From an uncultured Candidatus Saccharibacteria bacterium (GTDB lineage Bacteria; Patescibacteriota; Minisyncoccia; Phycocordibacterales; UBA9973), in contig CAYRQJ010000002.1 in NCBI GenBank assembly GCA_964426555.1, forward strand, positions 29,556 to 93,555: DNA of 64,000 nucleotides, in the 5' to 3' direction. Within the stretch, counting starts at the first letter, position 1, and each line of letters opens with the position of its first letter. The position numbers and the translations under genes were made by a program. Below the pieces are notes generated by a model. It searched no databases. It saw only the letters and a list, made by a program, of their open reading frames with translations, and was not told where the DNA came from. Shown one piece after another: positions 1 to 64,000 of the stretch.

Positions 1-985
1 AAGCAGCACTATTTATTCTTCTTGGCATATCAGTAGGGAAACCAGTAGCAATAAGAATAACTTTAATTTCGTGTTTGTTTAGTTTTTCGTCACGAATCAT
101 ACCAAATATAACTTTTGCATCTTTATCTACATTTTGTGTTATCAAGTTTGCAGCTTCAGAAACTTCGTGGATAGACAAATCATCACCTCCGGCAATAGCC
201 AAAAGCACACCCTTTGCTCCGTTAATAGAAAGATCAAGTAATGGAGAATTCAATGCTTCCATGGCTGCTTTTGTAGCGCGGCCTTCACCTTGCGCGCGGC
301 CAATACCCATTAATGCGCTACCAGCATTTGCCATAACTGCACGAATATCATTAAAGTCTACATTGATTGTTCCCGGAGTTGTAATAAGTTCTGAAATTCC
401 TTCTACGGCTTGTTTTAAAACATCATCACACATTGCAAAAGCATCTTTAATGCTTGTGTCTTTTGGTGCAACAGATAAAATTCTTTCGTTTGGAATTATA
501 ATAATTGCATCTACTTCTTGCTCAAGATCAGCAATACCTTTTTCAGCTAAACGCATTCTTTGTGTTCCTTCAAAAAAGAAAGGTTTTGTAACTACGGCAA
601 CTGTTAGTACTCCTTGTTCTTTTGCAGCAGCAGCAACAATTGGACTAGCTCCAGTTCCTGTACCTCCACCCATTCCACAAGCTATAAAAACCATGTCAGC
701 ACCTTTTACTGCATCTTGAATTTCAGCTTTTGTTTCTTCTGCAGCTTTACGACCCACATCTGGGTTCATACCAGCACCAAGACCACGAGTAAGGTTTTTA
801 CCTAAATGGATTTTTTTATCAGCAAGAGATTTGTGTAAATCTTGCGTGTCAGTATTCATGGCAATAAATTCCACACCTTTGACTTTGGAATCAATCATGT
901 GGTTAAGAGCATTGTTACCAGAGCCACCAACTCCTATAACTTTAATTCTTGCAAACGTTTCGATGGGTGTATCTACCTTTGGCAT
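1..985 (-). CDS. ftsZ: Cell division GTPase FtsZ, C-terminus truncated at window edge
   Basis: Minus-strand translation from ATG at 985 gives MPKVDTPIETFARIKVIGVGGSGNNALNHMIDS...FIAMNTD and, further in, the tubulin signature GGGTGTG (seen as cattccacaagc...ggtacaggaactgg on plus). The plus-strand track ORF 75..719 is its antisense. No stop before position 1. Confidence 0.9.
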   Translation of the reverse strand, partial: MPKVDTPIETFARIKVIGVGGSGNNALNHMIDSKVKGVEFIAMNTDTQDLHKSLADKKIHLGKNLTRGLGAGMNPDVGRKAAEETKAEIQDAVKGADMVFIACGMGGGTGTGASPIVAAAAKEQGVLTVAVVTKPFFFEGTQRMRLAEKGIADLEQEVDAIIIIPNERILSVAPKDTSIKDAFAMCDDVLKQAVEGISELITTPGTINVDFNDIRAVMANAGSALMGIGRAQGEGRATKAAMEALNSPLLDLSINGAKGVLLAIAGGDDLSIHEVSEAANLITQNVDKDAKVIFGMIRDEKLNKHEIKVILIATGFPTDMPRRINSAA

Positions 986-1062
986 ATGATTCATCAATTA
1001 ATGTATAACAAATGAACTATAACAAATTATAGTTAAATAGCCAATGTCTTGACAAGATTAAA

Positions 1063-2241
1063 TTATGGCATCAAATCATGTAAAAATGACTTGATTTTTG
1101 ACATGAAATTATCCCCATCACTAAAAGATTTTATCTTAGGATTTGAATTTTCTTCTTTATATAAAGTTAAACCATAAGCAACAACCCAAGATACATCACG
1201 CAGACGAGGTTTCATTTGTAGTAAATGTTCAGGAATACCTACTTTACATGGTAAGCGTAAAGAATTTCTTGCAAGAGATTCAATTTGTGAAATATGTGAA
1301 CCTCCGCCAGTTATAACTATTCCAGCTGGAAGCAATGCATCGCGGTTAATCTTTTTTAAATATTTTTCTAGTAGTTCAAAAATATCACGCAAGCGCGCTT
1401 CGATGATTTCATTTAATTTTCTTTCAGAATGTAATCCTTGGTTTTTACCAATTTTTACAAGTTCAGCTTCTTCTACTCCTATTTTTAAACCCAATGCAAT
1501 ATCTTTTGTAAAATCAGATCCACCAATAGGGAAGACATGTAGTGACAAAGGAACACCATGTTCGTAAACAATAGCTGAAACAGTCTCAGCTCCAATATTT
1601 GCAAGCATCACACCATTTTGTTTCTGAGTTTCAGTTAGTGCAACACAAGATGCGGCAATAGGAGATGCTACAATGTTTTGGATTTCAATTCCAAGATCTG
1701 AAAATAAATCTATGAGATCAAATAAATGTTGGGCTAAACAAATAACAAAGAATACTTTTACTTCCAGTTTACTACCACGCATTCCCAAAGGTCGCCCCAA
1801 GACTTCTTTACTGTCGATTTTATAAGATACAGGAATAGTATGTAGAATTTCTCGATTTATTAAATCAAGTTTGTTATGAGCTTCGCTAATTGCTTTATCA
1901 ATATCATTTTGACTGATTATGCCATCAGCTCGAGAAACTACCACATCTCCACTGGTTACTGAAGAATTTAAAGATATTCCACCAATGGAAATACTTGCTC
2001 TTCTAACATCTAGATTACCTTGTTCTTTTAGTTGTGATATTAAAGACTGAAGTGTTTCTTTCGTTCCCAGAGGGTTTGTAATATAACCACTGCGTAAACC
2101 TTTACTTTCAGCTTGGGCAACAGCAATAATCTCTGGAAATTCATTTTCAGACGAAGATAGTTTTGTTACAACTGCACGGGCAGTATGTGTACCAATATCA
2201 AAACCAATATTAAATTCTTGTTTGTTATTTCTGCGTAGCAT
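1063..2241 (-). CDS. ftsA: Cell division protein FtsA (actin-like ATPase)
   Basis: N-terminus FNIGFDIGTHTARAVV, C-terminal ITGGGSHISQI and amphipathic tail. Adjacent and upstream of ftsZ on the same strand. Confidence 0.85.
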   Translation of the reverse strand: MLRRNNKQEFNIGFDIGTHTARAVVTKLSSSENEFPEIIAVAQAESKGLRSGYITNPLGTKETLQSLISQLKEQGNLDVRRASISIGGISLNSSVTSGDVVVSRADGIISQNDIDKAISEAHNKLDLINREILHTIPVSYKIDSKEVLGRPLGMRGSKLEVKVFFVICLAQHLFDLIDLFSDLGIEIQNIVASPIAASCVALTETQKQNGVMLANIGAETVSAIVYEHGVPLSLHVFPIGGSDFTKDIALGLKIGVEEAELVKIGKNQGLHSERKLNEIIEARLRDIFELLEKYLKKINRDALLPAGIVITGGGSHISQIESLARNSLRLPCKVGIPEHLLQMKPRLRDVSWVVAYGLTLYKEENSNPKIKSFSDGDNFMSKIKSFLHDLMP

Positions 2242-2645
2242 TATTTAAAAGAAGATATTTTTGTAAACTTTTTTAAAAGCCTAATTTCTTCTTTTTCCAT
2301 TGTACTACTATGTTCGCTTCCTTTCAAATGCAAACATCCGTGGATAAACAAAAACAAGATGTAATCTTCAAAATTTAAATCAAAATCAGCATGCTGTTTT
2401 TTTGCTGTAGCTAAATGTATAAAAATATCTCCAGATTCTTTTGTATAAGGAAAAGACAAAATATTTGGTACATAGTCTTTTTGTCTGTGAGTGATATTTA
2501 ATTCTAAAGCTTTTTCTTTTGTAGTAAAAACTAAAGACATTTCATAGTCTTTACCTAAAATGTGATCTTTTACAACATGAAAAGGAAGACTTGGGGTCTT
2601 CCTTTTAGACATATTCTTTATAAAAAAATTGTCATCTTTCTGCAT
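2241..2645 (-). CDS. ybeY: Endoribonuclease YbeY (rRNA maturation factor)
   Basis: Zinc-binding signature HGCLHLKGSEH (H-G-x-L-H-L-x-G-x-x-H), about 130 aa. Confidence 0.75.
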   Translation of the reverse strand: MQKDDNFFIKNMSKRKTPSLPFHVVKDHILGKDYEMSLVFTTKEKALELNITHRQKDYVPNILSFPYTKESGDIFIHLATAKKQHADFDLNFEDYILFLFIHGCLHLKGSEHSSTMEKEEIRLLKKFTKISSFK

Positions 2646-2650
2646 ATTTA

Positions 2651-2905
2651 TTAACCGCGTTTTCGAAATACTTTTGGTTTTAGTTTGCCAAGCTTCTTTA
2701 ATTTTTCAAAATCAGCACGCTTTACAAGTTTTTTTACTGCACTATTTTTTTGTGCAAGTTTTGACTTTGGTCTTTCGTTATATCTCTTTGCGCGAACCTT
2801 TTTAACAATTTCAGAATCCTGAACTTTACGTTGAAAACGGCGCAATAGTGTAGCGCTAGATTCTGCGCCTGCTTTTGTTACTTCTACTTGGTATGTTGTT
2901 GACAT
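2651..2905 (-). CDS. rpsU: 30S ribosomal protein S21
   Basis: LLRRFQRKVQDSEIVKKVRAKRYNERPKSKLAQKNSAVKK matches the S21 core. Start taken at MSTTYQV, internal to the track ORF. Confidence 0.75.
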   Translation of the reverse strand: MSTTYQVEVTKAGAESSATLLRRFQRKVQDSEIVKKVRAKRYNERPKSKLAQKNSAVKKLVKRADFEKLKKLGKLKPKVFRKRG

Positions 2906-2950
2906 GGGACCACTATAGCACATTTACTATATTATGCAACATAAATATGT

Positions 2951-4615
2951 TTAATATAGCCTTAATTTGAGATATTTTTTAAAAGGCAATAAAATTTCGT
3001 TAATTTGATTAGCGATTTCAATATTTTTGGTATTTAGGTTATATTTTTGTGTATTAAAACTAGTATATATTGTGATTTCACCGTAAATATTTTTTTTGCT
3101 ATTACAACTACCAGGTAAAGCGATTAGAGATAAAGATTTAATAATTGAATTGATAACTTTTTCATTTTTACTAAAATATTGACCCAAATCAATTTCTAAA
3201 AATCTAGCATATGGTGGGAAAGATAAATGTTTACGATCTTTTAATTCTTCTTTTTTCCAAATATTATAGTCTTGCGATATAAATTCTTCTTCTTGTTTAT
3301 TTTGTACAACTATATACATTTTGTCATTACAAATTTCTAGATTTTTTAATAAATAAAAAATTTTTTCAGTAGATTCAAAATTTTGCCCATACAGCAGGGA
3401 ATTAATCGATGGCACAATTAAAACATCGGTATTAGCAACCTCGTTTATTGTAGAATAGCTTATTAGTTGAATGCCTCCATTTTTTTGCCAGTTATTAAAA
3501 TCAGTTTTACTAATTCTTTCGGTTGAATCATAGATATTTTTATAATTTTTACCCAAAATTTTATATAAATCTTCAATTACTTTTTCTTTTCCGTAACCCA
3601 AAGCCAACATATTCCAACTATTGCAGTTTCTACATTTTACAATTGAAGACTGTGCAATGTTACATTTTTTGCAAATATAAATATATTCACCAGCAACTCC
3701 ATATTTTTTTGCAAAATTTTTATTATTTTTAACCAAATAAAGATTTTCTTTGCAGGGTTCATTATTAATCAAATTATTACAAGTATATATAGTAGAGCAG
3801 TCTACGCATATGGTTTTGCTAGCAAACCCCGATTTAGTTGTAAGAATTAAAATTTGTTTATTTTCTAAAACTAAAGATTTTAAAATATCAGAAATATCAT
3901 TGTTTAATGCGTTTGATTTATCGCTAAATTGCTCTTCTTCCCGAGAAATTATGTTTACTTGTTTATCTGATTTGATTTTTTTATAAGTATTAACCAAGCC
4001 CCATTCTGTGTATCTTAAACGAGGTAGTTTGGAATTTATTGTAAATTCAATTTTTAATTCACTACAAATAAAGGCTAAAAATATAGTTGGGTCATAACCC
4101 AAAAAAGCTTGCCCATACTGAGCCAAGTCTTCAGGATTAAAAACTTCCAATTTTTTAATATTATTATTTAACCATGGATTTATAAAATTATGATAAGAAA
4201 ATAATTCTTCTTTTCTGTACTTTTCTTTATTTATAGTATCAATTTTTGAACTAATTATTAGATTTTCTATTTTTTGGTTTTTATAATTTGGATCATAAGA
4301 TTTAGTAATTGATCTAATTAAAGAAGACAGCTCACATAATGAAAATTTAGAAAATAAAATTAAAGATTCTAGAAATTTTTTATCTAATTTATTTAATATA
4401 TCTGGATTGTTTAATTTAACTAAGCTATAAGGTAGAGATTTTAAGTAATTTTTAGCGTCTATTGCGGGTACTGATTCTACAACTAATGCATATTCATTTT
4501 TCTTTTTAATCGGAACACTAATTATTGATCCAATAGGAATTTTAGTTGTAGTAATATATGACAAACTGCCCTCGGGAAGCTTTCTTTTTAAAGGAATTAC
4601 CGTGACTAAATGCAT
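2951..4615 (-). CDS. priA: Primosomal protein N' (PriA)-like protein with degenerate helicase motifs
   Basis: N-terminal 3'-DNA-binding-like fold (LVTVIPL..LSYITTTKIPIGSIISVPIKKKNEYALVVE). PriA-type Cys-rich zinc region (CVDCSTIYTCNN...CKKCNIAQSSIVKCRNCNS). C-terminal PPYARF-like segment. No GxGKT Walker A or DExH box found. Confidence 0.6.
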   Translation of the reverse strand: MHLVTVIPLKRKLPEGSLSYITTTKIPIGSIISVPIKKKNEYALVVESVPAIDAKNYLKSLPYSLVKLNNPDILNKLDKKFLESLILFSKFSLCELSSLIRSITKSYDPNYKNQKIENLIISSKIDTINKEKYRKEELFSYHNFINPWLNNNIKKLEVFNPEDLAQYGQAFLGYDPTIFLAFICSELKIEFTINSKLPRLRYTEWGLVNTYKKIKSDKQVNIISREEEQFSDKSNALNNDISDILKSLVLENKQILILTTKSGFASKTICVDCSTIYTCNNLINNEPCKENLYLVKNNKNFAKKYGVAGEYIYICKKCNIAQSSIVKCRNCNSWNMLALGYGKEKVIEDLYKILGKNYKNIYDSTERISKTDFNNWQKNGGIQLISYSTINEVANTDVLIVPSINSLLYGQNFESTEKIFYLLKNLEICNDKMYIVVQNKQEEEFISQDYNIWKKEELKDRKHLSFPPYARFLEIDLGQYFSKNEKVINSIIKSLSLIALPGSCNSKKNIYGEITIYTSFNTQKYNLNTKNIEIANQINEILLPFKKYLKLRLY

Positions 4616-4670
4616 ATATACAGAGTATCACAAATATATTTTTTTGTGCTATACTGCTCGCACATATGGG

Positions 4671-4789
4671 TCCCGTTAGAAGCCACGGTCACGCAAAACG
4701 GTATTACCATAGATTATTATATATGAATGAAATTATAAGACTAAATATGCAAAGTTACGGTATTAAGACTGTGACCTGCTTCTAACGGG
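4671..4789 (+). repeat. Structured leader cassette, copy A: inverted-repeat hairpin (tcccgttagaagc...gcttctaacggg) around an AT-rich core, directly abutting the mreB start codon
   Basis: Left arm 4671-4692 tcccgttagaagccacggtcac; right arm 4771-4790 gtgacctgcttctaacggga. Same architecture recurs at 49815-49932 and 53563-53679. Confidence 0.7.
4723..4785 (+). CDS. Putative leader peptide (uORF) MNEIIRLNMQSYGIKTVTCF; stop TAA lies 4 nt before the mreB ATG
   Basis: ORF embedded in copy A. Related peptides ending in CF-stop occur in the other two copies. Confidence 0.35.
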   Translation: MNEIIRLNMQSYGIKTVTCF

Positions 4790-5806
4790 ATGGGATTATT
4801 CAGAAAAAAACTAGGGATAGATTTAGGTACCGCAAATACGCTTGTTTATGTACCAGGGCGTGGAATTGTGTTGTCCGAACCTAGTGTTGTGGCTGTTTCT
4901 GAACAAGACAATAAAATAATGGCAGTTGGTAGTGAAGCTAAAGACATGATTGGTAAAACCCCAGACAGTATTATTGCTTATCGTCCAATGAGAGATGGTG
5001 TAATAGCTGATTATCGTGTTACTGAAGCCATGCTAAGGCATTATATTTCTAAAGCATTAGGTAAATGGTCTTTTGTAAAACCAGATGTATTAATTTCTGT
5101 ACCTGCTGGTATAACTTCAACTGAACGCCGTGCAGTTATAGAAGCAGCTCTAAAAGCTGGAGCTAAAAATGCTTATGTTGCCAAAGAACCAATTTTAGCG
5201 GCAATTGGTGCTGGAATACCGATTTACGAATCTCGTGGGCACATGGTGGTGGATATTGGCGGTGGTACTACAGATGTTGCGGTAATATCACTTGGTGGAA
5301 TCGTTGCATCAACATCAGTAAAATGTGCTGGAAATAAATTAGATGTTGCAATTACTGACTTTATAAAAAAATCTTTTAACTTAGCAATTGGGGACCGTAC
5401 CGCTGAACAAATTAAAATTCGCGTAGCTTCAGCTGTTCCAGTTGATGACGAAGTTACTATGCTTATAAAAGGCCGTGATTATATTACAGGCTTACCAAGG
5501 ACTGCTCAGGTTACTACTAACGAAGTATGTCGTGCAATTGATAAAGAGTTACGCATGATGATAAAAGCCATAAAAGATGTATTGCAAGATACTCCTCCTG
5601 AATTAGCTGCTGACATTATCGACCATGGAATAATAATGACAGGAGGAACATCACAACTGCGAGGGTTACCAGAATTAGTTTATCGCCGTACTGGAGTAAA
5701 AGCTCGTCTTGCCGAAGAACCAATGCTGTCAGTTGTAAAAGGTACAGGTGAAGCACTAGAACATTTAGAAGTTTACAAACGAGCATTACTTCTTAAACAA
5801 AAATAA
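4790..5806 (+). CDS. mreB: Rod shape-determining protein MreB
   Basis: KLGIDLGTANTLVYV..., DIGGGTTDVAVISLGG, actin-like ATPase motifs. Confidence 0.9.
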   Translation: MGLFRKKLGIDLGTANTLVYVPGRGIVLSEPSVVAVSEQDNKIMAVGSEAKDMIGKTPDSIIAYRPMRDGVIADYRVTEAMLRHYISKALGKWSFVKPDVLISVPAGITSTERRAVIEAALKAGAKNAYVAKEPILAAIGAGIPIYESRGHMVVDIGGGTTDVAVISLGGIVASTSVKCAGNKLDVAITDFIKKSFNLAIGDRTAEQIKIRVASAVPVDDEVTMLIKGRDYITGLPRTAQVTTNEVCRAIDKELRMMIKAIKDVLQDTPPELAADIIDHGIIMTGGTSQLRGLPELVYRRTGVKARLAEEPMLSVVKGTGEALEHLEVYKRALLLKQK

Positions 5807-5809
5807 ATT

Positions 5810-6475
5810 ATGTCTGCAAATAATTTTGCAAATTTAAAAAATAAAGAAAATTTATCCCATGCATTTTTGTATCGTGGTAAATACAATGATGTATTACCTG
5901 AATTCACAGAAGCTCTTACTAAACTAAGTATTCATTTAAATAAACCAGGTCATTTTGTTATAAATGGTGGAACTTTTGCTGTAGATCAGGCTCGTGAGTT
6001 AGTTTCTTGGCATAATCGCGGAGCAAATAGTGAAGATGATTTTACTGTAGCTATAATTGCACCCGATGTTTTTAAAAAAGATGCTCAACAAATGCTGTTA
6101 AAAATAATAGAAGAAACACGCGAGAATTTTTTAATTTTCCTTTTTCTAAATTCTGGAATTGATGTATTAGATACAATACTTTCTCGTGTACAAGTGCATT
6201 CTTTAGATACTTTAGAAAACTTGAAAATATCTAAATTTTTAAAACAAAAAACTGGTGATAAAATAAAAACTATTCAGGAAAAAACAAAAGGCATGGAAAG
6301 TAGTGAGATTCGAGAATATACTCAAAATTTAGTTAATGAAATTATAATTGAGCTAAGTAAAGACGTAGGAGATAATAAAAATATTTTAATTAAATTAAAC
6401 ACTGTTCAAAATTCACTGACAAATTCATATATTGCTCCAAAATTTATTTTGGATTATGTGATTACAATATTGTAA
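5810..6475 (+). CDS. holB: DNA polymerase III delta'-like subunit (clamp-loader family), degenerate P-loop
   Basis: Sensor motif TILSRVQVH (T-I/L-x-S-R-C/V-Q) typical of the delta'/gamma-tau family. No intact GKT Walker A. Confidence 0.4.
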   Translation: MSANNFANLKNKENLSHAFLYRGKYNDVLPEFTEALTKLSIHLNKPGHFVINGGTFAVDQARELVSWHNRGANSEDDFTVAIIAPDVFKKDAQQMLLKIIEETRENFLIFLFLNSGIDVLDTILSRVQVHSLDTLENLKISKFLKQKTGDKIKTIQEKTKGMESSEIREYTQNLVNEIIIELSKDVGDNKNILIKLNTVQNSLTNSYIAPKFILDYVITIL

Positions 6476-6496
6476 AATTATGCTATATTTATATAT

Positions 6497-7045
6497 ATGT
6501 CATACAATATTAAGAATGCACAAACTGAATTTAATAAAGCCGTAGAATGGCTAACTAATGAATACCAACAAATCCATACTGGGCGAGCAACACCGCTAGT
6601 TTTAGACGGTGTTCAAGTAGAACTGTACGATATGATGCAACCTATTCGTAATGTTGCCAGTATTTCTATTGAAGACCCAAAGACTATTCGTATTGCTCCG
6701 TGGGATAAAAATGCAGTAAAAGCCATAGAAAAATCATTAACTGATGGGAATTTAGGATTAGGAGTTGTAGCTGATAGCGATGGAATAAGACTGATTTTCC
6801 CAGCACTTACAACTGAGCGCCGTCAGCAAACTGTAAAAATTCTTGGGACTTTGCAAGAAGAAGCTCGTATTCGTGTACGAAAAACCAGAGAAAATGAAAT
6901 GAAAGAATTAGATGAAATAGCAAAAGAAGGTATGGGTGAAGATGAAAAGAAAAGACTGCAAGCAGATATTCAAAAAATAGTAGACGAAACAAATAAATCT
7001 CTTGAAGAAGTATTTAAGAAAAAAGAAATCGAAGTAATGAACTAA
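6497..7045 (+). CDS. frr: Ribosome recycling factor
   Basis: FNKAVEWLTNEYQQIHTGRATPLVLDGVQVELYD...IRIAPWDKN is the canonical RRF sequence. Confidence 0.9.
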   Translation: MSYNIKNAQTEFNKAVEWLTNEYQQIHTGRATPLVLDGVQVELYDMMQPIRNVASISIEDPKTIRIAPWDKNAVKAIEKSLTDGNLGLGVVADSDGIRLIFPALTTERRQQTVKILGTLQEEARIRVRKTRENEMKELDEIAKEGMGEDEKKRLQADIQKIVDETNKSLEEVFKKKEIEVMN

Positions 7046-7136
7046 AGAGCTAGGGGTTAGTTTCTAGTGAATAGTGATTAGGTTTTAAGAAAAATATAAA
7101 TTAGTGAATATCCAGATTTCCTTTAATAAATTTCCA

Positions 7137-7502
7137 ATGAGTGAAAGCAAAATAAAATCATATAAGGATCTAATTGTTTGGCAGAAAGGCTATGAGCTTG
7201 TTAAGCAAGTTTATAAAATCAGTGCTAAACTACCACAAAGTGAAGTATTTGCTTTACAATCACAAATGAGACGTTCTGCTGTTTCTATTGTTTCTAATAT
7301 TGCGGAAGGTAGTAGTAGAAAAACTAGAAAAGATTATTGTCAGTTTATACATATTGCATATGGGTCAACTTCCGAATTAGAAACTCAACTAATGCTTTGC
7401 AAAGATCTATACAATATTTCAGTTGAAAAAGAGCTTGAATTAATTACAGAAATCAGTAAAATGCTTAGAGCTATTATAAATAAACTAGAACCTAATCACT
7501 AA
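7137..7502 (+). CDS. Four-helix-bundle protein of the 23S rRNA intervening-sequence protein family
   Basis: KSYKDLIVWQKGYELVKQVYKIS...NIAEGSSRKTRKDYCQFIHIAYGSTSELETQL is the diagnostic pattern of this family. Start taken at MSESKIKSYKD. Confidence 0.7.
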   Translation: MSESKIKSYKDLIVWQKGYELVKQVYKISAKLPQSEVFALQSQMRRSAVSIVSNIAEGSSRKTRKDYCQFIHIAYGSTSELETQLMLCKDLYNISVEKELELITEISKMLRAIINKLEPNH

Positions 7503-7535
7503 AAACTAAAACCTTTTAAAATAATAAAAATAATT

Positions 7536-8606
7536 ATGACCATCATACTCTTCATTATCGTTTTGTTTCTTGTAGTCACAGTTCACGAGGCTGGGCATTT
7601 TTATGCTGCTAAAAAAATGGGAATGCGTGTAAAAGAATTTGCTTTTGGTTTTCCTCCAAAATTATTTGGTATAAAAAAGGGCGAAACAGAATATTCGTTT
7701 AATTTAATTCCATTAGGAGGTTATGTAGCAATAGATGGAGAAAATGGTAAAACTGACGAAGAAATAGCAGGTGACAGTAGACTATTTACTGCAAAATCTA
7801 AACTAGCCCAAGCAATAGTACTGTTTGCTGGGCCATTTATGAACTTTGTTTTGGCTTTTGTACTACTGTCCATGTCTTATATGATAGGGTATGGAAATAA
7901 TAAAACAGCAAATAATTTAGTTATTTTAGGAGTTCTACCTGGTTCTGTTTCTGAAAATTATGGATTAAAAGAAGGAGATATTATAAATGCTGTTTCCTCT
8001 ACAGTTACTGACTCAAAAATTAATAATCCTAAAGCTGAAGATTTTCAAAATATTGTAAAAAATAGTAATGGTCAGGAATTAGATATTGAAATAAAAAGGG
8101 GAAATGATGTTTTAAATATTAAACCAGTGCCACTGCTGGATACTGCTAGTAATGAATATAAATTAGGTGTTAGTATTGGAACTTTTGAAAGTAAAAAACT
8201 GGGGTTCTTTACTGCAATAAAAACTGGATTTATGGATACTGCAGAAATTACTTGGGGTACTATTAAAGGACTGGGGCAAATTATCGCATCATTATTTGGT
8301 TATGGAGATATAAAAGGTAGTGTGTCTGGGCCAGTAGGGATAGCAAAACAGGTAGGTGTTGCAGCAAATTTTGGTTTTGCCTTTCTGTTAAACTTTATTA
8401 CATTAATTTCTATAAATCTTGGGGTTATTAATTTATTCCCATTTCCAGCATTGGACGGGGGAAGACTACTATTTTTATTAATAGAAAAGATCAAAGGATC
8501 TCGCATAAGTGCTAAAACAACAAATATAGTAAATGCCGCTGGTTTTGGAATTTTAATATTGTTAATGATAATAGTTACTATTAAAGACGTAATTAAACTA
8601 TTTTAG
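7536..8606 (+). CDS. rseP: Site-2 zinc metalloprotease RseP (M50) with PDZ domain
   Basis: HEAGHFYAAKKMGMRVKEFAFGFPP (HExxH in TM1), internal PDZ-like segment, C-terminal LDGG motif (PFPALDGGRLLF). Confidence 0.85.
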   Translation: MTIILFIIVLFLVVTVHEAGHFYAAKKMGMRVKEFAFGFPPKLFGIKKGETEYSFNLIPLGGYVAIDGENGKTDEEIAGDSRLFTAKSKLAQAIVLFAGPFMNFVLAFVLLSMSYMIGYGNNKTANNLVILGVLPGSVSENYGLKEGDIINAVSSTVTDSKINNPKAEDFQNIVKNSNGQELDIEIKRGNDVLNIKPVPLLDTASNEYKLGVSIGTFESKKLGFFTAIKTGFMDTAEITWGTIKGLGQIIASLFGYGDIKGSVSGPVGIAKQVGVAANFGFAFLLNFITLISINLGVINLFPFPALDGGRLLFLLIEKIKGSRISAKTTNIVNAAGFGILILLMIIVTIKDVIKLF

Positions 8607-8613
8607 AATAAAG

Positions 8614-8646
8614 AAAACCGAACTAATTCAATAGTTCGGTTTTTTA
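8614..8646. terminator. Bidirectional intrinsic terminator hairpin between convergent genes
   Basis: aaaaccgaact-aattcaat-agttcggtttttt: 9-bp stem followed by a T-tract. Confidence 0.55.
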
Positions 8647-8666
8647 TTTTGCTTTTTAAAATTAAG

Positions 8667-9212
8667 CTAATAATCTTTTGTCTTTTTTGACATAAAAGCA
8701 ATAAAAATAAATTCTAAATATGATCCAAATGCCATAGATGCTGTTATAATTAAAGAATTATCAATTAATAATAAATCTAATAATAAAACAAAAATCACAG
8801 GTAAGAACATTTTTACATCTGCAAAATATTCATTATTTTCAAAAATTTCTTCTGGGTCAGGCTCTTCTTCTTTGTATTTTATTAAAATAAATTCGCATAA
8901 TATCCAAATTACAATAAATACAATCAACAGAACCCATTCAATTGGATTTCGAATAAACGACATCCAGCATGTAATTGTATAGATTATACCTATTGAATTT
9001 ACACGCTTTAATGAATTTGTATCTGGCAATGTGTTCGCTTCCTGTCTTATTACTATAGCAATGATTGCGCCTATAGCCATAAAACAAAGCACAGCAATAG
9101 TCATATCTTCTTGCTTGGGTTTTTGGCCTAAATCCGTAAAAAAATATGCCATAAAAAAAGATAAGAGCATTAATAAAATAATACTTGAACTGATTAATTT
9201 TTTTGTTTTCAT
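8667..9212 (-). CDS. Hypothetical polytopic membrane protein
   Basis: Four hydrophobic helices. No recognisable motif. Confidence 0.4.
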   Translation of the reverse strand: MKTKKLISSSIILLMLLSFFMAYFFTDLGQKPKQEDMTIAVLCFMAIGAIIAIVIRQEANTLPDTNSLKRVNSIGIIYTITCWMSFIRNPIEWVLLIVFIVIWILCEFILIKYKEEEPDPEEIFENNEYFADVKMFLPVIFVLLLDLLLIDNSLIITASMAFGSYLEFIFIAFMSKKTKDY

Positions 9213-9282
9213 AATTTTTTGATTTTAGTTTAAAGTTAACAAAATACTACTATTAGTAGATTTGAATGTCAATAACCTAAAT

Positions 9283-9311
9283 TTGCTATATTTTAAAATA
9301 TCTGTTAGAAT
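9283..9311 (+). promoter_or_regulatory. Putative sigma70-type promoter upstream of typA (TTGCTA-N17-TAGAAT)
   Basis: Hexamers at 9283-9288 and 9306-9311. A roughly 100-nt leader with a small hairpin plus T-tract (gcggtatttaccgc gtattatttttt) follows. Confidence 0.35.
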
Positions 9312-9412
9312 ATTGTTTATAAATATGCGGTATTTACCGCGTATTATTTTTTGCCCCTATGGAGAAGCTTAGCTTCCAATAGAGCCAGCCTTATTAAGTA
9401 AAATTAGACAAA

Positions 9413-11215
9413 ATGGAAATCAGAAATATTGCTATTATTGCCCACGTTGACCATGGAAAAACTACATTAACTGACAAGTTGATGGCTTTTTGTGGTAGTG
9501 GAGACGCTACATCTACAATGGATACTAATGATCTTGAAAAAGAACGTGGTATTACAATTTACTCTAAAAATACTTCGGTTAACTGGAAAGGTACAAAAAT
9601 AAACATTGTTGATACTCCGGGTCACGCGGACTTTGGTAGTGAAGTTGAACGAGTACTTCGTTCTATTGATTCTGTATTACTACTTGTGGATGCTCAAGAA
9701 GGGCCAATGCCTCAAACAAGATTTGTATTAAAAAAATCTCTAGAACTTGGTTTAAAACCAATCGTCGTATTAAACAAAATCGACAAACCAGCAGCTAACC
9801 CATCTCGCGCTCATGATGAAATTTTAGAACTATTTATTGAACTTGGTGCAGACCATGATCAATTAGATTTTCCAATGATTTATGCTATTGGTCGTGAAGG
9901 TGTTGCAATGAAAGAACTAAATGACGAAAGAAAAGACCTATCACCACTGTTAGATATGATTTTGGAACATGTACCAAATGCTGTAAAAGACGAAGATAAA
10001 CCATTACAAGCTCAAGTATTTTCTCTTGCTTATGATAATTTCTTGGGTCGTCTTGGAATCGTCCGCGTTTACGCAGGTGATTTAAAAGATGCTAGTACTA
10101 TTATGATTCACACAGCAGATGGGACTATCCGTGAAGGTAAAATTACAAAACTATTTCAATTCGAAGGAGTTAGCCGTGTTTCTACAAATGAATTAACTGC
10201 TGGAAATATTGGAGTAGTAGCTGGAATACCAAATATTACTATCAGTGAGACTATTATTGATAATAAAGATACTCCAAAAGTTGGTGAAATCACAATTGAT
10301 GAACCAACTATATCACTACGATTTCTAGTTAACGATTCACCATTTGCAGGACGCGAAGGTAAATACGTTACAAGTAGACAAATTCGTGAAAGATTAGAAA
10401 GAGAATTAGAAGTAAACGTGGGACTACGTGTAGAATTCCCAGAAGATGGAACAGCTTTAGTTTACGGACGTGGAGAACTACACGTTGCTGTATTAATTGA
10501 ACAAATGCGCCGTGAAGGTTTTGAAGTTCAAGTTTCAAACCCACAAGTTATCGTTAAAAAAATTGATGGTATTAAATATGAACCGTTTGAAGAAGTAACT
10601 ATCGATGTGCCTACTGAATATTCTGGTGCAGTTTTAGAAAAACTTACTCGTCGTCGTGGTCTTATTACAAATATGAATGAACGTGAAGGAATAACAAGAA
10701 TTACTTTGGATATTCCAACTCGTGGACTGTTGGGTTATCGTAACCAATTTGTTATTGATACAAAAGGTCTTGGGATTTTAGCTTCAAGATTTACAGACTT
10801 TAAAGAATACGCTGGTGAAATAAACCAACACGATGTGGGTTCAATGACTTCAATGATGACTGGTAAAGCTGTTTCTTTTGCATTATGGAATCTTGAAGAA
10901 CGCGGAACATTGTATATTGGACACGGTACAGAAGTGTACGAAGGTATGATAATTGGTAGTACAATGAAAGGAGATGAATTAGCTGTAAACCCAATCAAAG
11001 GTAAACAACTTACAAATATGCGTGCTTCTGGAACAGATGAAGCCGTAACATTGAAACCTCCTTATACTCTATCAATTGAACGAGGTTTAGAAATGATGAA
11101 AGATGATGAATATTTAGAAATCACACCACTGTCAGTAAGACTACGTAAGAAATATTTAACTGAACAAGAAAGATCTAAGAACAAAAGACAAACAATTGAC
11201 GCAGACAACAAGTAG
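9413..11215 (+). CDS. typA: Translational GTPase TypA/BipA
   Basis: IRNIAIIAHVDHGKTTLTDKLM, DTPGHADFGSEVER, NKIDKP. 600 aa with EF-G-like domains. Confidence 0.9.
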   Translation: MEIRNIAIIAHVDHGKTTLTDKLMAFCGSGDATSTMDTNDLEKERGITIYSKNTSVNWKGTKINIVDTPGHADFGSEVERVLRSIDSVLLLVDAQEGPMPQTRFVLKKSLELGLKPIVVLNKIDKPAANPSRAHDEILELFIELGADHDQLDFPMIYAIGREGVAMKELNDERKDLSPLLDMILEHVPNAVKDEDKPLQAQVFSLAYDNFLGRLGIVRVYAGDLKDASTIMIHTADGTIREGKITKLFQFEGVSRVSTNELTAGNIGVVAGIPNITISETIIDNKDTPKVGEITIDEPTISLRFLVNDSPFAGREGKYVTSRQIRERLERELEVNVGLRVEFPEDGTALVYGRGELHVAVLIEQMRREGFEVQVSNPQVIVKKIDGIKYEPFEEVTIDVPTEYSGAVLEKLTRRRGLITNMNEREGITRITLDIPTRGLLGYRNQFVIDTKGLGILASRFTDFKEYAGEINQHDVGSMTSMMTGKAVSFALWNLEERGTLYIGHGTEVYEGMIIGSTMKGDELAVNPIKGKQLTNMRASGTDEAVTLKPPYTLSIERGLEMMKDDEYLEITPLSVRLRKKYLTEQERSKNKRQTIDADNK

Positions 11216-11242
11216 TTATTAACACACTTGTCAAGAGTCAAT

Positions 11243-11271
11243 TTGACTTTTTGTAAAGTTTACCATATAAT
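11243..11271 (+). promoter_or_regulatory. Consensus sigma70 promoter TTGACT-N17-TATAAT upstream of 11306 ORF
   Basis: -35 at 11243-11248, 17-nt spacer, -10 at 11266-11271. ATG lies 35 nt downstream. Confidence 0.5.
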
Positions 11272-11305
11272 AGTTATATAATTTTATTATTTAGATTTAA
11301 TACAA

Positions 11306-12364
11306 ATGCCTACATTAAAAGAAAAACCTTCAAAAGGACAAAAATTGTCTTTTAAACCCAAACAGGTTACTAAAAAATTAATTGGACATCTACAAGACAG
11401 ATCAAGTGACGTTATCGTTAGTAGATTTGGTCTAGGAACTGATTTAGAACACAAAACTCTTGAAGCTATTGGTGAAAAATATGGTATAACTCGCGAACGT
11501 GTAAGACAAATCGAGCATGCAGCGCTTACCGCTATTCGTAAACATTCTTCATTTAAAGAAGAAAATCAAATTTTTGCTGAAATTAAAGTCTTAATGAAAG
11601 AGTTGGGATCAATGGTTGAAGAAGAAGAATTACTAACACATGTATCAAGTGATAAATCTACACAAAATCATATTCATTTCTATTTAGTTTTAGGTGATGA
11701 ATTTAAAAAAATAAAAGAAGATGAACATTTTAAAACAAGATGGCACATTGACGAAGAATTAGCTGGTCAAGTTCATGAAGCTTTGCATGATTTGTATAAA
11801 TCATTAAATGATGGCGAACTTGTGGCTGAAGGAGAATTCATTACATCTTTTATTGAAAGTTGCCGAAGTATTAATAAAGATATTTTATCTGAGGAAATTG
11901 CTAAAAGATATTTACGTACATCAAAAAAGATAGCAAAAAATCCATTAGGAGAATGGGGAAGAGCCGGAACTGCAGGAGTAAAAACTCGCGGGATTAAAGA
12001 TTATGCATATTTAATGATGCGTAAACATGGTTCACCAATGCATTTTCGTGAAGTAGCTAAAGCTATCAGCGAAACATTTGGTAAAAAAACTCACATTGCA
12101 ACATGTCACAATGAATTAATTAAAGACAATCGTTTTATTTTAGTTGGCCGTGGTATATATGCACTGAAAGAATGGGGTTATAAACCAGGAATTGTTCGCG
12201 AAGTAATTAAAGATATCATAAAAAAATATGGTCCAATGACAAAAGAAGATATAGTTGACCATGTAATGAAAGAAAGATATTTAAAGAAAAACACAATACT
12301 TGTTAATCTGCAAAATGCAAAATATTTTAAAAAAGATAAAAGTAATTTATTCACACTTGCATAA
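11306..12364 (+). CDS. Sigma-70 region-4 (HTH) domain protein with approximately 250-aa uncharacterised C-terminal extension
   Basis: VSRFGLGTDLEHKTLEAIGEKYGITRERVRQIEHAALTAIRK matches the sigma70 region 4 consensus. No regions 2 or 3. Confidence 0.55.
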   Translation: MPTLKEKPSKGQKLSFKPKQVTKKLIGHLQDRSSDVIVSRFGLGTDLEHKTLEAIGEKYGITRERVRQIEHAALTAIRKHSSFKEENQIFAEIKVLMKELGSMVEEEELLTHVSSDKSTQNHIHFYLVLGDEFKKIKEDEHFKTRWHIDEELAGQVHEALHDLYKSLNDGELVAEGEFITSFIESCRSINKDILSEEIAKRYLRTSKKIAKNPLGEWGRAGTAGVKTRGIKDYAYLMMRKHGSPMHFREVAKAISETFGKKTHIATCHNELIKDNRFILVGRGIYALKEWGYKPGIVREVIKDIIKKYGPMTKEDIVDHVMKERYLKKNTILVNLQNAKYFKKDKSNLFTLA

Positions 12365-12367
12365 CAT

Positions 12368-12398
12368 AAAACCCTCTTTAGTTTAAAGAGGGTTTTAT
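12368..12398 (+). terminator. Intrinsic terminator
   Basis: aaaccctcttta-gtt-taaagagggtttt. Confidence 0.6.
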
Positions 12399-12413
12399 GT
12401 TATAATAATATAT

Positions 12414-12962
12414 ATGTCATCAGGTCATGGAGAAAGTAAAAGTTCAGGAATATTATTGTTAATAATAGGGATTCTTTTAATAGGAGCTTTAATTGGAATA
12501 TTTTTTCCAAGTGGTTTTAAAAAGAAAACAGCTTATACTCCAGCTATTGATAAAATGGGGTTAGTTTTAGGGCAAGAAACACTACCTACCGACCAAAGAG
12601 AGACCGATGCTTATTATACAAAAGCAAATATAGATAAAAATATTTGTGGTATAAAGATTTTTTCACCATTACCTGGACAAAAAGTCAGTTTTCCAATTGA
12701 AGTTTCTGGTTATGTAAATGGCTGTAATTGGGTACCTTTTGAGGGGCAAGTTGGAACTTTGGAAATTAGAGATAAAAATAAAGCACTATCAAGATTAATA
12801 ATTCTTCCTGTTGATGGAGATAATTATACTTTACCAGCATATTTTAAAATTAAAGTAACTCCAGAATTTAATATTGAATCAAACGATGGTGTATTTATTT
12901 TCCACAACGAAGACCCAACTGGTGAAAAACCAGAGACCTTCCAAGTGCCTGTAATTTATTAA
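12414..12962 (+). CDS. Hypothetical membrane-anchored protein (possible Ig-like/Gmad2-like domain)
   Basis: N-terminal TM helix, then a beta-rich domain (KVSFPIEVSGYVNGCNWVPFEGQVGTLEIRD). Confidence 0.35.
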   Translation: MSSGHGESKSSGILLLIIGILLIGALIGIFFPSGFKKKTAYTPAIDKMGLVLGQETLPTDQRETDAYYTKANIDKNICGIKIFSPLPGQKVSFPIEVSGYVNGCNWVPFEGQVGTLEIRDKNKALSRLIILPVDGDNYTLPAYFKIKVTPEFNIESNDGVFIFHNEDPTGEKPETFQVPVIY

Positions 12963-12963
12963 T

Positions 12964-14223
12964 ATGATAGAAGTACAATTAGTAAATATTTTATACGGAA
13001 TACTAAAAGTACTTTTAGTATTATTACCTATTCCTTTGGCTTATGTTGCTTATCATATGTGGCATCACTATGTTAGCGAAGCTTTTGTTGCTGGAATTCA
13101 GTGGCAACTTTTAGAAGTTATAATTCCTCAGCAAATCAATAAAACACCATTAGCAATGGAGACCATATTAGCTAATGCAATGTATCACAAATCCCAAAAA
13201 GGTCTTTGGGAAGAATATTGGCAAGGTGCTGTACCTTTTTTCTTTTCATTAGAATTAGTATCAATAGAAGGTAAGATCCATTTTTATATAAATACTCCAT
13301 CACGAGTAGTCCCTCTGATCAAATCACAAATTTATGCACAATATCCGCAATCTAAAGTTTTAGAAGTGGAAGATTATGTATGGTCAGTTCCAAGAATTGG
13401 TAAAAAAACTGGCTGGAGTATGTGGGGTTGTGAATGGGCACTAGAAAAACCTGACCCATTTCCAATTCGTACATATGTAGAATATGGTTTAGATAAAGTA
13501 GTAAAAGACCCGTCAGAGCAAGTTGACCCACTTGTTTCTCTTATTGAATTTATGTCAACAATTGGTCCAGGTGAGCAAATTTGGACTCAATTGATAATTC
13601 GCTGGAATAAAAAAATATATTCTGATGGAAGAGATTTTCCTGGTGAGTGTGATTTTGAATTAAATAAATTAGTTGACCCTTATACAAAAAAAACATTTGA
13701 TGATATTACTGGTGAATTAAAATCTATGGAAGTAAGACCGCCGGATTATTTAAAAGACGAAGTTATGAGTATTTCAGACAAACAACATAAACTTTTGTTT
13801 GAATGTGGCATGCGTACTATCTATTTAGCAAAGACAGATATTTTTGATCAACAAAAACGTAGAGCACTTCGTATGATGTATCGTCAATATAACAGTGCAA
13901 ATTTTAATTCTATAAAGAGAATAAATGCAACACAGTATGATTCACCTTGGGAAGATCCTTTTGATATTGTTTTAACAGTTAGAAAAAATAGAATGCTTGA
14001 CTGGTATCGTTTCCGTACTTTTTTTCATCCACCATGGCAATACTCTTTTAAATATCCATTCCCATTAAATTTATTTATTGTTACAGATCCACCAACATCA
14101 TTTGTTTTAAACACAGAAGAAATAGCAACTCTTTATCATTTCCCAGCTGCATTTACTTCCACTCCGTCACTAAAACGTGTTGAAACAAAGACTAGTAAAG
14201 CTCCTACTGATTTACCTATATAA
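12964..14223 (+). CDS. Hypothetical protein with N-terminal TM anchor
   Basis: Long intact ORF, no recognised motif. Confidence 0.4.
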   Translation: MIEVQLVNILYGILKVLLVLLPIPLAYVAYHMWHHYVSEAFVAGIQWQLLEVIIPQQINKTPLAMETILANAMYHKSQKGLWEEYWQGAVPFFFSLELVSIEGKIHFYINTPSRVVPLIKSQIYAQYPQSKVLEVEDYVWSVPRIGKKTGWSMWGCEWALEKPDPFPIRTYVEYGLDKVVKDPSEQVDPLVSLIEFMSTIGPGEQIWTQLIIRWNKKIYSDGRDFPGECDFELNKLVDPYTKKTFDDITGELKSMEVRPPDYLKDEVMSISDKQHKLLFECGMRTIYLAKTDIFDQQKRRALRMMYRQYNSANFNSIKRINATQYDSPWEDPFDIVLTVRKNRMLDWYRFRTFFHPPWQYSFKYPFPLNLFIVTDPPTSFVLNTEEIATLYHFPAAFTSTPSLKRVETKTSKAPTDLPI

Positions 14224-14225
14224 TT

Positions 14226-15164
14226 ATGCGATTTTCTTACTTTATATTTATTGTTTTTTGTGTATTTGGTATTTATTTAATTTACTCATTCTTTACTCCA
14301 GTAAATTTAGGAGAAAATAATTTAGTAATTGAACTACCATATGGTACTTCAATTACTAAATCTTCTCAAATACTTGAAGATTCAGGAGTTATTCGGTCAA
14401 ATGAAGCTTATTTAATTCTTTCTAAGATAATTCATCCAACAGGTGTAGTTGCTGGGAGATATTCTTTTTCTGGAAAAGTTAGCATCTTTTCAGTTTTGTA
14501 TAATACATCCCACGGGCTATTTGGGCGAGAACAAACAAAATTAACAATTCCAGAAGGTTTTACTGTAAACCAAATAATAAAAAGGATTGAAAATTTGTTC
14601 CCTAATATTGACAAGCAAATTCTTGCTCAAAATTTAAACTCAAAAGAAGGTTATATTTTCCCAGAAACATATTTTTTTGATAAAGATGTTACTGCTGAAT
14701 ATTTAACTAACTATTTAATTACCGAAAGTGATAAAAAATTACAAAAAATACTTGGAACAAAAGATACGACCACGACTGCGGTTAAAAATAAAATAATTAT
14801 AGCTTCTCTTTTAGAATCCGAAGGGCGTACAAAAGAAGAACGCCACATGATAGCTGGAATAATTAATAACAGAATTGTAAAAGACATGCCGCTGCAATTA
14901 GATGCTACGATTACTTATCTTACAGGGAGAGATTCTAGTGAAATAACACTAAAAGATTTAAAAATAAATTCCCCATATAATACTTATTTATACAAAGGTC
15001 TCCCAGAAGGCCCAATATCTAACCCGGGAGAAGAATCTTTATTTGCAGCAATGAATCCAACGACTAATAGCTTTTTGTATTATTTGCATGCTCCAGATGG
15101 GGAAATATATTACGCAAAAACATACACAGAGCATTTAAAGAATAAAAATAAATATTTAAAATAA
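14226..15164 (+). CDS. mltG: Endolytic murein transglycosylase MltG (YceG family)
   Basis: ASLLESEGRTKEERHMIAGIINNRI, LQLDATITY, NTYLYKGLPEGPISNPG. Confidence 0.8.
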   Translation: MRFSYFIFIVFCVFGIYLIYSFFTPVNLGENNLVIELPYGTSITKSSQILEDSGVIRSNEAYLILSKIIHPTGVVAGRYSFSGKVSIFSVLYNTSHGLFGREQTKLTIPEGFTVNQIIKRIENLFPNIDKQILAQNLNSKEGYIFPETYFFDKDVTAEYLTNYLITESDKKLQKILGTKDTTTTAVKNKIIIASLLESEGRTKEERHMIAGIINNRIVKDMPLQLDATITYLTGRDSSEITLKDLKINSPYNTYLYKGLPEGPISNPGEESLFAAMNPTTNSFLYYLHAPDGEIYYAKTYTEHLKNKNKYLK

Positions 15165-15165
15165 T

Positions 15166-16023
15166 ATGTACATAACTCCAAAAGACAAAAATTATGAACT
15201 TATAGATTCCGGTGATGGAATGAAACTGGAGAGATTTGGTGATATTACGCTACTTCGTCCTGAGCCAGAAGCATTGTGGACTCCATTGCAAAAAAATCTT
15301 TGGGATAATGCTGACTATACTTATAACAGAATAGGTGCTTCAAAATGGCAAAAAGCTAAGAATATTCCTGAATCTTGGGAAATAAATTATGGTGGAATTA
15401 ATCTAGGTATTAAACCAACTGCGTTTAAGCATACTGGTTTATTTCCCGAACAACTTTCAAACTGGGAATATTTTAAAAAGACTACGAATGGTAAGAAAAA
15501 TTTAAAGGTATTAAATTTGTTTGGCTATACTGGCGCATTTAGTGTGTATGCATTAAGTTTGGGTCATAATGTTACCCATGTAGATTCATCTCAAGGTGTA
15601 AATAATTGGCTACTAGATAATGTACGATCCAATAATTTAGATAAAAATAAAATAAAAATTATTACAGATGATGTTGTAACTTTTGTAAAAAGATTAATAA
15701 AGCGTGGAGAAAAATTTGATGTAGTTGTAATGGATCCTCCGGCATTTGGCCATGGTACAAAAGCAAGCGAATTATGGAAGATCGAAGAAGATTTGCCAAG
15801 TTTAATAAACATGATAGGTATGATACTGGAAGACAAACCAACTTGTGTAATACTTTCTGGCTATGCAGCAGGGTACAGTGCTGAGACTTATAAAAATTTA
15901 TTACAACCAATTCAAAATTTTTATGGTGGCAAAATAGAATCTGACGTAATGACTATAGAAGAAAGTGGCTCAAAAAGAATGCTAACAGTCGGCATCGCTG
16001 CCCGGTGGAATGCATCCGCCTAA
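15166..16023 (+). CDS. RlmI-like class I SAM-dependent rRNA methyltransferase (catalytic domain only)
   Basis: LNLFGYTGAFSVYAL and GEKFDVVVMDPPAFG match the RlmI (YccW) signatures. No N-terminal PUA domain. Confidence 0.6.
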   Translation: MYITPKDKNYELIDSGDGMKLERFGDITLLRPEPEALWTPLQKNLWDNADYTYNRIGASKWQKAKNIPESWEINYGGINLGIKPTAFKHTGLFPEQLSNWEYFKKTTNGKKNLKVLNLFGYTGAFSVYALSLGHNVTHVDSSQGVNNWLLDNVRSNNLDKNKIKIITDDVVTFVKRLIKRGEKFDVVVMDPPAFGHGTKASELWKIEEDLPSLINMIGMILEDKPTCVILSGYAAGYSAETYKNLLQPIQNFYGGKIESDVMTIEESGSKRMLTVGIAARWNASA

Positions 16024-16060
16024 ACTTTCCATAATTTCTAATTTAGTGTATTAATAATAT

Positions 16061-17134
16061 ATGTTTAGAAAGTTTTGGCGGATAAATAAAAACAAAAATG
16101 CAAAAGTATATGTTGGTCTATCTGGCGGGGTAGACTCAGCTGTTTCGGCTGCATTATTGAAGAAGCAAGGTTACAATGTTACAGCTTGTTTTATAAAAAC
16201 TTGGGCACCAGATGGATACCCGTGTCCATATGAAGAAGACAAATTTGCATCAATGACTGTAGCTGCGCATTTAGGTATTCCATGGATAGAATTTGACGCT
16301 ACTGATTCTTATAAAAAAAATGTAGCTGACTATATAATAAATGGTTACAAATCTGGGATTACTCCAAATCCTGATGTATTTTGTAATAAAACAGTTAAAT
16401 TTGGTGTATTTTTTGACTGGGCAATAGCAAATGGGGCAGATTATGTAGCAACAGGGCATTATGCACAAATCGATAGGATAAATTATGAGATAAAATTTAT
16501 AGAAGGTGTAGACCCATCTAAAGATCAAACATATTTTTTATGGAGCGTAAGTTACGAAAAACTTAAAAAAACAATGTTTCCAATTGGTAGTTACCCTAAA
16601 ACCAAAGTACGTGAGTTGGCTAAAAAATTTAAATTACCAAACATGAATAGACCAGATTCTCAAGGGGTATGTTTTTTAGGTGAAATAGACATGAAAAAGT
16701 TTTTAAAAGAAAATTTAAACTTACAAACTGGAAATGTAATAAATACCAGTGGTGAAATAATTGGAACTCATGATGGCGTAGAAATTTATACTATTGGAGA
16801 AAGACACGGTTTTGTTGTGTTTAAAAATAATGACAAACCATATTATGTGATTAATAAAAATATTGAAAATAATGAATTAATTGTCGACACAACTCCTGCT
16901 TTAAAAAATTCTAATGATTTTATAATTACAGAAGAGAATTGGCTACCATTGAAACCAAAAGAAAATCAAATAATAGATGTGGTATTTAGATATCATGGGC
17001 AAAAATATAAATGTAAAATTTCTGAAAATAATATCCAAATAATTGGAGAAAAACCTATTGTAGCAATAGGTCAATCTGCTGTATTTTATATGGGTAATAT
17101 TTGCTTGGGTGGTGGAATTATAAATTTTAAATAA
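16061..17134 (+). CDS. mnmA: tRNA-specific 2-thiouridylase MnmA
   Basis: KVYVGLSGGVDSAVSAALL (PP-loop), CNKTVKFG, YATGHYA. Confidence 0.9.
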   Translation: MFRKFWRINKNKNAKVYVGLSGGVDSAVSAALLKKQGYNVTACFIKTWAPDGYPCPYEEDKFASMTVAAHLGIPWIEFDATDSYKKNVADYIINGYKSGITPNPDVFCNKTVKFGVFFDWAIANGADYVATGHYAQIDRINYEIKFIEGVDPSKDQTYFLWSVSYEKLKKTMFPIGSYPKTKVRELAKKFKLPNMNRPDSQGVCFLGEIDMKKFLKENLNLQTGNVINTSGEIIGTHDGVEIYTIGERHGFVVFKNNDKPYYVINKNIENNELIVDTTPALKNSNDFIITEENWLPLKPKENQIIDVVFRYHGQKYKCKISENNIQIIGEKPIVAIGQSAVFYMGNICLGGGIINFK

Positions 17135-17159
17135 ACAACATTTGTGTTATAATACACAA

Positions 17160-18911
17160 ATGTTAACTTCCCAAGAAATACAAAATCGATTCCTAAATTT
17201 TTTCAAAGAACGTGGCCATGCTGTTATTCCTTCAGCATCTTTAGTTCCAGAAAATGATCCATCCGTACTATTTAATACTGCCGGAATGCAACCATTAGTA
17301 CCTTATTTATTAGGGGAACCTCATCCGATGGGTAAAAGATTAGTCAATGCTCAAAAATGTGTCCGAACACAAGACATAGATGAAGTTGGGGATAATACTC
17401 ATGACACATTTTTTACAATGTTGGGTAACTGGTCATTAGGGGACTATTTTAAAGAAGATGCTATTAAATGGAGTTACGAATTTCTTACAAACAAAGAAAT
17501 TGGACTTGGTTTAGACATTGAAAGACTATATGTAACTATTTTTGAAGGTAACGATGATGCTCCAAAAGATACAGAATCTAAAGATATTTGGATATCGCTT
17601 GGAATTAAACCAGAACGGATTTACGAACTTGGCGCAAAAGATAACTGGTGGAGCCCAGGAGATAATGGTCCTTGTGGCCCAGACTCTGAAATGTTCTACG
17701 ACTTAACAGAAGATGGATTAGGTGATTTATCTAAAGAAGATTTCATAGCGGCATGTGACCGCCAAGACATTATGGAAATATGGAACGATGTTTTTATGGA
17801 ATATGAAAAGAAGGATGGAAAAGTTGTTGGTAAACTTGCTATGCAAAATGTAGACACAGGAGCAGGTCTGGAAAGAGTAGCTGTAGTTGTACAAAACAAA
17901 AAATCTATATTTGAAACTGATTTGTTTAGTGAAATCATGACTGAAATAAACAAACATAAAAATATTGAAAATACAAAAAGTGAACGTATTATTGCTGACC
18001 ATGTTCGTACAGCAGTATTTATGATTGCTGACGGGGTTATTCCTACTAATAGTGACCGTGGATATATTTTACGAAGACTTGTTCGTAGAGCAATAAGACA
18101 CATTGATAAAATTGAATCAAAACAAGATGCCATATTAAACATTACAAAAGTTGTAATTCAAAACTATGATTATATTTTAAAAGATTCACCCGTAAAAAAT
18201 AATGAGATAATTGATATTCTTAAAAAAGAAGAAGACAAATTTAGAATTACATTATCAAATGGTATGAAGGAATTTATACGCGGAGAAGATCCATTTGTTT
18301 TGTTTACAACATATGGTTTTCCTATTGAGCTAACTATTGAATTAGCTGAAGAATCTGGTAGAACAATAGACATTGATGCATTCAACACAAAAATGTTGCA
18401 TCATCAGGAATTGTCTCGTAGTGGTTCAGAACAAAAATTCAAAGGTGGTCTTGCTAATACTAACGAGCAAACAGTGCGTTTACATACTGCGCATCATTTA
18501 CTGTTAGCTGCATTACAAGAAATTGTTAGTCCTGAAATTAAACAGCGTGGTTCAAACATTACAGAAGAAAGAATGCGTATGGATTTTAACTTTGATCGTA
18601 AATTAACTCCAGAAGAATTACAAAAAGTTGAAAATCGTGTAAACGAAGAAATTCAAATGGGCTTAAATGTTAATCGCAAAGAAATGAAAAAAGAAGAGGC
18701 TATTTCCATTGGGGCTCAAATGGAATTTGGGGCAAAGTATCCAGATATTGTTTCAGTTTATGTTGTAGAAGATAATAATGGTGTTGCTTATAGTAAAGAA
18801 TTTTGTGGAGGGCCACATGTAGAAAATACAAAAGATTTGGGAATATTTAAAATTAAAAAAGAAGAAAGCGTTGCCAGTGGTATCAGGCGGATAAAAGCTG
18901 TGTTAGAATAA
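17160..18911 (+). CDS. alaS: Alanine--tRNA ligase, compact form without C-terminal C-Ala (DHHA1) domain
   Basis: FLNFFKERGHAVIPSASLVPENDPSVLFNTAGMQP (class II catalytic core). Editing-domain HxxxH (HTAHHLL) and CGGPHV zinc motifs. Ends right after the editing domain. Confidence 0.85.
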   Translation: MLTSQEIQNRFLNFFKERGHAVIPSASLVPENDPSVLFNTAGMQPLVPYLLGEPHPMGKRLVNAQKCVRTQDIDEVGDNTHDTFFTMLGNWSLGDYFKEDAIKWSYEFLTNKEIGLGLDIERLYVTIFEGNDDAPKDTESKDIWISLGIKPERIYELGAKDNWWSPGDNGPCGPDSEMFYDLTEDGLGDLSKEDFIAACDRQDIMEIWNDVFMEYEKKDGKVVGKLAMQNVDTGAGLERVAVVVQNKKSIFETDLFSEIMTEINKHKNIENTKSERIIADHVRTAVFMIADGVIPTNSDRGYILRRLVRRAIRHIDKIESKQDAILNITKVVIQNYDYILKDSPVKNNEIIDILKKEEDKFRITLSNGMKEFIRGEDPFVLFTTYGFPIELTIELAEESGRTIDIDAFNTKMLHHQELSRSGSEQKFKGGLANTNEQTVRLHTAHHLLLAALQEIVSPEIKQRGSNITEERMRMDFNFDRKLTPEELQKVENRVNEEIQMGLNVNRKEMKKEEAISIGAQMEFGAKYPDIVSVYVVEDNNGVAYSKEFCGGPHVENTKDLGIFKIKKEESVASGIRRIKAVLE

Positions 18912-18915
18912 GAGT

Positions 18916-19998
18916 ATGTTTTTTAAAAGAAATAAAAATCCTGATGAGCAAAATAACTTATACATCTCTATAGATGGACGCAGTATTGGTATTTCTTTTT
19001 ATACAGGTTTTATTTGTGATTATTCAGATAGAAGAATTCATATCGCAGGGGAATCAGTTAGACCAATCGAAGCTTTGTTTACTGATATTTTATATGGATT
19101 TAAACATGAAAATAAAAAACCAATAGATAATATTTATGTCATTTTAGAAAATCCTTGGGTAAAAGAAGTTTATACTACAATTAAAGATAAACGACTAAAA
19201 CCATTCGTAGTTACAGAGTCAACAATTAGTGATTTAATAAACAAAGATATAAAAAATAACCAGAATGACAATAAAAATGTCGGTCTTTCTTATGCAGTTG
19301 AACATATTAAGCTTAATGGTTATTCTTACGATGAACCTGTTGGAAAAATATCAGAAGAAATTGAAATCTCTTTAACTAAATTTTATGGGGATAAAGAGAT
19401 TATAGATACTACACAAAAAATTGTTAATGATTTTTGGAATAAAACAAAGATTAGTTATGTAACTGGTCCAGAGTATTTATTTAAGATTGGAAAAAATCTT
19501 TGTGCATTAAACGATATGTTTATAATGCTTGGTTCAACTGACACAACTATTCGGCTATATTCACAATGTATTGTTACTGAAAAAATTATAATCCCATATG
19601 GATACCAAAATTTACTACAAAAATTAAATCAAAAATGGAGTACAGCTTCAACTGATACTGCAAATTGGTTAAATTTATTTTTAAAAAATTCTTTAGATGA
19701 AAAAGAGAAAAATAGAATAGAGTCTGATTTAAAAGAAGCAATTCTTGATTATATTGATTTATTTAACAAAGCTAACTATCAAAAAACATCGTTTATTCTA
19801 GAAAGACCAATTACTGTTTTTGGGGCAGATGATAATTGGAATAAGCTTTTAATTTATATGTTAAAAAATAAATATTTTGGTGAAATTTTCCCACATATTG
19901 AAAATTCAAATATAGTCAATATAACTGATAAAATTAGAGATTTAAAAGGCGATCTTTTAATTGGTGTTTATTTTAGAATGAATACTTTACTTAAATAA
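18916..19998 (+). CDS. Hypothetical protein
   Basis: Intact 360-aa ORF, no recognised motif. Confidence 0.35.
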   Translation: MFFKRNKNPDEQNNLYISIDGRSIGISFYTGFICDYSDRRIHIAGESVRPIEALFTDILYGFKHENKKPIDNIYVILENPWVKEVYTTIKDKRLKPFVVTESTISDLINKDIKNNQNDNKNVGLSYAVEHIKLNGYSYDEPVGKISEEIEISLTKFYGDKEIIDTTQKIVNDFWNKTKISYVTGPEYLFKIGKNLCALNDMFIMLGSTDTTIRLYSQCIVTEKIIIPYGYQNLLQKLNQKWSTASTDTANWLNLFLKNSLDEKEKNRIESDLKEAILDYIDLFNKANYQKTSFILERPITVFGADDNWNKLLIYMLKNKYFGEIFPHIENSNIVNITDKIRDLKGDLLIGVYFRMNTLLK

Positions 19999-19999
19999 T

Positions 20000-20980
20000 A
20001 TGGCCAAAATTACAATAAAAGATATAAAAGTAAAACCTAAGAATGGTATAAATAAACAGGTAGTAATTAGAACATCGCAAACAGAGCCTCAAACTAATAA
20101 AGTTCAAAAATCTATAGAAAAAGAAAAACCCGTAAATGATTTAATAAAAAGCAGTTTTTCTAATAATGACGATACAGAATTTGAAAATTATAAAAAAATA
20201 CAAAAAACTTTAAATAAAACAAATAGAAAGCTGACTAAGTTTTTGGTTATTTTGTTTATCAGCATTTTATTTGTTGTGTTTGGTTTGTATTTTTTTACAA
20301 ATACGTATTTGACTATATCTCCTAAAAAAACAAAGATAAATGTCATATATACCATAAATCACTCGAACTGGAATTATCCAATAAAAGCACAAGTAATGGT
20401 TGTTAGCGATACAGTGTCGAATATAAATGAGTCAATACTTGAACAAGAAAAGGAAAAAATTACTACAAATTTAAATTCTCAAAAAGTATTTAATGCACCC
20501 AAAGGTTATTTAAATTATTCTGGGTGTTCCAGTGGTATTACTTTTTCAACTGAAATATTAGACGAGAAAACAAAAACATTAAATCTAACAGGTACTGAGT
20601 CTTTAATAATTATCGAGAAGCAAAGCCTATTTAATTATATATATAAACAAGGGAACTACGCTGATTCAAATATTAAAGATATCTCTGGATTAAAATGTTC
20701 ATTAAATTCAAACATAACATCTTACAAACAAGGAGTAGCCGCTAATGGGTTATCTTACAACATTACAGGGGAAATAATTTTTGAAAAAAAGATAGAAGAA
20801 GATAAATTTAAAAATTTAATTTCAGGAAATAAAAGAACTAGAATTTTAAATGAATTAAAACTAAATCAAAATATTCAAGAGTATAATTTTGTTTCAAAAC
20901 CTTTAAATTTTATGATGATTTTCCCTAAAAAGGTAAACCAAATTCATATTATTTATAGAGAATCCACAATAATTAATTAA
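20000..20980 (+). CDS. Hypothetical membrane-anchored protein
   Basis: Single TM helix (LVILFISILFVVFGLYFF), then an N/S/T-rich ectodomain. Confidence 0.35.
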   Translation: MAKITIKDIKVKPKNGINKQVVIRTSQTEPQTNKVQKSIEKEKPVNDLIKSSFSNNDDTEFENYKKIQKTLNKTNRKLTKFLVILFISILFVVFGLYFFTNTYLTISPKKTKINVIYTINHSNWNYPIKAQVMVVSDTVSNINESILEQEKEKITTNLNSQKVFNAPKGYLNYSGCSSGITFSTEILDEKTKTLNLTGTESLIIIEKQSLFNYIYKQGNYADSNIKDISGLKCSLNSNITSYKQGVAANGLSYNITGEIIFEKKIEEDKFKNLISGNKRTRILNELKLNQNIQEYNFVSKPLNFMMIFPKKVNQIHIIYRESTIIN

Positions 20981-20984
20981 TTAA

Positions 20985-21518
20985 TTAATTTTGGTTTTTT
21001 ACAAACTCAGCTTCAGTTTCTGGGTCAATATTTTCACTTACTATTATCATTAGTTCTGTTGTTAAACCAAGATCTCTTTTGATGTTGTAAAACATATGTT
21101 CAAAAGGGTAGGGTGATACCCAAACAGAATTTTTAATACAAATAAAACCAGCTTTTTTTAATAAATAACGTAATGATTCTCTTTCGTTTTTACGATTTTC
21201 AGGTAAATCAAGTAATATTATTCGCCATTTACCATCCCAAGTTGTGCTAATTGTCTCTCCACTATCCAGTTTAATACTCATAGCCTTTTTCTTACCTTGC
21301 TTTGTAAGCCTTGTGTATTCATTTTGACCAGAATGTATGCGTTCTATTAAACCAGCCTCTTCCAGGCCCTTTATAGAGCGAATAATTGCATATTTAGACT
21401 TACCTGAACCGTCTCTTGTTAGCTCATTTAAAGAAACTACTGGCTTTTCCGTTAGTATTTTTATGATTTTATTTGAATTATTTGGACTTTTGGCCATATA
21501 GTGCAAGATACTACACAA
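20985..21518 (-). CDS. PaaX-family transcriptional regulator
   Basis: Winged-helix N-terminus. C-terminal WDGKWRIILLDLPENRKNERESLRYLLKKAGF..NSVWVSP matches the PaaX C-terminal domain pattern. Confidence 0.5.
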   Translation of the reverse strand: MCSILHYMAKSPNNSNKIIKILTEKPVVSLNELTRDGSGKSKYAIIRSIKGLEEAGLIERIHSGQNEYTRLTKQGKKKAMSIKLDSGETISTTWDGKWRIILLDLPENRKNERESLRYLLKKAGFICIKNSVWVSPYPFEHMFYNIKRDLGLTTELMIIVSENIDPETEAEFVKNQN

Positions 21519-21555
21519 TTGTATTTTTTACAAGTATTTCGTGACCGCTAAATAC

Positions 21556-21583
21556 TTGCATAAATTCATAATTTGTATATAAT
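21556..21583 (+). promoter_or_regulatory. Putative sigma70 promoter of dnaK (TTGCAT-N16-TATAAT)
   Basis: Hexamers at 21556-21561 and 21578-21583. A direct repeat of TTGCATA flanks it. No CIRCE or HAIR element found. Confidence 0.45.
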
Positions 21584-21617
21584 ACATTGCATACAAGTAG
21601 TAAATTTATAAAATATT

Positions 21618-23510
21618 ATGTCAAAAATCATTGGTATCGATCTTGGTACAACAAATAGCGCAGTTTCTATAATTGAAGCTGGTCAGCCTAAGATAATCGA
21701 AAATATCGAAGGTAACAGAACTACACCTTCTATTGTTGCTCAAAACAAAACTGGAGAAAGACTGGTTGGTCTTTTAGCTAAAAGACAAGCAGTAACAAAC
21801 CCTGAAAATACTATTTTCGGAATCAAAAGATTCATGGGGCACAATTTTAGTGACCCAGAAATAATGAAATCTGTTGGAAATCTTCCTTATAAAATTAGTG
21901 AAGGTAAGGATGGTGGAGTAGAAGTTGCTCTTAATGGAGTAGCTACTAGACCTGAAGAAATTTCAGCAATGATATTGTCAAAAATCAAAGCAGATGTTGA
22001 AGCTAAATTAGGCGAAAAAGTTACAGAAGCGGTTATTACTGTTCCTGCATATTTTAATGATGCTCAAAGAAAAGCTACAGTTGATGCTGGTAAAATTGCA
22101 GGGCTTGATGTAAAGCGAATAATTAATGAACCAACAGCAGCAGCGTTAGCTTATGGTTTTAATAAAAAAACAAATGAAAAAATTGCAGTCTATGACTTTG
22201 GAGGTGGAACATTTGATGTATCAATTCTTGAAATTGGAGATGATGTTATTGAAGTAAAATCTACCGATGGTGATTCACATATGGGCGGTGAAGATATCGA
22301 CCATAAAATAATTTCATTCATTGCAGACGAATATAAAAAAGAAAGTGGTATTGATGTAACAAAAGATACACTAGCTCTACAAAGACTTAAAGAAGCAGCG
22401 GAAAAAGCAAAGCATGAATTATCTACTACTAACGAAACTGAAATAAATATTCCATTTATTACATCTGATGCAAATGGCCCTAAACATTTATTACTTAAAA
22501 TTACCCGTGCTAAATTAGAAGAACTAGCTGCTGAATATATAAACCGCTCAATTGAAATTACAAAAAGAGCAATAGAAGCTAGTGGTATTAAAGCTAGTGA
22601 AATTGATGAAATTATTCTTGTAGGAGGACAAACCAGAATGCCTAGAATAATTGAAGCAGTTAAAGATTTGTTTGGTAAAGAACCAAATAGATCTATTAAC
22701 CCAGATGAAGTTGTGGCTTTGGGGGCTGCTGTTCAAGGTGGGGTTTTGCAAGGTGAAGTTAGAGATGTATTACTTTTAGATGTTATTCCACTATCACTGG
22801 GTATTGAAACACTAGGAGGTGTTGCAACAAAATTAATCGAAAGAAACACAACAATTCCTGCAACAAAATCTCAAATATTCTCTACTGCTGGTGATAACCA
22901 AACATCGGTTGAAATTCATATTGTTCAAGGAGAAAGACAAATGGCACAAGACAATAAACCACTGGGAAGATTTATTCTAGATGGAATTCCACCAGCTCCA
23001 CGTGGAATGCCACAAATTGAAGTTAGCTTTGATGTTGATGCAAATGGAATACTTAGTGTAAAAGCTAAAGATAAAGCTTCTGGAAAAGAACAAAGTATTC
23101 GTATTGAAGCTAGTTCTGGATTAACTGATTCTGAAATTGAAAAAATGAGAAAAGACGCAGAATTATATGCTGAAGAAGATGCAAAGTTAAAAGAGCTTGT
23201 TGATGTAAAAAATACTGCAGAAATGCTTGTTTATACTGCAGAAAAATCTTTAAAAGATGCTGAAGGCAAGATAAGTGAAGAAATAAAAAAATCAGTTGAA
23301 GATGCTATCGGTGAATTAAAAACAGTAAAAGACAATGGATCTATCGAAGAAATTAAATCTAAAACTGAAGCATTAAGCAGTGTTTTGTCTAAAATTGGAG
23401 AAGAAATGAATAAAGCAAATCCTGAAAATAATAATTCTACAGAAAACCAAGAGAATGTAAAAGAAGCAGATTTTGAAGAAAAAAATACAAACAATGAAAA
23501 ATCTGAATAA
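21618..23510 (+). CDS. dnaK: Chaperone DnaK (Hsp70)
   Basis: [34 protein letters not shown]. 630 aa. Confidence 0.95.
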
Positions 23511-24069
23511 GAAAAGTACCAGACATGTTTCTGTTAAATATAAAAAAGATATAATTAAATCTGATAAAAAAGACCAGTCTCTTCGTGGTGTCTTAAATAA
23601 AATAAAAGACAAACAAAATGCCTGTGTAATTATACTGGACGAATTAACCGATGTTCATAATGTCGGAGCGATAATTCGTTCAGCTGTAGCTACTGATGCT
23701 GATGCTATTGTTGTTAGTAAGCACAACCAAGCTCCAATTAACGATACTGTAATTAAAACTTCGGCTAATACTGCCCATATGATTACTGTCGTAGAGAGTA
23801 ATGTAAATGAAGCTATTAGAACACTAAAAGAAAATGGTTTTTGGGTACATGGTTTGTTTATGGATGGTGAAAGTAATCTTTGGCAAAGTGATTTAAAAGG
23901 CAAGGTTGCAATTGTTGTTGGGTCAGAAGGTGAAGGTATACATGTTTCAACTCGTAAATTATGTGATTTTTCTTTAGCTATACCAATGAACAAAAGTGTA
24001 GAATCATTAAATGCATCCGTTAGTGCTGCTGTTGCAATGTATGAAAGACTAAGACAAATAAATAATTAA
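23494..24069 (+). CDS. SpoU/TrmH-family RNA 2'-O-methyltransferase
   Basis: [30 protein letters not shown] are the SPOUT motifs. Start uncertain (23473 or 23494); it overlaps the dnaK 3' end. Confidence 0.7.
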
Positions 24070-24070
24070 T

Positions 24071-24940
24071 ATGGCCTCAAAAGATTATTATGAAATATTG
24101 GGGGTAAATAAAGGTGCAAGTAAAGATGAAATCAAAAAAGCTTTTCATAAGCTTGCACACAAATACCATCCTGATAAAAACAAAGGTGATGATACTAAAT
24201 TCAAAGAAGTAAACGAAGCTTATCAAATCCTATCAGACGATAATAAGCGTTCAAGTTATGACCAGTTTGGCAGTGCTGATGGCGCACAAGGCTTTGGTGG
24301 ATTTGGCGGTGGGCAATCTGGAGGCTTTGGAGGTTTTGATTTTTCTGGGTTTGGTGGTAACCAAGCTGGATTTGATATGGGAGATTTGGGTGATATTTTT
24401 GGTGACTTTTTTGGATCAGGTAGACAATCTAATGCTCAAAGACAAAAAAAGGGGCGCGATATTGTAACTGAATTAAACATTCAATTAAGCGAATTAATCT
24501 TGGGTTCTAAAAAAGAAATTCGTATTAAAAAACTTTCAAAATGTGATACATGTAGTGGTAATGGTGGAGCAAAAGGTGAAAAAGAAATTACATGCGACAA
24601 ATGTTCTGGTAAAGGTAGACTTGTTCGCATTAGAAAAACGATACTTGGAGCAATACAAGAAGCTTACGAATGTGATAAATGTGATGGCGAAGGTAGTATT
24701 GTTAAACATAAATGTAATACTTGTCATGGTTCTGGAAGTATCCAAAAAGAAGCAGAATTTAGTGTAAACATTCCAGCTGGAAGTAATAACGGCGATACAC
24801 TGAGACTGTCTGACGCTGGTGAATATATCAAACGCGGAATAAATGGAGATTTGTACATTAAACTTAGACTTGATTTCCCTCGTAAATTAAACGAAAAACA
24901 AAAGAAAGCACTAGAAGAATTACAGCGAGAAGGTCTGTAA
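24071..24940 (+). CDS. dnaJ: DnaJ-like co-chaperone (J domain, G/F region, four CxxCxGxG repeats), C-terminally short
   Basis: [33 protein letters not shown] (HPD). Four zinc-finger repeats [32 protein letters not shown]. Only about 70 aa follow, versus two full CTDs in canonical DnaJ. Confidence 0.8.
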
Positions 24941-24970
24941 TTAACTTTTTCATGTTATAATATATTTGTT

Positions 24971-25972
24971 ATGAAAAGTTTTTTATTAAAAATAATTATA
25001 CTAAGTTTGATCTTTGTAGGTTTTTTTAAATACAAAACTGAAATATTAAACCGCGCAAAGCCAGTCATAGATCATTATCGAAATATAATTTCTTCTGTAT
25101 TGCCAAATTCTAATAATTCTATTACTGGTCCGTGTGATGAACCAATTTATTATAATTTGGGTATTATTGATGCTAAATTTAATTTAGAAGATAAATATGT
25201 ATTGGCTGCATTAATTGAAGCTGAGTCTGTATGGGAAAAGGCAATAAATAAAAATTTATTTGAATACAATCAAAACCAAGAAAACCCAATGAAAATTAAT
25301 TTTCTTTATGATTATAGGCAAGAAGCCAGTAATACTATGGCTAAAATTGGCATCAAGGTGGAACAAACCCAAGATTCTTATAATGAAGTTAAAGCCAAGT
25401 ATTTTTCTTTAAAACAAGAATACTATTCTCTAAAAATAACATACGACAAAAAATTAAGTTCTTTTAATAAAAAAAATAAAGACTTGCAGGCGCAAATTAA
25501 TATATGGAATAGCAAAGGTGGTGCTCCAAAAGAAGAATATGATAAATTAATAAAAATTCAACAAGAACTAACTAAAGAATTCAATGAAATTAGTTTACTT
25601 GGTCAAAAAATTAATACACTAGTAATTAATGTTAACTCACTAGCAACAACTCTTAACTCTTTAGCCAATGTATTAAATATTAATGTTGGTGAATACAATA
25701 AAATCGGTCAAAGTTTAGGAACATCTTACGAAGAAGGTCTATACAAAAGCAATGGGCTAACTTCGTCTATTGATATTTATGAATTTAAAAATCATGATCA
25801 ATTAGTTAAAATTTTAACTCACGAACTGGGCCACGCATTAGGTTTTGAGCATGTAGAAGACACAAAAGCTGTGATGTATAAAATAAACAATAGTAATAGT
25901 TTAGTTTTAAGCCAATCTGATATATCACTTTTAAATACAAAATGTAGCTTGGGTATTAACATTGCTAAATAA
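24971..25972 (+). CDS. Membrane-anchored metzincin-type zinc metalloprotease with coiled-coil region
   Basis: HELGHALGFEHVEDTKAVMY (HExxHxxGxxH plus Met-turn). N-terminal hydrophobic anchor. Confidence 0.55.
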   Translation: MKSFLLKIIILSLIFVGFFKYKTEILNRAKPVIDHYRNIISSVLPNSNNSITGPCDEPIYYNLGIIDAKFNLEDKYVLAALIEAESVWEKAINKNLFEYNQNQENPMKINFLYDYRQEASNTMAKIGIKVEQTQDSYNEVKAKYFSLKQEYYSLKITYDKKLSSFNKKNKDLQAQINIWNSKGGAPKEEYDKLIKIQQELTKEFNEISLLGQKINTLVINVNSLATTLNSLANVLNINVGEYNKIGQSLGTSYEEGLYKSNGLTSSIDIYEFKNHDQLVKILTHELGHALGFEHVEDTKAVMYKINNSNSLVLSQSDISLLNTKCSLGINIAK

Positions 25973-27224
25973 ATTTATGAAATTTGATTACGATGTTATT
26001 GTTATTGGTGGAGGTGCAAGTGGAATGATGGCGGGAATTTTTGCCGCAAAAAACAAAAAGAAAGTTTTAATTATTGAAAAAAATAATGTTTTAGGTAAAA
26101 AACTAAGCATATCCGGAGGAGGACGATGCAACATCACAAATAACGAAGAAGATCTTCAAAAATTCTTAAAGCATTATAGTAAAGTAAAAGGAACTGAGCA
26201 GTATTTATATTCGGCTTTTTCTAAATTCGATAAAAATGATTCATTTGATTTTTTTACAAAAAATGGGTTGCCTTTGGTAGTTGAAGCAAACAAAAGAGCT
26301 TTTCCGGCATCACACAAAGCAGAAGATGTAGTAAGTTTAATGGTAAAAATGTTAAAAGAACTTAATGTTTTGATACTAACCAATAGCTCTGTATCAAACA
26401 TAGAAGAAATAGATAATAAAATTGTATCAGTTACAGCTGGCGGTAAAACAATAACTGCGAATAGTTATATTTTAGCAACCGGGGGTCTTTCTCATCCTGA
26501 AACTGGGTCAACAGGGGATGGTTTTAAATGGCTTACATATTTGAGACACACTGTTAAAGACCCAACACCATCGATTGTGCCATTATCGGTAAAAGAAAAA
26601 TACATAAAAGAAATGACTGGGGTAACAGCTGAGAATATAAAAATTACTTTTTATGTTGACGAAAAAAAGTCATTTAGTAAAAAAGGGAACATCTTGTTTA
26701 CTCATTTTGGTGTCTCTGGGCCAATGATATTAAACAGCGCAAGTAAAGTTTCAGATTTATTAATCGAAGGAATTGTAACTGCAAAAATTGACCTTTATCC
26801 CAGTTTAGATATTGGTAGTCTTGATCAAAAAATTATTCAAATATTTGATAATAATAAAAATAAATTATTTAAAAATGTATTACCCGAATGTGTACAAACT
26901 GGTATGGCAAAGTCTTTAATAAAAATTAGTGGTATTGATCCTGAAATTAAAGTACACAGTATTAGTAAAATTGACCGTCGCAAATTTGTGGATTTATTAA
27001 AATCTTTAACTTTTACAATAAACGGTTTGATGGGGTACGACCGTGCAGTAGTAGCTGATGGTGGAATAAATTTAAATGAAATTGATATGAGAACAATGAG
27101 ATCTAAAATTATAGACAATCTTTATGTAACAGGGGATTTACTGGATATTAACCGCCCATCCGGAGGTTTTTCCTTGCAACTTTGTTGGACTACAGGCTAT
27201 GTCGCCGGAGTAAATGCCAAATAA
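25962..27224 (+). CDS. FAD-dependent oxidoreductase (HI0933/aminoacetone-oxidase-like flavoprotein family)
   Basis: YDVIVIGGGASGMMAGIFAA (GxGxxG dinucleotide fold), LSISGGGRCNITN. Confidence 0.65.
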   Translation: MLNKFMKFDYDVIVIGGGASGMMAGIFAAKNKKKVLIIEKNNVLGKKLSISGGGRCNITNNEEDLQKFLKHYSKVKGTEQYLYSAFSKFDKNDSFDFFTKNGLPLVVEANKRAFPASHKAEDVVSLMVKMLKELNVLILTNSSVSNIEEIDNKIVSVTAGGKTITANSYILATGGLSHPETGSTGDGFKWLTYLRHTVKDPTPSIVPLSVKEKYIKEMTGVTAENIKITFYVDEKKSFSKKGNILFTHFGVSGPMILNSASKVSDLLIEGIVTAKIDLYPSLDIGSLDQKIIQIFDNNKNKLFKNVLPECVQTGMAKSLIKISGIDPEIKVHSISKIDRRKFVDLLKSLTFTINGLMGYDRAVVADGGINLNEIDMRTMRSKIIDNLYVTGDLLDINRPSGGFSLQLCWTTGYVAGVNAK

Positions 27225-27228
27225 ACCT

Positions 27229-28620
27229 TTATTTTAAAGGATTTATTGCAACAATAGATGAATCTTTAGTGTCAATAACAATATAACCATTGGAATTTAG
27301 GGTCTCACGAAGCTCATCACTTTTATTGTAATCTTTGCTTATTCTCGCGTTACTTCTTTCTGTAATTAATGCTTGAATATTTTCAGGAATAGTTTTATCT
27401 AGTCTGTAATATTCATTAAAACCAAGACCAAGAACTGAATCTATATTTAGAATTGTATTTAATTTTTCTTGTTCAGCTATATTCTCGTCGTCAAATATTG
27501 CAATAAATGTAGCAATAGCTTCAGCGGAATTTAGATTATTATTTAATGAATTTTTAATTTTAGATAAATAATCTTGATTTATTATATTACTGTCAGTATT
27601 AATTGTATTATTAATTAGTATTACAAATTTTTCATACATTCTTATTAATGATGTTTCGGCAGCGGAAACAGCATCCCAAGTAAAGTTGGCTTGAGTTTGG
27701 TAATGTGTACCATACAAAAATAATTTATACGCAAGAGATGAAATAGATTTAGATTTTAAATCATCAAGCATTAAGAAATTGCCATCCCTTTTTGCCATTT
27801 TTTTACCGTCAATTAATAAATGTTCACAATGTAAAAAATAGTTTGAAAAAATTGCATCATTTGCACATTCAGACTGCGCAATTTCATTTTCGTGATGGGG
27901 AAACATATTGTCTACACCACCAGTATGAATATCTATAGTAGTACCTAAAAATTCTTGCGCCATAGCACTACATTCAATATGCCAACCAGGACGGCCTTTA
28001 CCCCAAGGTGAATTCCAAAAAATTGTTCCGTCAGTTTCATCGTAAGCTTTCCATAAAGCAAAATCTTGAATACTGTCCAATTCGTATTCATCATTATTCA
28101 TACGACCAGATGCATTTTGTTTCAAGCTATCTTTATCCAGTGCAACTAATTTACCGTAATTTTTATCTTGGTCTACTTTAAAATAAACACTGCCATCATG
28201 TGCTAAATAAGCAAAACCTTTCGCAATTAATGCAGTAATGATTTCTATCATTGTAGGAATACTGTTTGTAGCACGAGGATATAGTTCTGCAGGTAATAGG
28301 TTTAAACTTTCTCTACCACTATAAAAATCTAATTCGTATTTTGTTGTTAATTCTTTCAAACTAATACCCAGTTCATTTGCAGATTTTATAGTCTTATCAT
28401 CTACATCGGTTAAATTTATTACTTGTTTTACTTTAAAATCATTTAAAATCAAAACTCGTTTTAGCAAATCAGCAAAAATATAAGATCTATAATTACCAAG
28501 ATGAGGATAGTTATAAACCGTAGGGCCACATGTGTACATTAAAACTGACCCATCTAAATTAATAGGATTAAATGCTTCATTTTTTTTAGTTAATGAATTG
28601 TATAGTTCTAAAGAAGCCAT
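27229..28620 (-). CDS. cysS: Cysteine--tRNA ligase
   Basis: MYTCGPTVYNYPHLGNYRS (HIGH-type), KMAKRDGNF (KMSKS-type), zinc-binding Cys. Confidence 0.85.
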   Translation of the reverse strand: MASLELYNSLTKKNEAFNPINLDGSVLMYTCGPTVYNYPHLGNYRSYIFADLLKRVLILNDFKVKQVINLTDVDDKTIKSANELGISLKELTTKYELDFYSGRESLNLLPAELYPRATNSIPTMIEIITALIAKGFAYLAHDGSVYFKVDQDKNYGKLVALDKDSLKQNASGRMNNDEYELDSIQDFALWKAYDETDGTIFWNSPWGKGRPGWHIECSAMAQEFLGTTIDIHTGGVDNMFPHHENEIAQSECANDAIFSNYFLHCEHLLIDGKKMAKRDGNFLMLDDLKSKSISSLAYKLFLYGTHYQTQANFTWDAVSAAETSLIRMYEKFVILINNTINTDSNIINQDYLSKIKNSLNNNLNSAEAIATFIAIFDDENIAEQEKLNTILNIDSVLGLGFNEYYRLDKTIPENIQALITERSNARISKDYNKSDELRETLNSNGYIVIDTKDSSIVAINPLK

Positions 28621-29519
28621 TTTTTGTGCTTGAAATGAAGAATAATCAAAGTTCCAATTAATAATAGCGACACTGCTATGTATATAAATTGTTCAGGGGT
28701 TTCAATAATATGTACATTTGTAATCATAGCTATCATTGTAGCCACCAGTGTTAAAGGGAAAGTAGTAAACGACATAATTGTTAAGATACGCATTGTTTTA
28801 TTTGTCTTTGCAGACAAAAGAGAGTCGTTTGTTTCGCGTAAATCTAGCAATAATTCTTTGTGTCCATCCAATATACTTGAAATTTTATGTAATTCACCAC
28901 GCATAGATTCAATAGATATAGTAAATTCTTCATTAAAAATTTGGACTGTTGGTTTGTCTAATGATTTAAAGATTGCGTCATGAAAACGTAATGCTTGTTT
29001 AAAATCTAAAATTTTTCTATTTACTTCAGAAAGTTCTATTACCATACGGTCTTCGTGACCTTTGTATATTTGTTCTTTAACACCTTCAAGCATTTGATAC
29101 AGGTCATCTAATTTATGATTTGCTTGTTTATAAGATTCATTAATTATAGCTTGGAAAACATGTCCCGCATGTTTAACGGGCAAATTTTTATTTAAAATTA
29201 ATTCTAATTCTAAATTTCTTGTAAAATCGTGTATTGCATTAGAAAATTCATAATGTACCGTAATAAGAAAATCTTTACCGATTATAAAGTCAATCTCAAG
29301 ATCGGGCATTCTTTTTTCATTATGAACTCGGGGAAAATGAAGAACCAAATAAACCATATTTTCATATGTATTTACTTTAGATAAAATAGTTTCAGTCACT
29401 AATTCTTCAGTGAGATATTCTGGGACATTATATTGACTAAGAACATGTAATAATTCATCTTCGGTGGGGGTCTCAAGATCAATCCATGTTACTCCTTGGT
29501 ATTTATATGTTGAAAGCAT
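28608..29519 (-). CDS. CorA-family divalent cation transporter with non-canonical signature
   Basis: Soluble N-domain plus two C-terminal TM helices and a KHKKWLL tail, as in CorA. The position of GMN reads AMITN. Confidence 0.5.
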   Translation of the reverse strand: MLSTYKYQGVTWIDLETPTEDELLHVLSQYNVPEYLTEELVTETILSKVNTYENMVYLVLHFPRVHNEKRMPDLEIDFIIGKDFLITVHYEFSNAIHDFTRNLELELILNKNLPVKHAGHVFQAIINESYKQANHKLDDLYQMLEGVKEQIYKGHEDRMVIELSEVNRKILDFKQALRFHDAIFKSLDKPTVQIFNEEFTISIESMRGELHKISSILDGHKELLLDLRETNDSLLSAKTNKTMRILTIMSFTTFPLTLVATMIAMITNVHIIETPEQFIYIAVSLLLIGTLIILHFKHKKWLL

Positions 29520-29622
29520 GAACGTATTATAGCAAACAAATTGCTATTTTGTATATATTTATATTAAAATTAATGTTTGACAATGATCATAAAAATATTG
29601 TATTGTTTTAAAAAACATAGCT

Positions 29623-30006
29623 ATGATTATTATTAGAAAAAATTCGCATTTTGTAAAAGCAGATGTACCAGAAAGAATAAGTATTATCAAATTTCTAATG
29701 CAGAAAAAAAGAGTATTATGTCTGCATAGTAAAAAATCTTTTGCCAAGTATTTAAAAAGTAAATACGCAGAATATTATGGAGATTACATTTCGGATAAAA
29801 CAATCCATGCTGAAATTCGACTTTTTATTTTTATCACAAAATTAAAAGAAGATGGCGAAGGTTCAAGCATAAAAGCCAGATTATACGAATATAGCTCAAA
29901 AGATAAAACTCTTAGAGCTATAAAGCTTTTTGTAAGACCAGAACACCCAAATGGTCTTGAGTTAATAATCCCCTTAAGGGAAATATATAGTTTAACTCTG
30001 TATTAA
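29623..30006 (+). CDS. Hypothetical protein
   Basis: 127-aa ORF after a TTGACA-containing upstream region. No motif. Confidence 0.3.
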   Translation: MIIIRKNSHFVKADVPERISIIKFLMQKKRVLCLHSKKSFAKYLKSKYAEYYGDYISDKTIHAEIRLFIFITKLKEDGEGSSIKARLYEYSSKDKTLRAIKLFVRPEHPNGLELIIPLREIYSLTLY

Positions 30007-30116
30007 TACAAAAAAAATATTACATAATAGCCTTGGTAAAAAAACCAGGGCTATTTTTATACCCTTTACTTTTTTGAATAAATATTGTACTATATTTATA
30101 AATAAAACTTAAAAAT

Positions 30117-30812
30117 ATGAAGAAATTGATCTTAATTATCGTAATGGCAGTATTACCTTTAGAGTACATATCTGCTCAGTGTGGAAACTCACCGGAGTTT
30201 GTAAAAAATCTTACTAATTACAATAAGCTTTATGCTCATGGTGACACCAGTTTTACCTCATCTGCTGAAAGCTTAAAAGTAGATATCGAAAAAATTAAAA
30301 GAGCTATTAAAGCTCTAGAATCAGTCAAAACTGAGGAAGATTACGCAATCATTCTTGTACTGTGGCCTTTTAGTGAAATTGATGATGAAACTAAAATAGA
30401 CTGGCATTTTGAATACGGGGATAGCAGTTATTGGACTTTTAAACATGGAGATTACACATTACACAAAGAAATTAACAGGCTCTATAATTTGTATCTTGAA
30501 AAACTAGCCAAGAATGAATTTACAATAAAAGCCCTGGCTTTTATTAATGACGAATCAAAAAACATTTCAATGGGGGCAACTAAAAAATTTGAAATTGTTC
30601 CAAAATTTACTTTGCGTAAAAAAATTAACGAGTATTCAAATTATGAAATTTATATTCTTGTTCATTTTTGTTATGAAAAAGAGATGGGGGATTTATCTTC
30701 TATCTTAGATGACAAAGAAGCCCTGCGATTAGCTGCAGATAAATTAGTAAAATCTGATTGTTTGTTGTATAAAGAACTGGGGAAAGAAATGCGAGAAGAA
30801 GTAAATCAATAA
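30117..30812 (+). CDS. Hypothetical secreted protein (signal peptide)
   Basis: MKKLILIIVMAVLPLEYISAQ looks like a signal peptide. Hairpin at 30836-30862 downstream. Confidence 0.4.
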   Translation: MKKLILIIVMAVLPLEYISAQCGNSPEFVKNLTNYNKLYAHGDTSFTSSAESLKVDIEKIKRAIKALESVKTEEDYAIILVLWPFSEIDDETKIDWHFEYGDSSYWTFKHGDYTLHKEINRLYNLYLEKLAKNEFTIKALAFINDESKNISMGATKKFEIVPKFTLRKKINEYSNYEIYILVHFCYEKEMGDLSSILDDKEALRLAADKLVKSDCLLYKELGKEMREEVNQ

Positions 30813-30908
30813 AATTGTTTACAACTATAAAATCAGAGCCTGCTATTTTAGTAGGCTTTTTTATTTGTAAAATTTAAATAATGATTATATTATTAAAAAA
30901 GATATTTT

Positions 30909-31385
30909 ATGAAAAACACAGAAAAAGCATTTATTTGGATAACTGATATTCTTGAGAAAAAGAGAATCAAATACAAAATATCTGGTGGTTTTGCTGTAAG
31001 AATTTATGGATCAAATCGAGAACTGGCAGATATCGATATCGAGGTTGCAGATGAAGATATTCTATTAGTTAAAAAAGAGGTAGAAGAATATATTATATAT
31101 GGCCCAAAAAGGTATTTAGATGAGGACTGGAACCTTAATCTTATGACACTAAATTATGCAGATCAGGAAATTGACATAGCCGGAATAGATGCAAAGATTT
31201 TTAATAAAAAAACAAAACAATGGGAAAATTTATCAAGTAACTTAGACACAATTGAAATCAAGGAAATTTTTGGTAAAATGGTGCCTATAGAATCACTAAA
31301 GTCTCTAATTAATTATAAAACAAGGCTTGGTAGGGAAGTTGACGTAGATGACATAAAACAACTAAGCTTGCATAAAAAGCCTTAA
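30909..31385 (+). CDS. Nucleotidyltransferase of the Lnu(A)/ANT(2'')-like family (lincosamide/aminoglycoside nucleotidyltransferase-like)
   Basis: YKISGGFAVRIYGSNRELADIDIEVADED aligns with Lnu(A) Y-W-L-D-G-G-W-G-V-D...RE.RDIDIDFDA. Similar size (158 aa). Confidence 0.5.
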   Translation: MKNTEKAFIWITDILEKKRIKYKISGGFAVRIYGSNRELADIDIEVADEDILLVKKEVEEYIIYGPKRYLDEDWNLNLMTLNYADQEIDIAGIDAKIFNKKTKQWENLSSNLDTIEIKEIFGKMVPIESLKSLINYKTRLGREVDVDDIKQLSLHKKP

Positions 31386-31402
31386 TATGCTATATTTGCC
31401 CT

Positions 31403-31720
31403 ATGGAATTCGCAGTTATTAAAACAGGAGGTAAGCAATACCGTGTCTCAAAAGGGGACACTATTCGTATTGAAAAAATGAAAGACATTGCAGAAGTTGG
31501 CCAAAAGGTAACTTTTGACGAAGTTCTTTTAGTTGATAATGGAAAAGATACAACAATTGGTATGCCATTAATTGATGGGGCAAAAGTTGAAGCAGAAGTT
31601 TCAAAAATTGGCCGTGCTGATAAAGTAATGGTTGTGAAATATTTACAAAAATCTCGCTACCATAAAAAGAACGGTCACCGTCAACCATTTGTAGAAGTAA
31701 AAATTACTGCAATTAAATAA
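31403..31720 (+). CDS. rplU: 50S ribosomal protein L21
   Basis: MEFAVIKTGGKQYRVSKGDTIRIEK is the canonical L21 start. Confidence 0.9.
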   Translation: MEFAVIKTGGKQYRVSKGDTIRIEKMKDIAEVGQKVTFDEVLLVDNGKDTTIGMPLIDGAKVEAEVSKIGRADKVMVVKYLQKSRYHKKNGHRQPFVEVKITAIK

Positions 31721-31730
31721 TACTATTATA

Positions 31731-31759
31731 AAAAACCGCTATGCATAGCGGTTTTTTAT
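31731..31759 (+). terminator. Intrinsic terminator after rplU
   Basis: aaaaaccgctatgcatagcggtttttt. Confidence 0.65.
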
Positions 31760-31781
31760 GTGATATAATTGTAAACAGATT

Positions 31782-34088
31782 ATGCAAAATCCACACATGC
31801 CCGACATACCAATGAACCGTGATGTTACGTATTTTGCTCGTACTAATTTTCGTGGCGGAAATCAAATTTTTGGTATCAAAAGAAAAGACCGTCGTCAGCA
31901 TATGTATGTGTTGGGTAAATCTGGTACAGGTAAATCAGCTCTACTTTCAAATTTGATTATTCAAAATGTTTGGAATGGTGAAGGTGTATGTGTGGTAGAT
32001 CCACACGGAGAGCTTGTTGAGACTGTATTAAAAATGATTCCTGAACATCGACTAAATGATGTTGTATATTTTAACCCAGCAGATACAGAATACTGTATAG
32101 GATTTAACCCACTTGAACTACCTGATCCAAAATATAAACATTTAGTGGCATCTGGGCTAATGGGAATATTTACAAAAATTTGGGCAAATGTATGGTCGTC
32201 TCGTATGGAATACATTATGAACAATACTATCTTAGCATTGCTTGATACTCCAAATTCAACACTACTGGGAATCCCTAGAATGTTAGTGGACAAAGACTAC
32301 CGTCAAGTGATAATTGAGAACCTGAAAGACCCAATTGTTAAAGCTTTTTGGGTACACGAATACGAACAATGGAAAGAACAATTTCGTAACGAAGCTATTG
32401 CTCCTATTCAAAATAAAGTTGGACAATTTCTTTCGTCTTCCATAATTCGTAATATAGTTGGCCAACAAGAAAGTACAATCGACATCTTCAAAATGATGAA
32501 CGAAGGTAAAATTTTCTTAGTCAATGTATCCAAAGGTAGAATAGGTGAAGATAATTCCGCACTACTTGGTGCAATGATTATTACAAAACTTCAGCTTGCT
32601 GCGATGGAACGTGTTCGTATTCCAGAAGACGAAAGAAGAGATTTTTATTTATACGTAGATGAATTCCAAAACTTTGTTACTGATTCTTTTGCTAGTATTT
32701 TATCTGAAGCTAGAAAATACCGTTTGTGTCTTATACTAGCTCACCAATATACTGCCCAAATCGAAGGTGGTGATAATGATTTAAAAGATGCTGTTTTTGG
32801 GAACGTAGGATCAATGGTTATTTTTCGAATTGGATCAGAAGATGCAAAATTATTTGAAAAAGAATTTGCCCCAGAATTTATTCCAGAAGATTTTGTTGGG
32901 CTACCTAACTACCAAGTATTTTTAAAATTAATGATAGACGGGGTAACTAGTAGACCTTTTTCTGCAAATACTCTTCCACCAATTAGAACAAACATTAGTT
33001 TTGATAGTAGCGCCCGAGCAATAGCAGAGTCAAGAAATACTTATTGCCGACCACAAATCCAAGTTGAAAACAATATTAATGCATGGAGCTCGACTTCTGG
33101 TGGAACCACGGTAGAAGCTAAATCAAACCCAGTTACTGGCGGTAAAATGTACCCAGCTGTATGTGTAAATTGTAATAAAGACATAATGGTTCCTTTTGAA
33201 CCTAAAGACGGAAAACCAATTTATTGTAAAGAATGTTTAAATAAAATCAAAGTTGGCGAATTAAAGCCGAATAAAGGTTATTACGATAAAAATTCAAATT
33301 CTGGCCCTAAACCAGCAGAATCATTAGCTATGCTTGGTATTGAATATGATGATTCTATAATAAATTCCAACAATCGAAATAACAAATCAACAAATTTTGT
33401 CAGAACTGGGAATAGTAGTAGCATGGCAAACAACACAGAACCAACTAAGAAATCTTTTGCTCCTAAAAAAGAACCAGAAGATAGTTATAAAGAAAAATTA
33501 TTAAAAGAAGACCCCGTAAAAAAACAAGATGGCTTTGGGTCTTTGAAAGATTTATTAAATAAAGTAGCTCCAACAAATAAAATCCCTCAAGAAAAACCAG
33601 TTTCAAATAATACTCCTATACAAAATGACCCCAAAAAAATAACCCTGCATTCACATACTATTAAAAAAGAAAACAATTTTCCTGAAACTAACACAATACT
33701 AAAAACAAAAGCTGCTAGCTACGAATCTCAACAAATGTTAAAAAATTTAATTGAAACAACAAAACAAACAGTAAATAATTCACCAGTAGTTAGTACTCCA
33801 ATTCAAAAAACCGAGGAGAAAGAAATTGTGGCAACAAAAGAACCTGAAGCAAAAATTGAAAACAAAAAAATAGTAGAACCTGTAGTTGAAGTTACTGAAA
33901 GAAAAATTGAACATATTGTGGAAGATAAGCCAGAGAATGCTGCTGTACCTAAACCACCAGAATCATACAGTAAAAGAACACCAGCAAAAGAAGTTCCTGA
34001 AGATATTTTAAAGCAGGTTTTAAATGATGAAGAAAAACCAGCCAGTACAAATACTAATGTTAATAGTAACCCAAATATAGACCAATAG
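31782..34088 (+). CDS. Soluble VirD4/TraG (T4CP)-type P-loop ATPase paralog 1, with C-terminal zinc ribbon and long low-complexity tail
   Basis: FGIKRKDRRQHMYVLGKSGTGKS (Walker A), DPHGE, FYLYVDEFQNF (Walker B), EARKYRLCLILAHQY. No TM segments. CVNCNKDIMVPFEPKDGKPIYCKEC at nt 33163-33236, then a K/E/P/N-rich tail. Confidence 0.65.
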   Translation: MQNPHMPDIPMNRDVTYFARTNFRGGNQIFGIKRKDRRQHMYVLGKSGTGKSALLSNLIIQNVWNGEGVCVVDPHGELVETVLKMIPEHRLNDVVYFNPADTEYCIGFNPLELPDPKYKHLVASGLMGIFTKIWANVWSSRMEYIMNNTILALLDTPNSTLLGIPRMLVDKDYRQVIIENLKDPIVKAFWVHEYEQWKEQFRNEAIAPIQNKVGQFLSSSIIRNIVGQQESTIDIFKMMNEGKIFLVNVSKGRIGEDNSALLGAMIITKLQLAAMERVRIPEDERRDFYLYVDEFQNFVTDSFASILSEARKYRLCLILAHQYTAQIEGGDNDLKDAVFGNVGSMVIFRIGSEDAKLFEKEFAPEFIPEDFVGLPNYQVFLKLMIDGVTSRPFSANTLPPIRTNISFDSSARAIAESRNTYCRPQIQVENNINAWSSTSGGTTVEAKSNPVTGGKMYPAVCVNCNKDIMVPFEPKDGKPIYCKECLNKIKVGELKPNKGYYDKNSNSGPKPAESLAMLGIEYDDSIINSNNRNNKSTNFVRTGNSSSMANNTEPTKKSFAPKKEPEDSYKEKLLKEDPVKKQDGFGSLKDLLNKVAPTNKIPQEKPVSNNTPIQNDPKKITLHSHTIKKENNFPETNTILKTKAASYESQQMLKNLIETTKQTVNNSPVVSTPIQKTEEKEIVATKEPEAKIENKKIVEPVVEVTERKIEHIVEDKPENAAVPKPPESYSKRTPAKEVPEDILKQVLNDEEKPASTNTNVNSNPNIDQ

Positions 34089-34089
34089 T

Positions 34090-35226
34090 ATGAAAATTTT
34101 ATTAACCGGAGGCGGAACAGGTGGTCATTTTTATCCGCTTATTGCAATAGCAGAAAGAATAAATACTCTTTCAAGAGAAAAGAAGATTCTTGAAGTTGAT
34201 TTGTATTACATGAGTAATGGAAAATATGACGAAAAATCTTTGACTCAAAATAATATTAGTTTTGTATATGTACCTACAGGTAAATTGCGTTTGTATCCAT
34301 CTATAAAAAATGTTACTGATTCATTTAAAATAGTAACCGGTATTATAACTGCATGTTTTAAAATGTTTTTTATTTACCCAGATGTAGTAATTTCCAAAGG
34401 TGGGCATGGTGCGGTACCAGCATTATTTGCAGCTAGATTACTAAAAATTCCAATTATTATTCATGAATCAGATACTTATCCAGGCCGTACAAATGTATGG
34501 TCAGGAAAATTTGCAAAACTAATTACCTTGGCATATAAAGACAGTAACGAAATTTTTGATAAAAATAAAACTGCAGTTATTGGACTACCTATTCGAAATG
34601 AATTATTACATGTGCCAGCTCCAAGCGATGGAGCAAAATATTACGGGCTGGATGAACATATTCCAACTATTTTTGTATACGCAGGGTCACTGGGAGCTGA
34701 AAAAATTAATAATCTAATCTTAGAATCATTACCCGAATTATTAAAAAGTTATCAAATTATTCATCAGTGTGGTATTAAAAATGAAACAGAAGTAAGAAGT
34801 CGGACAAGTATAATACTGGAAGATCATCCTTATAAAAATCGCTATATTATAAAACCGTTTCTGGATGTAATAGACACCAGGCACGCTGCTGCAATTGCAT
34901 CTCTTGTAATTGCCCGCGGTAATTCAACTTTGTTTGAAGTAGCTGCTTGGAAAATACCAGCAATAGTAATACCTATTACTAAAAGTAACGGCAACCACCA
35001 GCACACTAATGCCGTAGCATTTGTCTCTATGGGAGCAGGAGTACTACTGGAAGAACAAAATGCATTGTCGCATTTATTTATTTCAAAAATTAATGAAATA
35101 TTACTACACCCTGATGTATGGCAAAAAATGCATAACTCTATGAAAGATTTTGGAGATATTGACGCAGCTGTTGAAATAGCTCGTGAAGCCATATTAATAG
35201 GCGAATCTCACGAAATAGACGATTAA
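34090..35226 (+). CDS. murG: MurG-type glycosyltransferase (GT28), UDP-GlcNAc:lipid I transferase
   Basis: MKILLTGGGTGGHFYPLIAIAE, GGHGAVP, IIIHESD, AGSLGAEKIN. Collinear with the MurG motifs GGTGGH, HEQN, GGSQGA. Confidence 0.75.
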   Translation: MKILLTGGGTGGHFYPLIAIAERINTLSREKKILEVDLYYMSNGKYDEKSLTQNNISFVYVPTGKLRLYPSIKNVTDSFKIVTGIITACFKMFFIYPDVVISKGGHGAVPALFAARLLKIPIIIHESDTYPGRTNVWSGKFAKLITLAYKDSNEIFDKNKTAVIGLPIRNELLHVPAPSDGAKYYGLDEHIPTIFVYAGSLGAEKINNLILESLPELLKSYQIIHQCGIKNETEVRSRTSIILEDHPYKNRYIIKPFLDVIDTRHAAAIASLVIARGNSTLFEVAAWKIPAIVIPITKSNGNHQHTNAVAFVSMGAGVLLEEQNALSHLFISKINEILLHPDVWQKMHNSMKDFGDIDAAVEIAREAILIGESHEIDD

Positions 35227-35234
35227 AAAAGATT

Positions 35235-36704
35235 ATGTCTTCATTAAAACCCAATAAAATTCAAATCATCAAATATAGTCCGCCGCCATCAGAACTGCCG
35301 GTTCTTGGTGATATGAATCCATCTGAAGTTTCTTTTATTGGGCGAACAAATTATGCTGCAGCGTTGGAAGAAAAAAGATATGTTTTTGGAATTAAACGAA
35401 TAGACCGAAGACGCCATTTATATATTGTTGGAAAATCTGGGGTTGGAAAATCTAAACTTCAAGAATTAATGATTCGTCAAGATATAGCATATGGTTACGG
35501 TGTATGTGTTATAGACCCGCACGGCGAATTAATTGAAGATATTTTAGAATTTGTACCTGAAGACAGAATCGATGATGTTTGTATTATTGACCCGTCTGAC
35601 GATCAATACCCAGTATCTTTTAATCCACTGGCAAATATTGATAGCGGATTTAAACACCAACTTACTCAAGGTCTTATTGAAGTATTAAAAAAACAATTTG
35701 GATCAAACTGGACACCAAGATTGGAACACGTGTTTCGTTTTACCGTATTGGCGCTACTAGACTACCCATACGCTACAATGCGTGGAATGATTAGTATGCT
35801 GACCGACCGTAACTACCGTCAAAAAGTGGTGGAATACATTGAAGACGACATGGTAAAACGTTTTTGGGCAATTGAATTTGCGGACTGGAGTGAAAAATTT
35901 GATACCGATGCGATTATTCCATTGGTTAATAAGCTGGGACAATTTTTGTCTGACCCAATGTTACGAAACATTTTTGGGCAAATTGAGAACAAAGTTGATT
36001 TAGAAAAATTAATGAATGACAAAAAAATTGTTTTTATTAATTTATCCAAAGGTAAAATTGGGGAAGAAAATTCGTCTTTCTTTGGAGCTATGTTTATTAC
36101 AAAAATTAAACAAGCTGGTATGAGCCGTGCAAAATTAGATAAAGCTGATAGACACGACTTTTATTTATATGTAGACGAGTTTCAAAACCTTGTGACTGAT
36201 ACTTTTGAAAACATTTTATCTGAAGCTCGTAAATATGGACTAAATCTTACTGTTGCTCACCAGTATGTAAACCAACTTTTACCTAAAGTTCAGCAAGCCG
36301 TAATGGGAAATGTTGGGTCAATGATTACGTTTCGTGTTGGTGGAGAAGACGCTGTAAAACTAAAGCCCGAATATGCTCCAATATTTGATGTAAAAGACAT
36401 GATTAATCTTGGGGTAGGGGAATTTTATATTAAAATGACAATAGACGGCGAAAGTTACGACCCATTCTCTGCAGAAACATTAAAAGTTTTACCTCCAACA
36501 CATCCGTCTTATAGAGACAGAATTGTACAAGCATCTCGCGAAAAATATTCTATGCCAGTAGACGAAGTTAAGAAGATTTACGAACAAGAAGAATCTATGA
36601 TTGTTCGTAGTGCGTCTGAAAAAGCCGCAGTTACTCGTAGTAATACTGGTGGTGAATCAAACGATGCTCCCGCAAAGATAGTTGAAAGCGAACCATTAAT
36701 TTAG
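35235..36704 (+). CDS. Soluble VirD4/TraG (T4CP)-type P-loop ATPase paralog 2
   Basis: FGIKRIDRRRHLYIVGKSGVGKS, DPHGE, FYLYVDEFQNL, EARKYGLNLTVAHQY. Paralog of 31782..34088 without the tail. Confidence 0.65.
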   Translation: MSSLKPNKIQIIKYSPPPSELPVLGDMNPSEVSFIGRTNYAAALEEKRYVFGIKRIDRRRHLYIVGKSGVGKSKLQELMIRQDIAYGYGVCVIDPHGELIEDILEFVPEDRIDDVCIIDPSDDQYPVSFNPLANIDSGFKHQLTQGLIEVLKKQFGSNWTPRLEHVFRFTVLALLDYPYATMRGMISMLTDRNYRQKVVEYIEDDMVKRFWAIEFADWSEKFDTDAIIPLVNKLGQFLSDPMLRNIFGQIENKVDLEKLMNDKKIVFINLSKGKIGEENSSFFGAMFITKIKQAGMSRAKLDKADRHDFYLYVDEFQNLVTDTFENILSEARKYGLNLTVAHQYVNQLLPKVQQAVMGNVGSMITFRVGGEDAVKLKPEYAPIFDVKDMINLGVGEFYIKMTIDGESYDPFSAETLKVLPPTHPSYRDRIVQASREKYSMPVDEVKKIYEQEESMIVRSASEKAAVTRSNTGGESNDAPAKIVESEPLI

Positions 36705-36743
36705 CTATTAAAATTTAGTTTATAAAAATACAGAATATACTTT

Positions 36744-38441
36744 ATGAATTCCGAAACCCGAAACTGCCAAAATTGTAAATCTGACTTTGTAATAGAGCCA
36801 GATGATTTTGATTTTTATAGCAAAATTGGCGTACCAGCACCAACATGGTGCCCGGAATGCAGAATGATCCGAAGATTTAATTTTCGTAATGAAAAAATGC
36901 TATTTCGTAGACCAGACGGTTTAACCGGTCAAGACATATTTTCTACGTTTTCTCCTGAATCAGAAGTAACTACTTATGAAAACAACTACTGGTTTGGATC
37001 AGAATGGGATCCAAATATTACAGGAAAAGATTACGATTTTAATAAAACTTTCTTTACACAATTTAAAGATCTTTTAAAAGTTGCTCCAATTCCAGCAAGA
37101 TCTGTATTTAAAATGGTAAATTCTGATTATTGTAATGAGGCTAGTGAATCAAAAAATTGTTATTTATGTTTTAATACAGACTTTATAGAAGATTCTGCTT
37201 ATTTAAGGAAAATTAGACAAGTAAAGAATTCATTTGATTTATATGAATGCGAGAACTGTGAACTTAGCTATGAAGGATTAGTTTTAGATAAATGCTATAG
37301 GACATTTTATTCTTTTGGTTTAGAAAATTGTGTAGATGTATGGTTTTCAAAAAATTTACGAGGATGTACTAATTGTTTTGGTTGCGTAAATTTAGTAAAT
37401 AAATCAAATTGTTATTTTAATGAGCAATTAACCAAGGAAGAATATAATAAAAAAATTAGTGAATTTAATTCTGGGTCATATTTTGAAATTGAACAAATAT
37501 TAAAAAAATCTAAGGAATTTTGGATGAAATTCCCAGTTAAATATAACTACAGTTTAAAGAACATAAATGCAACAGGGGATAGGATATTTAATTCTAAAGA
37601 TATCAAGGATTCATACTATATAAAGAATTCTCAAAATTTAACTTACTGCCAAGATGTTTGGAATAAAAGTTCAGACTGTTACGACTATTCAGTATGGGGG
37701 GACGGAGCACAAAATGTATATGAATCAATGACATGTGGGTTAGGAATTTCAAATATAAAATTTTGTTTTAATTGTTGGGAGAATGAACAAAATTTAGAAT
37801 ATTGTGGATACTGTATTGGTTCAAACGATTGTTTTGGATGTATTGGTTTATACAAAAAACAATATTGCATATTAAATAAACAATATACAAAAGAAGAATA
37901 CTTTGAATTACTTCCCAAAATAAAACAGCATATGATGAATATGCCGTATGTTGATTCAAGTAATAGAGTTTTTAAATATGGTGAATTTTTTCCTTATGAC
38001 ATATCACCTGTAGCTTATAACGAAAGCTTAGCTCAAGATTTTTTTCCACTTAATCCTAATAAAATAATAGAAAACGGTTATCAATATAGAGAGATAAAAA
38101 ATAGAGAATTTGAAAAAACTATTTTAGCTAAAGACATACCAGACAATATAAAGGATTTAAATGAAGATTTTATTAAAGAAATTATTGAATGCGAAAACTG
38201 TACAAAAGCATTTAGAATCATACCAATTGAATTTCAATTCTACAAAAATATAAATATCCCTATTCCTAGAAAATGTCAAGATTGCAGATTTACGGAAAGA
38301 TTTAAATTTGTTACAGTTCCAAAATTTTATAATAGAAATTGTATGAATAACGATTGTAATAATACTTTTATTACGCCATACGCTCCAGATAGGCCAGAAA
38401 TAGTGTACTGTGAAAAGTGTTACCAGCAAGAAATGATTTAA
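36744..38441 (+). CDS. Cysteine-rich protein, paralog 1, with N- and C-terminal zinc-ribbon motifs and internally duplicated Cys modules
   Basis: CQNCKSDFVIEPDDFDFYSKIGVPAPTWCPEC at the N-terminus and CENCTKAFRIIPIEFQFYKNINIPIPRKCQDC near the C-terminus. Many CxxC pairs. No signal peptide. Confidence 0.6.
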   Translation: MNSETRNCQNCKSDFVIEPDDFDFYSKIGVPAPTWCPECRMIRRFNFRNEKMLFRRPDGLTGQDIFSTFSPESEVTTYENNYWFGSEWDPNITGKDYDFNKTFFTQFKDLLKVAPIPARSVFKMVNSDYCNEASESKNCYLCFNTDFIEDSAYLRKIRQVKNSFDLYECENCELSYEGLVLDKCYRTFYSFGLENCVDVWFSKNLRGCTNCFGCVNLVNKSNCYFNEQLTKEEYNKKISEFNSGSYFEIEQILKKSKEFWMKFPVKYNYSLKNINATGDRIFNSKDIKDSYYIKNSQNLTYCQDVWNKSSDCYDYSVWGDGAQNVYESMTCGLGISNIKFCFNCWENEQNLEYCGYCIGSNDCFGCIGLYKKQYCILNKQYTKEEYFELLPKIKQHMMNMPYVDSSNRVFKYGEFFPYDISPVAYNESLAQDFFPLNPNKIIENGYQYREIKNREFEKTILAKDIPDNIKDLNEDFIKEIIECENCTKAFRIIPIEFQFYKNINIPIPRKCQDCRFTERFKFVTVPKFYNRNCMNNDCNNTFITPYAPDRPEIVYCEKCYQQEMI

Positions 38442-38447
38442 TTACTT

Positions 38448-38525
38448 TATGAATTCCGAAACCCGAAACTGCCAAAACCCCAAAGAAAATCATATTTCAT
38501 TGCTTTCTACGGGGCAAACTGTAAA
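38448..38525 (+). pseudogene. Duplicated 5' fragment of the Cys-rich gene (MNSETRNCQ...) ending in an early stop
   Basis: 33 nt at 38445-38477 are identical to 36741-36773, which holds the start of paralog 1. Reading frame decays after 9 codons. Confidence 0.5.
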
Positions 38526-38533
38526 ATAAATAT

Positions 38534-40270
38534 ATGGAGAATAGAGAATGTCAGAATTGTCATAATAATTTCACGATTGAGCCGGATGATTTTGGCTTTT
38601 ACGAAAAAATTGGTGTACCAGTACCAACCTTTTGCCGAATTTGCATGAATCAAAGAAGGCTTTCTTTTCGTAATACTCATTCGTTATACAAAAGAAAAGA
38701 TTCATTTACTGGTAAAGATATAATTACAATATATTCTCCAGACAAAGATTTAACTGTAATGGCACAAAAAGATTGGTGGGGTGACAGTTGGAACGCAATG
38801 GATTATGCACAAGATTATGATTTTTCAAAACCATTTTTTACACAGTGGGATAATTTGCGTAACAATGTTCCTATGCAAAGTTTGTCTAATTCCAAAGCAG
38901 TAAATAGTGACTACTGTAATGTTGCCGAAGAAAGCTACGACTGTTATCTTGTTTCTGCATCATGGCGATGTGAAAGATCAATGTATTGTGATGCAGTAAG
39001 CCAAATTAAAGATACTATGGACTGTCATGTAGTAAACAAGTCTGACTTTTGTTATGACGATGTATTATGCCAATCATCTTACAAGCTTTTCTACAGTCAG
39101 GACTGTCATGCTTGTACAGATTCATATTTCCTATACGACTGCAGTGGTTGTACTGATTGTTTTATGTCTTCAAACTTACGTAACAAAAGTTATTGTTTTA
39201 ATAACGTTCAATTAACTAAAGAAGCTTACAAAGAAAAAATGAGTCAAATAAATTTAGGAAGTTTTGAGACTGTGCAATACTTAAAATCCGAATTTGAAAA
39301 AATGCGTTTAAATTCGTTTCATCGATTTAGTAATACATTAAATTCTGTAAATGTTACAGGTAATAACATTGAGAACGCAAAAAATTGTTATTATGCTTTT
39401 GATGCTTTTGAAGGATTAGAAGATTCTAAATATGTATTTTGGGCTGGGTACAAAGGTAAGGAATTTTTCCATTCTGGTCCAGGAGTAGGGGAAGGTGAAT
39501 TAATGTATGAATGTACTGATTGTGGTATAGGTGGTAACCGTAATTTATTTGCTAACGTAACTTATGGTTGCCAAAATATTGAATACTGTATCAACTGTCA
39601 TAATTCTTCAAATTTGTTTGGTTGTATTGGTTTGCGCAGTAAACAATATTGTATTTTCAACAAACAATATACAAAAGAAGAATGGCTGGAATTAATTCCA
39701 AAAATAAAACAACATATGAATGATATGCCATATATAGACAAAGCTGGTGTTGTTTATAAATACGGGGAATTTTTTCCAATTGAATTATCACATTTTTGTT
39801 ATAACGAAACGGTGGCTATGGACTATTATCCACTTACAAAAGAAGAATGTTTAGCCCGGGGTTATAAATGGAAAGACCCTGAAATAAAAAACTACGTGCC
39901 AACAGTTAAATCTACTGATCTACCTGACGATATTGCAATGGTAGGAGACAACATACTAGGAGATATTATTGAATGTGCTCATAAAGGTGAATGTAGCGAT
40001 AGATGTTCCACTGCATTTAAAATTACTGAAAATGAATTAAATTTTTATAAAAGATTCAACATTCCATTACCAAGACTATGTAACGGTTGCAGACATTATG
40101 AAAGATTACATAAAAGAACTCCTATGGATTTATGGCACAGACAATGTATGTGTAATAAATCAAACCATAATCACAGTAGTCAATGTCCCGTAGAATTTGA
40201 AACCGCATACGCCCCAGACAGACCAGAAATAGTGTACTGTGAAAAATGCTATCAACAAGAAGTAATATAA
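38534..40270 (+). CDS. Cysteine-rich protein, paralog 2
   Basis: CQNCHNNFTIEPDDFGFYEKIGVPVPTFCRIC N-terminus; CSTAFKITENELNFYKRFNIPLPRLCNGC C-terminus. Same C-terminal YAPDRPEIVYCEKCYQQE as paralog 1. Confidence 0.6.
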   Translation: MENRECQNCHNNFTIEPDDFGFYEKIGVPVPTFCRICMNQRRLSFRNTHSLYKRKDSFTGKDIITIYSPDKDLTVMAQKDWWGDSWNAMDYAQDYDFSKPFFTQWDNLRNNVPMQSLSNSKAVNSDYCNVAEESYDCYLVSASWRCERSMYCDAVSQIKDTMDCHVVNKSDFCYDDVLCQSSYKLFYSQDCHACTDSYFLYDCSGCTDCFMSSNLRNKSYCFNNVQLTKEAYKEKMSQINLGSFETVQYLKSEFEKMRLNSFHRFSNTLNSVNVTGNNIENAKNCYYAFDAFEGLEDSKYVFWAGYKGKEFFHSGPGVGEGELMYECTDCGIGGNRNLFANVTYGCQNIEYCINCHNSSNLFGCIGLRSKQYCIFNKQYTKEEWLELIPKIKQHMNDMPYIDKAGVVYKYGEFFPIELSHFCYNETVAMDYYPLTKEECLARGYKWKDPEIKNYVPTVKSTDLPDDIAMVGDNILGDIIECAHKGECSDRCSTAFKITENELNFYKRFNIPLPRLCNGCRHYERLHKRTPMDLWHRQCMCNKSNHNHSSQCPVEFETAYAPDRPEIVYCEKCYQQEVI

Positions 40271-40279
40271 ATCAAAAGA

Positions 40280-40310
40280 AAAAAGCTACAAATACATGTA
40301 GCTTTTAAAA
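40280..40310. terminator. Intrinsic terminator (bidirectional)
   Basis: aaaagctacaaatacatgtagctttt. Confidence 0.6.
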
Positions 40311-40329
40311 AATAAGATTTAGAAATGTT

Positions 40330-40461
40330 TTAAAAAACATCTGTCATAATGCCTTTATCGGCATCATCAAGAGCTTTTTGTCCACCAGGAGTTTGAAAGT
40401 ACAGGATTGCTACTGCTATTACAAGCAGTGCGATTGCGATTTTTTTAAGTAAATTTTTCAT
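40330..40461 (-). CDS. Possible small membrane protein (43 aa) MKNLLKKIAIALLVIAVAILYFQTPGGQKALDDADKGIMTDVF
   Basis: Short ORF with one TM helix, below the track threshold. Lies between two terminators. Confidence 0.25.
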   Translation of the reverse strand: MKNLLKKIAIALLVIAVAILYFQTPGGQKALDDADKGIMTDVF

Positions 40462-40532
40462 ATTGTTATATTGAAAATATTATAACACAATATAATTTAT
40501 TAGCAAACATAGTAGGGTAGTGGTGCAATATA

Positions 40533-40560
40533 AAAACCCTTCAGTAAAATGAAGGGTTTT
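40533..40560. terminator. Intrinsic terminator downstream of rpmA
   Basis: aaaacccttcagtaaaatgaagggtttt. Confidence 0.6.
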
Positions 40561-40568
40561 TATATAAA

Positions 40569-40856
40569 CTATTTAGTTGCAGGTAATACTACATGAACTT
40601 GTTTACGAACAGAAGTTGATCCATCGAAATTGTTTTTTCTTTTGTTAGTAAATTTTACTGTACCATCTTTAAGAGCAAACAATGTGTGGTCACGTCCCAT
40701 ACCTATGTTTTCACCAGGAATGATTTTTGTTCCACGTTGACGAATGATGATGTTTCCTGCAATGACTTTTTCTCCAGCGTATTTTTTAGTACCAAGATAC
40801 TTTGGGTTTGAGTCGTTCAGGTTCTTGGCGCTACCGCCGGCTTTTCTATGTGCCAT
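40569..40856 (-). CDS. rpmA: 50S ribosomal protein L27
   Basis: [44 protein letters not shown] is canonical L27. Confidence 0.9.
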
Positions 40857-40955
40857 ATAATATAATTAAATTTAAACGAATACTACTAAACATTTCGTAA
40901 TACTGGCAGACAGGCAAGCATACTAGATATTTATATTGTATAATAAGGTAACGGT

Positions 40956-41447
40956 ATGAATATAACAGATATTTGGACTAAAATCAAGAGCTTCTTAAAT
41001 TCGAAGACTGGGGAACTGGTAATCATTTTATTAGTATTAATAGCTTCTAATATTGCTAGCTTCTATATTGGTAAAAATACAGGTAATACCCCAAACAATG
41101 ACAATTCTAGTAGTGAATATGCTCAAATTAAAACTAATGACTATAGTTTAGCTGACCCAGTTTACAAGGCTGGATCTTTTGCTATGGCAGCTTATAAAAG
41201 CTCTAAAACTGCCCCACAAAGCCCTGAAATAGCCCAAAATGGGGAAGTAGCAGTCAATACTACAAATAGCGGGAATATTACCACCAATCCCCGCTATGTA
41301 GCCAGTAAGAATGGCCGGGTCTACTACTATACTTGGTGCTCGGGTGCTAAAAATATTAAAGACGACATGCGTAGATATTTTAATTCTGGGGCTGACGCTA
41401 GGGCAGCGGGATATACACCATCCAAAGCTTGCGCTGGGCTGGATTAG
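40956..41447 (+). CDS. Membrane-anchored protein with C-terminal Ada-like metal-binding domain
   Basis: TM helix (LVIILLVLIASNIASFYI). C-terminus YYYTWCSGAKNIKDDMRRYFNSGADARAAGYTPSKAC resembles the Ada N-terminal Zn-binding module. Confidence 0.4.
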   Translation: MNITDIWTKIKSFLNSKTGELVIILLVLIASNIASFYIGKNTGNTPNNDNSSSEYAQIKTNDYSLADPVYKAGSFAMAAYKSSKTAPQSPEIAQNGEVAVNTTNSGNITTNPRYVASKNGRVYYYTWCSGAKNIKDDMRRYFNSGADARAAGYTPSKACAGLD

Positions 41448-41537
41448 TTATAGTATTGTAGCCACAGGGCTTTATTAGTATAAGCGTCGCACAAGATTTA
41501 TTTTACGACATACCTTATATATAGGCCTGCAAGCTAT

Positions 41538-43373
41538 TTATTCTTTAAAGAAAGCTTCATGCCACAGTTCTAACATATATAATGCAAATAGTTTTCTAGA
41601 TGTATCTGCTGTTCCTGCCTTGTGTATACTTAACAATTTTGCAATTTCTTCTTTTTTTATAAAACTTGATGCAAACTCGCCACCAATTAGTTTTGTTTCA
41701 AATTCAGTTATATCGTTTCTTAGCCAACCAGCTAATGCTGTTGGAAAGCCCAACTTTCGCCTTTTACTGGTACTACGCGGTATAAGCCGTTTAAAGGCCT
41801 GACGCAGTGCATATTTGGTAGTATGGCCCGCAAACTTTAGCCTGTCAGGCAGATGTTTAGCGTACTCTGCTACGCGTACATCTAAGAATGGAACACGAAG
41901 TTCTAATGAATGCGCCATGGTCATTTTATCAGCCTTGGCTAAAATATCACCAATAAGCCAAGTATGAATATCTATATATTGCATTTGCATTGGTTCAGAA
42001 TAATATTTTGCTTTATTAAATAAATATTCAATACTAAAAACTTCATCTATTTTTTTTCCTGCCCAAACTTTTTCTAATTCATCTTTGGTATAAATTTTTG
42101 CATTACCAATGTAACGATCTTTTAGTGGTGTAAAATATCTTATTAAATAATTTTTACCAAAGAATTTAAAGTCACTAAATGCCAAGCGTCGCAAAATATT
42201 GTTACGTATAAATTTAGGAATTACATCTAATTTGCGTCTATCATAATATTCGCGGTATATAGTATATCCACCAAAGAATTCATCAGCACCTTCACCAGAA
42301 AGAACCACGGTGACGTGTTTACGGGCTTCTGCTGACATCATATATAGTAATATTGCTGATGGGTCTGCAACTGGTTCATCAAAATGATACACTGCCCTAC
42401 TTAATACGCTCATGTATTCATTTTTGGATACTTTTACTTCATGATGATTGCTACCTAACATATCACTGGTTTCTTTGGCGGCAGCAAATTCACCACGCTC
42501 CTTAGACCCAATAGTAAATGTGTGAACTTTCTTGTTTAAATGCTTTGTAAGCAATGTTGCATTTATACTACTGTCTATACCACCAGAGAGAAATGACCCT
42601 ACAGGAACTTCGGCTATGGCATGATGTGCTACAGAATCTTTAAGTAAGATTTGTATATCTGCCATTGTGCCAGATAAATTCATATTTTTATCTACAGAAA
42701 AAGAAAAATCATAATATTTAAATACAGTAAATACGCCACTATTTAAATCCACATCCATATAACATCCAGGATTTAATTTATGAATATTTTGAAAAAAAGT
42801 TTCGGTTAATGGGTTGTATTGGTATTGTAAATAAGCATAAATAGCATTTGTGTTTACACGTTTATTATATCTTGGGTCTTTTAAAATAGATTTTATTTCT
42901 GAACCAAAAGAACATAGTTTGTTTTCTTCAGTAAAATAATATAATGGTTTAATACCAAAATGGTCTCGCGCAATAAATAAACTATTTTTTACACTGTCGT
43001 ATATACAAAATACAAACATTCCACGTAAAAATTTAGGAGTATCTGCGCCGTATTCTTCATACATTGCCAAGATAGTTTCAGTATCAGAATTTGTTTTAAA
43101 TTCGTAGTTTGGTAGTAGTTCACTGCGTAGTTCTAAATAGTTATAAATTTCACCATTAAAGAAGATACATTTTGTTTTGTCTTTATTCCATATTGGTTGG
43201 TCACCATGAGCCACGTCAATTATAGCCAAACGGCGCATACCCAGTGCAACATTTTCATTTACAAATGTACCAGCACCATCAGGGCCACGGTGAAATATGG
43301 CATCGTTCATAAGATTTATGATTTTTTCATTTTCAGTTTTATTGTTATTTATATAACCAACTATTCCACACAT
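41538..43373 (-). CDS. asnB: Asparagine synthase (glutamine-hydrolysing) family
   Basis: MCGIVGY (N-terminal nucleophile Cys), SGGIDSS PP-loop. 611 aa. Confidence 0.8.
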   Translation of the reverse strand: MCGIVGYINNNKTENEKIINLMNDAIFHRGPDGAGTFVNENVALGMRRLAIIDVAHGDQPIWNKDKTKCIFFNGEIYNYLELRSELLPNYEFKTNSDTETILAMYEEYGADTPKFLRGMFVFCIYDSVKNSLFIARDHFGIKPLYYFTEENKLCSFGSEIKSILKDPRYNKRVNTNAIYAYLQYQYNPLTETFFQNIHKLNPGCYMDVDLNSGVFTVFKYYDFSFSVDKNMNLSGTMADIQILLKDSVAHHAIAEVPVGSFLSGGIDSSINATLLTKHLNKKVHTFTIGSKERGEFAAAKETSDMLGSNHHEVKVSKNEYMSVLSRAVYHFDEPVADPSAILLYMMSAEARKHVTVVLSGEGADEFFGGYTIYREYYDRRKLDVIPKFIRNNILRRLAFSDFKFFGKNYLIRYFTPLKDRYIGNAKIYTKDELEKVWAGKKIDEVFSIEYLFNKAKYYSEPMQMQYIDIHTWLIGDILAKADKMTMAHSLELRVPFLDVRVAEYAKHLPDRLKFAGHTTKYALRQAFKRLIPRSTSKRRKLGFPTALAGWLRNDITEFETKLIGGEFASSFIKKEEIAKLLSIHKAGTADTSRKLFALYMLELWHEAFFKE

Positions 43374-43481
43374 ATAAGACTATTTTAGCATATTTATATA
43401 TACATTCATAAATTAAATGTAATTAGTTGACAAAAAGCACATTTATGTGTTAATATATAAACAACATTTAAAATATTAGAT

Positions 43482-43742
43482 ATGGGAAACGAACAAAATG
43501 ACAAGATCATTAAAGACAGAACACCTGAAGGGGTCAAAGGTTTAACAACTGAAGTATTGAATGAAGAGTATTTAACAACAAAGAACACGTTGGAAAATAT
43601 TATTTCAGATTGTACTAAAGAGAAAGATAGTATGATTCAAACAATATTATCAATCTATATCCAAGAATTTAAAAATCGTGGATTAAAACTTCCAACAAGA
43701 ATTTCTTCTCCAAACCAAAATTTAGACGGAGACGCTTGTTAG
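43482..43742 (+). CDS. Hypothetical small protein
   Basis: 86-aa ORF preceded by a TTGACA-N17-TTAATA-like promoter and followed by a terminator. Confidence 0.3.
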   Translation: MGNEQNDKIIKDRTPEGVKGLTTEVLNEEYLTTKNTLENIISDCTKEKDSMIQTILSIYIQEFKNRGLKLPTRISSPNQNLDGDAC

Positions 43743-43767
43743 CCCCACCAATTAAAACAAAAAAAAC

Positions 43768-43800
43768 GCCACTTGTATGTTTACAAGTGGTATTTTTTTA
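43768..43800. terminator. Bidirectional intrinsic terminator
   Basis: ccacttgtatgtttacaagtgg followed by tattttttta. Sits between convergent genes. Confidence 0.6.
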
Positions 43801-43815
43801 TTTAATTTTTATATT

Positions 43816-45132
43816 TTAAAGTCTACTTAATGTTTCCGTTTTACCTAATACACTTGATACAGTAAATGGGTCTGGAGATTTAGCTTGACCAGTCAAAGCT
43901 ACGCGCATAGCCCATAGTACATCTCCCCTGCCATGCTCATCCGCATAAACCATTACCTTGTCTTTTATACTTTCTGTATGAAAGTCGTGTTCGTCTATGG
44001 TAGATAAAATATTTTTTATTCCACTTAGAAATTCTTTAATTTTCTCATTCTTATCTTCGCCTAATTTTGTTTTGGGAGATATCAGCAACGCACTATTAAA
44101 TTCAGGTTTATTAAAGAAAAATTCCATTTCTCCATTTTTACCAAATAAATTTTTTACATCACTAAATTTGTTTATATGGTCACGAATAATAAATAAAATA
44201 TTATTTATTATCTTAGAATTTTTAACGTTATCAGGTAAATATGAATTTATATAATTTAAAAATTCAGTGTCTGATAATTTCTTGATATATTCTTTATTAA
44301 ACCAATTTAATTTTTCTTCATTAAATACAGCAGGAGATTTTTGAACTTTTGCTAAATCAAATTCTTTAATAAGTTCATCTTTAGTAAATAATTCTTGTTC
44401 AGTTCCAGGATTCCATCCAACCATAGATACCATGTTTAATATAGCTTCTGGCATATATCCCAAATCTTTATATTCAGTTATTGCTAATGCACCTTTACGT
44501 TTTGAAAGCTTTTGTTTATCTACGCCCAGTACTAAAGGCAAATGAACATATACCGGTGTAGGCGCACCAATTGCACGCTGAATAAGAATTTGTCTTGGAG
44601 TATTTGACACATGATCTTCACCACGAACAACATGAGTTACACCTTCATCCATATCGTCCACTACAACAGCTAAATGAAATAATGGTTCGTTAATATTTTT
44701 AGCAATTACAAAATCACCCAAATCAGCAGTATGCATTGTAACACTACCTTTGATAGCGTCAGTAAATGTTACATCCTCATTGGGATTTTTAAATCTTACT
44801 ATTTCTTTTATTACACCACTACCGTCTTTAGCTTCTTCGTGTGATATATAAGCATGACCAGAATCTATCATTTTTAATAATATTTCTTTATGTCTTGCTA
44901 CGTGTTCAGACTGAATATATTTTTCGTCATATTTAATACCAAGCCATTCTAGAGAATCTAATATATTTTCTTCGTTTTCTTTTGTGGATCTATCTTTGTC
45001 TGTATCTTCAATTCTTAAGATAAATTTACCGCCATTTTTATGGGCAAATAAATAAGCAAAAATAGCCGTACGGTATGCACCGGCATGTAATTTCCCAGTT
45101 GGGCTGGGTGCAAATCTTGTAACTATGTTCAT
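43816..45132 (-). CDS. gltX: Glutamate--tRNA ligase
   Basis: IVTRFAPSPTGKLHAGAYRTAIFAYLFA (HIGH region), KLSKRKG (KMSKS). Confidence 0.8.
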   Translation of the reverse strand: MNIVTRFAPSPTGKLHAGAYRTAIFAYLFAHKNGGKFILRIEDTDKDRSTKENEENILDSLEWLGIKYDEKYIQSEHVARHKEILLKMIDSGHAYISHEEAKDGSGVIKEIVRFKNPNEDVTFTDAIKGSVTMHTADLGDFVIAKNINEPLFHLAVVVDDMDEGVTHVVRGEDHVSNTPRQILIQRAIGAPTPVYVHLPLVLGVDKQKLSKRKGALAITEYKDLGYMPEAILNMVSMVGWNPGTEQELFTKDELIKEFDLAKVQKSPAVFNEEKLNWFNKEYIKKLSDTEFLNYINSYLPDNVKNSKIINNILFIIRDHINKFSDVKNLFGKNGEMEFFFNKPEFNSALLISPKTKLGEDKNEKIKEFLSGIKNILSTIDEHDFHTESIKDKVMVYADEHGRGDVLWAMRVALTGQAKSPDPFTVSSVLGKTETLSRL

Positions 45133-45154
45133 AAAATTAGTATATCACAATCTA

Positions 45155-46963
45155 TTAAATATCCTCTTCTTCGTTATTTTCTTCTTTTATAAAGCCTCCG
45201 GCCTGTAAATCCCATAGCTTTTTATAAATACTGCCACTATTTTGCAATAATTCATCATGACTTCCATCTTCTATAATTTTACCTTTTTCTAAAACTAAAA
45301 TCCGATCCATCATTTTAATAGTTGACAGTCTATGAGCAATAGCAATAACAGTTTTGCCTTTCATTAATTCTTGTAATGCTTCTTGAATTTTTATTTCTGT
45401 TTCAGAATCTAGAGCTGACGTTGCTTCGTCCAGTACTAATATTGGTGCATTTTTAAGAATTGCGCGCGCTATTGCAATACGTTGCCTTTCTCCACCAGAG
45501 AGTTTTACACCACGTTCACCAACTAATGTATCGTAACCATTTGGAAATTTTGAGATAAATTCATGAGCATGGGCTTTTTTTGCAGCTTTAATTATTTCTT
45601 CTTCGGTTGCATCATGTCTACCATAATTTATATTTTCTCTTATGCTGCGATGGAATAATACTGATTCTTGTGGAACAAAACCAATTATTTTATGTAAATC
45701 TTCCTGTCTAAGATTTCTTATGTCATTACCATCAATATTAATACTGCCTTTTTGTACATCAAACAATCTAAATAATAGTTTAACTAAAGTAGTTTTACCT
45801 GCTCCTGATTGTCCAATTAACGCAATCTTTTGACCTTTGCTAATTTCCAAACTAAGATTATCTAAGACTAAATTTTGAGTATCACCTTTGTTATATTCAT
45901 AAGTTATACCGTCAAAATTTATTTCACCTTTTGTTTTCTTTATCTCAACTGGATTTTGCGTATCAGTAATCTCAAACGGGGCTTCCATAATTTCAACAAT
46001 ATCAACCGCATCAACATAAGCTTCACTCATGTCTTTAAAAATTCCACTAATACTCCACATGTCTTCTGATAACTTTTTTATATAAGTATATGCTAAATAG
46101 AAAAAACCAACACTTACTAAATCAAGTTTAAAATAGTACAAACCAAATATAAAAATTAAAATTTCAACAAATACAGTAATTGAAGATTGGAACATAAAAA
46201 ATTTATCATCTCTTGTTGTTCTAATTTTATACAATCCAATTAATCTACTAATTTTACTCCAAGCATTATTTTTTTCTTTACTGAAACCCGTAAAAAGCTG
46301 TACAGTCAGATGATTTGAAAAACTGTCTACATAATCTCCGTTGATTTTTGATTTTAATTTAGATATTTCTTTTCTATTTTCTCTTACATACTGGCTATAC
46401 CAATAATTTGTAGAAATAAATATTACAAACCACACAGTCATTATCAAACCTATCGTTTTATTAAAATAAAATAAAACAATAGTAAACCCAATTGATCTTA
46501 CTAAATTGGGTAATATATCGTTACTGAAATTTTTCCATAAAGTCCCAAAACTATTTCGATATTTGTCTATTTTATGAGCTAATGTACCAGCTGAATTTGA
46601 TACAAAAAAATTATGCGCATGATTTAATATTCTATTATAAGCATCAAAATATAGACTAAATTCTATAGAATTGAACATTTTTCTATGTAGATATGATGTT
46701 ATTCTACGAAGTAAAAATCGTACTAAAATTATAGAAATCACAACCATCAAAACAACGTAAGCTTGATTATATATAACTTGTCTTGATATTGGTTGAGTTA
46801 ATACATCAAAAAACTTTTTAACATATATTGGTGAGATTATTTCAGTAAATGCAGAAATTATCACAAGTGACCAGTACAAAATAATTTTATATTTGTATTC
46901 TTTAGCAATATTCCAATAATTTCGGAGTACATCTCGTAATCCGATTTTTTTATTTGTATTCAT
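45155..46963 (-). CDS. ABC transporter, fused permease/ATPase (MsbA-like exporter)
   Basis: Six N-terminal TM helices. GQSGAGKTTLVKLL, LSGGERQRIAIARA, ILVLDEATSALD. Confidence 0.85.
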   Translation of the reverse strand: MNTNKKIGLRDVLRNYWNIAKEYKYKIILYWSLVIISAFTEIISPIYVKKFFDVLTQPISRQVIYNQAYVVLMVVISIILVRFLLRRITSYLHRKMFNSIEFSLYFDAYNRILNHAHNFFVSNSAGTLAHKIDKYRNSFGTLWKNFSNDILPNLVRSIGFTIVLFYFNKTIGLIMTVWFVIFISTNYWYSQYVRENRKEISKLKSKINGDYVDSFSNHLTVQLFTGFSKEKNNAWSKISRLIGLYKIRTTRDDKFFMFQSSITVFVEILIFIFGLYYFKLDLVSVGFFYLAYTYIKKLSEDMWSISGIFKDMSEAYVDAVDIVEIMEAPFEITDTQNPVEIKKTKGEINFDGITYEYNKGDTQNLVLDNLSLEISKGQKIALIGQSGAGKTTLVKLLFRLFDVQKGSINIDGNDIRNLRQEDLHKIIGFVPQESVLFHRSIRENINYGRHDATEEEIIKAAKKAHAHEFISKFPNGYDTLVGERGVKLSGGERQRIAIARAILKNAPILVLDEATSALDSETEIKIQEALQELMKGKTVIAIAHRLSTIKMMDRILVLEKGKIIEDGSHDELLQNSGSIYKKLWDLQAGGFIKEENNEEEDI

Positions 46964-46974
46964 ATAATTTAACT

Positions 46975-47352
46975 TTATTTTATGGGCATGTCTGAGCGAA
47001 TTTTTTTGAATTCGTTAGATAGTTTTGCCAGCTCTTCTTCAGTAGTATCTTCAAGGTCAATAAAATCGTTACGGGCTGCTTTTATAGAATGGATTAGTTC
47101 GTCTAATTTAAGATGAACAGCCTTAGAATCTCGGTTTTGCATATTTTGAATAAGAAAAACCATTAGAAATGTAATTATAGTTGTACCAGTATTTATAACC
47201 AGTTGCCATGTATCTGAGAAATCAAACATTGGACCAGTCACAAGCCAAATTATTATAACCAATAATGCAGCAGCAAATGCCCAAGGGCTACCTGTATTTT
47301 CGCCTACTTTGTGAGAAATTTTGTGGAATAATTCATTTATATTCATATGCAA
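46975..47352 (-). CDS. Small membrane protein resembling the bacterial low-affinity iron permease (DUF1003-like) family
   Basis: SPWAFAAALLVIIIWLVTGPMFDFSDTWQLVINTGTTIITFLMVFLIQN. Confidence 0.4.
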   Translation of the reverse strand: MHMNINELFHKISHKVGENTGSPWAFAAALLVIIIWLVTGPMFDFSDTWQLVINTGTTIITFLMVFLIQNMQNRDSKAVHLKLDELIHSIKAARNDFIDLEDTTEEELAKLSNEFKKIRSDMPIK

Positions 47353-47470
47353 AATTGTACCATATGTTATAAAAACAGCAAAATTAGTTTAATATTGAAT
47401 TTAATACTTTACCTAATCAAATTATTGCTAAATATAGTTTTTTGTGGTATTTTAAACAAAATAAAAACAT

Positions 47471-47788
47471 ATGGAAAGCGAAATAAATTCTGCTATTGAT
47501 ATGCGGAAAATACAAAATATTGCACAAGCTAATAAAGCTATGGCAATTGTTACCGGCTACTGTATAGCTGAATCTGAAACCCCCCAAAAATCTCACCGCG
47601 GTGATTATTTAGCGGTTAAAAGATGGTTAAGAAACATTGCAACAATTCATGGATATCCTTCATTTCAAGGAAAATGCAGAGAATTATTAAAAAGTTTAGA
47701 ATTAACCTTGCAAAAGGCTAACCACTACAATTCACCACGAACACAAAAATTAAAAAAATATAAATCAAACTTTAAAAATAGGAGGTAA
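47471..47788 (+). CDS. Hypothetical small protein
   Basis: 105 aa, basic C-terminus. Confidence 0.3.
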   Translation: MESEINSAIDMRKIQNIAQANKAMAIVTGYCIAESETPQKSHRGDYLAVKRWLRNIATIHGYPSFQGKCRELLKSLELTLQKANHYNSPRTQKLKKYKSNFKNRR

Positions 47789-47792
47789 AAAA

Positions 47793-48182
47793 ATGACAAC
47801 AACATCAACAATTACAGAAAGAAAAATGAGGACTATAATCGAGTCTGAAAATGAAATTCTTAAACACTACCAAGTTTTTTTTAAAAAACTGGAAAGAAAT
47901 ACATCTTCAACAGAATCTGATTTAAATGATTTCGTAGAGCTTTACAAAAACCATTTGGCGAATTTTCAAATCAGAGCCAGATATTATGCTAATGTATTTT
48001 TCCACCAACACGAAAAACAATACGGATTAGTTGAAAATTCTGAAGCATGGCAAACAGCACAAGAAATAAAAGTAATTGCCGAAGAAAATGTATTGAAATA
48101 TCTGAAAATTGCAAAAGAGGCATTAGATCGCGACTATGAAGAAATAATAAGCAAAATACCAGAAAAACCAGATGAATCCTGA
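47793..48182 (+). CDS. Hypothetical small protein
   Basis: 129 aa. Preceded by aggagg 8 nt upstream, an SD that is rare in this window. Confidence 0.35.
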   Translation: MTTTSTITERKMRTIIESENEILKHYQVFFKKLERNTSSTESDLNDFVELYKNHLANFQIRARYYANVFFHQHEKQYGLVENSEAWQTAQEIKVIAEENVLKYLKIAKEALDRDYEEIISKIPEKPDES

Positions 48183-48202
48183 AAATAAAAAAACAAAAAA
48201 TA

Positions 48203-48228
48203 CACCGGCCCTCGTGCCGGTTTTTTTA
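48203..48228 (+). terminator. Intrinsic terminator
   Basis: caccggc-cctcgt-gccgg followed by ttttttt. Confidence 0.6.
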
Positions 48229-48252
48229 TTATGTATGTGTTATAGTATTTTT

Positions 48253-49377
48253 ATGACAAATTTCAAGATAATTAATTTTATTGTATTCTTTTTAGCCTTT
48301 GGAGGAATATTATTTATAGGCTCTTTTAGTGTTTATAAAACATACACTGCTTTTGGTAATTTCCCTACAATTTTTAATAAAATACTACTAATTTTACTTA
48401 TTGTAATGCCTGTGTTATTTATTGGAACTACTTTAATCAGTATGAAGCAGTACAGCCAAATTAATTCTATTTTTTATACAATTTCATCATCTTGGCTACC
48501 AATATTAGCTTATTTATTCTTGGGATCAATTATTCTCACTATTTTAAATGTGACTATTTCTAGTACAATATTATTCCCTGTTATTTATAAATACACTGTT
48601 TATGGATTACTTTTATTATCTTTTGGTTTAAATGTTTATGGTTTAATTAATTCAAATAATTTTATAATTAAAACAATTAATATTTCAAAAGAAAATGAAT
48701 TATCTGGACCCCTTTATGGTAAAAAAGTTGTTTTATTTGCTGACACACACATTGGTGTAGTTCATAAAAAAAACTTTTTAAATAAAGTAGTAAAGTTAAT
48801 AAACAAACAAAATCCAGATATTGTATTACTTGCCGGAGATTTAATAGATGGACCTAAAATACCATTTAATGATTTCCTATCCCCTATTAAAGATATAAAA
48901 TCAAATATTGGCACATTCTACACTCCCGGAAATCATGAAATTTATTACGGAGACCAAGAAGAAATATATAAATTTACAGACCAATACACCGTTGGTTTAC
49001 GAAACAAAATCACCCAATTAGAAGGTTTCAATATAATTGGTCTTACTTATGATGCTAAAGAAGGCCCAGATGCCACGCTGAACCGTCTATATGCCTCTCA
49101 GTACGATAAAAATACACCAACTATAGTTATTCTTCACGAACCTAAAAATAACAAAACACTGCAAAATGAAGGCGTAGATTTAGTTGTTTCTGGGCATACT
49201 CATGGTGGTCAATTTTGGCCATTTAGCTTACTAGTAAAAGGTATTTACAAAGAATACACTACAGGGCTTGTAATGGTTGGCAATAATGCTTCTATTACAA
49301 CAACCGGTATTGGTACATGGGGTCCAGCAGCACGTATTGGAACAAATCCTGAAATAGTAATTATTAATTTTGAATAA
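48253..49377 (+). CDS. Membrane-bound metallophosphoesterase (calcineurin-like)
   Basis: VVLFADTHIG, LLAGDLIDGP, GNHE, VVSGHTHGGQ. Multiple N-terminal TM helices. Start moved downstream of the terminator hairpin that the track ORF (48172) would translate through. Confidence 0.75.
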   Translation: MTNFKIINFIVFFLAFGGILFIGSFSVYKTYTAFGNFPTIFNKILLILLIVMPVLFIGTTLISMKQYSQINSIFYTISSSWLPILAYLFLGSIILTILNVTISSTILFPVIYKYTVYGLLLLSFGLNVYGLINSNNFIIKTINISKENELSGPLYGKKVVLFADTHIGVVHKKNFLNKVVKLINKQNPDIVLLAGDLIDGPKIPFNDFLSPIKDIKSNIGTFYTPGNHEIYYGDQEEIYKFTDQYTVGLRNKITQLEGFNIIGLTYDAKEGPDATLNRLYASQYDKNTPTIVILHEPKNNKTLQNEGVDLVVSGHTHGGQFWPFSLLVKGIYKEYTTGLVMVGNNASITTTGIGTWGPAARIGTNPEIVIINFE

Positions 49378-49379
49378 TA

Positions 49380-49814
49380 TTATTCAACAATTATTTTAAA
49401 TTTTTTAGTTTTACCAAGAAGATTTATCTCTCCAACATGCTCTCCAAGATTCTTTATATGAAATGGTGTAAACATGTTTTCATTTAATTCTAAATTAGTT
49501 TCTTTAGAAAGTATCGGTAACACATCTTTTATCGTAACAGCTTTAAATAACACACCTTTATTATTTGTGCTAGTTTTTATTACAATCTCTTTACCTTCAA
49601 CTTCTTTTAAGATAGTTTCATTCTTTGCTTTTAGAAAAACGTCTTTAGTTTGATTAGACATTATGCGATCTTTTAATTTTTGTACAGCTTCAGGGGTTGC
49701 AGGAATAGCTAATTTTTGTGGAATAAGAAAATTTCTAGCATAGCCTTCGCCTATGTCTTTGATTTCATCTTTCTTTCCTTGTTTTGGAACGTCTTTTAAA
49801 AAGATAATTTTCAT
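49380..49814 (-). CDS. rplI: 50S ribosomal protein L9
   Basis: [32 protein letters not shown] is canonical L9. Confidence 0.9.
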
Positions 49815-49932
49815 CCCGTTAGAAGCAGATCGCGATCAAATCACGATTTTGCTTAATTATTCTTATAATATTATTTTTATTTAAATTCATAATTCTCCTT
49901 GTACATTAATTGCGATCGCGGCTTCTAACGGG
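49815..49932 (-). repeat. Structured leader cassette, copy B (precedes rplI)
   Basis: Arms cccgttagaagcagatcgcgatc and gcgatcgcggcttctaacggga on plus. Gene-strand end reads ttctaacgggATG. Confidence 0.7.
49819..49890 (-). CDS. Putative leader peptide (uORF) [23 protein letters not shown], with aaggag SD 5 nt upstream
   Basis: Stop TAA lies 4 nt before the rplI ATG. Confidence 0.4.
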
Positions 49933-49942
49933 ATTCATTCCT

Positions 49943-51163
49943 TTATTGTTTTACTATTTCTATTGCTTTATCTAGCTGGTTATCTAGTTTTGGATTTTTA
50001 TCATCATAAATTCGCTTTACTTCAACATCAGGTTTTATACCATTTTTATCTATGGCATCACCATTTGGAGTTAACCATTTTGCAATAGTTATTTTTAGAT
50101 TTGTTCCATTTTTCATTGGTAATAATTCTTGAACAGATCCTTTACCAAAACTTTTTACTCCAACTAATTTAGCTATTTTATTATCACGCAATGCTCCGGC
50201 TACAATTTCAGATGCTGAAGCAGAACCTGCATCAATTAACACAACGACATTAGATTTATTTTTAATTGTATTATAGCCATAACTAACGTGTACTTGTTTT
50301 TTAGAATTTTTAACAAAATCTTCACTAACAATTGTTTTACCTTTTGGTACAAAATAACTACTAATATCTACTGCAGCATCTAAATAACCACCTGGGTCTT
50401 CTCTTAAATCAATAATCAAATATGGTAAATTTGAATTATTGTATTCTTTAACAGCATTAGCAAATTCAGTTTTTACTTTTTCTCCAAAAGTATAAATATG
50501 GATTATAAATACACCATCTTTTATTTCAGTTTTAATTGTGGGCACCACAATAGTATCTCTAGTTACTTTAATACTTCTAGTTTCTTTTTCGCCACTACGA
50601 TATATTTCTAAATCAACAATAGTTCCTTTTTTACCACGAATTTTTGAAATAGCATTATCAATTGTCATATCAGCAGTAGAAATACCATCGATTTTTACTA
50701 TTTTATCTCCAGCTCTAATACCTGCAATTTGCGCAGGTGAATCTTTTAATGGAGCAATAATTGTTAAAATTTGATCTTTAGTACCAACTTCAGCCCCTAT
50801 TCCGTCAAAAGAACCCGAAATTGATTCATTGAATTCTTTTGCTTTCTGAGGTGGCATGAATTGTGTATACGGGTCACCCAGTGACGCAGCTAACCCTTCT
50901 ATGGCACCATAAATCATATCTTCGTCTTTTACATTTTTAACATAAATAGATTTTTCTTTTAAAGTATTCCAAACACTAAAAAATAAATCTAAATCGGTAT
51001 TTTTAACAGTAGCAGCTTCAGCAATATTTCTGTTACCAAAAGGAATATTTACAACTTTTTTTTGTGCAGCATAAACACCAAAAACAAAAGAAAAAACAGC
51101 AATGGATACAAATCCAAATACTAATACTAATTTTTTATAATGATTGTTATTTTGGTTATTCAT
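49943..51163 (-). CDS. ctpA: Carboxy-terminal processing protease (S41) with PDZ domain
   Basis: GSASASEIVAGALRDNKIAKLVGVKSFGKGSVQ (catalytic Ser/Lys region), PDZ segment, N-terminal TM anchor. Confidence 0.85.
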   Translation of the reverse strand: MNNQNNNHYKKLVLVFGFVSIAVFSFVFGVYAAQKKVVNIPFGNRNIAEAATVKNTDLDLFFSVWNTLKEKSIYVKNVKDEDMIYGAIEGLAASLGDPYTQFMPPQKAKEFNESISGSFDGIGAEVGTKDQILTIIAPLKDSPAQIAGIRAGDKIVKIDGISTADMTIDNAISKIRGKKGTIVDLEIYRSGEKETRSIKVTRDTIVVPTIKTEIKDGVFIIHIYTFGEKVKTEFANAVKEYNNSNLPYLIIDLREDPGGYLDAAVDISSYFVPKGKTIVSEDFVKNSKKQVHVSYGYNTIKNKSNVVVLIDAGSASASEIVAGALRDNKIAKLVGVKSFGKGSVQELLPMKNGTNLKITIAKWLTPNGDAIDKNGIKPDVEVKRIYDDKNPKLDNQLDKAIEIVKQ

Positions 51164-51671
51164 TACTGTTTTCTAAACTATCAAACGAAATTGCTTTTAT
51201 TGTTTTCTTGGGTCTTTGGGAAACTATTTCTAATTTTCTTTTTGGTTTTATAACTTTGGGTTTATCTTCTTCAGAATAAATATTTATTCTTTCAATCTTT
51301 TCTTGGACTAATACAGGTTCTTCTTTTGGTATACTATTAACAATTTCAGAATTAAAAGATGCAAAGCTACTTTCGTTAGAAGAAGATACATTGCTAAGTT
51401 GTGTTTCATTTTTATAAGTATCTAAAATAATTTCAGGTTCTGTATAAATATGATTATTTATGGGTTCAGTTGAAGATGTAACCTTTGGACTATTGTCTAT
51501 ATGTGTTTTTTTATGTATATTTTTAGCTTCACCATAATGCTTGTTGCCTATATAAAGTAGCAGTAAACCAGTTAAAGAAAAAAGTACTGTTTTTGTGTCC
51601 CAAGAAAACCCAAGCCAAGGCATAACTAATGCCCAAAGCCCAATATAAGATATAATTCTTTTTGATTTCAT
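51156..51671 (-). CDS. Hypothetical membrane protein
   Basis: Two N-terminal TM helices, then a low-complexity tail. Confidence 0.35.
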   Translation of the reverse strand: MKSKRIISYIGLWALVMPWLGFSWDTKTVLFSLTGLLLLYIGNKHYGEAKNIHKKTHIDNSPKVTSSTEPINNHIYTEPEIILDTYKNETQLSNVSSSNESSFASFNSEIVNSIPKEEPVLVQEKIERINIYSEEDKPKVIKPKRKLEIVSQRPKKTIKAISFDSLENSNE

Positions 51672-51707
51672 AGATACTATTTTACCATATTTACCAAACG
51701 GTTTCTA

Positions 51708-52883
51708 CTAGTCTGTAACTTTAACCAAAGCGTCAGTAGTATATTTATTTTTAGGATCCCATAGTAACCATGAATGTAACCCCAAATCTTCTAATGCTTT
51801 TATTTGCTCTCTTACCATGTGTGTATCATAATTTACACCATCTAATGAGAAATCTTGAAGCCATGGACGAATTTCGGTATTAGAATTTATTAATTCTCTT
51901 CTTTTTATTGCATCTTGCATTGAAAGACTGACTGTTTCGTATGGACTATTAACTGGAGATTTAATATTTTTATAACCAGCGTAAAAATGGCTTGGGTATA
52001 TCATAGGAGCAATGGCATTAGAATATAATAATAAATCTTCATAATACTGCCCTATTCCCATATCATCTTGTGTTGATACTATTTGCCCAAACACGTCTAA
52101 AGATATTGGAATATTTTTTGCAGATAATTCTGTATACATATGTTTACTAAAATTTGTAATTACTGTTTGTTTACTTTCATTTTTAGATATAGGAAAAATT
52201 TTATCTTTACTACCATCAGTTGGAAAACGAATATAATCAAAATTTATTTCATCAAATCCAATATCATATGCTTCATTAGCAAGATCAAGAATATATTTAT
52301 GGAATTCAGGACTACTAGCATCAACCCAAGATAATCCGTGCCGGTCTACCCAAAGACTTCCATTAGGATTTTGTACAGATAAATTTTTATGATTTTTAGA
52401 ATACACAGGGTCTTCAAATACAGCAATTCGCGCAATAGCATATATACCTTTACTGTGTAATTCTTCTATATACTGCGGCAAATCAACTACTCGTTTTGAT
52501 GCAGCATTTTTTCTATCTATACTGGCATTCTCTCCTGCTGGAGTAGATACAACACCTGTTGAATCTTTAAAGTCTATAACTATCGCATTTATTTCTGTAT
52601 CATCAGCTAATTTTGTTAATCTGTCTCGTATAGATTTAGTCCCAGCAACCCAAGAAGACATATAAATACCTTTTATGTGTTCAGGTTTTGCAATGTGAAT
52701 TTCTTTTTTAGTTTCTTCTTTTGTTTCATTTTTTTCTTTGTTTAAAATATTGACTTGATTAAAATCAAAAGTAAAAAAATTCTCAACAGTTTTAGAATTT
52801 GTAATAGATATATTTATTACAAACAAAGCCAAAGAAATAAATCCTAGGACAAAAACAGTAACACGTAATATTTTTCTAAGCAT
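51708..52883 (-). CDS. Putative glycoside-hydrolase-like TIM-barrel protein (COG1306/DUF4015-like)
   Basis: TM anchor, then GIYMSSWVAG...INAIVIDFKD...FDEINFDYIRFPTDG pattern of this family. Confidence 0.45.
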   Translation of the reverse strand: MLRKILRVTVFVLGFISLALFVINISITNSKTVENFFTFDFNQVNILNKEKNETKEETKKEIHIAKPEHIKGIYMSSWVAGTKSIRDRLTKLADDTEINAIVIDFKDSTGVVSTPAGENASIDRKNAASKRVVDLPQYIEELHSKGIYAIARIAVFEDPVYSKNHKNLSVQNPNGSLWVDRHGLSWVDASSPEFHKYILDLANEAYDIGFDEINFDYIRFPTDGSKDKIFPISKNESKQTVITNFSKHMYTELSAKNIPISLDVFGQIVSTQDDMGIGQYYEDLLLYSNAIAPMIYPSHFYAGYKNIKSPVNSPYETVSLSMQDAIKRRELINSNTEIRPWLQDFSLDGVNYDTHMVREQIKALEDLGLHSWLLWDPKNKYTTDALVKVTD

Positions 52884-53562
52884 AAATTATTATAGTAAAT
52901 TCACCTTTTAATTCTTTTTTATCTAATTCAATTTTTTCTAAATGCTCCACTGCAGTTAGTACACGGATTGTTTCAAACATTTTTGTAACTTCACGAGCTA
53001 CCATTATCTTTGCATCTGGGGCATTATCTTTATACCAATTTAATGTATGTAATATTCTGTGGCATGATTCATAAAATACACACGGTATTTCAGAATTTAT
53101 AGTTTTATTAAAAAAAGTCTCTCGGCCTTTTTTATGCGGAACAAACCCCATAAAAGTAAAGCTATTCCCCATCATTCCAGATACTGATACAGCAGAAATT
53201 ACCGCACTAGCTCCTGGTATTGGAACTATTTTTATTTCTTTATAATTTTCTATTATGTGGTTTATAATTAGTGACCCAGGGTCGGAAATTCCTGGTGTAC
53301 CAGCATCACTAACTAAAGCAACATCCAGCCCGTCTAAAAGTAAATTTACAATATTATCATGAGTTTTTTTACTTGCATGAGCATTATAAGTAGCAGTTTT
53401 AGTTTTTATATTATATTTTTTTGCAATTTTACCGAATTCTCTGGTATCTTCTGCATAAATGTATTGAACACTGGATAGTATCTCCACAGCACGATAAGTA
53501 ATGTCCCCCATGTTACCAATAGGTGTTGCAACTACATATAACGTACCCGGATTTTCGTTCAT
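52876..53562 (-). CDS. rsmI: 16S rRNA (cytidine1402-2'-O)-methyltransferase RsmI
   Basis: GTLYVVATPIGNMGDITYRAVEILSSVQYIYAEDTR is the tetrapyrrole-methylase fold N-terminus. Confidence 0.85.
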   Translation of the reverse strand: MNENPGTLYVVATPIGNMGDITYRAVEILSSVQYIYAEDTREFGKIAKKYNIKTKTATYNAHASKKTHDNIVNLLLDGLDVALVSDAGTPGISDPGSLIINHIIENYKEIKIVPIPGASAVISAVSVSGMMGNSFTFMGFVPHKKGRETFFNKTINSEIPCVFYESCHRILHTLNWYKDNAPDAKIMVAREVTKMFETIRVLTAVEHLEKIELDKKELKGEFTIIIYA

Positions 53563-53679
53563 CCCGTTAGAAACAGATCGCGATCAGTACGCGGTCTTGT
53601 TTATTTATTCTTTTAATGTTGATTAAATGTATTTTCATATTTATGTTTTTTATTATTGCGATCGCGGTTTCTAACGGGA
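53563..53679 (-). repeat. Structured leader cassette, copy C (precedes rsmI)
   Basis: Arms cccgttagaaacagatcgcgatc and gcgatcgcggtttctaacggga on plus. Confidence 0.7.
53567..53638 (-). CDS. Putative leader peptide (uORF) MKIHLINIKRINKQDRVLIAICF
   Basis: Stop TAA lies 4 nt before the rsmI ATG. Confidence 0.35.
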   Translation of the reverse strand: MKIHLINIKRINKQDRVLIAICF

Positions 53680-53690
53680 CAGGTATAACC

Positions 53691-54593
53691 TTAGATATTT
53701 ACTAAATTCTTTTGATGTAAAATTCTACATTCTTCTTTACAGTATGCGCTGTGTTCTTCGACACATTCCGGGCAACCTAGAAATTGTTGATGGCAAAATG
53801 GATACGCGCAGTCAAAATAATTTTCTGTTTTATCTTTACAATAATGACATATTCCAATTACAGTATGTTTATCCATATCATCAAAAGTTACAGTTTTTCT
53901 TTGGTCAAAAACATAAAGAGAACCTTTGAATTCTTTATTAGGAAATTCTTTCATATATGTAACCATTCCATTGTGAAGCTGAGCTACATCTTTAAAACCT
54001 TGAGACAGTAAAAATCCACTGGCTTTCTCACATCTCACTCCACCAGTACAAACTGTTACAACTTTTTTTTCTTTAAGATGTTCAATCTCTTTTACTCGTT
54101 CACGTAAATCTCGAAAATTCTTAAGTCCAGGAAAAACTGTTTTTGTAAATTTGCCAACTTCTAGTTCGTAATCGTTACGCATATCGACAATGTAGAATTC
54201 TTCTCCATTTTCGTACATTTTATCCAGTTCGGCTGCTTTTAGTCTTTTACCAGTTATTTTGTGTGGATCAATATCTCGATTATCATCGACTAAATGTAGT
54301 GATACAATTTCTGTGCGGACTTTTACAGAAAGTCGTGGAAAAGCATTACCAATACCAGTAGACTTTTTCCAGTCAATATTTCTAAACTTTTTTTCAGTTT
54401 CCATCCATTTAATATATTTTTCACAGTCTTCGGTTTTACCTTCAACTGTTCCATTTATGCCTTCATTTGCCACTATAATGCGCCCAGTTAACCCCAAAGC
54501 CTCGCAAGCTATCATTTGACGCTGTTTTTCCAACTCGGGTTCCTTAATCCGGACATATTTATAATATAAGAGTATTGTATATTCACTATTCAT
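53691..54593 (-). CDS. trhO: Rhodanese-domain tRNA uridine(34) hydroxylase TrhO (UPF0176) with Cys-rich C-terminal extension
   Basis: VCTGGVRCEKASGFL (rhodanese active-site Cys loop). C-terminal CHYC...CAYPFC...CPEC...C. Confidence 0.75.
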   Translation of the reverse strand: MNSEYTILLYYKYVRIKEPELEKQRQMIACEALGLTGRIIVANEGINGTVEGKTEDCEKYIKWMETEKKFRNIDWKKSTGIGNAFPRLSVKVRTEIVSLHLVDDNRDIDPHKITGKRLKAAELDKMYENGEEFYIVDMRNDYELEVGKFTKTVFPGLKNFRDLRERVKEIEHLKEKKVVTVCTGGVRCEKASGFLLSQGFKDVAQLHNGMVTYMKEFPNKEFKGSLYVFDQRKTVTFDDMDKHTVIGICHYCKDKTENYFDCAYPFCHQQFLGCPECVEEHSAYCKEECRILHQKNLVNI

Positions 54594-54635
54594 ACGTAAC
54601 TACTATAGCAAATTATGGCTATTTTTCAAACAAAT

Positions 54636-54670
54636 AAAAAATCCCCGCATAGAATTGCGGGGATTTTTTG
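54636..54670 (-). terminator. Intrinsic terminator at the end of the atp operon
   Basis: aaaaaatccccgcatagaattgcggggatttttt: 9-bp GC-rich stem with T-tracts on both strands. Confidence 0.75.
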
Positions 54671-54684
54671 TGTAGATTATTATT

Positions 54685-55092
54685 TTAAAGACCACGTCTT
54701 TTTGCAGTTTTGATACGAGCAAGATTTCTCTCAAGTGAACTTTGGAATCTAGCAAAATCAATATCTGAAAGAGTAGATTTTTGTTCCATAGCAACTCTAG
54801 CTCTTTCGTATGCTTCTTCTGCTTGAGCAAGATCAATTTCTTCAGCTATTTCTGAATGAGTAACAAGTAATGTAACACTATTGTCTCCACCAATTTGTAA
54901 AACTCCTCTAGTTACAGCAAAATAATTATCTTTACCGTCTAGTCGTAAAGTTAAAATGCCTGGCTTTGCTAAAGTTACTAACTCTGTATGATGTGGCAAT
55001 ATTGTAATTTCACCAGATTCTGTAGGAATACTTATTGAATCTGCAAAAGACTGATACACAACTTTTTCTGGTGTAACAATACGTAGACTCAT
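54685..55092 (-). CDS. atpC: ATP synthase F1 epsilon subunit
   Basis: MSLRIVTPEKVVYQSFADSISIPTESGEITILPHH. Start chosen after the aaggaa SD. Confidence 0.85.
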   Translation of the reverse strand: MSLRIVTPEKVVYQSFADSISIPTESGEITILPHHTELVTLAKPGILTLRLDGKDNYFAVTRGVLQIGGDNSVTLLVTHSEIAEEIDLAQAEEAYERARVAMEQKSTLSDIDFARFQSSLERNLARIKTAKRRGL

Positions 55093-55122
55093 TTTATTAT
55101 TTCCTTGAAAATCCATATAATA

Positions 55123-56532
<1,410 letters not shown>

Positions 56533-57444
56533 TTAATCTACTTGTAATGCGCTGGCTCCACCAACAATTTCACTAATTTCCTGAGTAATCGCACTTTGTC
56601 GAGCATTATTATACGTCAACTGTAAATCATCAAGCAAATCAGAAGCGTTATCTCCGGCATTTTTCATGGCAAACATACGAGCACTGTGTTCTGAAGCATG
56701 AGATTCGGCAAGAGCTTGATAAAGAGTAGTTGTAACCATAGAAGGTAAAATTGCATCTAATATTGCAGAGAGAGACGGTTCAAATGTTGTGTTTGAGAAA
56801 TCATATTCGGTATGAGATTCTCTAGAATTTTGGTCTCCAATTGTATCAACAATATTTGTGAATAAGTCCATAGAAGCTGGCAGTAATTTTGTATAAATTG
56901 GTTTATACATAGTTGTTTTAATAAACTCGGTATAACACATATAGACATTATCGTATTCGGCTTCAAGAAACTTTTTTTGAATCATCTTCGATATAACTTC
57001 TAAAGATTCATTATTTGATGATTCATTAAACTCTACAAAACTAGCAATTATTTTATATTTAAGCTTATTTGCTATTTTTTCAGCATATTTCCCTATCGTA
57101 ATAACATGTACTTCGTCTTTTGTGTTTTTTAAAGATGAAGATAACATTTTAAATAAATTAACATGATATCCTCCACATAATCCTTTATTTCCACCATAAA
57201 GTACAACTAAGATTTTACCTACTTTGGTTTCTTTCTCTGACATTAGAGAATGTGTACCAGGTGCCATTTTTTGTAAATATGCAACCAACTTTAGACCAAG
57301 TATGGCATATGTTCTGGAACCAAGAGTTCGTATTGTTGATTTTCTCATTTTTGATACAGAAACCATTTCCATAGTTTTTGTTATCTTTTTGATATTTGCA
57401 ACAGACTTTATCTTTTGTTTAATAATTTTAGATTGTACAGGCAT
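56533..57444 (-). CDS. atpG: ATP synthase F1 gamma subunit
   Basis: N- and C-terminal coiled-coil helices (IKQKIKSVANIKKITKTMEMVSVSK ... ITQEISEIVGGA). Confidence 0.85.
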   Translation of the reverse strand: MPVQSKIIKQKIKSVANIKKITKTMEMVSVSKMRKSTIRTLGSRTYAILGLKLVAYLQKMAPGTHSLMSEKETKVGKILVVLYGGNKGLCGGYHVNLFKMLSSSLKNTKDEVHVITIGKYAEKIANKLKYKIIASFVEFNESSNNESLEVISKMIQKKFLEAEYDNVYMCYTEFIKTTMYKPIYTKLLPASMDLFTNIVDTIGDQNSRESHTEYDFSNTTFEPSLSAILDAILPSMVTTTLYQALAESHASEHSARMFAMKNAGDNASDLLDDLQLTYNNARQSAITQEISEIVGGASALQVD

Positions 57445-57453
57445 AGTATAATA

Positions 57454-58947
57454 TTATGAAATAATTTCTGTAGCATCTTTTAAAGCAACAGCAAGAGAAG
57501 CTTCTATGTCATCATTCCAATTTTTTTCCAAATCTTTCAATAATGTTCCATAACTATTTTTCATATAAGTAAGAAAAGCTTCTTGTTTTTCTTTTATAGC
57601 TGAAACATCAAAAGAATCAAAGAACCCATTATTAGCTGCAAAAATAACAGCAACTTGTTCTCCTACTGGCATTGGTGCATATTGAACTTGTTTTAAAAGT
57701 TCAGTAATTCTTTTTCCGCGGTTAAGTTGTTTTTTTGTTTCTGGATCAAGGTCTGAATCAAATTGAGCAAAACTTTCTAATTCACGATACTGCGCCATAG
57801 CTAATTTTAGTTTACCTGCTGTTTTTTTCATTGGCTTTGTTTGAGCACTAGAACCAACACGAGAAACAGATAATCCAACGTTAATCGCAGGACGAATACC
57901 TTTGTAGAAAAGCCCTGATTCAAGAAAGATTTGTCCATCTGTAATTGAAATAACGTTTGTAGGAACATAAGCAGAAATATCTCCAGCTTGAGTTTCAATA
58001 ATTGGCAACGCTGTTATAGAACCACCTCCCGCTTCAATGTTGCGACGACATGCTCTTTCAAGTAAACGAGAATGCAAATAAAACACATCCCCCGGATACG
58101 CTTCACGGCCTGGTGGACGACGTAATAGCAATGAAATTTCACGATACGCTACAGCGTGTTTTGATAAATCATCATATACAATTAATACATCGTTACCTTT
58201 GTCCATGTAGTATTCAGCAATTGCAACACCCACATATGGTGCCAAATAAGAATAAGCTGGACCTTCGGCAGCACCTGCTGCAACAATTGTTGTGTATTCC
58301 ATTGCTCCAGACTTACGCAAGATTTCAATAGTTCTAGCAATTTTAGATTGTTTTTGTCCAATGGCTACATATACACAAAGCATATTTTGGCCACGCTGGT
58401 TTATTATTGTGTCTATAGCAACAGCACTTTTACCTGTTTGGCGGTCACCAATAATTAGCTCACGTTGACCACGACCAATTGGGATCATAGCATCAATTGC
58501 AAGAATTCCAGTTTGTACAGGTTGATCAACACCTTGACGATCCATAACACCTGGAGCTGTTTTTTCTACAGGATAATAATCTTTTGTAATTACAGCTTTA
58601 CCACCATCAACAGTTTCTCCGATTGGGTTAACAACGCGTCCAACCAAATCCATAGAGACAGGAATAGAAAGTATTCTTTTTGTACGTAAAACTTGATCTC
58701 CTTCTTTTAAAGAAGTATAATCTCCTAAAATAATTACTCCGATTGAATCTTCTTCCAGGTTAAGAGCGATACCAAAAATTCCATTTGGAAATGATAGCAT
58801 TTCATTTGATTGACATCCTGGCAAACCAGAGACACGAGCAATACCGTCAGTAATAGAAAGTATATTCCCGTATTCTTCTGTAGAAATTGAAATATCAAAA
58901 TTTTTGATATTTTCTTGTATGTTTTGTATTAGTGAATCTATTTTCAT
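57454..58947 (-). CDS. atpA: ATP synthase F1 alpha subunit
   Basis: GDRQTGKSAVAIDTIINQ, classic alpha sequence. Confidence 0.95.
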   Translation of the reverse strand: MKIDSLIQNIQENIKNFDISISTEEYGNILSITDGIARVSGLPGCQSNEMLSFPNGIFGIALNLEEDSIGVIILGDYTSLKEGDQVLRTKRILSIPVSMDLVGRVVNPIGETVDGGKAVITKDYYPVEKTAPGVMDRQGVDQPVQTGILAIDAMIPIGRGQRELIIGDRQTGKSAVAIDTIINQRGQNMLCVYVAIGQKQSKIARTIEILRKSGAMEYTTIVAAGAAEGPAYSYLAPYVGVAIAEYYMDKGNDVLIVYDDLSKHAVAYREISLLLRRPPGREAYPGDVFYLHSRLLERACRRNIEAGGGSITALPIIETQAGDISAYVPTNVISITDGQIFLESGLFYKGIRPAINVGLSVSRVGSSAQTKPMKKTAGKLKLAMAQYRELESFAQFDSDLDPETKKQLNRGKRITELLKQVQYAPMPVGEQVAVIFAANNGFFDSFDVSAIKEKQEAFLTYMKNSYGTLLKDLEKNWNDDIEASLAVALKDATEIIS

Positions 58948-58948
58948 A

Positions 58949-59344
58949 TTATGCAGTTAAATTTTCTTCTAATTTGTTGAGCATGCTTTTGATAGACGCA
59001 TCGTATATGGTACCATTTTGTTTTAAAACAAAACCCCCAAGAAGTGAAGAATCAACAAAAGACTCTATATGAACTTCTCCTGCACCTTCTTTAAGAAAAC
59101 CTTTTACTAAATTATTCATAGTTTCTTTACTTAGTTCATGAGAACTAGTTAAATGACATTCACGTAAGACTGTATCTTTTTCTTGAATTCTTTTTAAATG
59201 AGAAAGAATCTTAGGTAAAGAAGATACCATATGGTGTCTTTTTAAAAAAGAAGTAAGAGATTGTGCCATTTCTTGTGCATCTTTTCCATTATGCGCAATA
59301 TGATGTGCATATAAAGATTCAGCGATTGTGCGAGATTTAATCAT
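58949..59344 (-). CDS. atpH: ATP synthase F1 delta subunit (short, 131 aa)
   Basis: Position between atpF and atpA. OSCP-like helical sequence. Confidence 0.65.
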   Translation of the reverse strand: MIKSRTIAESLYAHHIAHNGKDAQEMAQSLTSFLKRHHMVSSLPKILSHLKRIQEKDTVLRECHLTSSHELSKETMNNLVKGFLKEGAGEVHIESFVDSSLLGGFVLKQNGTIYDASIKSMLNKLEENLTA

Positions 59345-59347
59345 ACT

Positions 59348-59845
59348 TTATGAATTTTTCTTACTAATACCCGCAGTGAATCGTTCATTATCTTCTTTTG
59401 TAAATCCAGTAGAAAGAATTTTTTCTAGACTATTTTTTATTAAAATAGCTGTTTCTTTTTGGATATTTGCAGTCATTTCATCTTTTTCTCTGGCTAATTC
59501 CTTTTTCCCTGATTCTAAAATCTGCTCTTTTTGTATTTGAGCTTCTTGTGAAGACGCGTCAATGATACTTTTAGATTTTTCTTCTGCGGAACTCAAAAGA
59601 TCACGAACTGTATTTTGAGTTTCAGTAAGTATTTCTGATTTTTTAGATTCTGCTTCTAAAAGCTTTTTCTCTGCGCGTTCGGCCTTGTTAAGACCTTCGC
59701 GTATTTTGCCATCTCGAACTCTCATCATTTTCATAAGAGGTTTACCAAGAACAAAATAAACAAGCACAAGCACAATTGCAAAGTTAATTACTTGAGCAAT
59801 AATAAGTTTTAGATCGATGTGAAAAGTTGAAATGATTGCATCCAT
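59348..59845 (-). CDS. atpF: ATP synthase Fo subunit b
   Basis: N-terminal TM helix, then a long charged coiled coil. Confidence 0.75.
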   Translation of the reverse strand: MDAIISTFHIDLKLIIAQVINFAIVLVLVYFVLGKPLMKMMRVRDGKIREGLNKAERAEKKLLEAESKKSEILTETQNTVRDLLSSAEEKSKSIIDASSQEAQIQKEQILESGKKELAREKDEMTANIQKETAILIKNSLEKILSTGFTKEDNERFTAGISKKNS

Positions 59846-59880
59846 AAGGAAAGTTTACGTTAAAAGATAATAATAAAATA

Positions 59881-60111
<231 letters not shown>

Positions 60112-60127
60112 TTAATAAATAATAATA

Positions 60128-61072
60128 CTACACCGAGCTTGGCACATTTTCGTGTGCTAAATGTTTTTCATCATGAGATTCTGACTCGTGAGAGTCATGT
60201 TCATCATGGTCGGTTGCTTGAATTGAGAAATAAACAGTAGTGAGCATTGAAAAAATAAATGCTTGTATAATACCAACAAAGAATTCCAAGAAAAGGAAAG
60301 GTATAGGTAAGAAGAATGCAAGCAAAGCGCTCATTGAAGCAAGTAACACTTCTCCGGCAAATACATTACCATACAAACGGAAAGAAAGTGATGCTACTTT
60401 TGCTATTTCACCAACAGCTTCTAATGCTCCAACAAAAAAATGAATTGGTGCAACAACTAATATTGTTGGATCTTTTAAAAAGTGTCTCATTTTTAATAGT
60501 TCACCAATTTTTATATATTTGTTTATTCCCTTCCATAAACCAAGAACTACTATACCGAAAATATTAGAAGCAATAACAGTAAATATAGCAATTGCTAATG
60601 TTGTATTAATATCTGCAGTTGCTCCGCGAAGCATCGGTATAAATACATTGTGCCCATCATGATTTACAATATGTCCAAATGCTCCCACACCTGGCAATAT
60701 TCCAACCCAGTTATTAATAAGAACAAACATAAACAAAGAAAAAGATATTGGAAATATTTTTAAAGAAAGTTTTCTTGAGCCAGTTACTTGGTCACATAGA
60801 TTTAATGCGCCATCTATTATAAGTTCAAAAAAATTCTGAACTTTACCAGGTATTAATCTAAGTTTTCTTATTCTAACAAACAGAACAATCAATAAAACAA
60901 AACCTACAGCAACCCAGCTTGTCAAAAGCGAATTTGTAACAGTAAAACTACCAATATTAAAAATTGGTTCTGCATACAATGTTGCTTCATGGCTAACATT
61001 TTCAGTAGCGGTAGAAGCATGATTATCTTCTACAGTTTCAGTATTATGATTTAAATTATTTTCTTGACTCAT
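60128..61072 (-). CDS. atpB: ATP synthase Fo subunit a, with His/Asp/Glu-rich C-terminal tail
   Basis: LSFRLYGNVFAGEVLL (essential Arg helix). C-terminal HDEHDSHESESHDEKHLAHE. Confidence 0.85.
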   Translation of the reverse strand: MSQENNLNHNTETVEDNHASTATENVSHEATLYAEPIFNIGSFTVTNSLLTSWVAVGFVLLIVLFVRIRKLRLIPGKVQNFFELIIDGALNLCDQVTGSRKLSLKIFPISFSLFMFVLINNWVGILPGVGAFGHIVNHDGHNVFIPMLRGATADINTTLAIAIFTVIASNIFGIVVLGLWKGINKYIKIGELLKMRHFLKDPTILVVAPIHFFVGALEAVGEIAKVASLSFRLYGNVFAGEVLLASMSALLAFFLPIPFLFLEFFVGIIQAFIFSMLTTVYFSIQATDHDEHDSHESESHDEKHLAHENVPSSV

Positions 61073-61077
61073 GTAAA

Positions 61078-61416
61078 TTAATTATTCTTAGTATCTGTAT
61101 CTTCTAAATGTATATTATGGTAAGACAGTTCTCTGATTGACTGCACATCATTTTCTTTTTTGTTTTTTTCTTCATTTTCACTATTTACTAAAGATTTTAC
61201 ATATTTTTTTGATTCTTTAATAAGTCCATAGAAAGAAAAAATTACAGAACCAATCACACATATTAAAAATACATATTGTGGTGCGTGGATTTTATCAACA
61301 AGAAAATTTCCTAAGAAAAAACCACATAAAACAGGAAATGCAATCCAACCAGAAAGACTTAAACCAAATCCTAATTGCTGGGTCATTAGACCTTGCTGTT
61401 TTTGTTTTTTACTCAT
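61078..61416 (-). CDS. AtpZ/AtpI-like small membrane protein preceding the atp operon
   Basis: Two TM helices, GFGLSLSGWIAFPVLCGFFLGNFLVDK. The track start (61437) would abut the tRNA, so an internal Met (MSKKQKQQ) is used. Confidence 0.5.
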   Translation of the reverse strand: MSKKQKQQGLMTQQLGFGLSLSGWIAFPVLCGFFLGNFLVDKIHAPQYVFLICVIGSVIFSFYGLIKESKKYVKSLVNSENEEKNKKENDVQSIRELSYHNIHLEDTDTKNN

Positions 61417-61438
61417 GTTGATTTTTTTATCATCCATG

Positions 61439-61510
61439 TGCGTGTACTTGGAATCGGACCAAGGGCCTCTGTCTTATCAGGACAGCGTTCTACCACTGAA
61501 CTATACACGC
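61439..61510 (-). tRNA. tRNA-Ile (anticodon GAT)
   Basis: Minus-strand GCGTGTA-TA-GTTC-AGTGGTA-GAAC-G-CTGTC-CTGATAA-GACAG-AGGCC-CTTGG-TCCGATT-CCAAG-TACACGC-A. Perfect 7-bp acceptor stem, 4-bp D stem, 5-bp anticodon stem with U33 and A37, 5-bp T stem. T-loop has C at position 55. No encoded CCA. Confidence 0.75.
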
Positions 61511-61556
61511 AACTACAAATAAAATTTCGCCAGTAGAATTTCCACTAAGCGCCTAG

Positions 61557-61586
61557 ATTATAGCAAAATTATGTCTTTAAAGCAAA
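61557..61586 (-). promoter_or_regulatory. Putative sigma70 promoter (TTGCTT-N17-TATAAT) driving tRNA-Ile and the atp operon
   Basis: Read on the minus strand: -35 at plus 61580-61585, -10 at plus 61557-61562. About 40 nt upstream of the tRNA 5' end. Confidence 0.4.
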
Positions 61587-61594
61587 TAAAAAGG

Positions 61595-61858
61595 TCAGTC
61601 CACTTTGGGTGGAACTGACCATGTTTTTGTCATAAAGATAATGTTTAGCAATAATGGCATAAACATTAACCCCATGTTTTGAGGAGTAAAACCGAGATTA
61701 AACAAATCAAACTTCATCTCATAAGACATAACGTTGATTTGGAAGAACCAGACTACAATGGCTACCAAAATATTTTTATACAACTTACTATAATGTTCAG
61801 CTTTATGCATAAAACTAAGTGGTGCTATAAGCAAAATTAAGTAAACAAATACTTTCAT
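61595..61858 (-). CDS. Hypothetical small membrane protein
   Basis: 87-aa hydrophobic ORF. Its 3' end overlaps a hairpin (ggtcagtccac/gtggaactgacc), so it is uncertain. Confidence 0.25.
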   Translation of the reverse strand: MKVFVYLILLIAPLSFMHKAEHYSKLYKNILVAIVVWFFQINVMSYEMKFDLFNLGFTPQNMGLMFMPLLLNIIFMTKTWSVPPKVD

Positions 61859-61870
61859 ATAATATATGAT

Positions 61871-62713
61871 TTACCAGTTTTTACCTTTTTTAGGAGCAGT
61901 CTGAATCAGTGAAAACCTAAGAAAACCATAAACTGCATGAAAATGGTAGTTTTCAAACGATACAGTTGTACCCAATATTAATCTTTCGTCTAATATTTTT
62001 TTATGCCTGAGACCTAAATCTATTTCTAGTAGACTGGTTTTACCTCGAGATAAAAAATATGTTTCGGTAGATAAGATAGAATTTTTATACCTCAATGGTT
62101 GAGTCTGTATAAATATTGAGTGCTGTATACCATTTCTTTGAGTTGAAGTATCACTTTCCCCTTTGTGATAAAAATGATACCCAGTAGAATAACGAAATAT
62201 ATGGAACACTTTATGAAATTTCTTCATATCACTAAGATACAAAGTAGTTCCTAAGAATTCCGAACGGCGATATGGATTATGACCAAGTCGATCATTGTCT
62301 ATACCAAACGACAAATCTATTGGAAACTTAAAGATTGTTAAATCTATAGCTCCCGTAGAGAAATGCCCAACTTTTTCGTCAACGTGTTTTTTATTCACAC
62401 GAAATGATGATAAGAATAAACGTCCAGAAAATACTTCGTTGATTGGAAACTGGCATTGCATAAAAAACGCAAAATCCATTGCATTATTAATACCGATTTC
62501 CAAATTTTCAATACGAACAAATGAATCAACTTGTTCGCAGTCCATACCAATTAATCTTTTCTTCTCGCAACTCGTATGAGCAGTGTCATGAGTTGTAATT
62601 ATTTTGATACTGTCTTCGTCGGCATTGTCAGTATTTAGCATACTTTGTGCCAAAATTTCTTTTGGTAAAATCAGGATAATAATCCCGAACGTGATTTTGT
62701 ATATTTTTTTCAT
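61871..62713 (-). CDS. Hypothetical secreted beta-rich protein (signal peptide)
   Basis: MKKIYKITFGIIILILPKEILAQ looks like a signal peptide. Alternating hydrophobic pattern. Confidence 0.4.
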   Translation of the reverse strand: MKKIYKITFGIIILILPKEILAQSMLNTDNADEDSIKIITTHDTAHTSCEKKRLIGMDCEQVDSFVRIENLEIGINNAMDFAFFMQCQFPINEVFSGRLFLSSFRVNKKHVDEKVGHFSTGAIDLTIFKFPIDLSFGIDNDRLGHNPYRRSEFLGTTLYLSDMKKFHKVFHIFRYSTGYHFYHKGESDTSTQRNGIQHSIFIQTQPLRYKNSILSTETYFLSRGKTSLLEIDLGLRHKKILDERLILGTTVSFENYHFHAVYGFLRFSLIQTAPKKGKNW

Positions 62714-62809
62714 AGCTTTAGTTTTTTATATTTTGAATTTTGTGAATTATATCACAAAAAAGACCACAAATCAAGTAGTTATGTCAAGTATTTGTGGATA
62801 AACTATGTT

Positions 62810-63751
62810 TTATTCTTCGTCTCCAGCGTCGCCGATTATTCCATTTTGAAAAGCTTCTATAATAGGATCTATTTCCCCCATCATTAATTTAGGTAAATTA
62901 TGCCAAGACATTTTTATGCGGTGGTCAGTCAGTCTATCTTGTGGAAAATTATATGTACGAATCTTTTCACTTCTATCTGCTGTACCAATTTGACTTGCTC
63001 TATCCCCTGCATATTTTGCAGCTTCTTCTTCGTCTTTTTGCATTTGTAGTTTCGCCATTAGCATCTTCATTGCAGTTTCGCGGTTGCCCAGCTGAGTTCT
63101 CTCCATTGTACAGCGTACAGCCATCCCAGACGGCTTGTGGATTAATCTTACGGCAGTTTCTACTTTGTTAACGTTTTGACCACCAGCACCACCAGCACGA
63201 GATGTTTCCATTTCAATATCTGCTGGGTTTATAACAATATTAGTTTTTTTATAAATCGGTAAAACTGCAACTGATGCAGTAGATGTATGGATACGTCCAT
63301 TTTTTTCTGTAAGTGGAATTCGTTGTACGCGGTGTACTCCGGTTTCGTAGCGCATTAGTTTGTATACATCAGTACCACGTAATTGAAAAGTTTCATCATC
63401 AAGTAATTTTACTTGCCAACCTTTTTTACTGGCATATCTTTGATACATGTCCCCCAATTCACGAGCAAAAATTGTAGCTTCGTCTCCACCAGCACCTGCA
63501 CGCAATTCCACTACTACTTCATTTGGAAATTCTTCCTCGGCAGCTTCGGCTTTTTCTATCTCAGTTACTTGATCTTCGATACCTTTAATTTGCATATCAA
63601 TAATTGATAGTTCTTCCACTGCCATGTCTGCCATTTCAGGATTATCATTTATCATTTTTTCTACATCGCCACGCTCGTTCAAAAGCTTCTCGTACTGACG
63701 TGCAAGAAATTCGGTTTTGTAATTCTCTTTTAGTTTTTCAATATCTAACAT
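62810..63751 (-). CDS. prfA: Peptide chain release factor 1 (class I RF with GGQ and PxT-type PLT motif)
   Basis: [14 protein letters not shown] (RF1-type tripeptide region; RF2 would have SPF) and [21 protein letters not shown]. Start set at MLDIEKL, downstream of the GC hairpin. Confidence 0.8.
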
Positions 63752-63773
63752 GGTTATATTATAACAAATAAAC

Positions 63774-63829
63774 ACCCCCTCTGTCCTTTGGACATCTACC
63801 CCTTGGTAGGGGGAGAAAAAGAGGGGGTG
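63774..63829 (-). terminator. GC-rich nested hairpin followed (on minus strand) by a T-tract; terminator of rpmE
   Basis: caccccctct...cccct-tggt-agggg...agagggggtg. 10-bp outer stem, inner 5-bp stem. Confidence 0.55.
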
Positions 63830-63841
63830 CAATTTTTTTAG

Positions 63842-64000
63842 TTATGCCTTTTTCTTTGTAGAAAGTGAAGCGCGTTTCTTGAATTTATCAACACGTCCAG
63901 CAGTATCCAATACTCTTTCTTGTCCAGTATAAAATGGATGTGAGTCTGAAGAAATTTCAACAAAATATGCTGGGTATTCTTGGTTGTCTCCTGCATATTT
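63842..64000 (-). CDS. rpmE: 50S ribosomal protein L31, N-terminus beyond window
   Basis: Minus-strand translation ...[51 protein letters not shown]-stop matches the L31 C-terminus (HPFYTG..GRVDKF). Stop at 63842-63844. Confidence 0.8.

Follow-up and report, generated by a model that had tools for sequence, protein, structure and literature searches.

A MITE-like cassette in the rplI start codon of a Patescibacteria genome probably belongs to a family of small start-codon-occupying mobile elements with a GIY-YIG nuclease-encoding relative

Introduction

Bacterial MITEs such as the Correia/NEMIS repeats of Neisseria, the ERIC/IRU repeats of enterobacteria and the RUP repeats of pneumococcus are cotranscribed with genes; they are transcribed as stable hairpins, can alter the expression of neighbouring genes, and derive from or are moved by a larger element. 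Correia/NEMIS repeats are also RNase III substrates. The cassette analysed in this work resembles these MITEs in its size range (100-150 nt), terminal inverted repeats, short target duplication and many dispersed copies. Conversely, bacterial MITEs duplicate TA or a similar sequence, lie at variable intergenic positions and are credited to DDE transposases, whereas the cassette occupies a start codon with nucleotide precision (ATG/NN), keeps a fixed orientation and carries an open frame beside the regenerated start; the one coding relative identified for it encodes a GIY-YIG nuclease.

Other repeats are tolerated by translation. Rickettsia palindromic elements (RPE) resemble the cassette as palindromic, selfish repeats of about 100-150 nt in small genomes, and differ from it in that they are inserted in frame and become part of a protein, whereas the cassette precedes the open reading frame (ORF) with a stop of its own, which in this family lies 4 nt upstream of the rebuilt start or overlaps it. 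Mycobacterial interspersed repetitive units (MIRU) are likewise intergenic, contain small ORFs and are oriented as their flanking genes, and their ends overlap neighbouring stop and start codons, an arrangement read as preserving translational coupling; unlike the cassette, they are direct tandem repeats in operon spacers, without inverted ends, hairpin, start-codon duplication or nuclease partner. The nearest precedents for translation-accommodating repeats are RPEs and MIRUs.

GIY-YIG homing endonucleases (I-TevI, T4 Seg) share the catalytic domain and the association with selfish DNA of the nuclease described below, but are larger, have separate DNA-binding domains, address one cognate site and rely on double-strand-break repair; they lack inverted ends and target duplication, whereas the present nuclease has about 90 aa and is found at many unrelated genes. 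Finally, in classical uORF-hairpin leaders and ATGA pairs, as in the cassette, the start is paired and the 3' arm is translated by an upstream ORF; those leaders evolve together with their gene and in many cases respond to a signal, whereas the cassette is portable, recently inserted and encodes a drifting peptide.

CPR genomes are very small and gene-dense, and are thought to be poor in mobile DNA. In this work, we analysed a cassette at the start of the ribosomal protein gene rplI (copy B) within a 64-kb window, i.e., the whole stretch of DNA under study, together with two further copies in the window (A and C), and searched for their relatives in metagenome-assembled genomes (MAGs).

Results

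Copy B occupies the rplI start codon

The end sequence of the cassette was found three times in the 64-kb window, the expectation being 0, and copies A, B and C all have the perfect 11-nt ends TCCCGTTAGAA and TTCTAACGGGA, the terminal inverted repeats typical of MITEs. The features of copy B and its surroundings are as follows.

49814..49933, minus strand: copy B, complete 120-nt MITE-like cassette (T CCCGTTAGAA ... TTCTAACGGG A), from the sequence, the fold and empty sites in relatives
49934..49938, minus strand: original rplI start ATGAA, with its ATG at 49938-49936 and the left target-site duplication copy TGAA at 49937-49934
49810..49813, minus strand: right target-site duplication copy TGAA, which with the terminal A of copy B regenerates ATGAA
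49923..49933, minus strand: 5' terminal inverted repeat TCCCGTTAGAA
49814..49824, minus strand: 3' terminal inverted repeat TTCTAACGGGA, including the uORF TAA at 49821-49819
49914..49922, minus strand: variable part of the 5' stem arm (GC CGCGATC, positions 12-20), with partners at 49826-49825 and 49837-49831
49825..49837, minus strand: variable part of the 3' stem arm (GATCGCG 49837-49831, bulge ATCT 49830-49827, GC 49826-49825)
49906..49938, minus strand: 10-codon ORF MNPVRSRDRN with stop TAA, read directly from the old ATG through the 5' arm
49895..49900, minus strand: AAGGAG, Shine-Dalgarno (SD)-like hexamer 4 nt upstream of the uORF ATG
49819..49890, minus strand: uORF of 23 codons plus TAA, through the 3' arm (ATG...TGC TTC TAA)
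49380..49814, minus strand: rplI, host gene, ribosomal protein L9, 144 aa (Pfam Ribosomal_L9_N/C)

Read along the minus strand, the TAA of ctpA is followed by AGGA, the old ATGAA (49938-49934), T CCCGTTAGAAGC CGCGATCGC ... AAGGAG aatt and the uORF ATG (49890); the uORF ends at its TAA, followed by CGGG and the rplI ATG (49814-49812), whose A is the terminal A of copy B. A first-pass annotation of this DNA had described the same uORF at 49890-49819 with its stop 4 nt upstream of the rplI ATG, which we confirm. It had placed the unit at 49815-49932: the hairpin cassette is real, but this span is 2 nt short, the actual element being 49933-49814 (T...A), flanked by TGAA.

The copy B transcript folds into a single long hairpin with a minimum free energy of -38.2 kcal/mol (mean of shuffled sequences, -20.1; z = -5.7), and none of 200 shuffles folded as well. 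Within the stem, the A and U of the rplI ATG pair with the two bases preceding CCCG. As in coupled uORFs, the order is TAA-CGGG-ATG and the start is occluded by a structure that the uORF crosses. At the gathering score, Rfam gave no match in the window except one tRNA, the cassette yielding only sub-threshold generic hairpin matches, and permissive E-values returned nothing real for the cassette. An exact-protein look-up found no identical RplI outside the source assembly.

Copies A and C were laid out as follows.

4671..4790, plus strand: copy A, upstream of mreB, with the old ATG at 4666-4668
4667-4670 and 4791-4794, plus strand: TGGG duplication of copy A
Old ATG to TAA 4783-4785, plus strand: 39-codon ORF of copy A
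53562..53679, minus strand: copy C, upstream of rsmI, without an intact duplication (cctg vs tgaa) and without an old ATG
53638-53567, minus strand: uORF of copy C, encoding the peptide MKIHLINIKRINKQDRVLIAICF

Pairwise identity among the three copies is 62-76%, and the closest relative of copy B among the matches listed is in a Nomurabacteria MAG (77.5%). The old AUG of copy A lies about 10 nt 3' of an extended -10 box.

Relatives carry an empty site

Five contigs (L202-L206) with RplI relatives at 83%, 78% and 51% identity lack the cassette at the ctpA-rplI junction, in a shared gene order of DUF4015, a small ORF, ctpA and rplI, followed by a metallophosphoesterase gene on the opposite strand. 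All five have a ctpA-rplI spacer of 3-10 nt and then ATGAAAGTTATCTTTTTAAAAGAC, so that the junction reads TAA-(3-10 nt)-ATGAAAGTTATC. In the alignment, the window has the same flanks plus 124 bases, namely the 120-nt cassette and a second TGAA, in the layout ...AGGAATGAA / T...A / TGAAAATTATC... Since these relatives keep the gene order with a 3-10 nt spacing, copy B is an insertion with TGAA duplication: it entered the rplI start (ATG/AA...), TGAA was duplicated, and the terminal A with the duplicated TG rebuilt the ATG. We looked for a cassette at the rplI start of these close relatives and found none, and the ctpA-rplI junction displays the presence/absence polymorphism at an orthologous site that is characteristic of MITEs. 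The duplication that accompanies MITE insertion is TGAA in copy B and TGGG in copy A; copy C has none.

Conservation upstream of the same gene in relatives, as expected of a leader, is not observed for rplI. The earlier view of a leader specific to rplI is contradicted by these relatives and by the occurrence of the same cassette at the starts of many unrelated CPR genes; the first-pass annotation had missed the mobile nature of the cassette and its nuclease-encoding relative.

The cassette is dispersed across CPR/Patescibacteria

Scanning one genome per species with the pattern TCCCGTTAGAA-N85-115-TTCTAACGGGA returned at least 120 loci, nearly all in Patescibacteria MAGs of many lineages, including Saccharibacteria, Kaiserbacteria, Nomurabacteria, Jorgensenbacteria, Kazan, Levyibacteriota and Kerfeldbacteria; the labels Omnitrophota (two loci) and Gammaproteobacteria (one locus) also occur, and MAG taxonomy may be mislabelled. 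The copies are thus multiple and dispersed, as in MITEs. Exact 11-nt ends and an 85-115-nt spacer were required, orientation was assigned from the flanking TG, and the copies are phylogenetically related, so that the counts below are descriptive and refer to non-independent events.

The 129 sampled cassettes are 107-135 nt long, and the invariance of their 5' end is by construction of the search. A TG follows the element, forming ATG, in 122 of the 129; ATGNN stands directly 5' of the element in 90, and a perfect 4-nt direct repeat (ATGNN/element/TGNN) is present in 92. Of the 122 downstream ATGs, 117 begin a frame that is open for at least 60 aa or extends beyond the end of the locus, as compared with 26% of random ATGs in the same DNA; the median length of these ORFs is 215 aa. 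Their products resemble the N-termini of housekeeping proteins, among them topoisomerase I, SSB, L9, L17, L31, S8, RuvX, SecG and tRNA synthetases. The target logo reads A-T-G-(A/G)-A, with TGAA at 48 of the 85 reconstructed sites, and an SD stands upstream of only 9 of these 85, i.e., the targets show no SD association. Tandem double insertions were found in L007, L068 and L072, and one MAG holds three copies (L050:325, L050:6262 and L058:5990) that are 90-95.5% identical and lie at three different genes. Cassette interiors are otherwise very diverse; the search had required only the 11-nt ends. No kilobase-size autonomous element with these ends was present in the fetched 8-kb loci, where the ends enclosed only forms of 41-135 nt and of about 277 nt.

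A GIY-YIG nuclease is encoded between the same ends

When one end mismatch was allowed, end pairs about 280 nt apart appeared in L111 and L113, each enclosing an ORF that matches the Pfam GIY-YIG domain (PF01541; E 1e-16, 61 bits, cutoff 22.6). Three of these nucleases were aligned, and a metagenome scan with this alignment, based only on protein similarity, yielded at least 438 relatives, of which the best 80 loci were retained. Among these best 80, 75 are bracketed by [T/C]CCCGTTAGAG...CTCTAACGGG[A/G] at a spacing of 268-286 nt, mostly as atgaa/element/tgaa, and the TCCCGTTAGAA end recurs with at most one change at 75/80. Start-codon repeats of the family of copy B and nuclease-encoding elements have near-identical ends and occupy the same niche.

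The element and its ORF fit each other closely. Element length is 1 mod 3 in 57 of 70 distinct elements. The nuclease ORF starts at the host ATG in 33/70 (M-N-P-V-R-D..., with P-V-R encoded by the end), and in 31 of these 33 the stop TGA and the rebuilt ATG overlap (GGGATGA). ORFs that do not start at the host ATG use one of their own, 16-28 nt inside the element. The ATG is rebuilt in 52/70 elements and opens a real ORF in 49 of the 52. The nuclease (about 90 aa) is under purifying selection (median dN/dS 0.12), and its homologues comprise 5,584 clusters at E below 1e-10, mostly of 94 aa, named only "GIY-YIG nuclease family protein", "putative endonuclease" or "excinuclease ABC subunit C". 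Among the best 120 homologues, 89 begin with M[N/S]PVR and 111 end with LTG, both end-encoded, and the motifs Y.Y, Y.G, R...H and RE occur in 98-117. The closest solved structures are two UPF0213 proteins and SLX1, which is a structure-specific nuclease; matches to homing-endonuclease models are weak. The single conserved target gene or site of homing systems was not observed: nuclease elements, like cassettes, lie at the starts of many unrelated genes whose common feature is only ATGRA.

A short cassette and a nuclease element coexist in one MAG at least twice (L052; L108 with L111). Small GIY-YIG genes without flanking ends also occur in cassette-bearing genomes (L009, L107, L047), and no nuclease homologue was found within the 64-kb window.

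In anchored global alignments of cassettes against nuclease elements, 36 nt inside the cassette 3' end are more similar to the nuclease gene's 3' end than shuffled sequences are (p 1e-12), and this similarity exceeds that of the reverse-complemented 5' side (p 1e-8); these alignments gave no clear similarity for the cassette 5' side. Further, the nuclease variant of L052 ends in ...GASYL-TAA, in the same frame as the ...ASYF-TAA of many cassette ORFs. From this 3' similarity and the L052 ending, the cassettes can, with moderate support, be read as internal-deletion derivatives having their polarity in common with the nuclease element. Interior similarity to the nuclease gene is weak and confined to the 3' side.

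Stem, orientation and frame are kept while the peptide drifts

Copies A, B and C belong to a long-hairpin class, all 57 copies of which carry a 4-nt bulge (ATCT, ACCT or TCCT) in the arm nearer the gene and none in the other arm; this 57:0 ratio rules out for the class the random orientation of an ordinary MITE. A second class, with a small terminal hairpin, occurs in both orientations, roughly 26:6 by eye.

In the long-hairpin class 98.8% of stem cells are paired, a percentage inflated for the inner helix, which was one of the selection criteria, and shifting the partners by 1-3 columns reduces pairing to about 40%. Stem cells changed on both sides number 76, compared with 23 ± 7 after shuffling, a value reached by 0/500 shuffles. 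The compensatory pair proposed earlier between copies B and C is present (GAAGC/GCTTC vs GAAAC/GTTTC) and corresponds to position 12, which covaries family-wide, with GC in 24 sequences and AU in 19. Positions 13, 18 and 19 covary in the same manner, giving four covarying stem positions, of which 12 and 13 lay outside the selection criteria; the covariation check suggested for further copies was hence borne out, exceeding all 500 shuffles. Non-Watson-Crick stem pairs are G·U in 21 cases and A·C in 4, which points to selection on the sense strand (mRNA or one DNA strand) and not on double-stranded ends.

The frame of the terminal TAA is stop-free across the element in 48/122 copies, against 4 and 6 in the other sense frames and 8, 16 and 6 in the antisense ones, and cassette lengths divisible by three are over-represented (59/122). 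ORFs of at least 8 codons that start with ATG and cross the 3' arm number 63 in the TAA frame, compared with 9 and 18 in the other two, their antisense counterparts being 17, 20 and 18 by frame. The TAA-frame ORF starts at the old host ATG in 28/122, as in copy A, and at an internal ATG in 44 (B and C among them); in 46/122 cassettes this frame has no ORF that begins with ATG.

Among 23 related copies the ORF measures 19-26 codons and has a hydrophobic C-terminus, the conservation of which is dictated by the stem and the end sequence. The loop-encoded part of the peptide shows a dN/dS of about 0.96 (180 pairs, 23 copies of the same subfamily). The mostly synonymous differences noticed between copies B and C do correspond to a dN/dS of 0.17, a value from 23 codons that are partly stem-constrained, but they do not extend to the loop of the 23 copies; the dN/dS check proposed for peptide constraint consequently failed with further copies. 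Constraint on both RNA structure and coding frame, as first suggested, holds for the stem (covariation, G·U 21 vs A·C 4) and for the open TAA frame (48/122), but the peptide sequence itself drifts. The conserved leader peptide that arrest demands is therefore not observed, and an arrest-peptide-like mechanism, as was also suggested, is unlikely because the peptide sequence is not conserved.

The AAGGAG of copy B is unusual: only 2/66 genes of the window have an SD-like motif and the genome is essentially SD-less, in agreement with the first-pass remark that the motif is conspicuous. It is peculiar to copy B and no shared trait, given that an SD precedes 10/44 internal ATGs of the TAA frame and 10/51 other interior ATGs.

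Discussion

According to our results, copy B is likely a MITE-like, non-autonomous member of a family of small mobile elements that reside at start codons of CPR/Patescibacteria genomes. The cassette has the structure of a MITE, yet its niche, orientation, frame and GIY-YIG relative set it apart from the described ones. A full-text search of open-access papers and preprints, end sequences included, found no published description of the element. GIY-YIG genes have been described in non-intron insertions of CPR rRNA genes (PMC11270868).

In the proposed scenario, the short cassettes would be derived from nuclease elements by internal deletion and be moved in trans by the nuclease, the putative mobilising enzyme of the longer, same-ended element. 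This Slx1/UPF0213-like enzyme would act on ATGRA targets and on the ends, the latter perhaps folded into a paired stem, and a 4-nt staggered cut 3' of the A followed by host repair would yield the duplication. We know of no GIY-YIG nuclease that acts as a transposase. Against this explanation, copy C has neither the duplication nor the old ATG, and the window contains no nuclease homologue; moreover, with a nuclease-only route, the mobile-element reading has no explanation for the 4-nt duplication and for how start codons are found.

Two explanations of start-codon targeting were considered. A preference for ATGAA combined with lethal loss of intragenic insertions predicts about 55-65% of copies at starts, given that ATGAA occurs in the window 21 times at starts, 17 times between genes (some inside elements) and 254 times within genes, whereas about 91% is observed; it may contribute but looks insufficient, and targeting seems to need something more. 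Targeting of the transcription starts of leaderless genes draws on the -10-like hexamers ending 7-9 nt 5' of ATG, which are common in these genomes, but their enrichment at occupied starts is mild (31% against 22%) and leaves the specificity unexplained. An integron origin was also rejected: attC sites carry the inverse core RYYYAAC 5' and the core GTTRRRY 3', in a cassette array beside intI, while here the cores stand in the opposite order (GTTAGAA...TTCTAAC), next to housekeeping genes.

As to its effect on the host, the insertion would bury the host start in the base of a strong hairpin of the mRNA, and the organism barely uses SD sequences. Ribosomes on the cassette-borne ORF would then unwind the 3' arm, terminate at the UAA and start anew on rplI, 4 nt further downstream. 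In copy B they may enter at the SD-AUG of the loop, or at the old AUG and be relayed via the 10-codon ORF; in copy A they would enter at the old AUG, and nuclease elements would use the tighter ATGA overlap. Termination-reinitiation is a reasonable reading given the over-representation of a TAA-ending open frame in gene-sense orientation, and translational coupling is plausible for copy B. Coupling would account for the kept orientation, the TAA-ending open frame, the sense-strand pairing and the drifting peptide. It cannot be universal, since 46 of the 122 cassettes lack an ORF beginning with ATG in the TAA frame.

Cleavage by a double-strand-specific RNase must be considered as an alternative to coupling or as a complement to it. 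In its full form, this explanation takes copy B as a mobile copy whose hairpin acts by RNA processing, an RNase III-type cut freeing a short unstructured leader and the ORF being incidental. The nearly perfect stem of about 20 bp, its sense-strand-specific pairing and the copies devoid of a suitable ORF fit it, but the three-fold excess of open frames at the terminal TAA, the excess of lengths divisible by three and the ATGA overlap of the nuclease ORF would go unexplained, and we regard it as rather unlikely. A comparable degree of doubt applies to the notion that the palindromic repeat is moved by some other enzyme, of the host or of an IS, the GIY-YIG gene being a homing-endonuclease passenger nested in some copies. 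The novelty that a GIY-YIG transposase would represent, the many other small GIY-YIG genes without flanking ends (such as those of L009, L107 and L047) and the weak interior similarity between cassette and nuclease speak for a passenger. Against it, loci collected from protein similarity alone have ends at a fixed distance in 75 of the best 80, reading frame and length class fit both the ends and the host ATG, the MNPVR... and ...LTG termini of the protein being encoded by the ends, and no other enzyme gene recurred in or beside the elements in an unsystematic look at the fetched loci.

Readings that dispense with mobility, or that give the peptide a function, fare considerably worse. A dedicated cis-regulatory rplI leader, in which uORF and hairpin evolved with the gene and control L9 by coupling or peptide arrest, would agree with the start codon buried in the hairpin, with a uORF that has an SD and stops 4 nt upstream, and with the low dN/dS between B and C; the junction that is empty in relatives at all three levels of RplI identity largely refutes it, the cassette also precedes mreB, rsmI and many unrelated genes, with target duplications, the peptide is neutral across the subfamily and the SD is not shared, so that it appears highly improbable. 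Even less credit can be given to the uORF as a functional small protein, for instance a membrane-active toxin of a type I toxin-antitoxin system or a small regulator: its maintained length in the 23 related copies and its hydrophobic C-terminus would suit such a role, but the loop evolves at a dN/dS near 1, the C-terminus is set by the stem and the end sequence, and many copies lack such an ORF.

Returning to a mobile family that sits at start codons, it is quite possible, and we propose it tentatively, that it represents a new class of prokaryotic transposable elements, whose sole protein would be a UPF0213/Slx1-like GIY-YIG nuclease of about 90 aa without promoter or RBS of its own, read from the host ATG and handing translation back by ATGA reinitiation, and whose hairpin derivatives would shape the translation of CPR housekeeping genes. 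If this is true, an element of about 277 bp would be the smallest autonomous mobile element known. A selfish element placed at the start codons of mreB, rplI, ssb, topA and tRNA synthetase genes would exemplify a new route of persistence that spares the host, and mobilisation by a 90-aa GIY-YIG protein would add a nuclease class to the chemistries of transposases and reset their lower size limit. Thousands of nuclease ORFs are currently annotated as ordinary genes, and the cassettes can mislead start-codon calling and regulatory-motif searches. At the same time, the cassettes constitute natural experiments on initiation in an SD-poor, often leaderless-looking system.

Target sites and variants of the element

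At several start codons in the fetched loci (mostly CPR/Patescibacteria), two elements were found back to back or nested, with the 4-nt repeat common to both. The arrangement suggests that an already occupied site stays available as a target. A minority of elements are instead flanked by TAAA or TAAG repeats; since their target reads ATAAA or ATAAG, not ATGAA, these lie outside start codons, and they may be positioned beside stop codons. Far shorter versions of 41-83 nt, with ends identical or differing by one mismatch, were also observed.

Variant elements in the fetched loci (coordinates within each locus)
Double or nested elements: L007:7673-7896, L068:6503-6721, L053:7264-7575, and from L072:7580, L144:1000 and L149:413
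TAAA/TAAG-flanked elements: L008:4498-4604, L117:7373-7489, L090:1518-1628, L136:818-1097, L179:2506-2785, L184:2477-2755
Short versions (examples among others): L076:7695-7735, L110:832-882, L006:7173-7239, L037:2235-2305

In some of these 41-83-nt versions the outermost pair is C...G in place of T...A, a change that would rebuild GTG instead of ATG.

Regarding copy C (the cassette before rsmI, 53562-53679, minus strand), it lacks both the old host ATG and the 4-nt repeat (53680-53690), the flanks being cctg upstream vs tgaa downstream. Decay of the left flank after insertion, or another insertion geometry, could account for this.

Translation start signals and a paralogous gene pair

A whole-window survey identified an SD-like motif in only 2 of the 66 genes. 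Many have a box resembling an extended -10 element (TGnTATAAT), the end of which lies 6-9 nt 5' of the ATG.

Example genes with the upstream region concerned
Genes starting at 12414, 17160 and 24971
62810-63751, minus strand
51708-52883, minus strand

Boxes at this position suggest that the window has many leaderless or near-leaderless mRNAs. Across the fetched CPR loci, -10-like hexamers display a positional peak, with the last T at -7, at ~9% of gene starts.

Separately, the window contains two adjacent paralogues of ~570 aa each (within 36738-40270), with blocks 71-85% identical at a constant offset of 1784 nt, and with an identical 35-nt stretch ahead of each gene (repeats D1, D3, D5, D6 and D15).
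36744-38441, first paralogue
38534-40270, second paralogue

Host range and possible kin

The element was also found on contigs labelled other than Patescibacteria, namely L008 and L063 (Omnitrophota MAGs) and L036 (Gammaproteobacteria), a distribution that could result from mis-binning or from spread beyond CPR. According to one paper, CPR rRNA-gene insertions that are non-intron and not homing-like contain GIY-YIG genes (PMC11270868); these genes might belong to the same family as the start-codon elements.

Follow-up and report, generated by a model that had tools for sequence, protein, structure and literature searches.

A small inverted-repeat element that rebuilds the rsmI start codon in a Saccharibacteria genome, and its probable GIY-YIG nuclease-coding relatives

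We analysed a stretch of 64,000 nucleotides from an uncultured Candidatus Saccharibacteria bacterium (GCA_964426555.1, CAYRQJ010000002.1:29556-93555), referred to here as the window, and found that the spacer between trhO and rsmI holds an inverted-repeat element, copy C, by which the start codon of rsmI is rebuilt. Copy C is very probably a mobile insertion belonging to a small-element family found across the Patescibacteria. With somewhat less confidence, we regard it as a MITE-like copy of a CPR mobile family, the autonomous form of which is probably a 270-283-bp unit with a 93-95-aa GIY-YIG ORF (UPF0213/Slx1-like). The coordinates of copy C, of two further copies in the window (A and B) and of coding relatives from other contigs are given in Table 1.

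Table 1. Position and strand of the small elements, their parts, the genes beside copy C and three coding relatives.
Feature	Coordinates	Strand	Remarks
Copy A, in front of mreB (ATG 4790-4792)	4671..4790	+	TGGG duplication at 4667-4670 and 4791-4794
Copy B, in front of rplI (ribosomal protein L9, ATG 49812-49814)	49814..49933	-	TGAA duplication at 49810-49813 and 49934-49937
Copy C, non-autonomous inverted-repeat element, 118 nt	53562..53679	-	TCCCGTTAGAAAC…GTTTCTAACGGGA on the gene strand
Copy C, 5' arm (gene strand)	53658..53679	-	13-nt terminal repeat TCCCGTTAGAAAC at 53667-53679, then inner arm CGCGATCGC
Copy C, 3' arm (gene strand)	53562..53585	-	GATCGCGATCT then GTTTCTAACGGGA; includes the in-frame TAA at 53567-53569
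Copy C, small ORF (TAA frame)	53567..53638	-	Translation MKIHLINIKRINKQDRVLIAICF*, 23 codons, without SD
rsmI, 16S rRNA 2'-O-methyltransferase	52876..53562	-	TP_methylase domain, 228 aa; host gene of copy C
trhO-like gene	53691..54593	-	300 aa; UPF0176 N-terminal domain and rhodanese
273-bp coding elements	L055 2987-3259; L074 6656-6928; L118 7520-7792		Termini CCCGTTAGAGAC…GTCTCTAACGGG

The original prediction had described a leader cassette in front of rsmI, and all its parts were present: on the plus strand the arms are cccgttagaaacagatcgcgatc (53563-53585) and gcgatcgcggtttctaacggga (53658-53679), and the TAA of the 23-codon ORF is separated from the rsmI ATG (53560-53562, minus strand) by the 4-nt spacer CGGG. 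The inverted repeat reaches one base further on each side (T…A) than had been predicted, so that copy C covers 53562-53679 and, read on the gene strand, closes with the A of the rsmI ATG. We found no SD-like purine run before the ATG of the small ORF (upstream sequence AAUAAAAAACAUAAAU), in agreement with the prediction. The element had also been said to fill the whole intergenic space; it fills nearly all of it, and 11 nt (53680-53690) remain between copy C and the trhO stop (53691-53693). The 12-mer CCCGTTAGAAAC, allowing at most one mismatch, occurred six times in the window, as three inverted pairs, versus 0.1 expected. The RNA hairpin of copy C on the gene strand had a folding energy of -31 to -33 kcal/mol (z about -5), which none of 200 shuffles equalled, and is thus far above chance.

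The proposal that the element also serves as a terminator between trhO and rsmI did not hold. On the gene strand the hairpin has no T-run behind it, a terminator scan was empty, and an intrinsic terminator was rejected; the sole terminator-like site at copy C is antisense. In Rfam searches of the whole window at gathering thresholds, only a tRNA reached its gathering score, and at permissive thresholds the best sub-threshold matches of the element were plant miRNA hairpins (E > 1). No GIY-YIG gene was found within the 64-kb window. Copy C, at 118 nt, is of MITE size (<300 bp), has no transposase gene and carries as its only ORF the 23-codon one, which is not conserved. Its terminal inverted repeats are those of a MITE as well (TCCCGTTAGAAAC and GTTTCTAACGGGA, with arms of about 22 nt), and dispersed copies (three in the window) combined with presence and absence at orthologous sites complete this picture. 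The flanks of copy C, CCTG and TGAA, show no recognisable target duplication.

Copies A and B, which the original prediction had named as companions of copy C, were real and aligned with it. The best mutual alignment was obtained when each copy was read on the strand of its downstream gene, and all three then finish with …CTG(C/T)TTCTAACGGG|ATG in front of MreB (A), ribosomal protein L9 (B) and RsmI (C). An A before the upstream duplication produces a ghost ATG 6 nt ahead of copies A and B (ATGGGT|CCCG and ATGAAT|CCCG, respectively). In copy A the ghost ATG (4666-4668) opens a 39-codon ORF that crosses the whole element to the TAA of the terminal repeat (4783-4785). In copy B the ghost ATG is at 49936-49938, and an internal SD (AAGGAG) is followed by a 23-codon ORF; the ATG after copy B is the true N-terminus of ribosomal protein L9 (MKIIFLKDV…).

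We then traced RsmI homologues to their contigs for a comparison of synteny (L240, L242, L243 and L244). The order atpD-atpC-trhO-rsmI-DUF4015-…-S41 peptidase was kept in all traced contigs. In L240, a relative with 96% identity, the trhO-rsmI gap is 128 nt and holds the identical element. The three other relatives are element-free: in L242 (71% identity) the stop of trhO and the start of rsmI share 1 nt (TAATG), and in L243 and L244 (71% and 69% identity) the gaps are 7 and 9 nt. These empty junctions indicate that the ancestral trhO-rsmI junction was tight and translationally coupled and that the element came later. Since copy C has no duplication of its own, the evidence for its insertion comes solely from these empty sites in relatives; the most likely reason for the missing duplication is that its upstream copy was later lost or mutated.

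To place the three copies in a family, one genome per GTDB species was scanned with the pattern CCCGTTAGAARC-N80-110-GYTTCTAACGGG, which returned at least 119 loci. At least 128 elements, lying in at least 119 Patescibacteria genomes, share these 12-nt ends (CCCGTTAGAARC…GYTTCTAACGGG). All but about six of the loci were labelled Patescibacteria or unclassified bacteria, and a few contigs lay in bins of other phyla. The lineages among the matches listed included Nomura-, Sacchari-, Kerfeld-, Berkel-, Levyi-, Kaiser-, Jorgensen-, Zambryski- and Vogelbacteria, among others. Searched in IMG/VR contigs as a sign of phage carriage, the motif gave 0 matches. An integron attC site, which GTTAGAA/TTCTAAC might suggest, was rejected, as the core sites stand in the opposite order to those of attC (RYYYAAC…GTTRRRY) and the elements do not lie between cassettes.

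The family sits exactly within start codons, where a staggered 4-bp target, typically A|TGAA, is duplicated. Among the matches listed, 98 of the 128 elements adjoin the ATG or GTG of an ORF with 40 codons or more (median 230), and 94 of these 98 have T…A termini. A perfect 4-bp duplication flanks 58 of the same 98 listed copies (TGAA 38, TGGA 9, TGAG 5, TGTA 2, TGCA 2, others 1 each) and is preceded by A in 54 of the 58. About 23% of listed family members have no recognisable duplication (3-4 mismatches in the 4-bp repeat), and several of these read xTTGT or xCTGT at its position. The target logo reconstructed from the matches listed is A-T-G-R-A-a with AT-rich sequence upstream, and many targets carry a TAnnnT box 6-10 nt before the ATG, which gives them a leaderless look. 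Among the T…A elements listed, 86 of 108 adjoin an ATG with an ORF of at least 100 codons; of the ATGRA sites in the same DNA, 22% are followed by such an ORF and 8% are its first ATG. Purifying selection, and not target choice, could account for much of this bias towards start codons.

Both junctions follow from the terminal bases of the element, T at its start and A at its end. On the left, the sequence becomes ATG-AAT-CCC-GTT-AGA…, in which a ghost start is fused in frame, and on the right it becomes …TTC-TAA-CGGG-ATG-AA…, which restores the start codon of the host. Asymmetry of the arms (5' GAAGC-CGC-GATCGC versus 3' GCGATC-T-GCTTC) defines the orientation of an element; relative to the host gene it was 70:1 among the matches listed, with one reverse-oriented copy (L063). 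Tandem copies occurred at six of the listed loci (L003, L033, L058, L068, L087 and L090), each placed in the start codon rebuilt by the preceding copy. The hairpins of the family have a median of 20 bp. Their arms show compensatory changes (GATCGC/GCGATC versus GGTCGC/GCGACC), and the inner part of the 5' arm as found in copy C co-varies with the 3' arm across the family. Besides MreB, L9 and RsmI, the host genes are about 90 others, unrelated to one another, in 88 other loci among the matches listed.

Longer elements with the same ends, duplication and position encode solely a GIY-YIG nuclease, the putative mobilising enzyme. In the three 273-bp elements of Table 1 the junctions are ATGAAT|…|ATGAA and one ORF fills the whole element; it reads MNPVRD…YVYVL…LYTGYTNDLRKRLREHN…RFLSLTG, and its TGA overlaps the host ATG (GGGATGA). 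The protein is a GIY-YIG domain (Pfam PF01541, E = 1e-16), with UPF0213 proteins (1zg2, 1ywl) and the structure-specific nuclease Slx1 as its nearest solved relatives by sequence. A homologue search returned at least 2296 proteins, mostly of 93-95 aa, and those with names were mostly "GIY-YIG nuclease family protein" from Patescibacteria. In the best 120 of these at least 2296 homologues, about 100 start with M-(N/S/D)-P-V-(R/K) and about 115 finish with L-x-L-T-G, indicating that both repeats are translated and that Met and two bases of codon 2 come from the host target.

A metagenome scan for the MITE-type repeat with a gap of 235-265 nt gave at least 120 contigs. Many of them hold 279-283-bp elements of the form ATGAAC|CCCGTTAGAAAC…GGTTTCTAACGGG|GTGAA, which encode MNPVRN…WYVYVLQNK…KNRLKFFFAKGF and have as their stop the TAA inside the 3' repeat; frame and stop are those of the C-F-stop of the small ORF. 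Many 279-283-bp copies end in C…G, so that GTG becomes the rebuilt host start codon in these. One T…A element (L122 12514-12796) carries the exact repeat of the small elements and reads MSPVRS…AKGF-TAA-CGGG-ATG. The nuclease ORF has no start codon of its own; it takes the ghost ATG as its start and closes inside the 3' repeat (…GF-TAA). The two nuclease protein families are about 50% identical, with invariant catalytic residues Y, Y, R, H, E and N, and many coding copies have decayed by frameshifts. In sister subfamilies, -35-like TTGACA boxes and tRNA genes appear to be exploited in the same way.

The small element of about 115 bp looks like a gene-less derivative of the 270-283-bp nuclease element. 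Both forms share the terminal 12-13 nt, the 4-bp duplication, the start-codon position and the orientation, and repeat pairs fall into two size classes of about 100-130 and 270-290 bp, with a few shrunken forms of 30-90 bp. Where small and large elements reside together, the type of terminal base (T…A or C…G) matches in about 12 contigs versus 3; in L055, L074 and L118 the repeat of the large element departs from that of the small one at two positions (GAGAC versus GAAGC). A blastn comparison of small-element loops with the interior of the nuclease gene gave 5 weak hits and no convincing homology, so that the link is based on termini, duplication, position and co-occurrence. No recurrent larger element between the same repeats was found in about 1.9 Mb of loci. 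Repeat pairs at long distance were rejected as a larger autonomous element, being chance 9-mers with one mismatch and ends that do not match.

An ordinary MITE of a conventional insertion sequence (e.g. DDE), with its transposase elsewhere and the GIY-YIG ORF as a passenger or exploiter of the ends, is unlikely but is the strongest of the alternatives. Terminal inverted repeats with a 4-bp duplication are the classic DDE footprint, GIY-YIG enzymes are not known to join DNA, and the loci were chosen by short-gap patterns, hence a long autonomous element could escape. Against this stand the lack of a recurrent longer repeat pair in the same 1.9 Mb and a 270-283-bp class that is filled by the nuclease ORF, the first and last codons of which are the repeats themselves. 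In addition, there are thousands of such nuclease ORFs with conserved catalytic residues, the terminal-base type agrees between co-resident small and large elements, and an orientation ratio of 70:1 is not expected of a DDE element.

We lean slightly towards mobilisation of both element forms by the GIY-YIG protein, and we give about equal weight to acceptance and rejection of the further claim that this protein represents a new enzymatic class of prokaryotic transposon and the smallest autonomous one (270-283 bp), which has no promoter, ribosome-binding site or start codon, borrows the ATG of its host and has the 115-bp copies as its MITEs. In the proposed scheme, the nuclease would be supplied in trans by a copy outside the window. 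It would cut repeat/flank junctions and ATGRA targets with a 4-nt stagger, moving both forms, and may act on a hairpin or cruciform formed by the repeats. Cutting followed by re-ligation through non-palindromic 4-nt overhangs would yield the 4-bp duplication, the near-absolute orientation, precise excision and the tandem arrays. This scheme foresees trouble if the donor and target tetranucleotides differ, and the reverse copy in L063 exists; a mechanism based on the hairpin or cruciform, or repair copying triggered by the nuclease, may operate instead. Stand-alone GIY-YIG nucleases are not known to catalyse strand transfer, so that established chemistry does not account for integration.

Insertion of the GIY-YIG-linked element into a host start codon in a fixed orientation would give the element the ATG of the host through the duplication and would rebuild the host ATG or GTG. 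In the case of rsmI, the insertion split the formerly tight, coupled trhO-rsmI junction. As the comparative data suggest, host expression would survive because ribosomes enter the element, either at the ghost ATG through the initiation signals of the host itself or at an internal ATG as in copy C. These ribosomes would translate a frame kept open by selection and, on their way, unwind the 20-bp stem that otherwise adjoins the host AUG; after termination at the TAA of the 3' repeat they would re-initiate at the host AUG, 4 nt further on.

The reading frames of the family bear on this point. Six bases, namely one from the host, the four of the duplication and one from the element, amount to two codons, so the ghost ATG is always in frame with CCC-GTT-AGA. 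At the right end, the first frame halts at the TAA, 4 nt ahead of the host ATG, the second halts at the TGA of ATGA if codon 2 begins with A, and the third enters the host ORF. In the loops of 94 small elements, the TAA frame contained 97 stops versus 203 expected from shuffles (0/500 as low; z = -7.9, a score that overstates independence, as the sequences are related). The host-fusion frame had an excess of stops (237 versus 198 expected, z = +3.1), and the remaining frame had 206 versus 200 expected. The depletion persisted after de-replication to 84 loops (86, 206 and 177 stops in the TAA, host-fusion and remaining frame). In 41 of 94 loops the TAA frame was fully open, versus 3 and 7 for the other frames. 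This depletion indicates that ribosomes passing through the element probably terminate 4 nt ahead of the host ATG and start again at that codon. The re-initiation point suggested for rsmI by the original prediction was supported, as a property of the family: re-initiation is a design property of the mobile element, not regulation of rsmI. On the sequence evidence, coupling of host translation to the small ORF by termination-reinitiation is modestly probable.

The open frame is entered from the ghost ATG in copy A and from an internal ATG in copies B (with SD) and C (without). Among the matches listed, an ATG-initiated ORF in the open frame was present in 62 of 98 copies and absent in 36. Read-through from the ghost ATG as the main route was rejected, since only 12 of 56 ghost-ATG copies reach the TAA of the terminal repeat and element length modulo 3 is uniform (38/30/30). 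None of these 56 copies is fused to the host protein. A conserved peptide was likewise rejected, as the amino-acid sequence varies across the family. Of the pattern that had been predicted to be shared by the three peptides, C-F-stop stood and is the translated 3' terminal repeat, TG[CT]-TTC-TAA; the N-terminal pattern is not kept across the family.

An event at the level of RNA or ribosome could also spare the host gene, through a hop from the ghost AUG to the rebuilt AUG or through excision of the hairpin (e.g. by RNase III) to leave a leaderless mRNA. A stable hairpin lies between two identical pentamers suited to take-off and landing (AUGAA…AUGAA), a TAnnnT box 6-10 nt ahead of the ATG gives many targets a leaderless appearance, and a 20-bp stem is a substrate of the RNase III type. 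Such bypass is nevertheless very unlikely: a shortage of stops in the one frame that closes 4 nt ahead of the AUG is predicted by termination-reinitiation and not by hopping or cleavage, and copy C has no upstream AUGAA.

Even less probable is a gene-specific cis-regulatory leader, in which a regulatory leader peptide with an attenuator or terminator hairpin would control rsmI, mreB and rplI. The strong hairpin, the small ORF closing 4 nt before the ATG, the ORF frame that is open across the family and a local alternative hairpin in the 3' half of copies B and C agree with it. However, the downstream genes in 88 of the loci listed are functionally unrelated, and the element is missing from the orthologous junction in three syntenic relatives; these empty sites largely refute this explanation. 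Nor does it account for duplicated target sites, for copies in tandem or for an autonomous relative with coding capacity; the peptide varies in sequence and is often missing, and there is neither a T-run terminator on the gene strand nor an Rfam match. Copy C has none of the conserved orthologous position, regulatory codons or terminator/antiterminator of a leader-attenuator. The idea of a cassette dedicated to rsmI was therefore abandoned, as the same element precedes unrelated genes and is absent in the three relatives.

A palindrome of the REP/REPIN type spread by a RAYT (IS200/IS605-like), or a structural palindrome for RNA stability, is hardly tenable: the length of about 115 nt, the long imperfect hairpin and the many copies per genome resemble it, and strict orientation fits a single-strand mechanism, but 58 of the 98 copies listed have a perfect 4-bp duplication, which REP/REPIN and IS200/IS605 do not make, there is no GTAG-type REP head, the associated gene is a GIY-YIG gene and not a Y1/HUH transposase such as the Y1 RAYT, and the elements lie in start codons and not 3' of genes.

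Among known systems, bacterial MITEs include the Correia elements of Neisseria, RUP, ERIC and Nezha, and Correia inserts at TA. The start-codon family resembles Correia-type MITEs in its length of about 100-150 bp, its terminal inverted repeats and short target duplication, and its many copies beside genes, where co-transcribed strong hairpins can change the expression of a neighbour. Correia-type MITEs are found at the level of species or genus, have loose target sites and have DDE transposases as their known partners, whereas the start-codon family spans a superphylum, is exact to the nucleotide, has one orientation and has a GIY-YIG ORF as its sole coding relative.

Its coding relatives are selfish genes of the GIY-YIG fold, as are T4 Seg proteins, I-TevI and I-BmoI. 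These homing enzymes spread by cutting DNA, with a separate DNA-binding domain, a long site and one cognate gene, and their genes are copied by homologous repair without inverted repeats or target duplications. In contrast, the 270-283-bp elements encode a bare catalytic domain of 93 aa with the residues Y, Y, R, E and N (copy C encodes none), have inverted repeats and a 4-bp duplication, and occur at hundreds of unrelated genes. In place of one cognate allele without repeats or duplication, about 90 unrelated genes are occupied among the matches listed for the small elements.

According to the part of PMC11270868 available, rRNA genes of the CPR contain non-intron insertion sequences that encode GIY-YIG proteins, and its authors state that these resemble neither group I nor group II introns and are not homing-like. 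They share the bacterial radiation and the protein family with the elements described here. The terms inverted repeats and start codons gave 0 hits each in the text of PMC11270868, and within the part available neither a repeat/duplication architecture nor a gene-less derivative was found.

Rickettsia palindromic elements (RPE) are also short palindromic selfish units that are tolerated in genes through their mode of translation. RPE keep the reading frame of the coding region that they enter and end up in the protein, whereas the start-codon family stays outside, with stops enriched in the fusion frame and the start rebuilt. Termination-reinitiation coupling takes place at overlapping or close stop and start codons, e.g. 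UAAUG or AUGA. The small elements resemble it in that an ORF ends 4 nt before the AUG and a ribosome would unwind the stem, and the ancestral trhO-rsmI TAATG follows the same principle; unlike in the usual case, the coupling ORF is brought by a mobile element and not by the upstream gene. No insertion-sequence family is known to be based on a stand-alone GIY-YIG nuclease. In the literature covered, which lay outside most subscription journals, the start-codon architecture of inverted repeats and GIY-YIG gene was not found described, and an earlier description is possible.

If the proposed scheme is true, a bare GIY-YIG domain would join the DDE, HUH, serine, tyrosine and Cas1 enzymes as an engine of transposition, and the lower size limit for an autonomous mobile element would be a new one. 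It would explain thousands of CPR annotations as "GIY-YIG nuclease family protein" and "hypothetical", as well as the puzzling GIY-YIG insertions in CPR rRNA genes. Annotation would improve, since gene callers misplace starts or call spurious small ORFs at element sites, and the first genetics of the CPR would gain an attractive tool in a nuclease that has a short target, by which orientation is defined, and a 115-bp substrate free of cargo. The genomes of the CPR are among the smallest and densest known. They would have been colonised by a parasite that occupies the start codon itself, where there is no room to spare, and that would have solved the problem of harmless insertion by rebuilding the codon and coupling the translation of the host gene to its own.

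The targets of 55 elements whose duplications are intact were reconstructed from the flanking sequence. Many target genes carried a -10-like TAnnnT box 6-10 nt 5' of the ATG and lacked an SD, and these genes therefore seem to have no leader or hardly any. An SD-like G-run, in the genes that had one, often lay just 0-2 nt from the ATG. In the loops of 94 small elements, we counted 237 stop codons in the host-fusion frame vs 198 expected (z = +3.1), as if selection acted against N-terminal extension of the host proteins.

We also inspected the copies in the window that precede rplI (copy B) and rsmI (copy C). A terminator-like score was obtained at 53575-53597 on the plus strand, antisense to rsmI, where an 8-bp local hairpin is followed by a T-run. 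Read on the gene strand, this segment, in the 3' half of copy C, gives a second, alternative hairpin of small size, and its equivalent is present in copy B. The inner arms of copy C (53573-53585 and 53658-53665) and copy B (49825-49837 and 49912-49919) contain GCGATCGC, the octamer called HIP1 in cyanobacteria. This likeness is probably a coincidence, because other family members have GCGGTC(A/G)C at the same inner-arm position, with compensating changes.

Subfamilies with other target duplications were found as well. The elements of one subfamily, with C…G ends, duplicate TTGA, followed by C(A), in genome loci L025, L067, L068, L093 and L119 and in metagenome loci L141, L146, L155 and L206; a -35-like TTGACA box is thereby rebuilt at the right junction, and these copies do not lie at start codons. 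In a separate subfamily (e.g., L150, L171, L196 and L208) the duplicated sequence is TATG and thus includes the start codon. In the distance histogram of the retrieved genome and metagenome loci, about 35 pairs of the family's terminal repeats were spaced only 30-90 bp apart, and these look like further-shrunken derivatives, almost bare hairpins.

Elsewhere in the window, a perfect 35-nt direct repeat was detected. Its first copy spans the start (ATGAATTCCGAAACCCGAAACTGCCAAAA) of ORF 36744-38441, and its second copy lies directly past the stop of this ORF, 60 nt upstream of ORF 38534-40270, a paralogue of the first ORF. Segments with 73-85% identity are common to both ORFs, and the repeat is probably a remnant of tandem duplication.

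Direct repeat in the window and GIY-YIG genes at other loci
Feature	Location	Remark
35-nt direct repeat, first copy	window 36738-36772	perfect
35-nt direct repeat, second copy	window 38443-38477	perfect
Small GIY-YIG gene	L073 3478-3738	at tRNA gene
Small GIY-YIG gene	L080 5541-5786	at tRNA gene
Small GIY-YIG gene	L081 2993-3223	at tRNA gene
GIY-YIG gene, same size	L090 2992-3222	bounded by a different 20-bp inverted repeat (CCCAGCACTTATTTTTATAA…)

The three small GIY-YIG genes at tRNA genes belong to the same clade as the element nucleases and adjoin or interrupt the tRNA genes, and the 5' part of the tRNA is present again on the other side of the GIY-YIG gene. Here the target looks to have been duplicated and then rebuilt, the same trick as that of the start-codon elements. 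The ends of the L090 unit suggest that there are additional families of GIY-YIG units with other termini.
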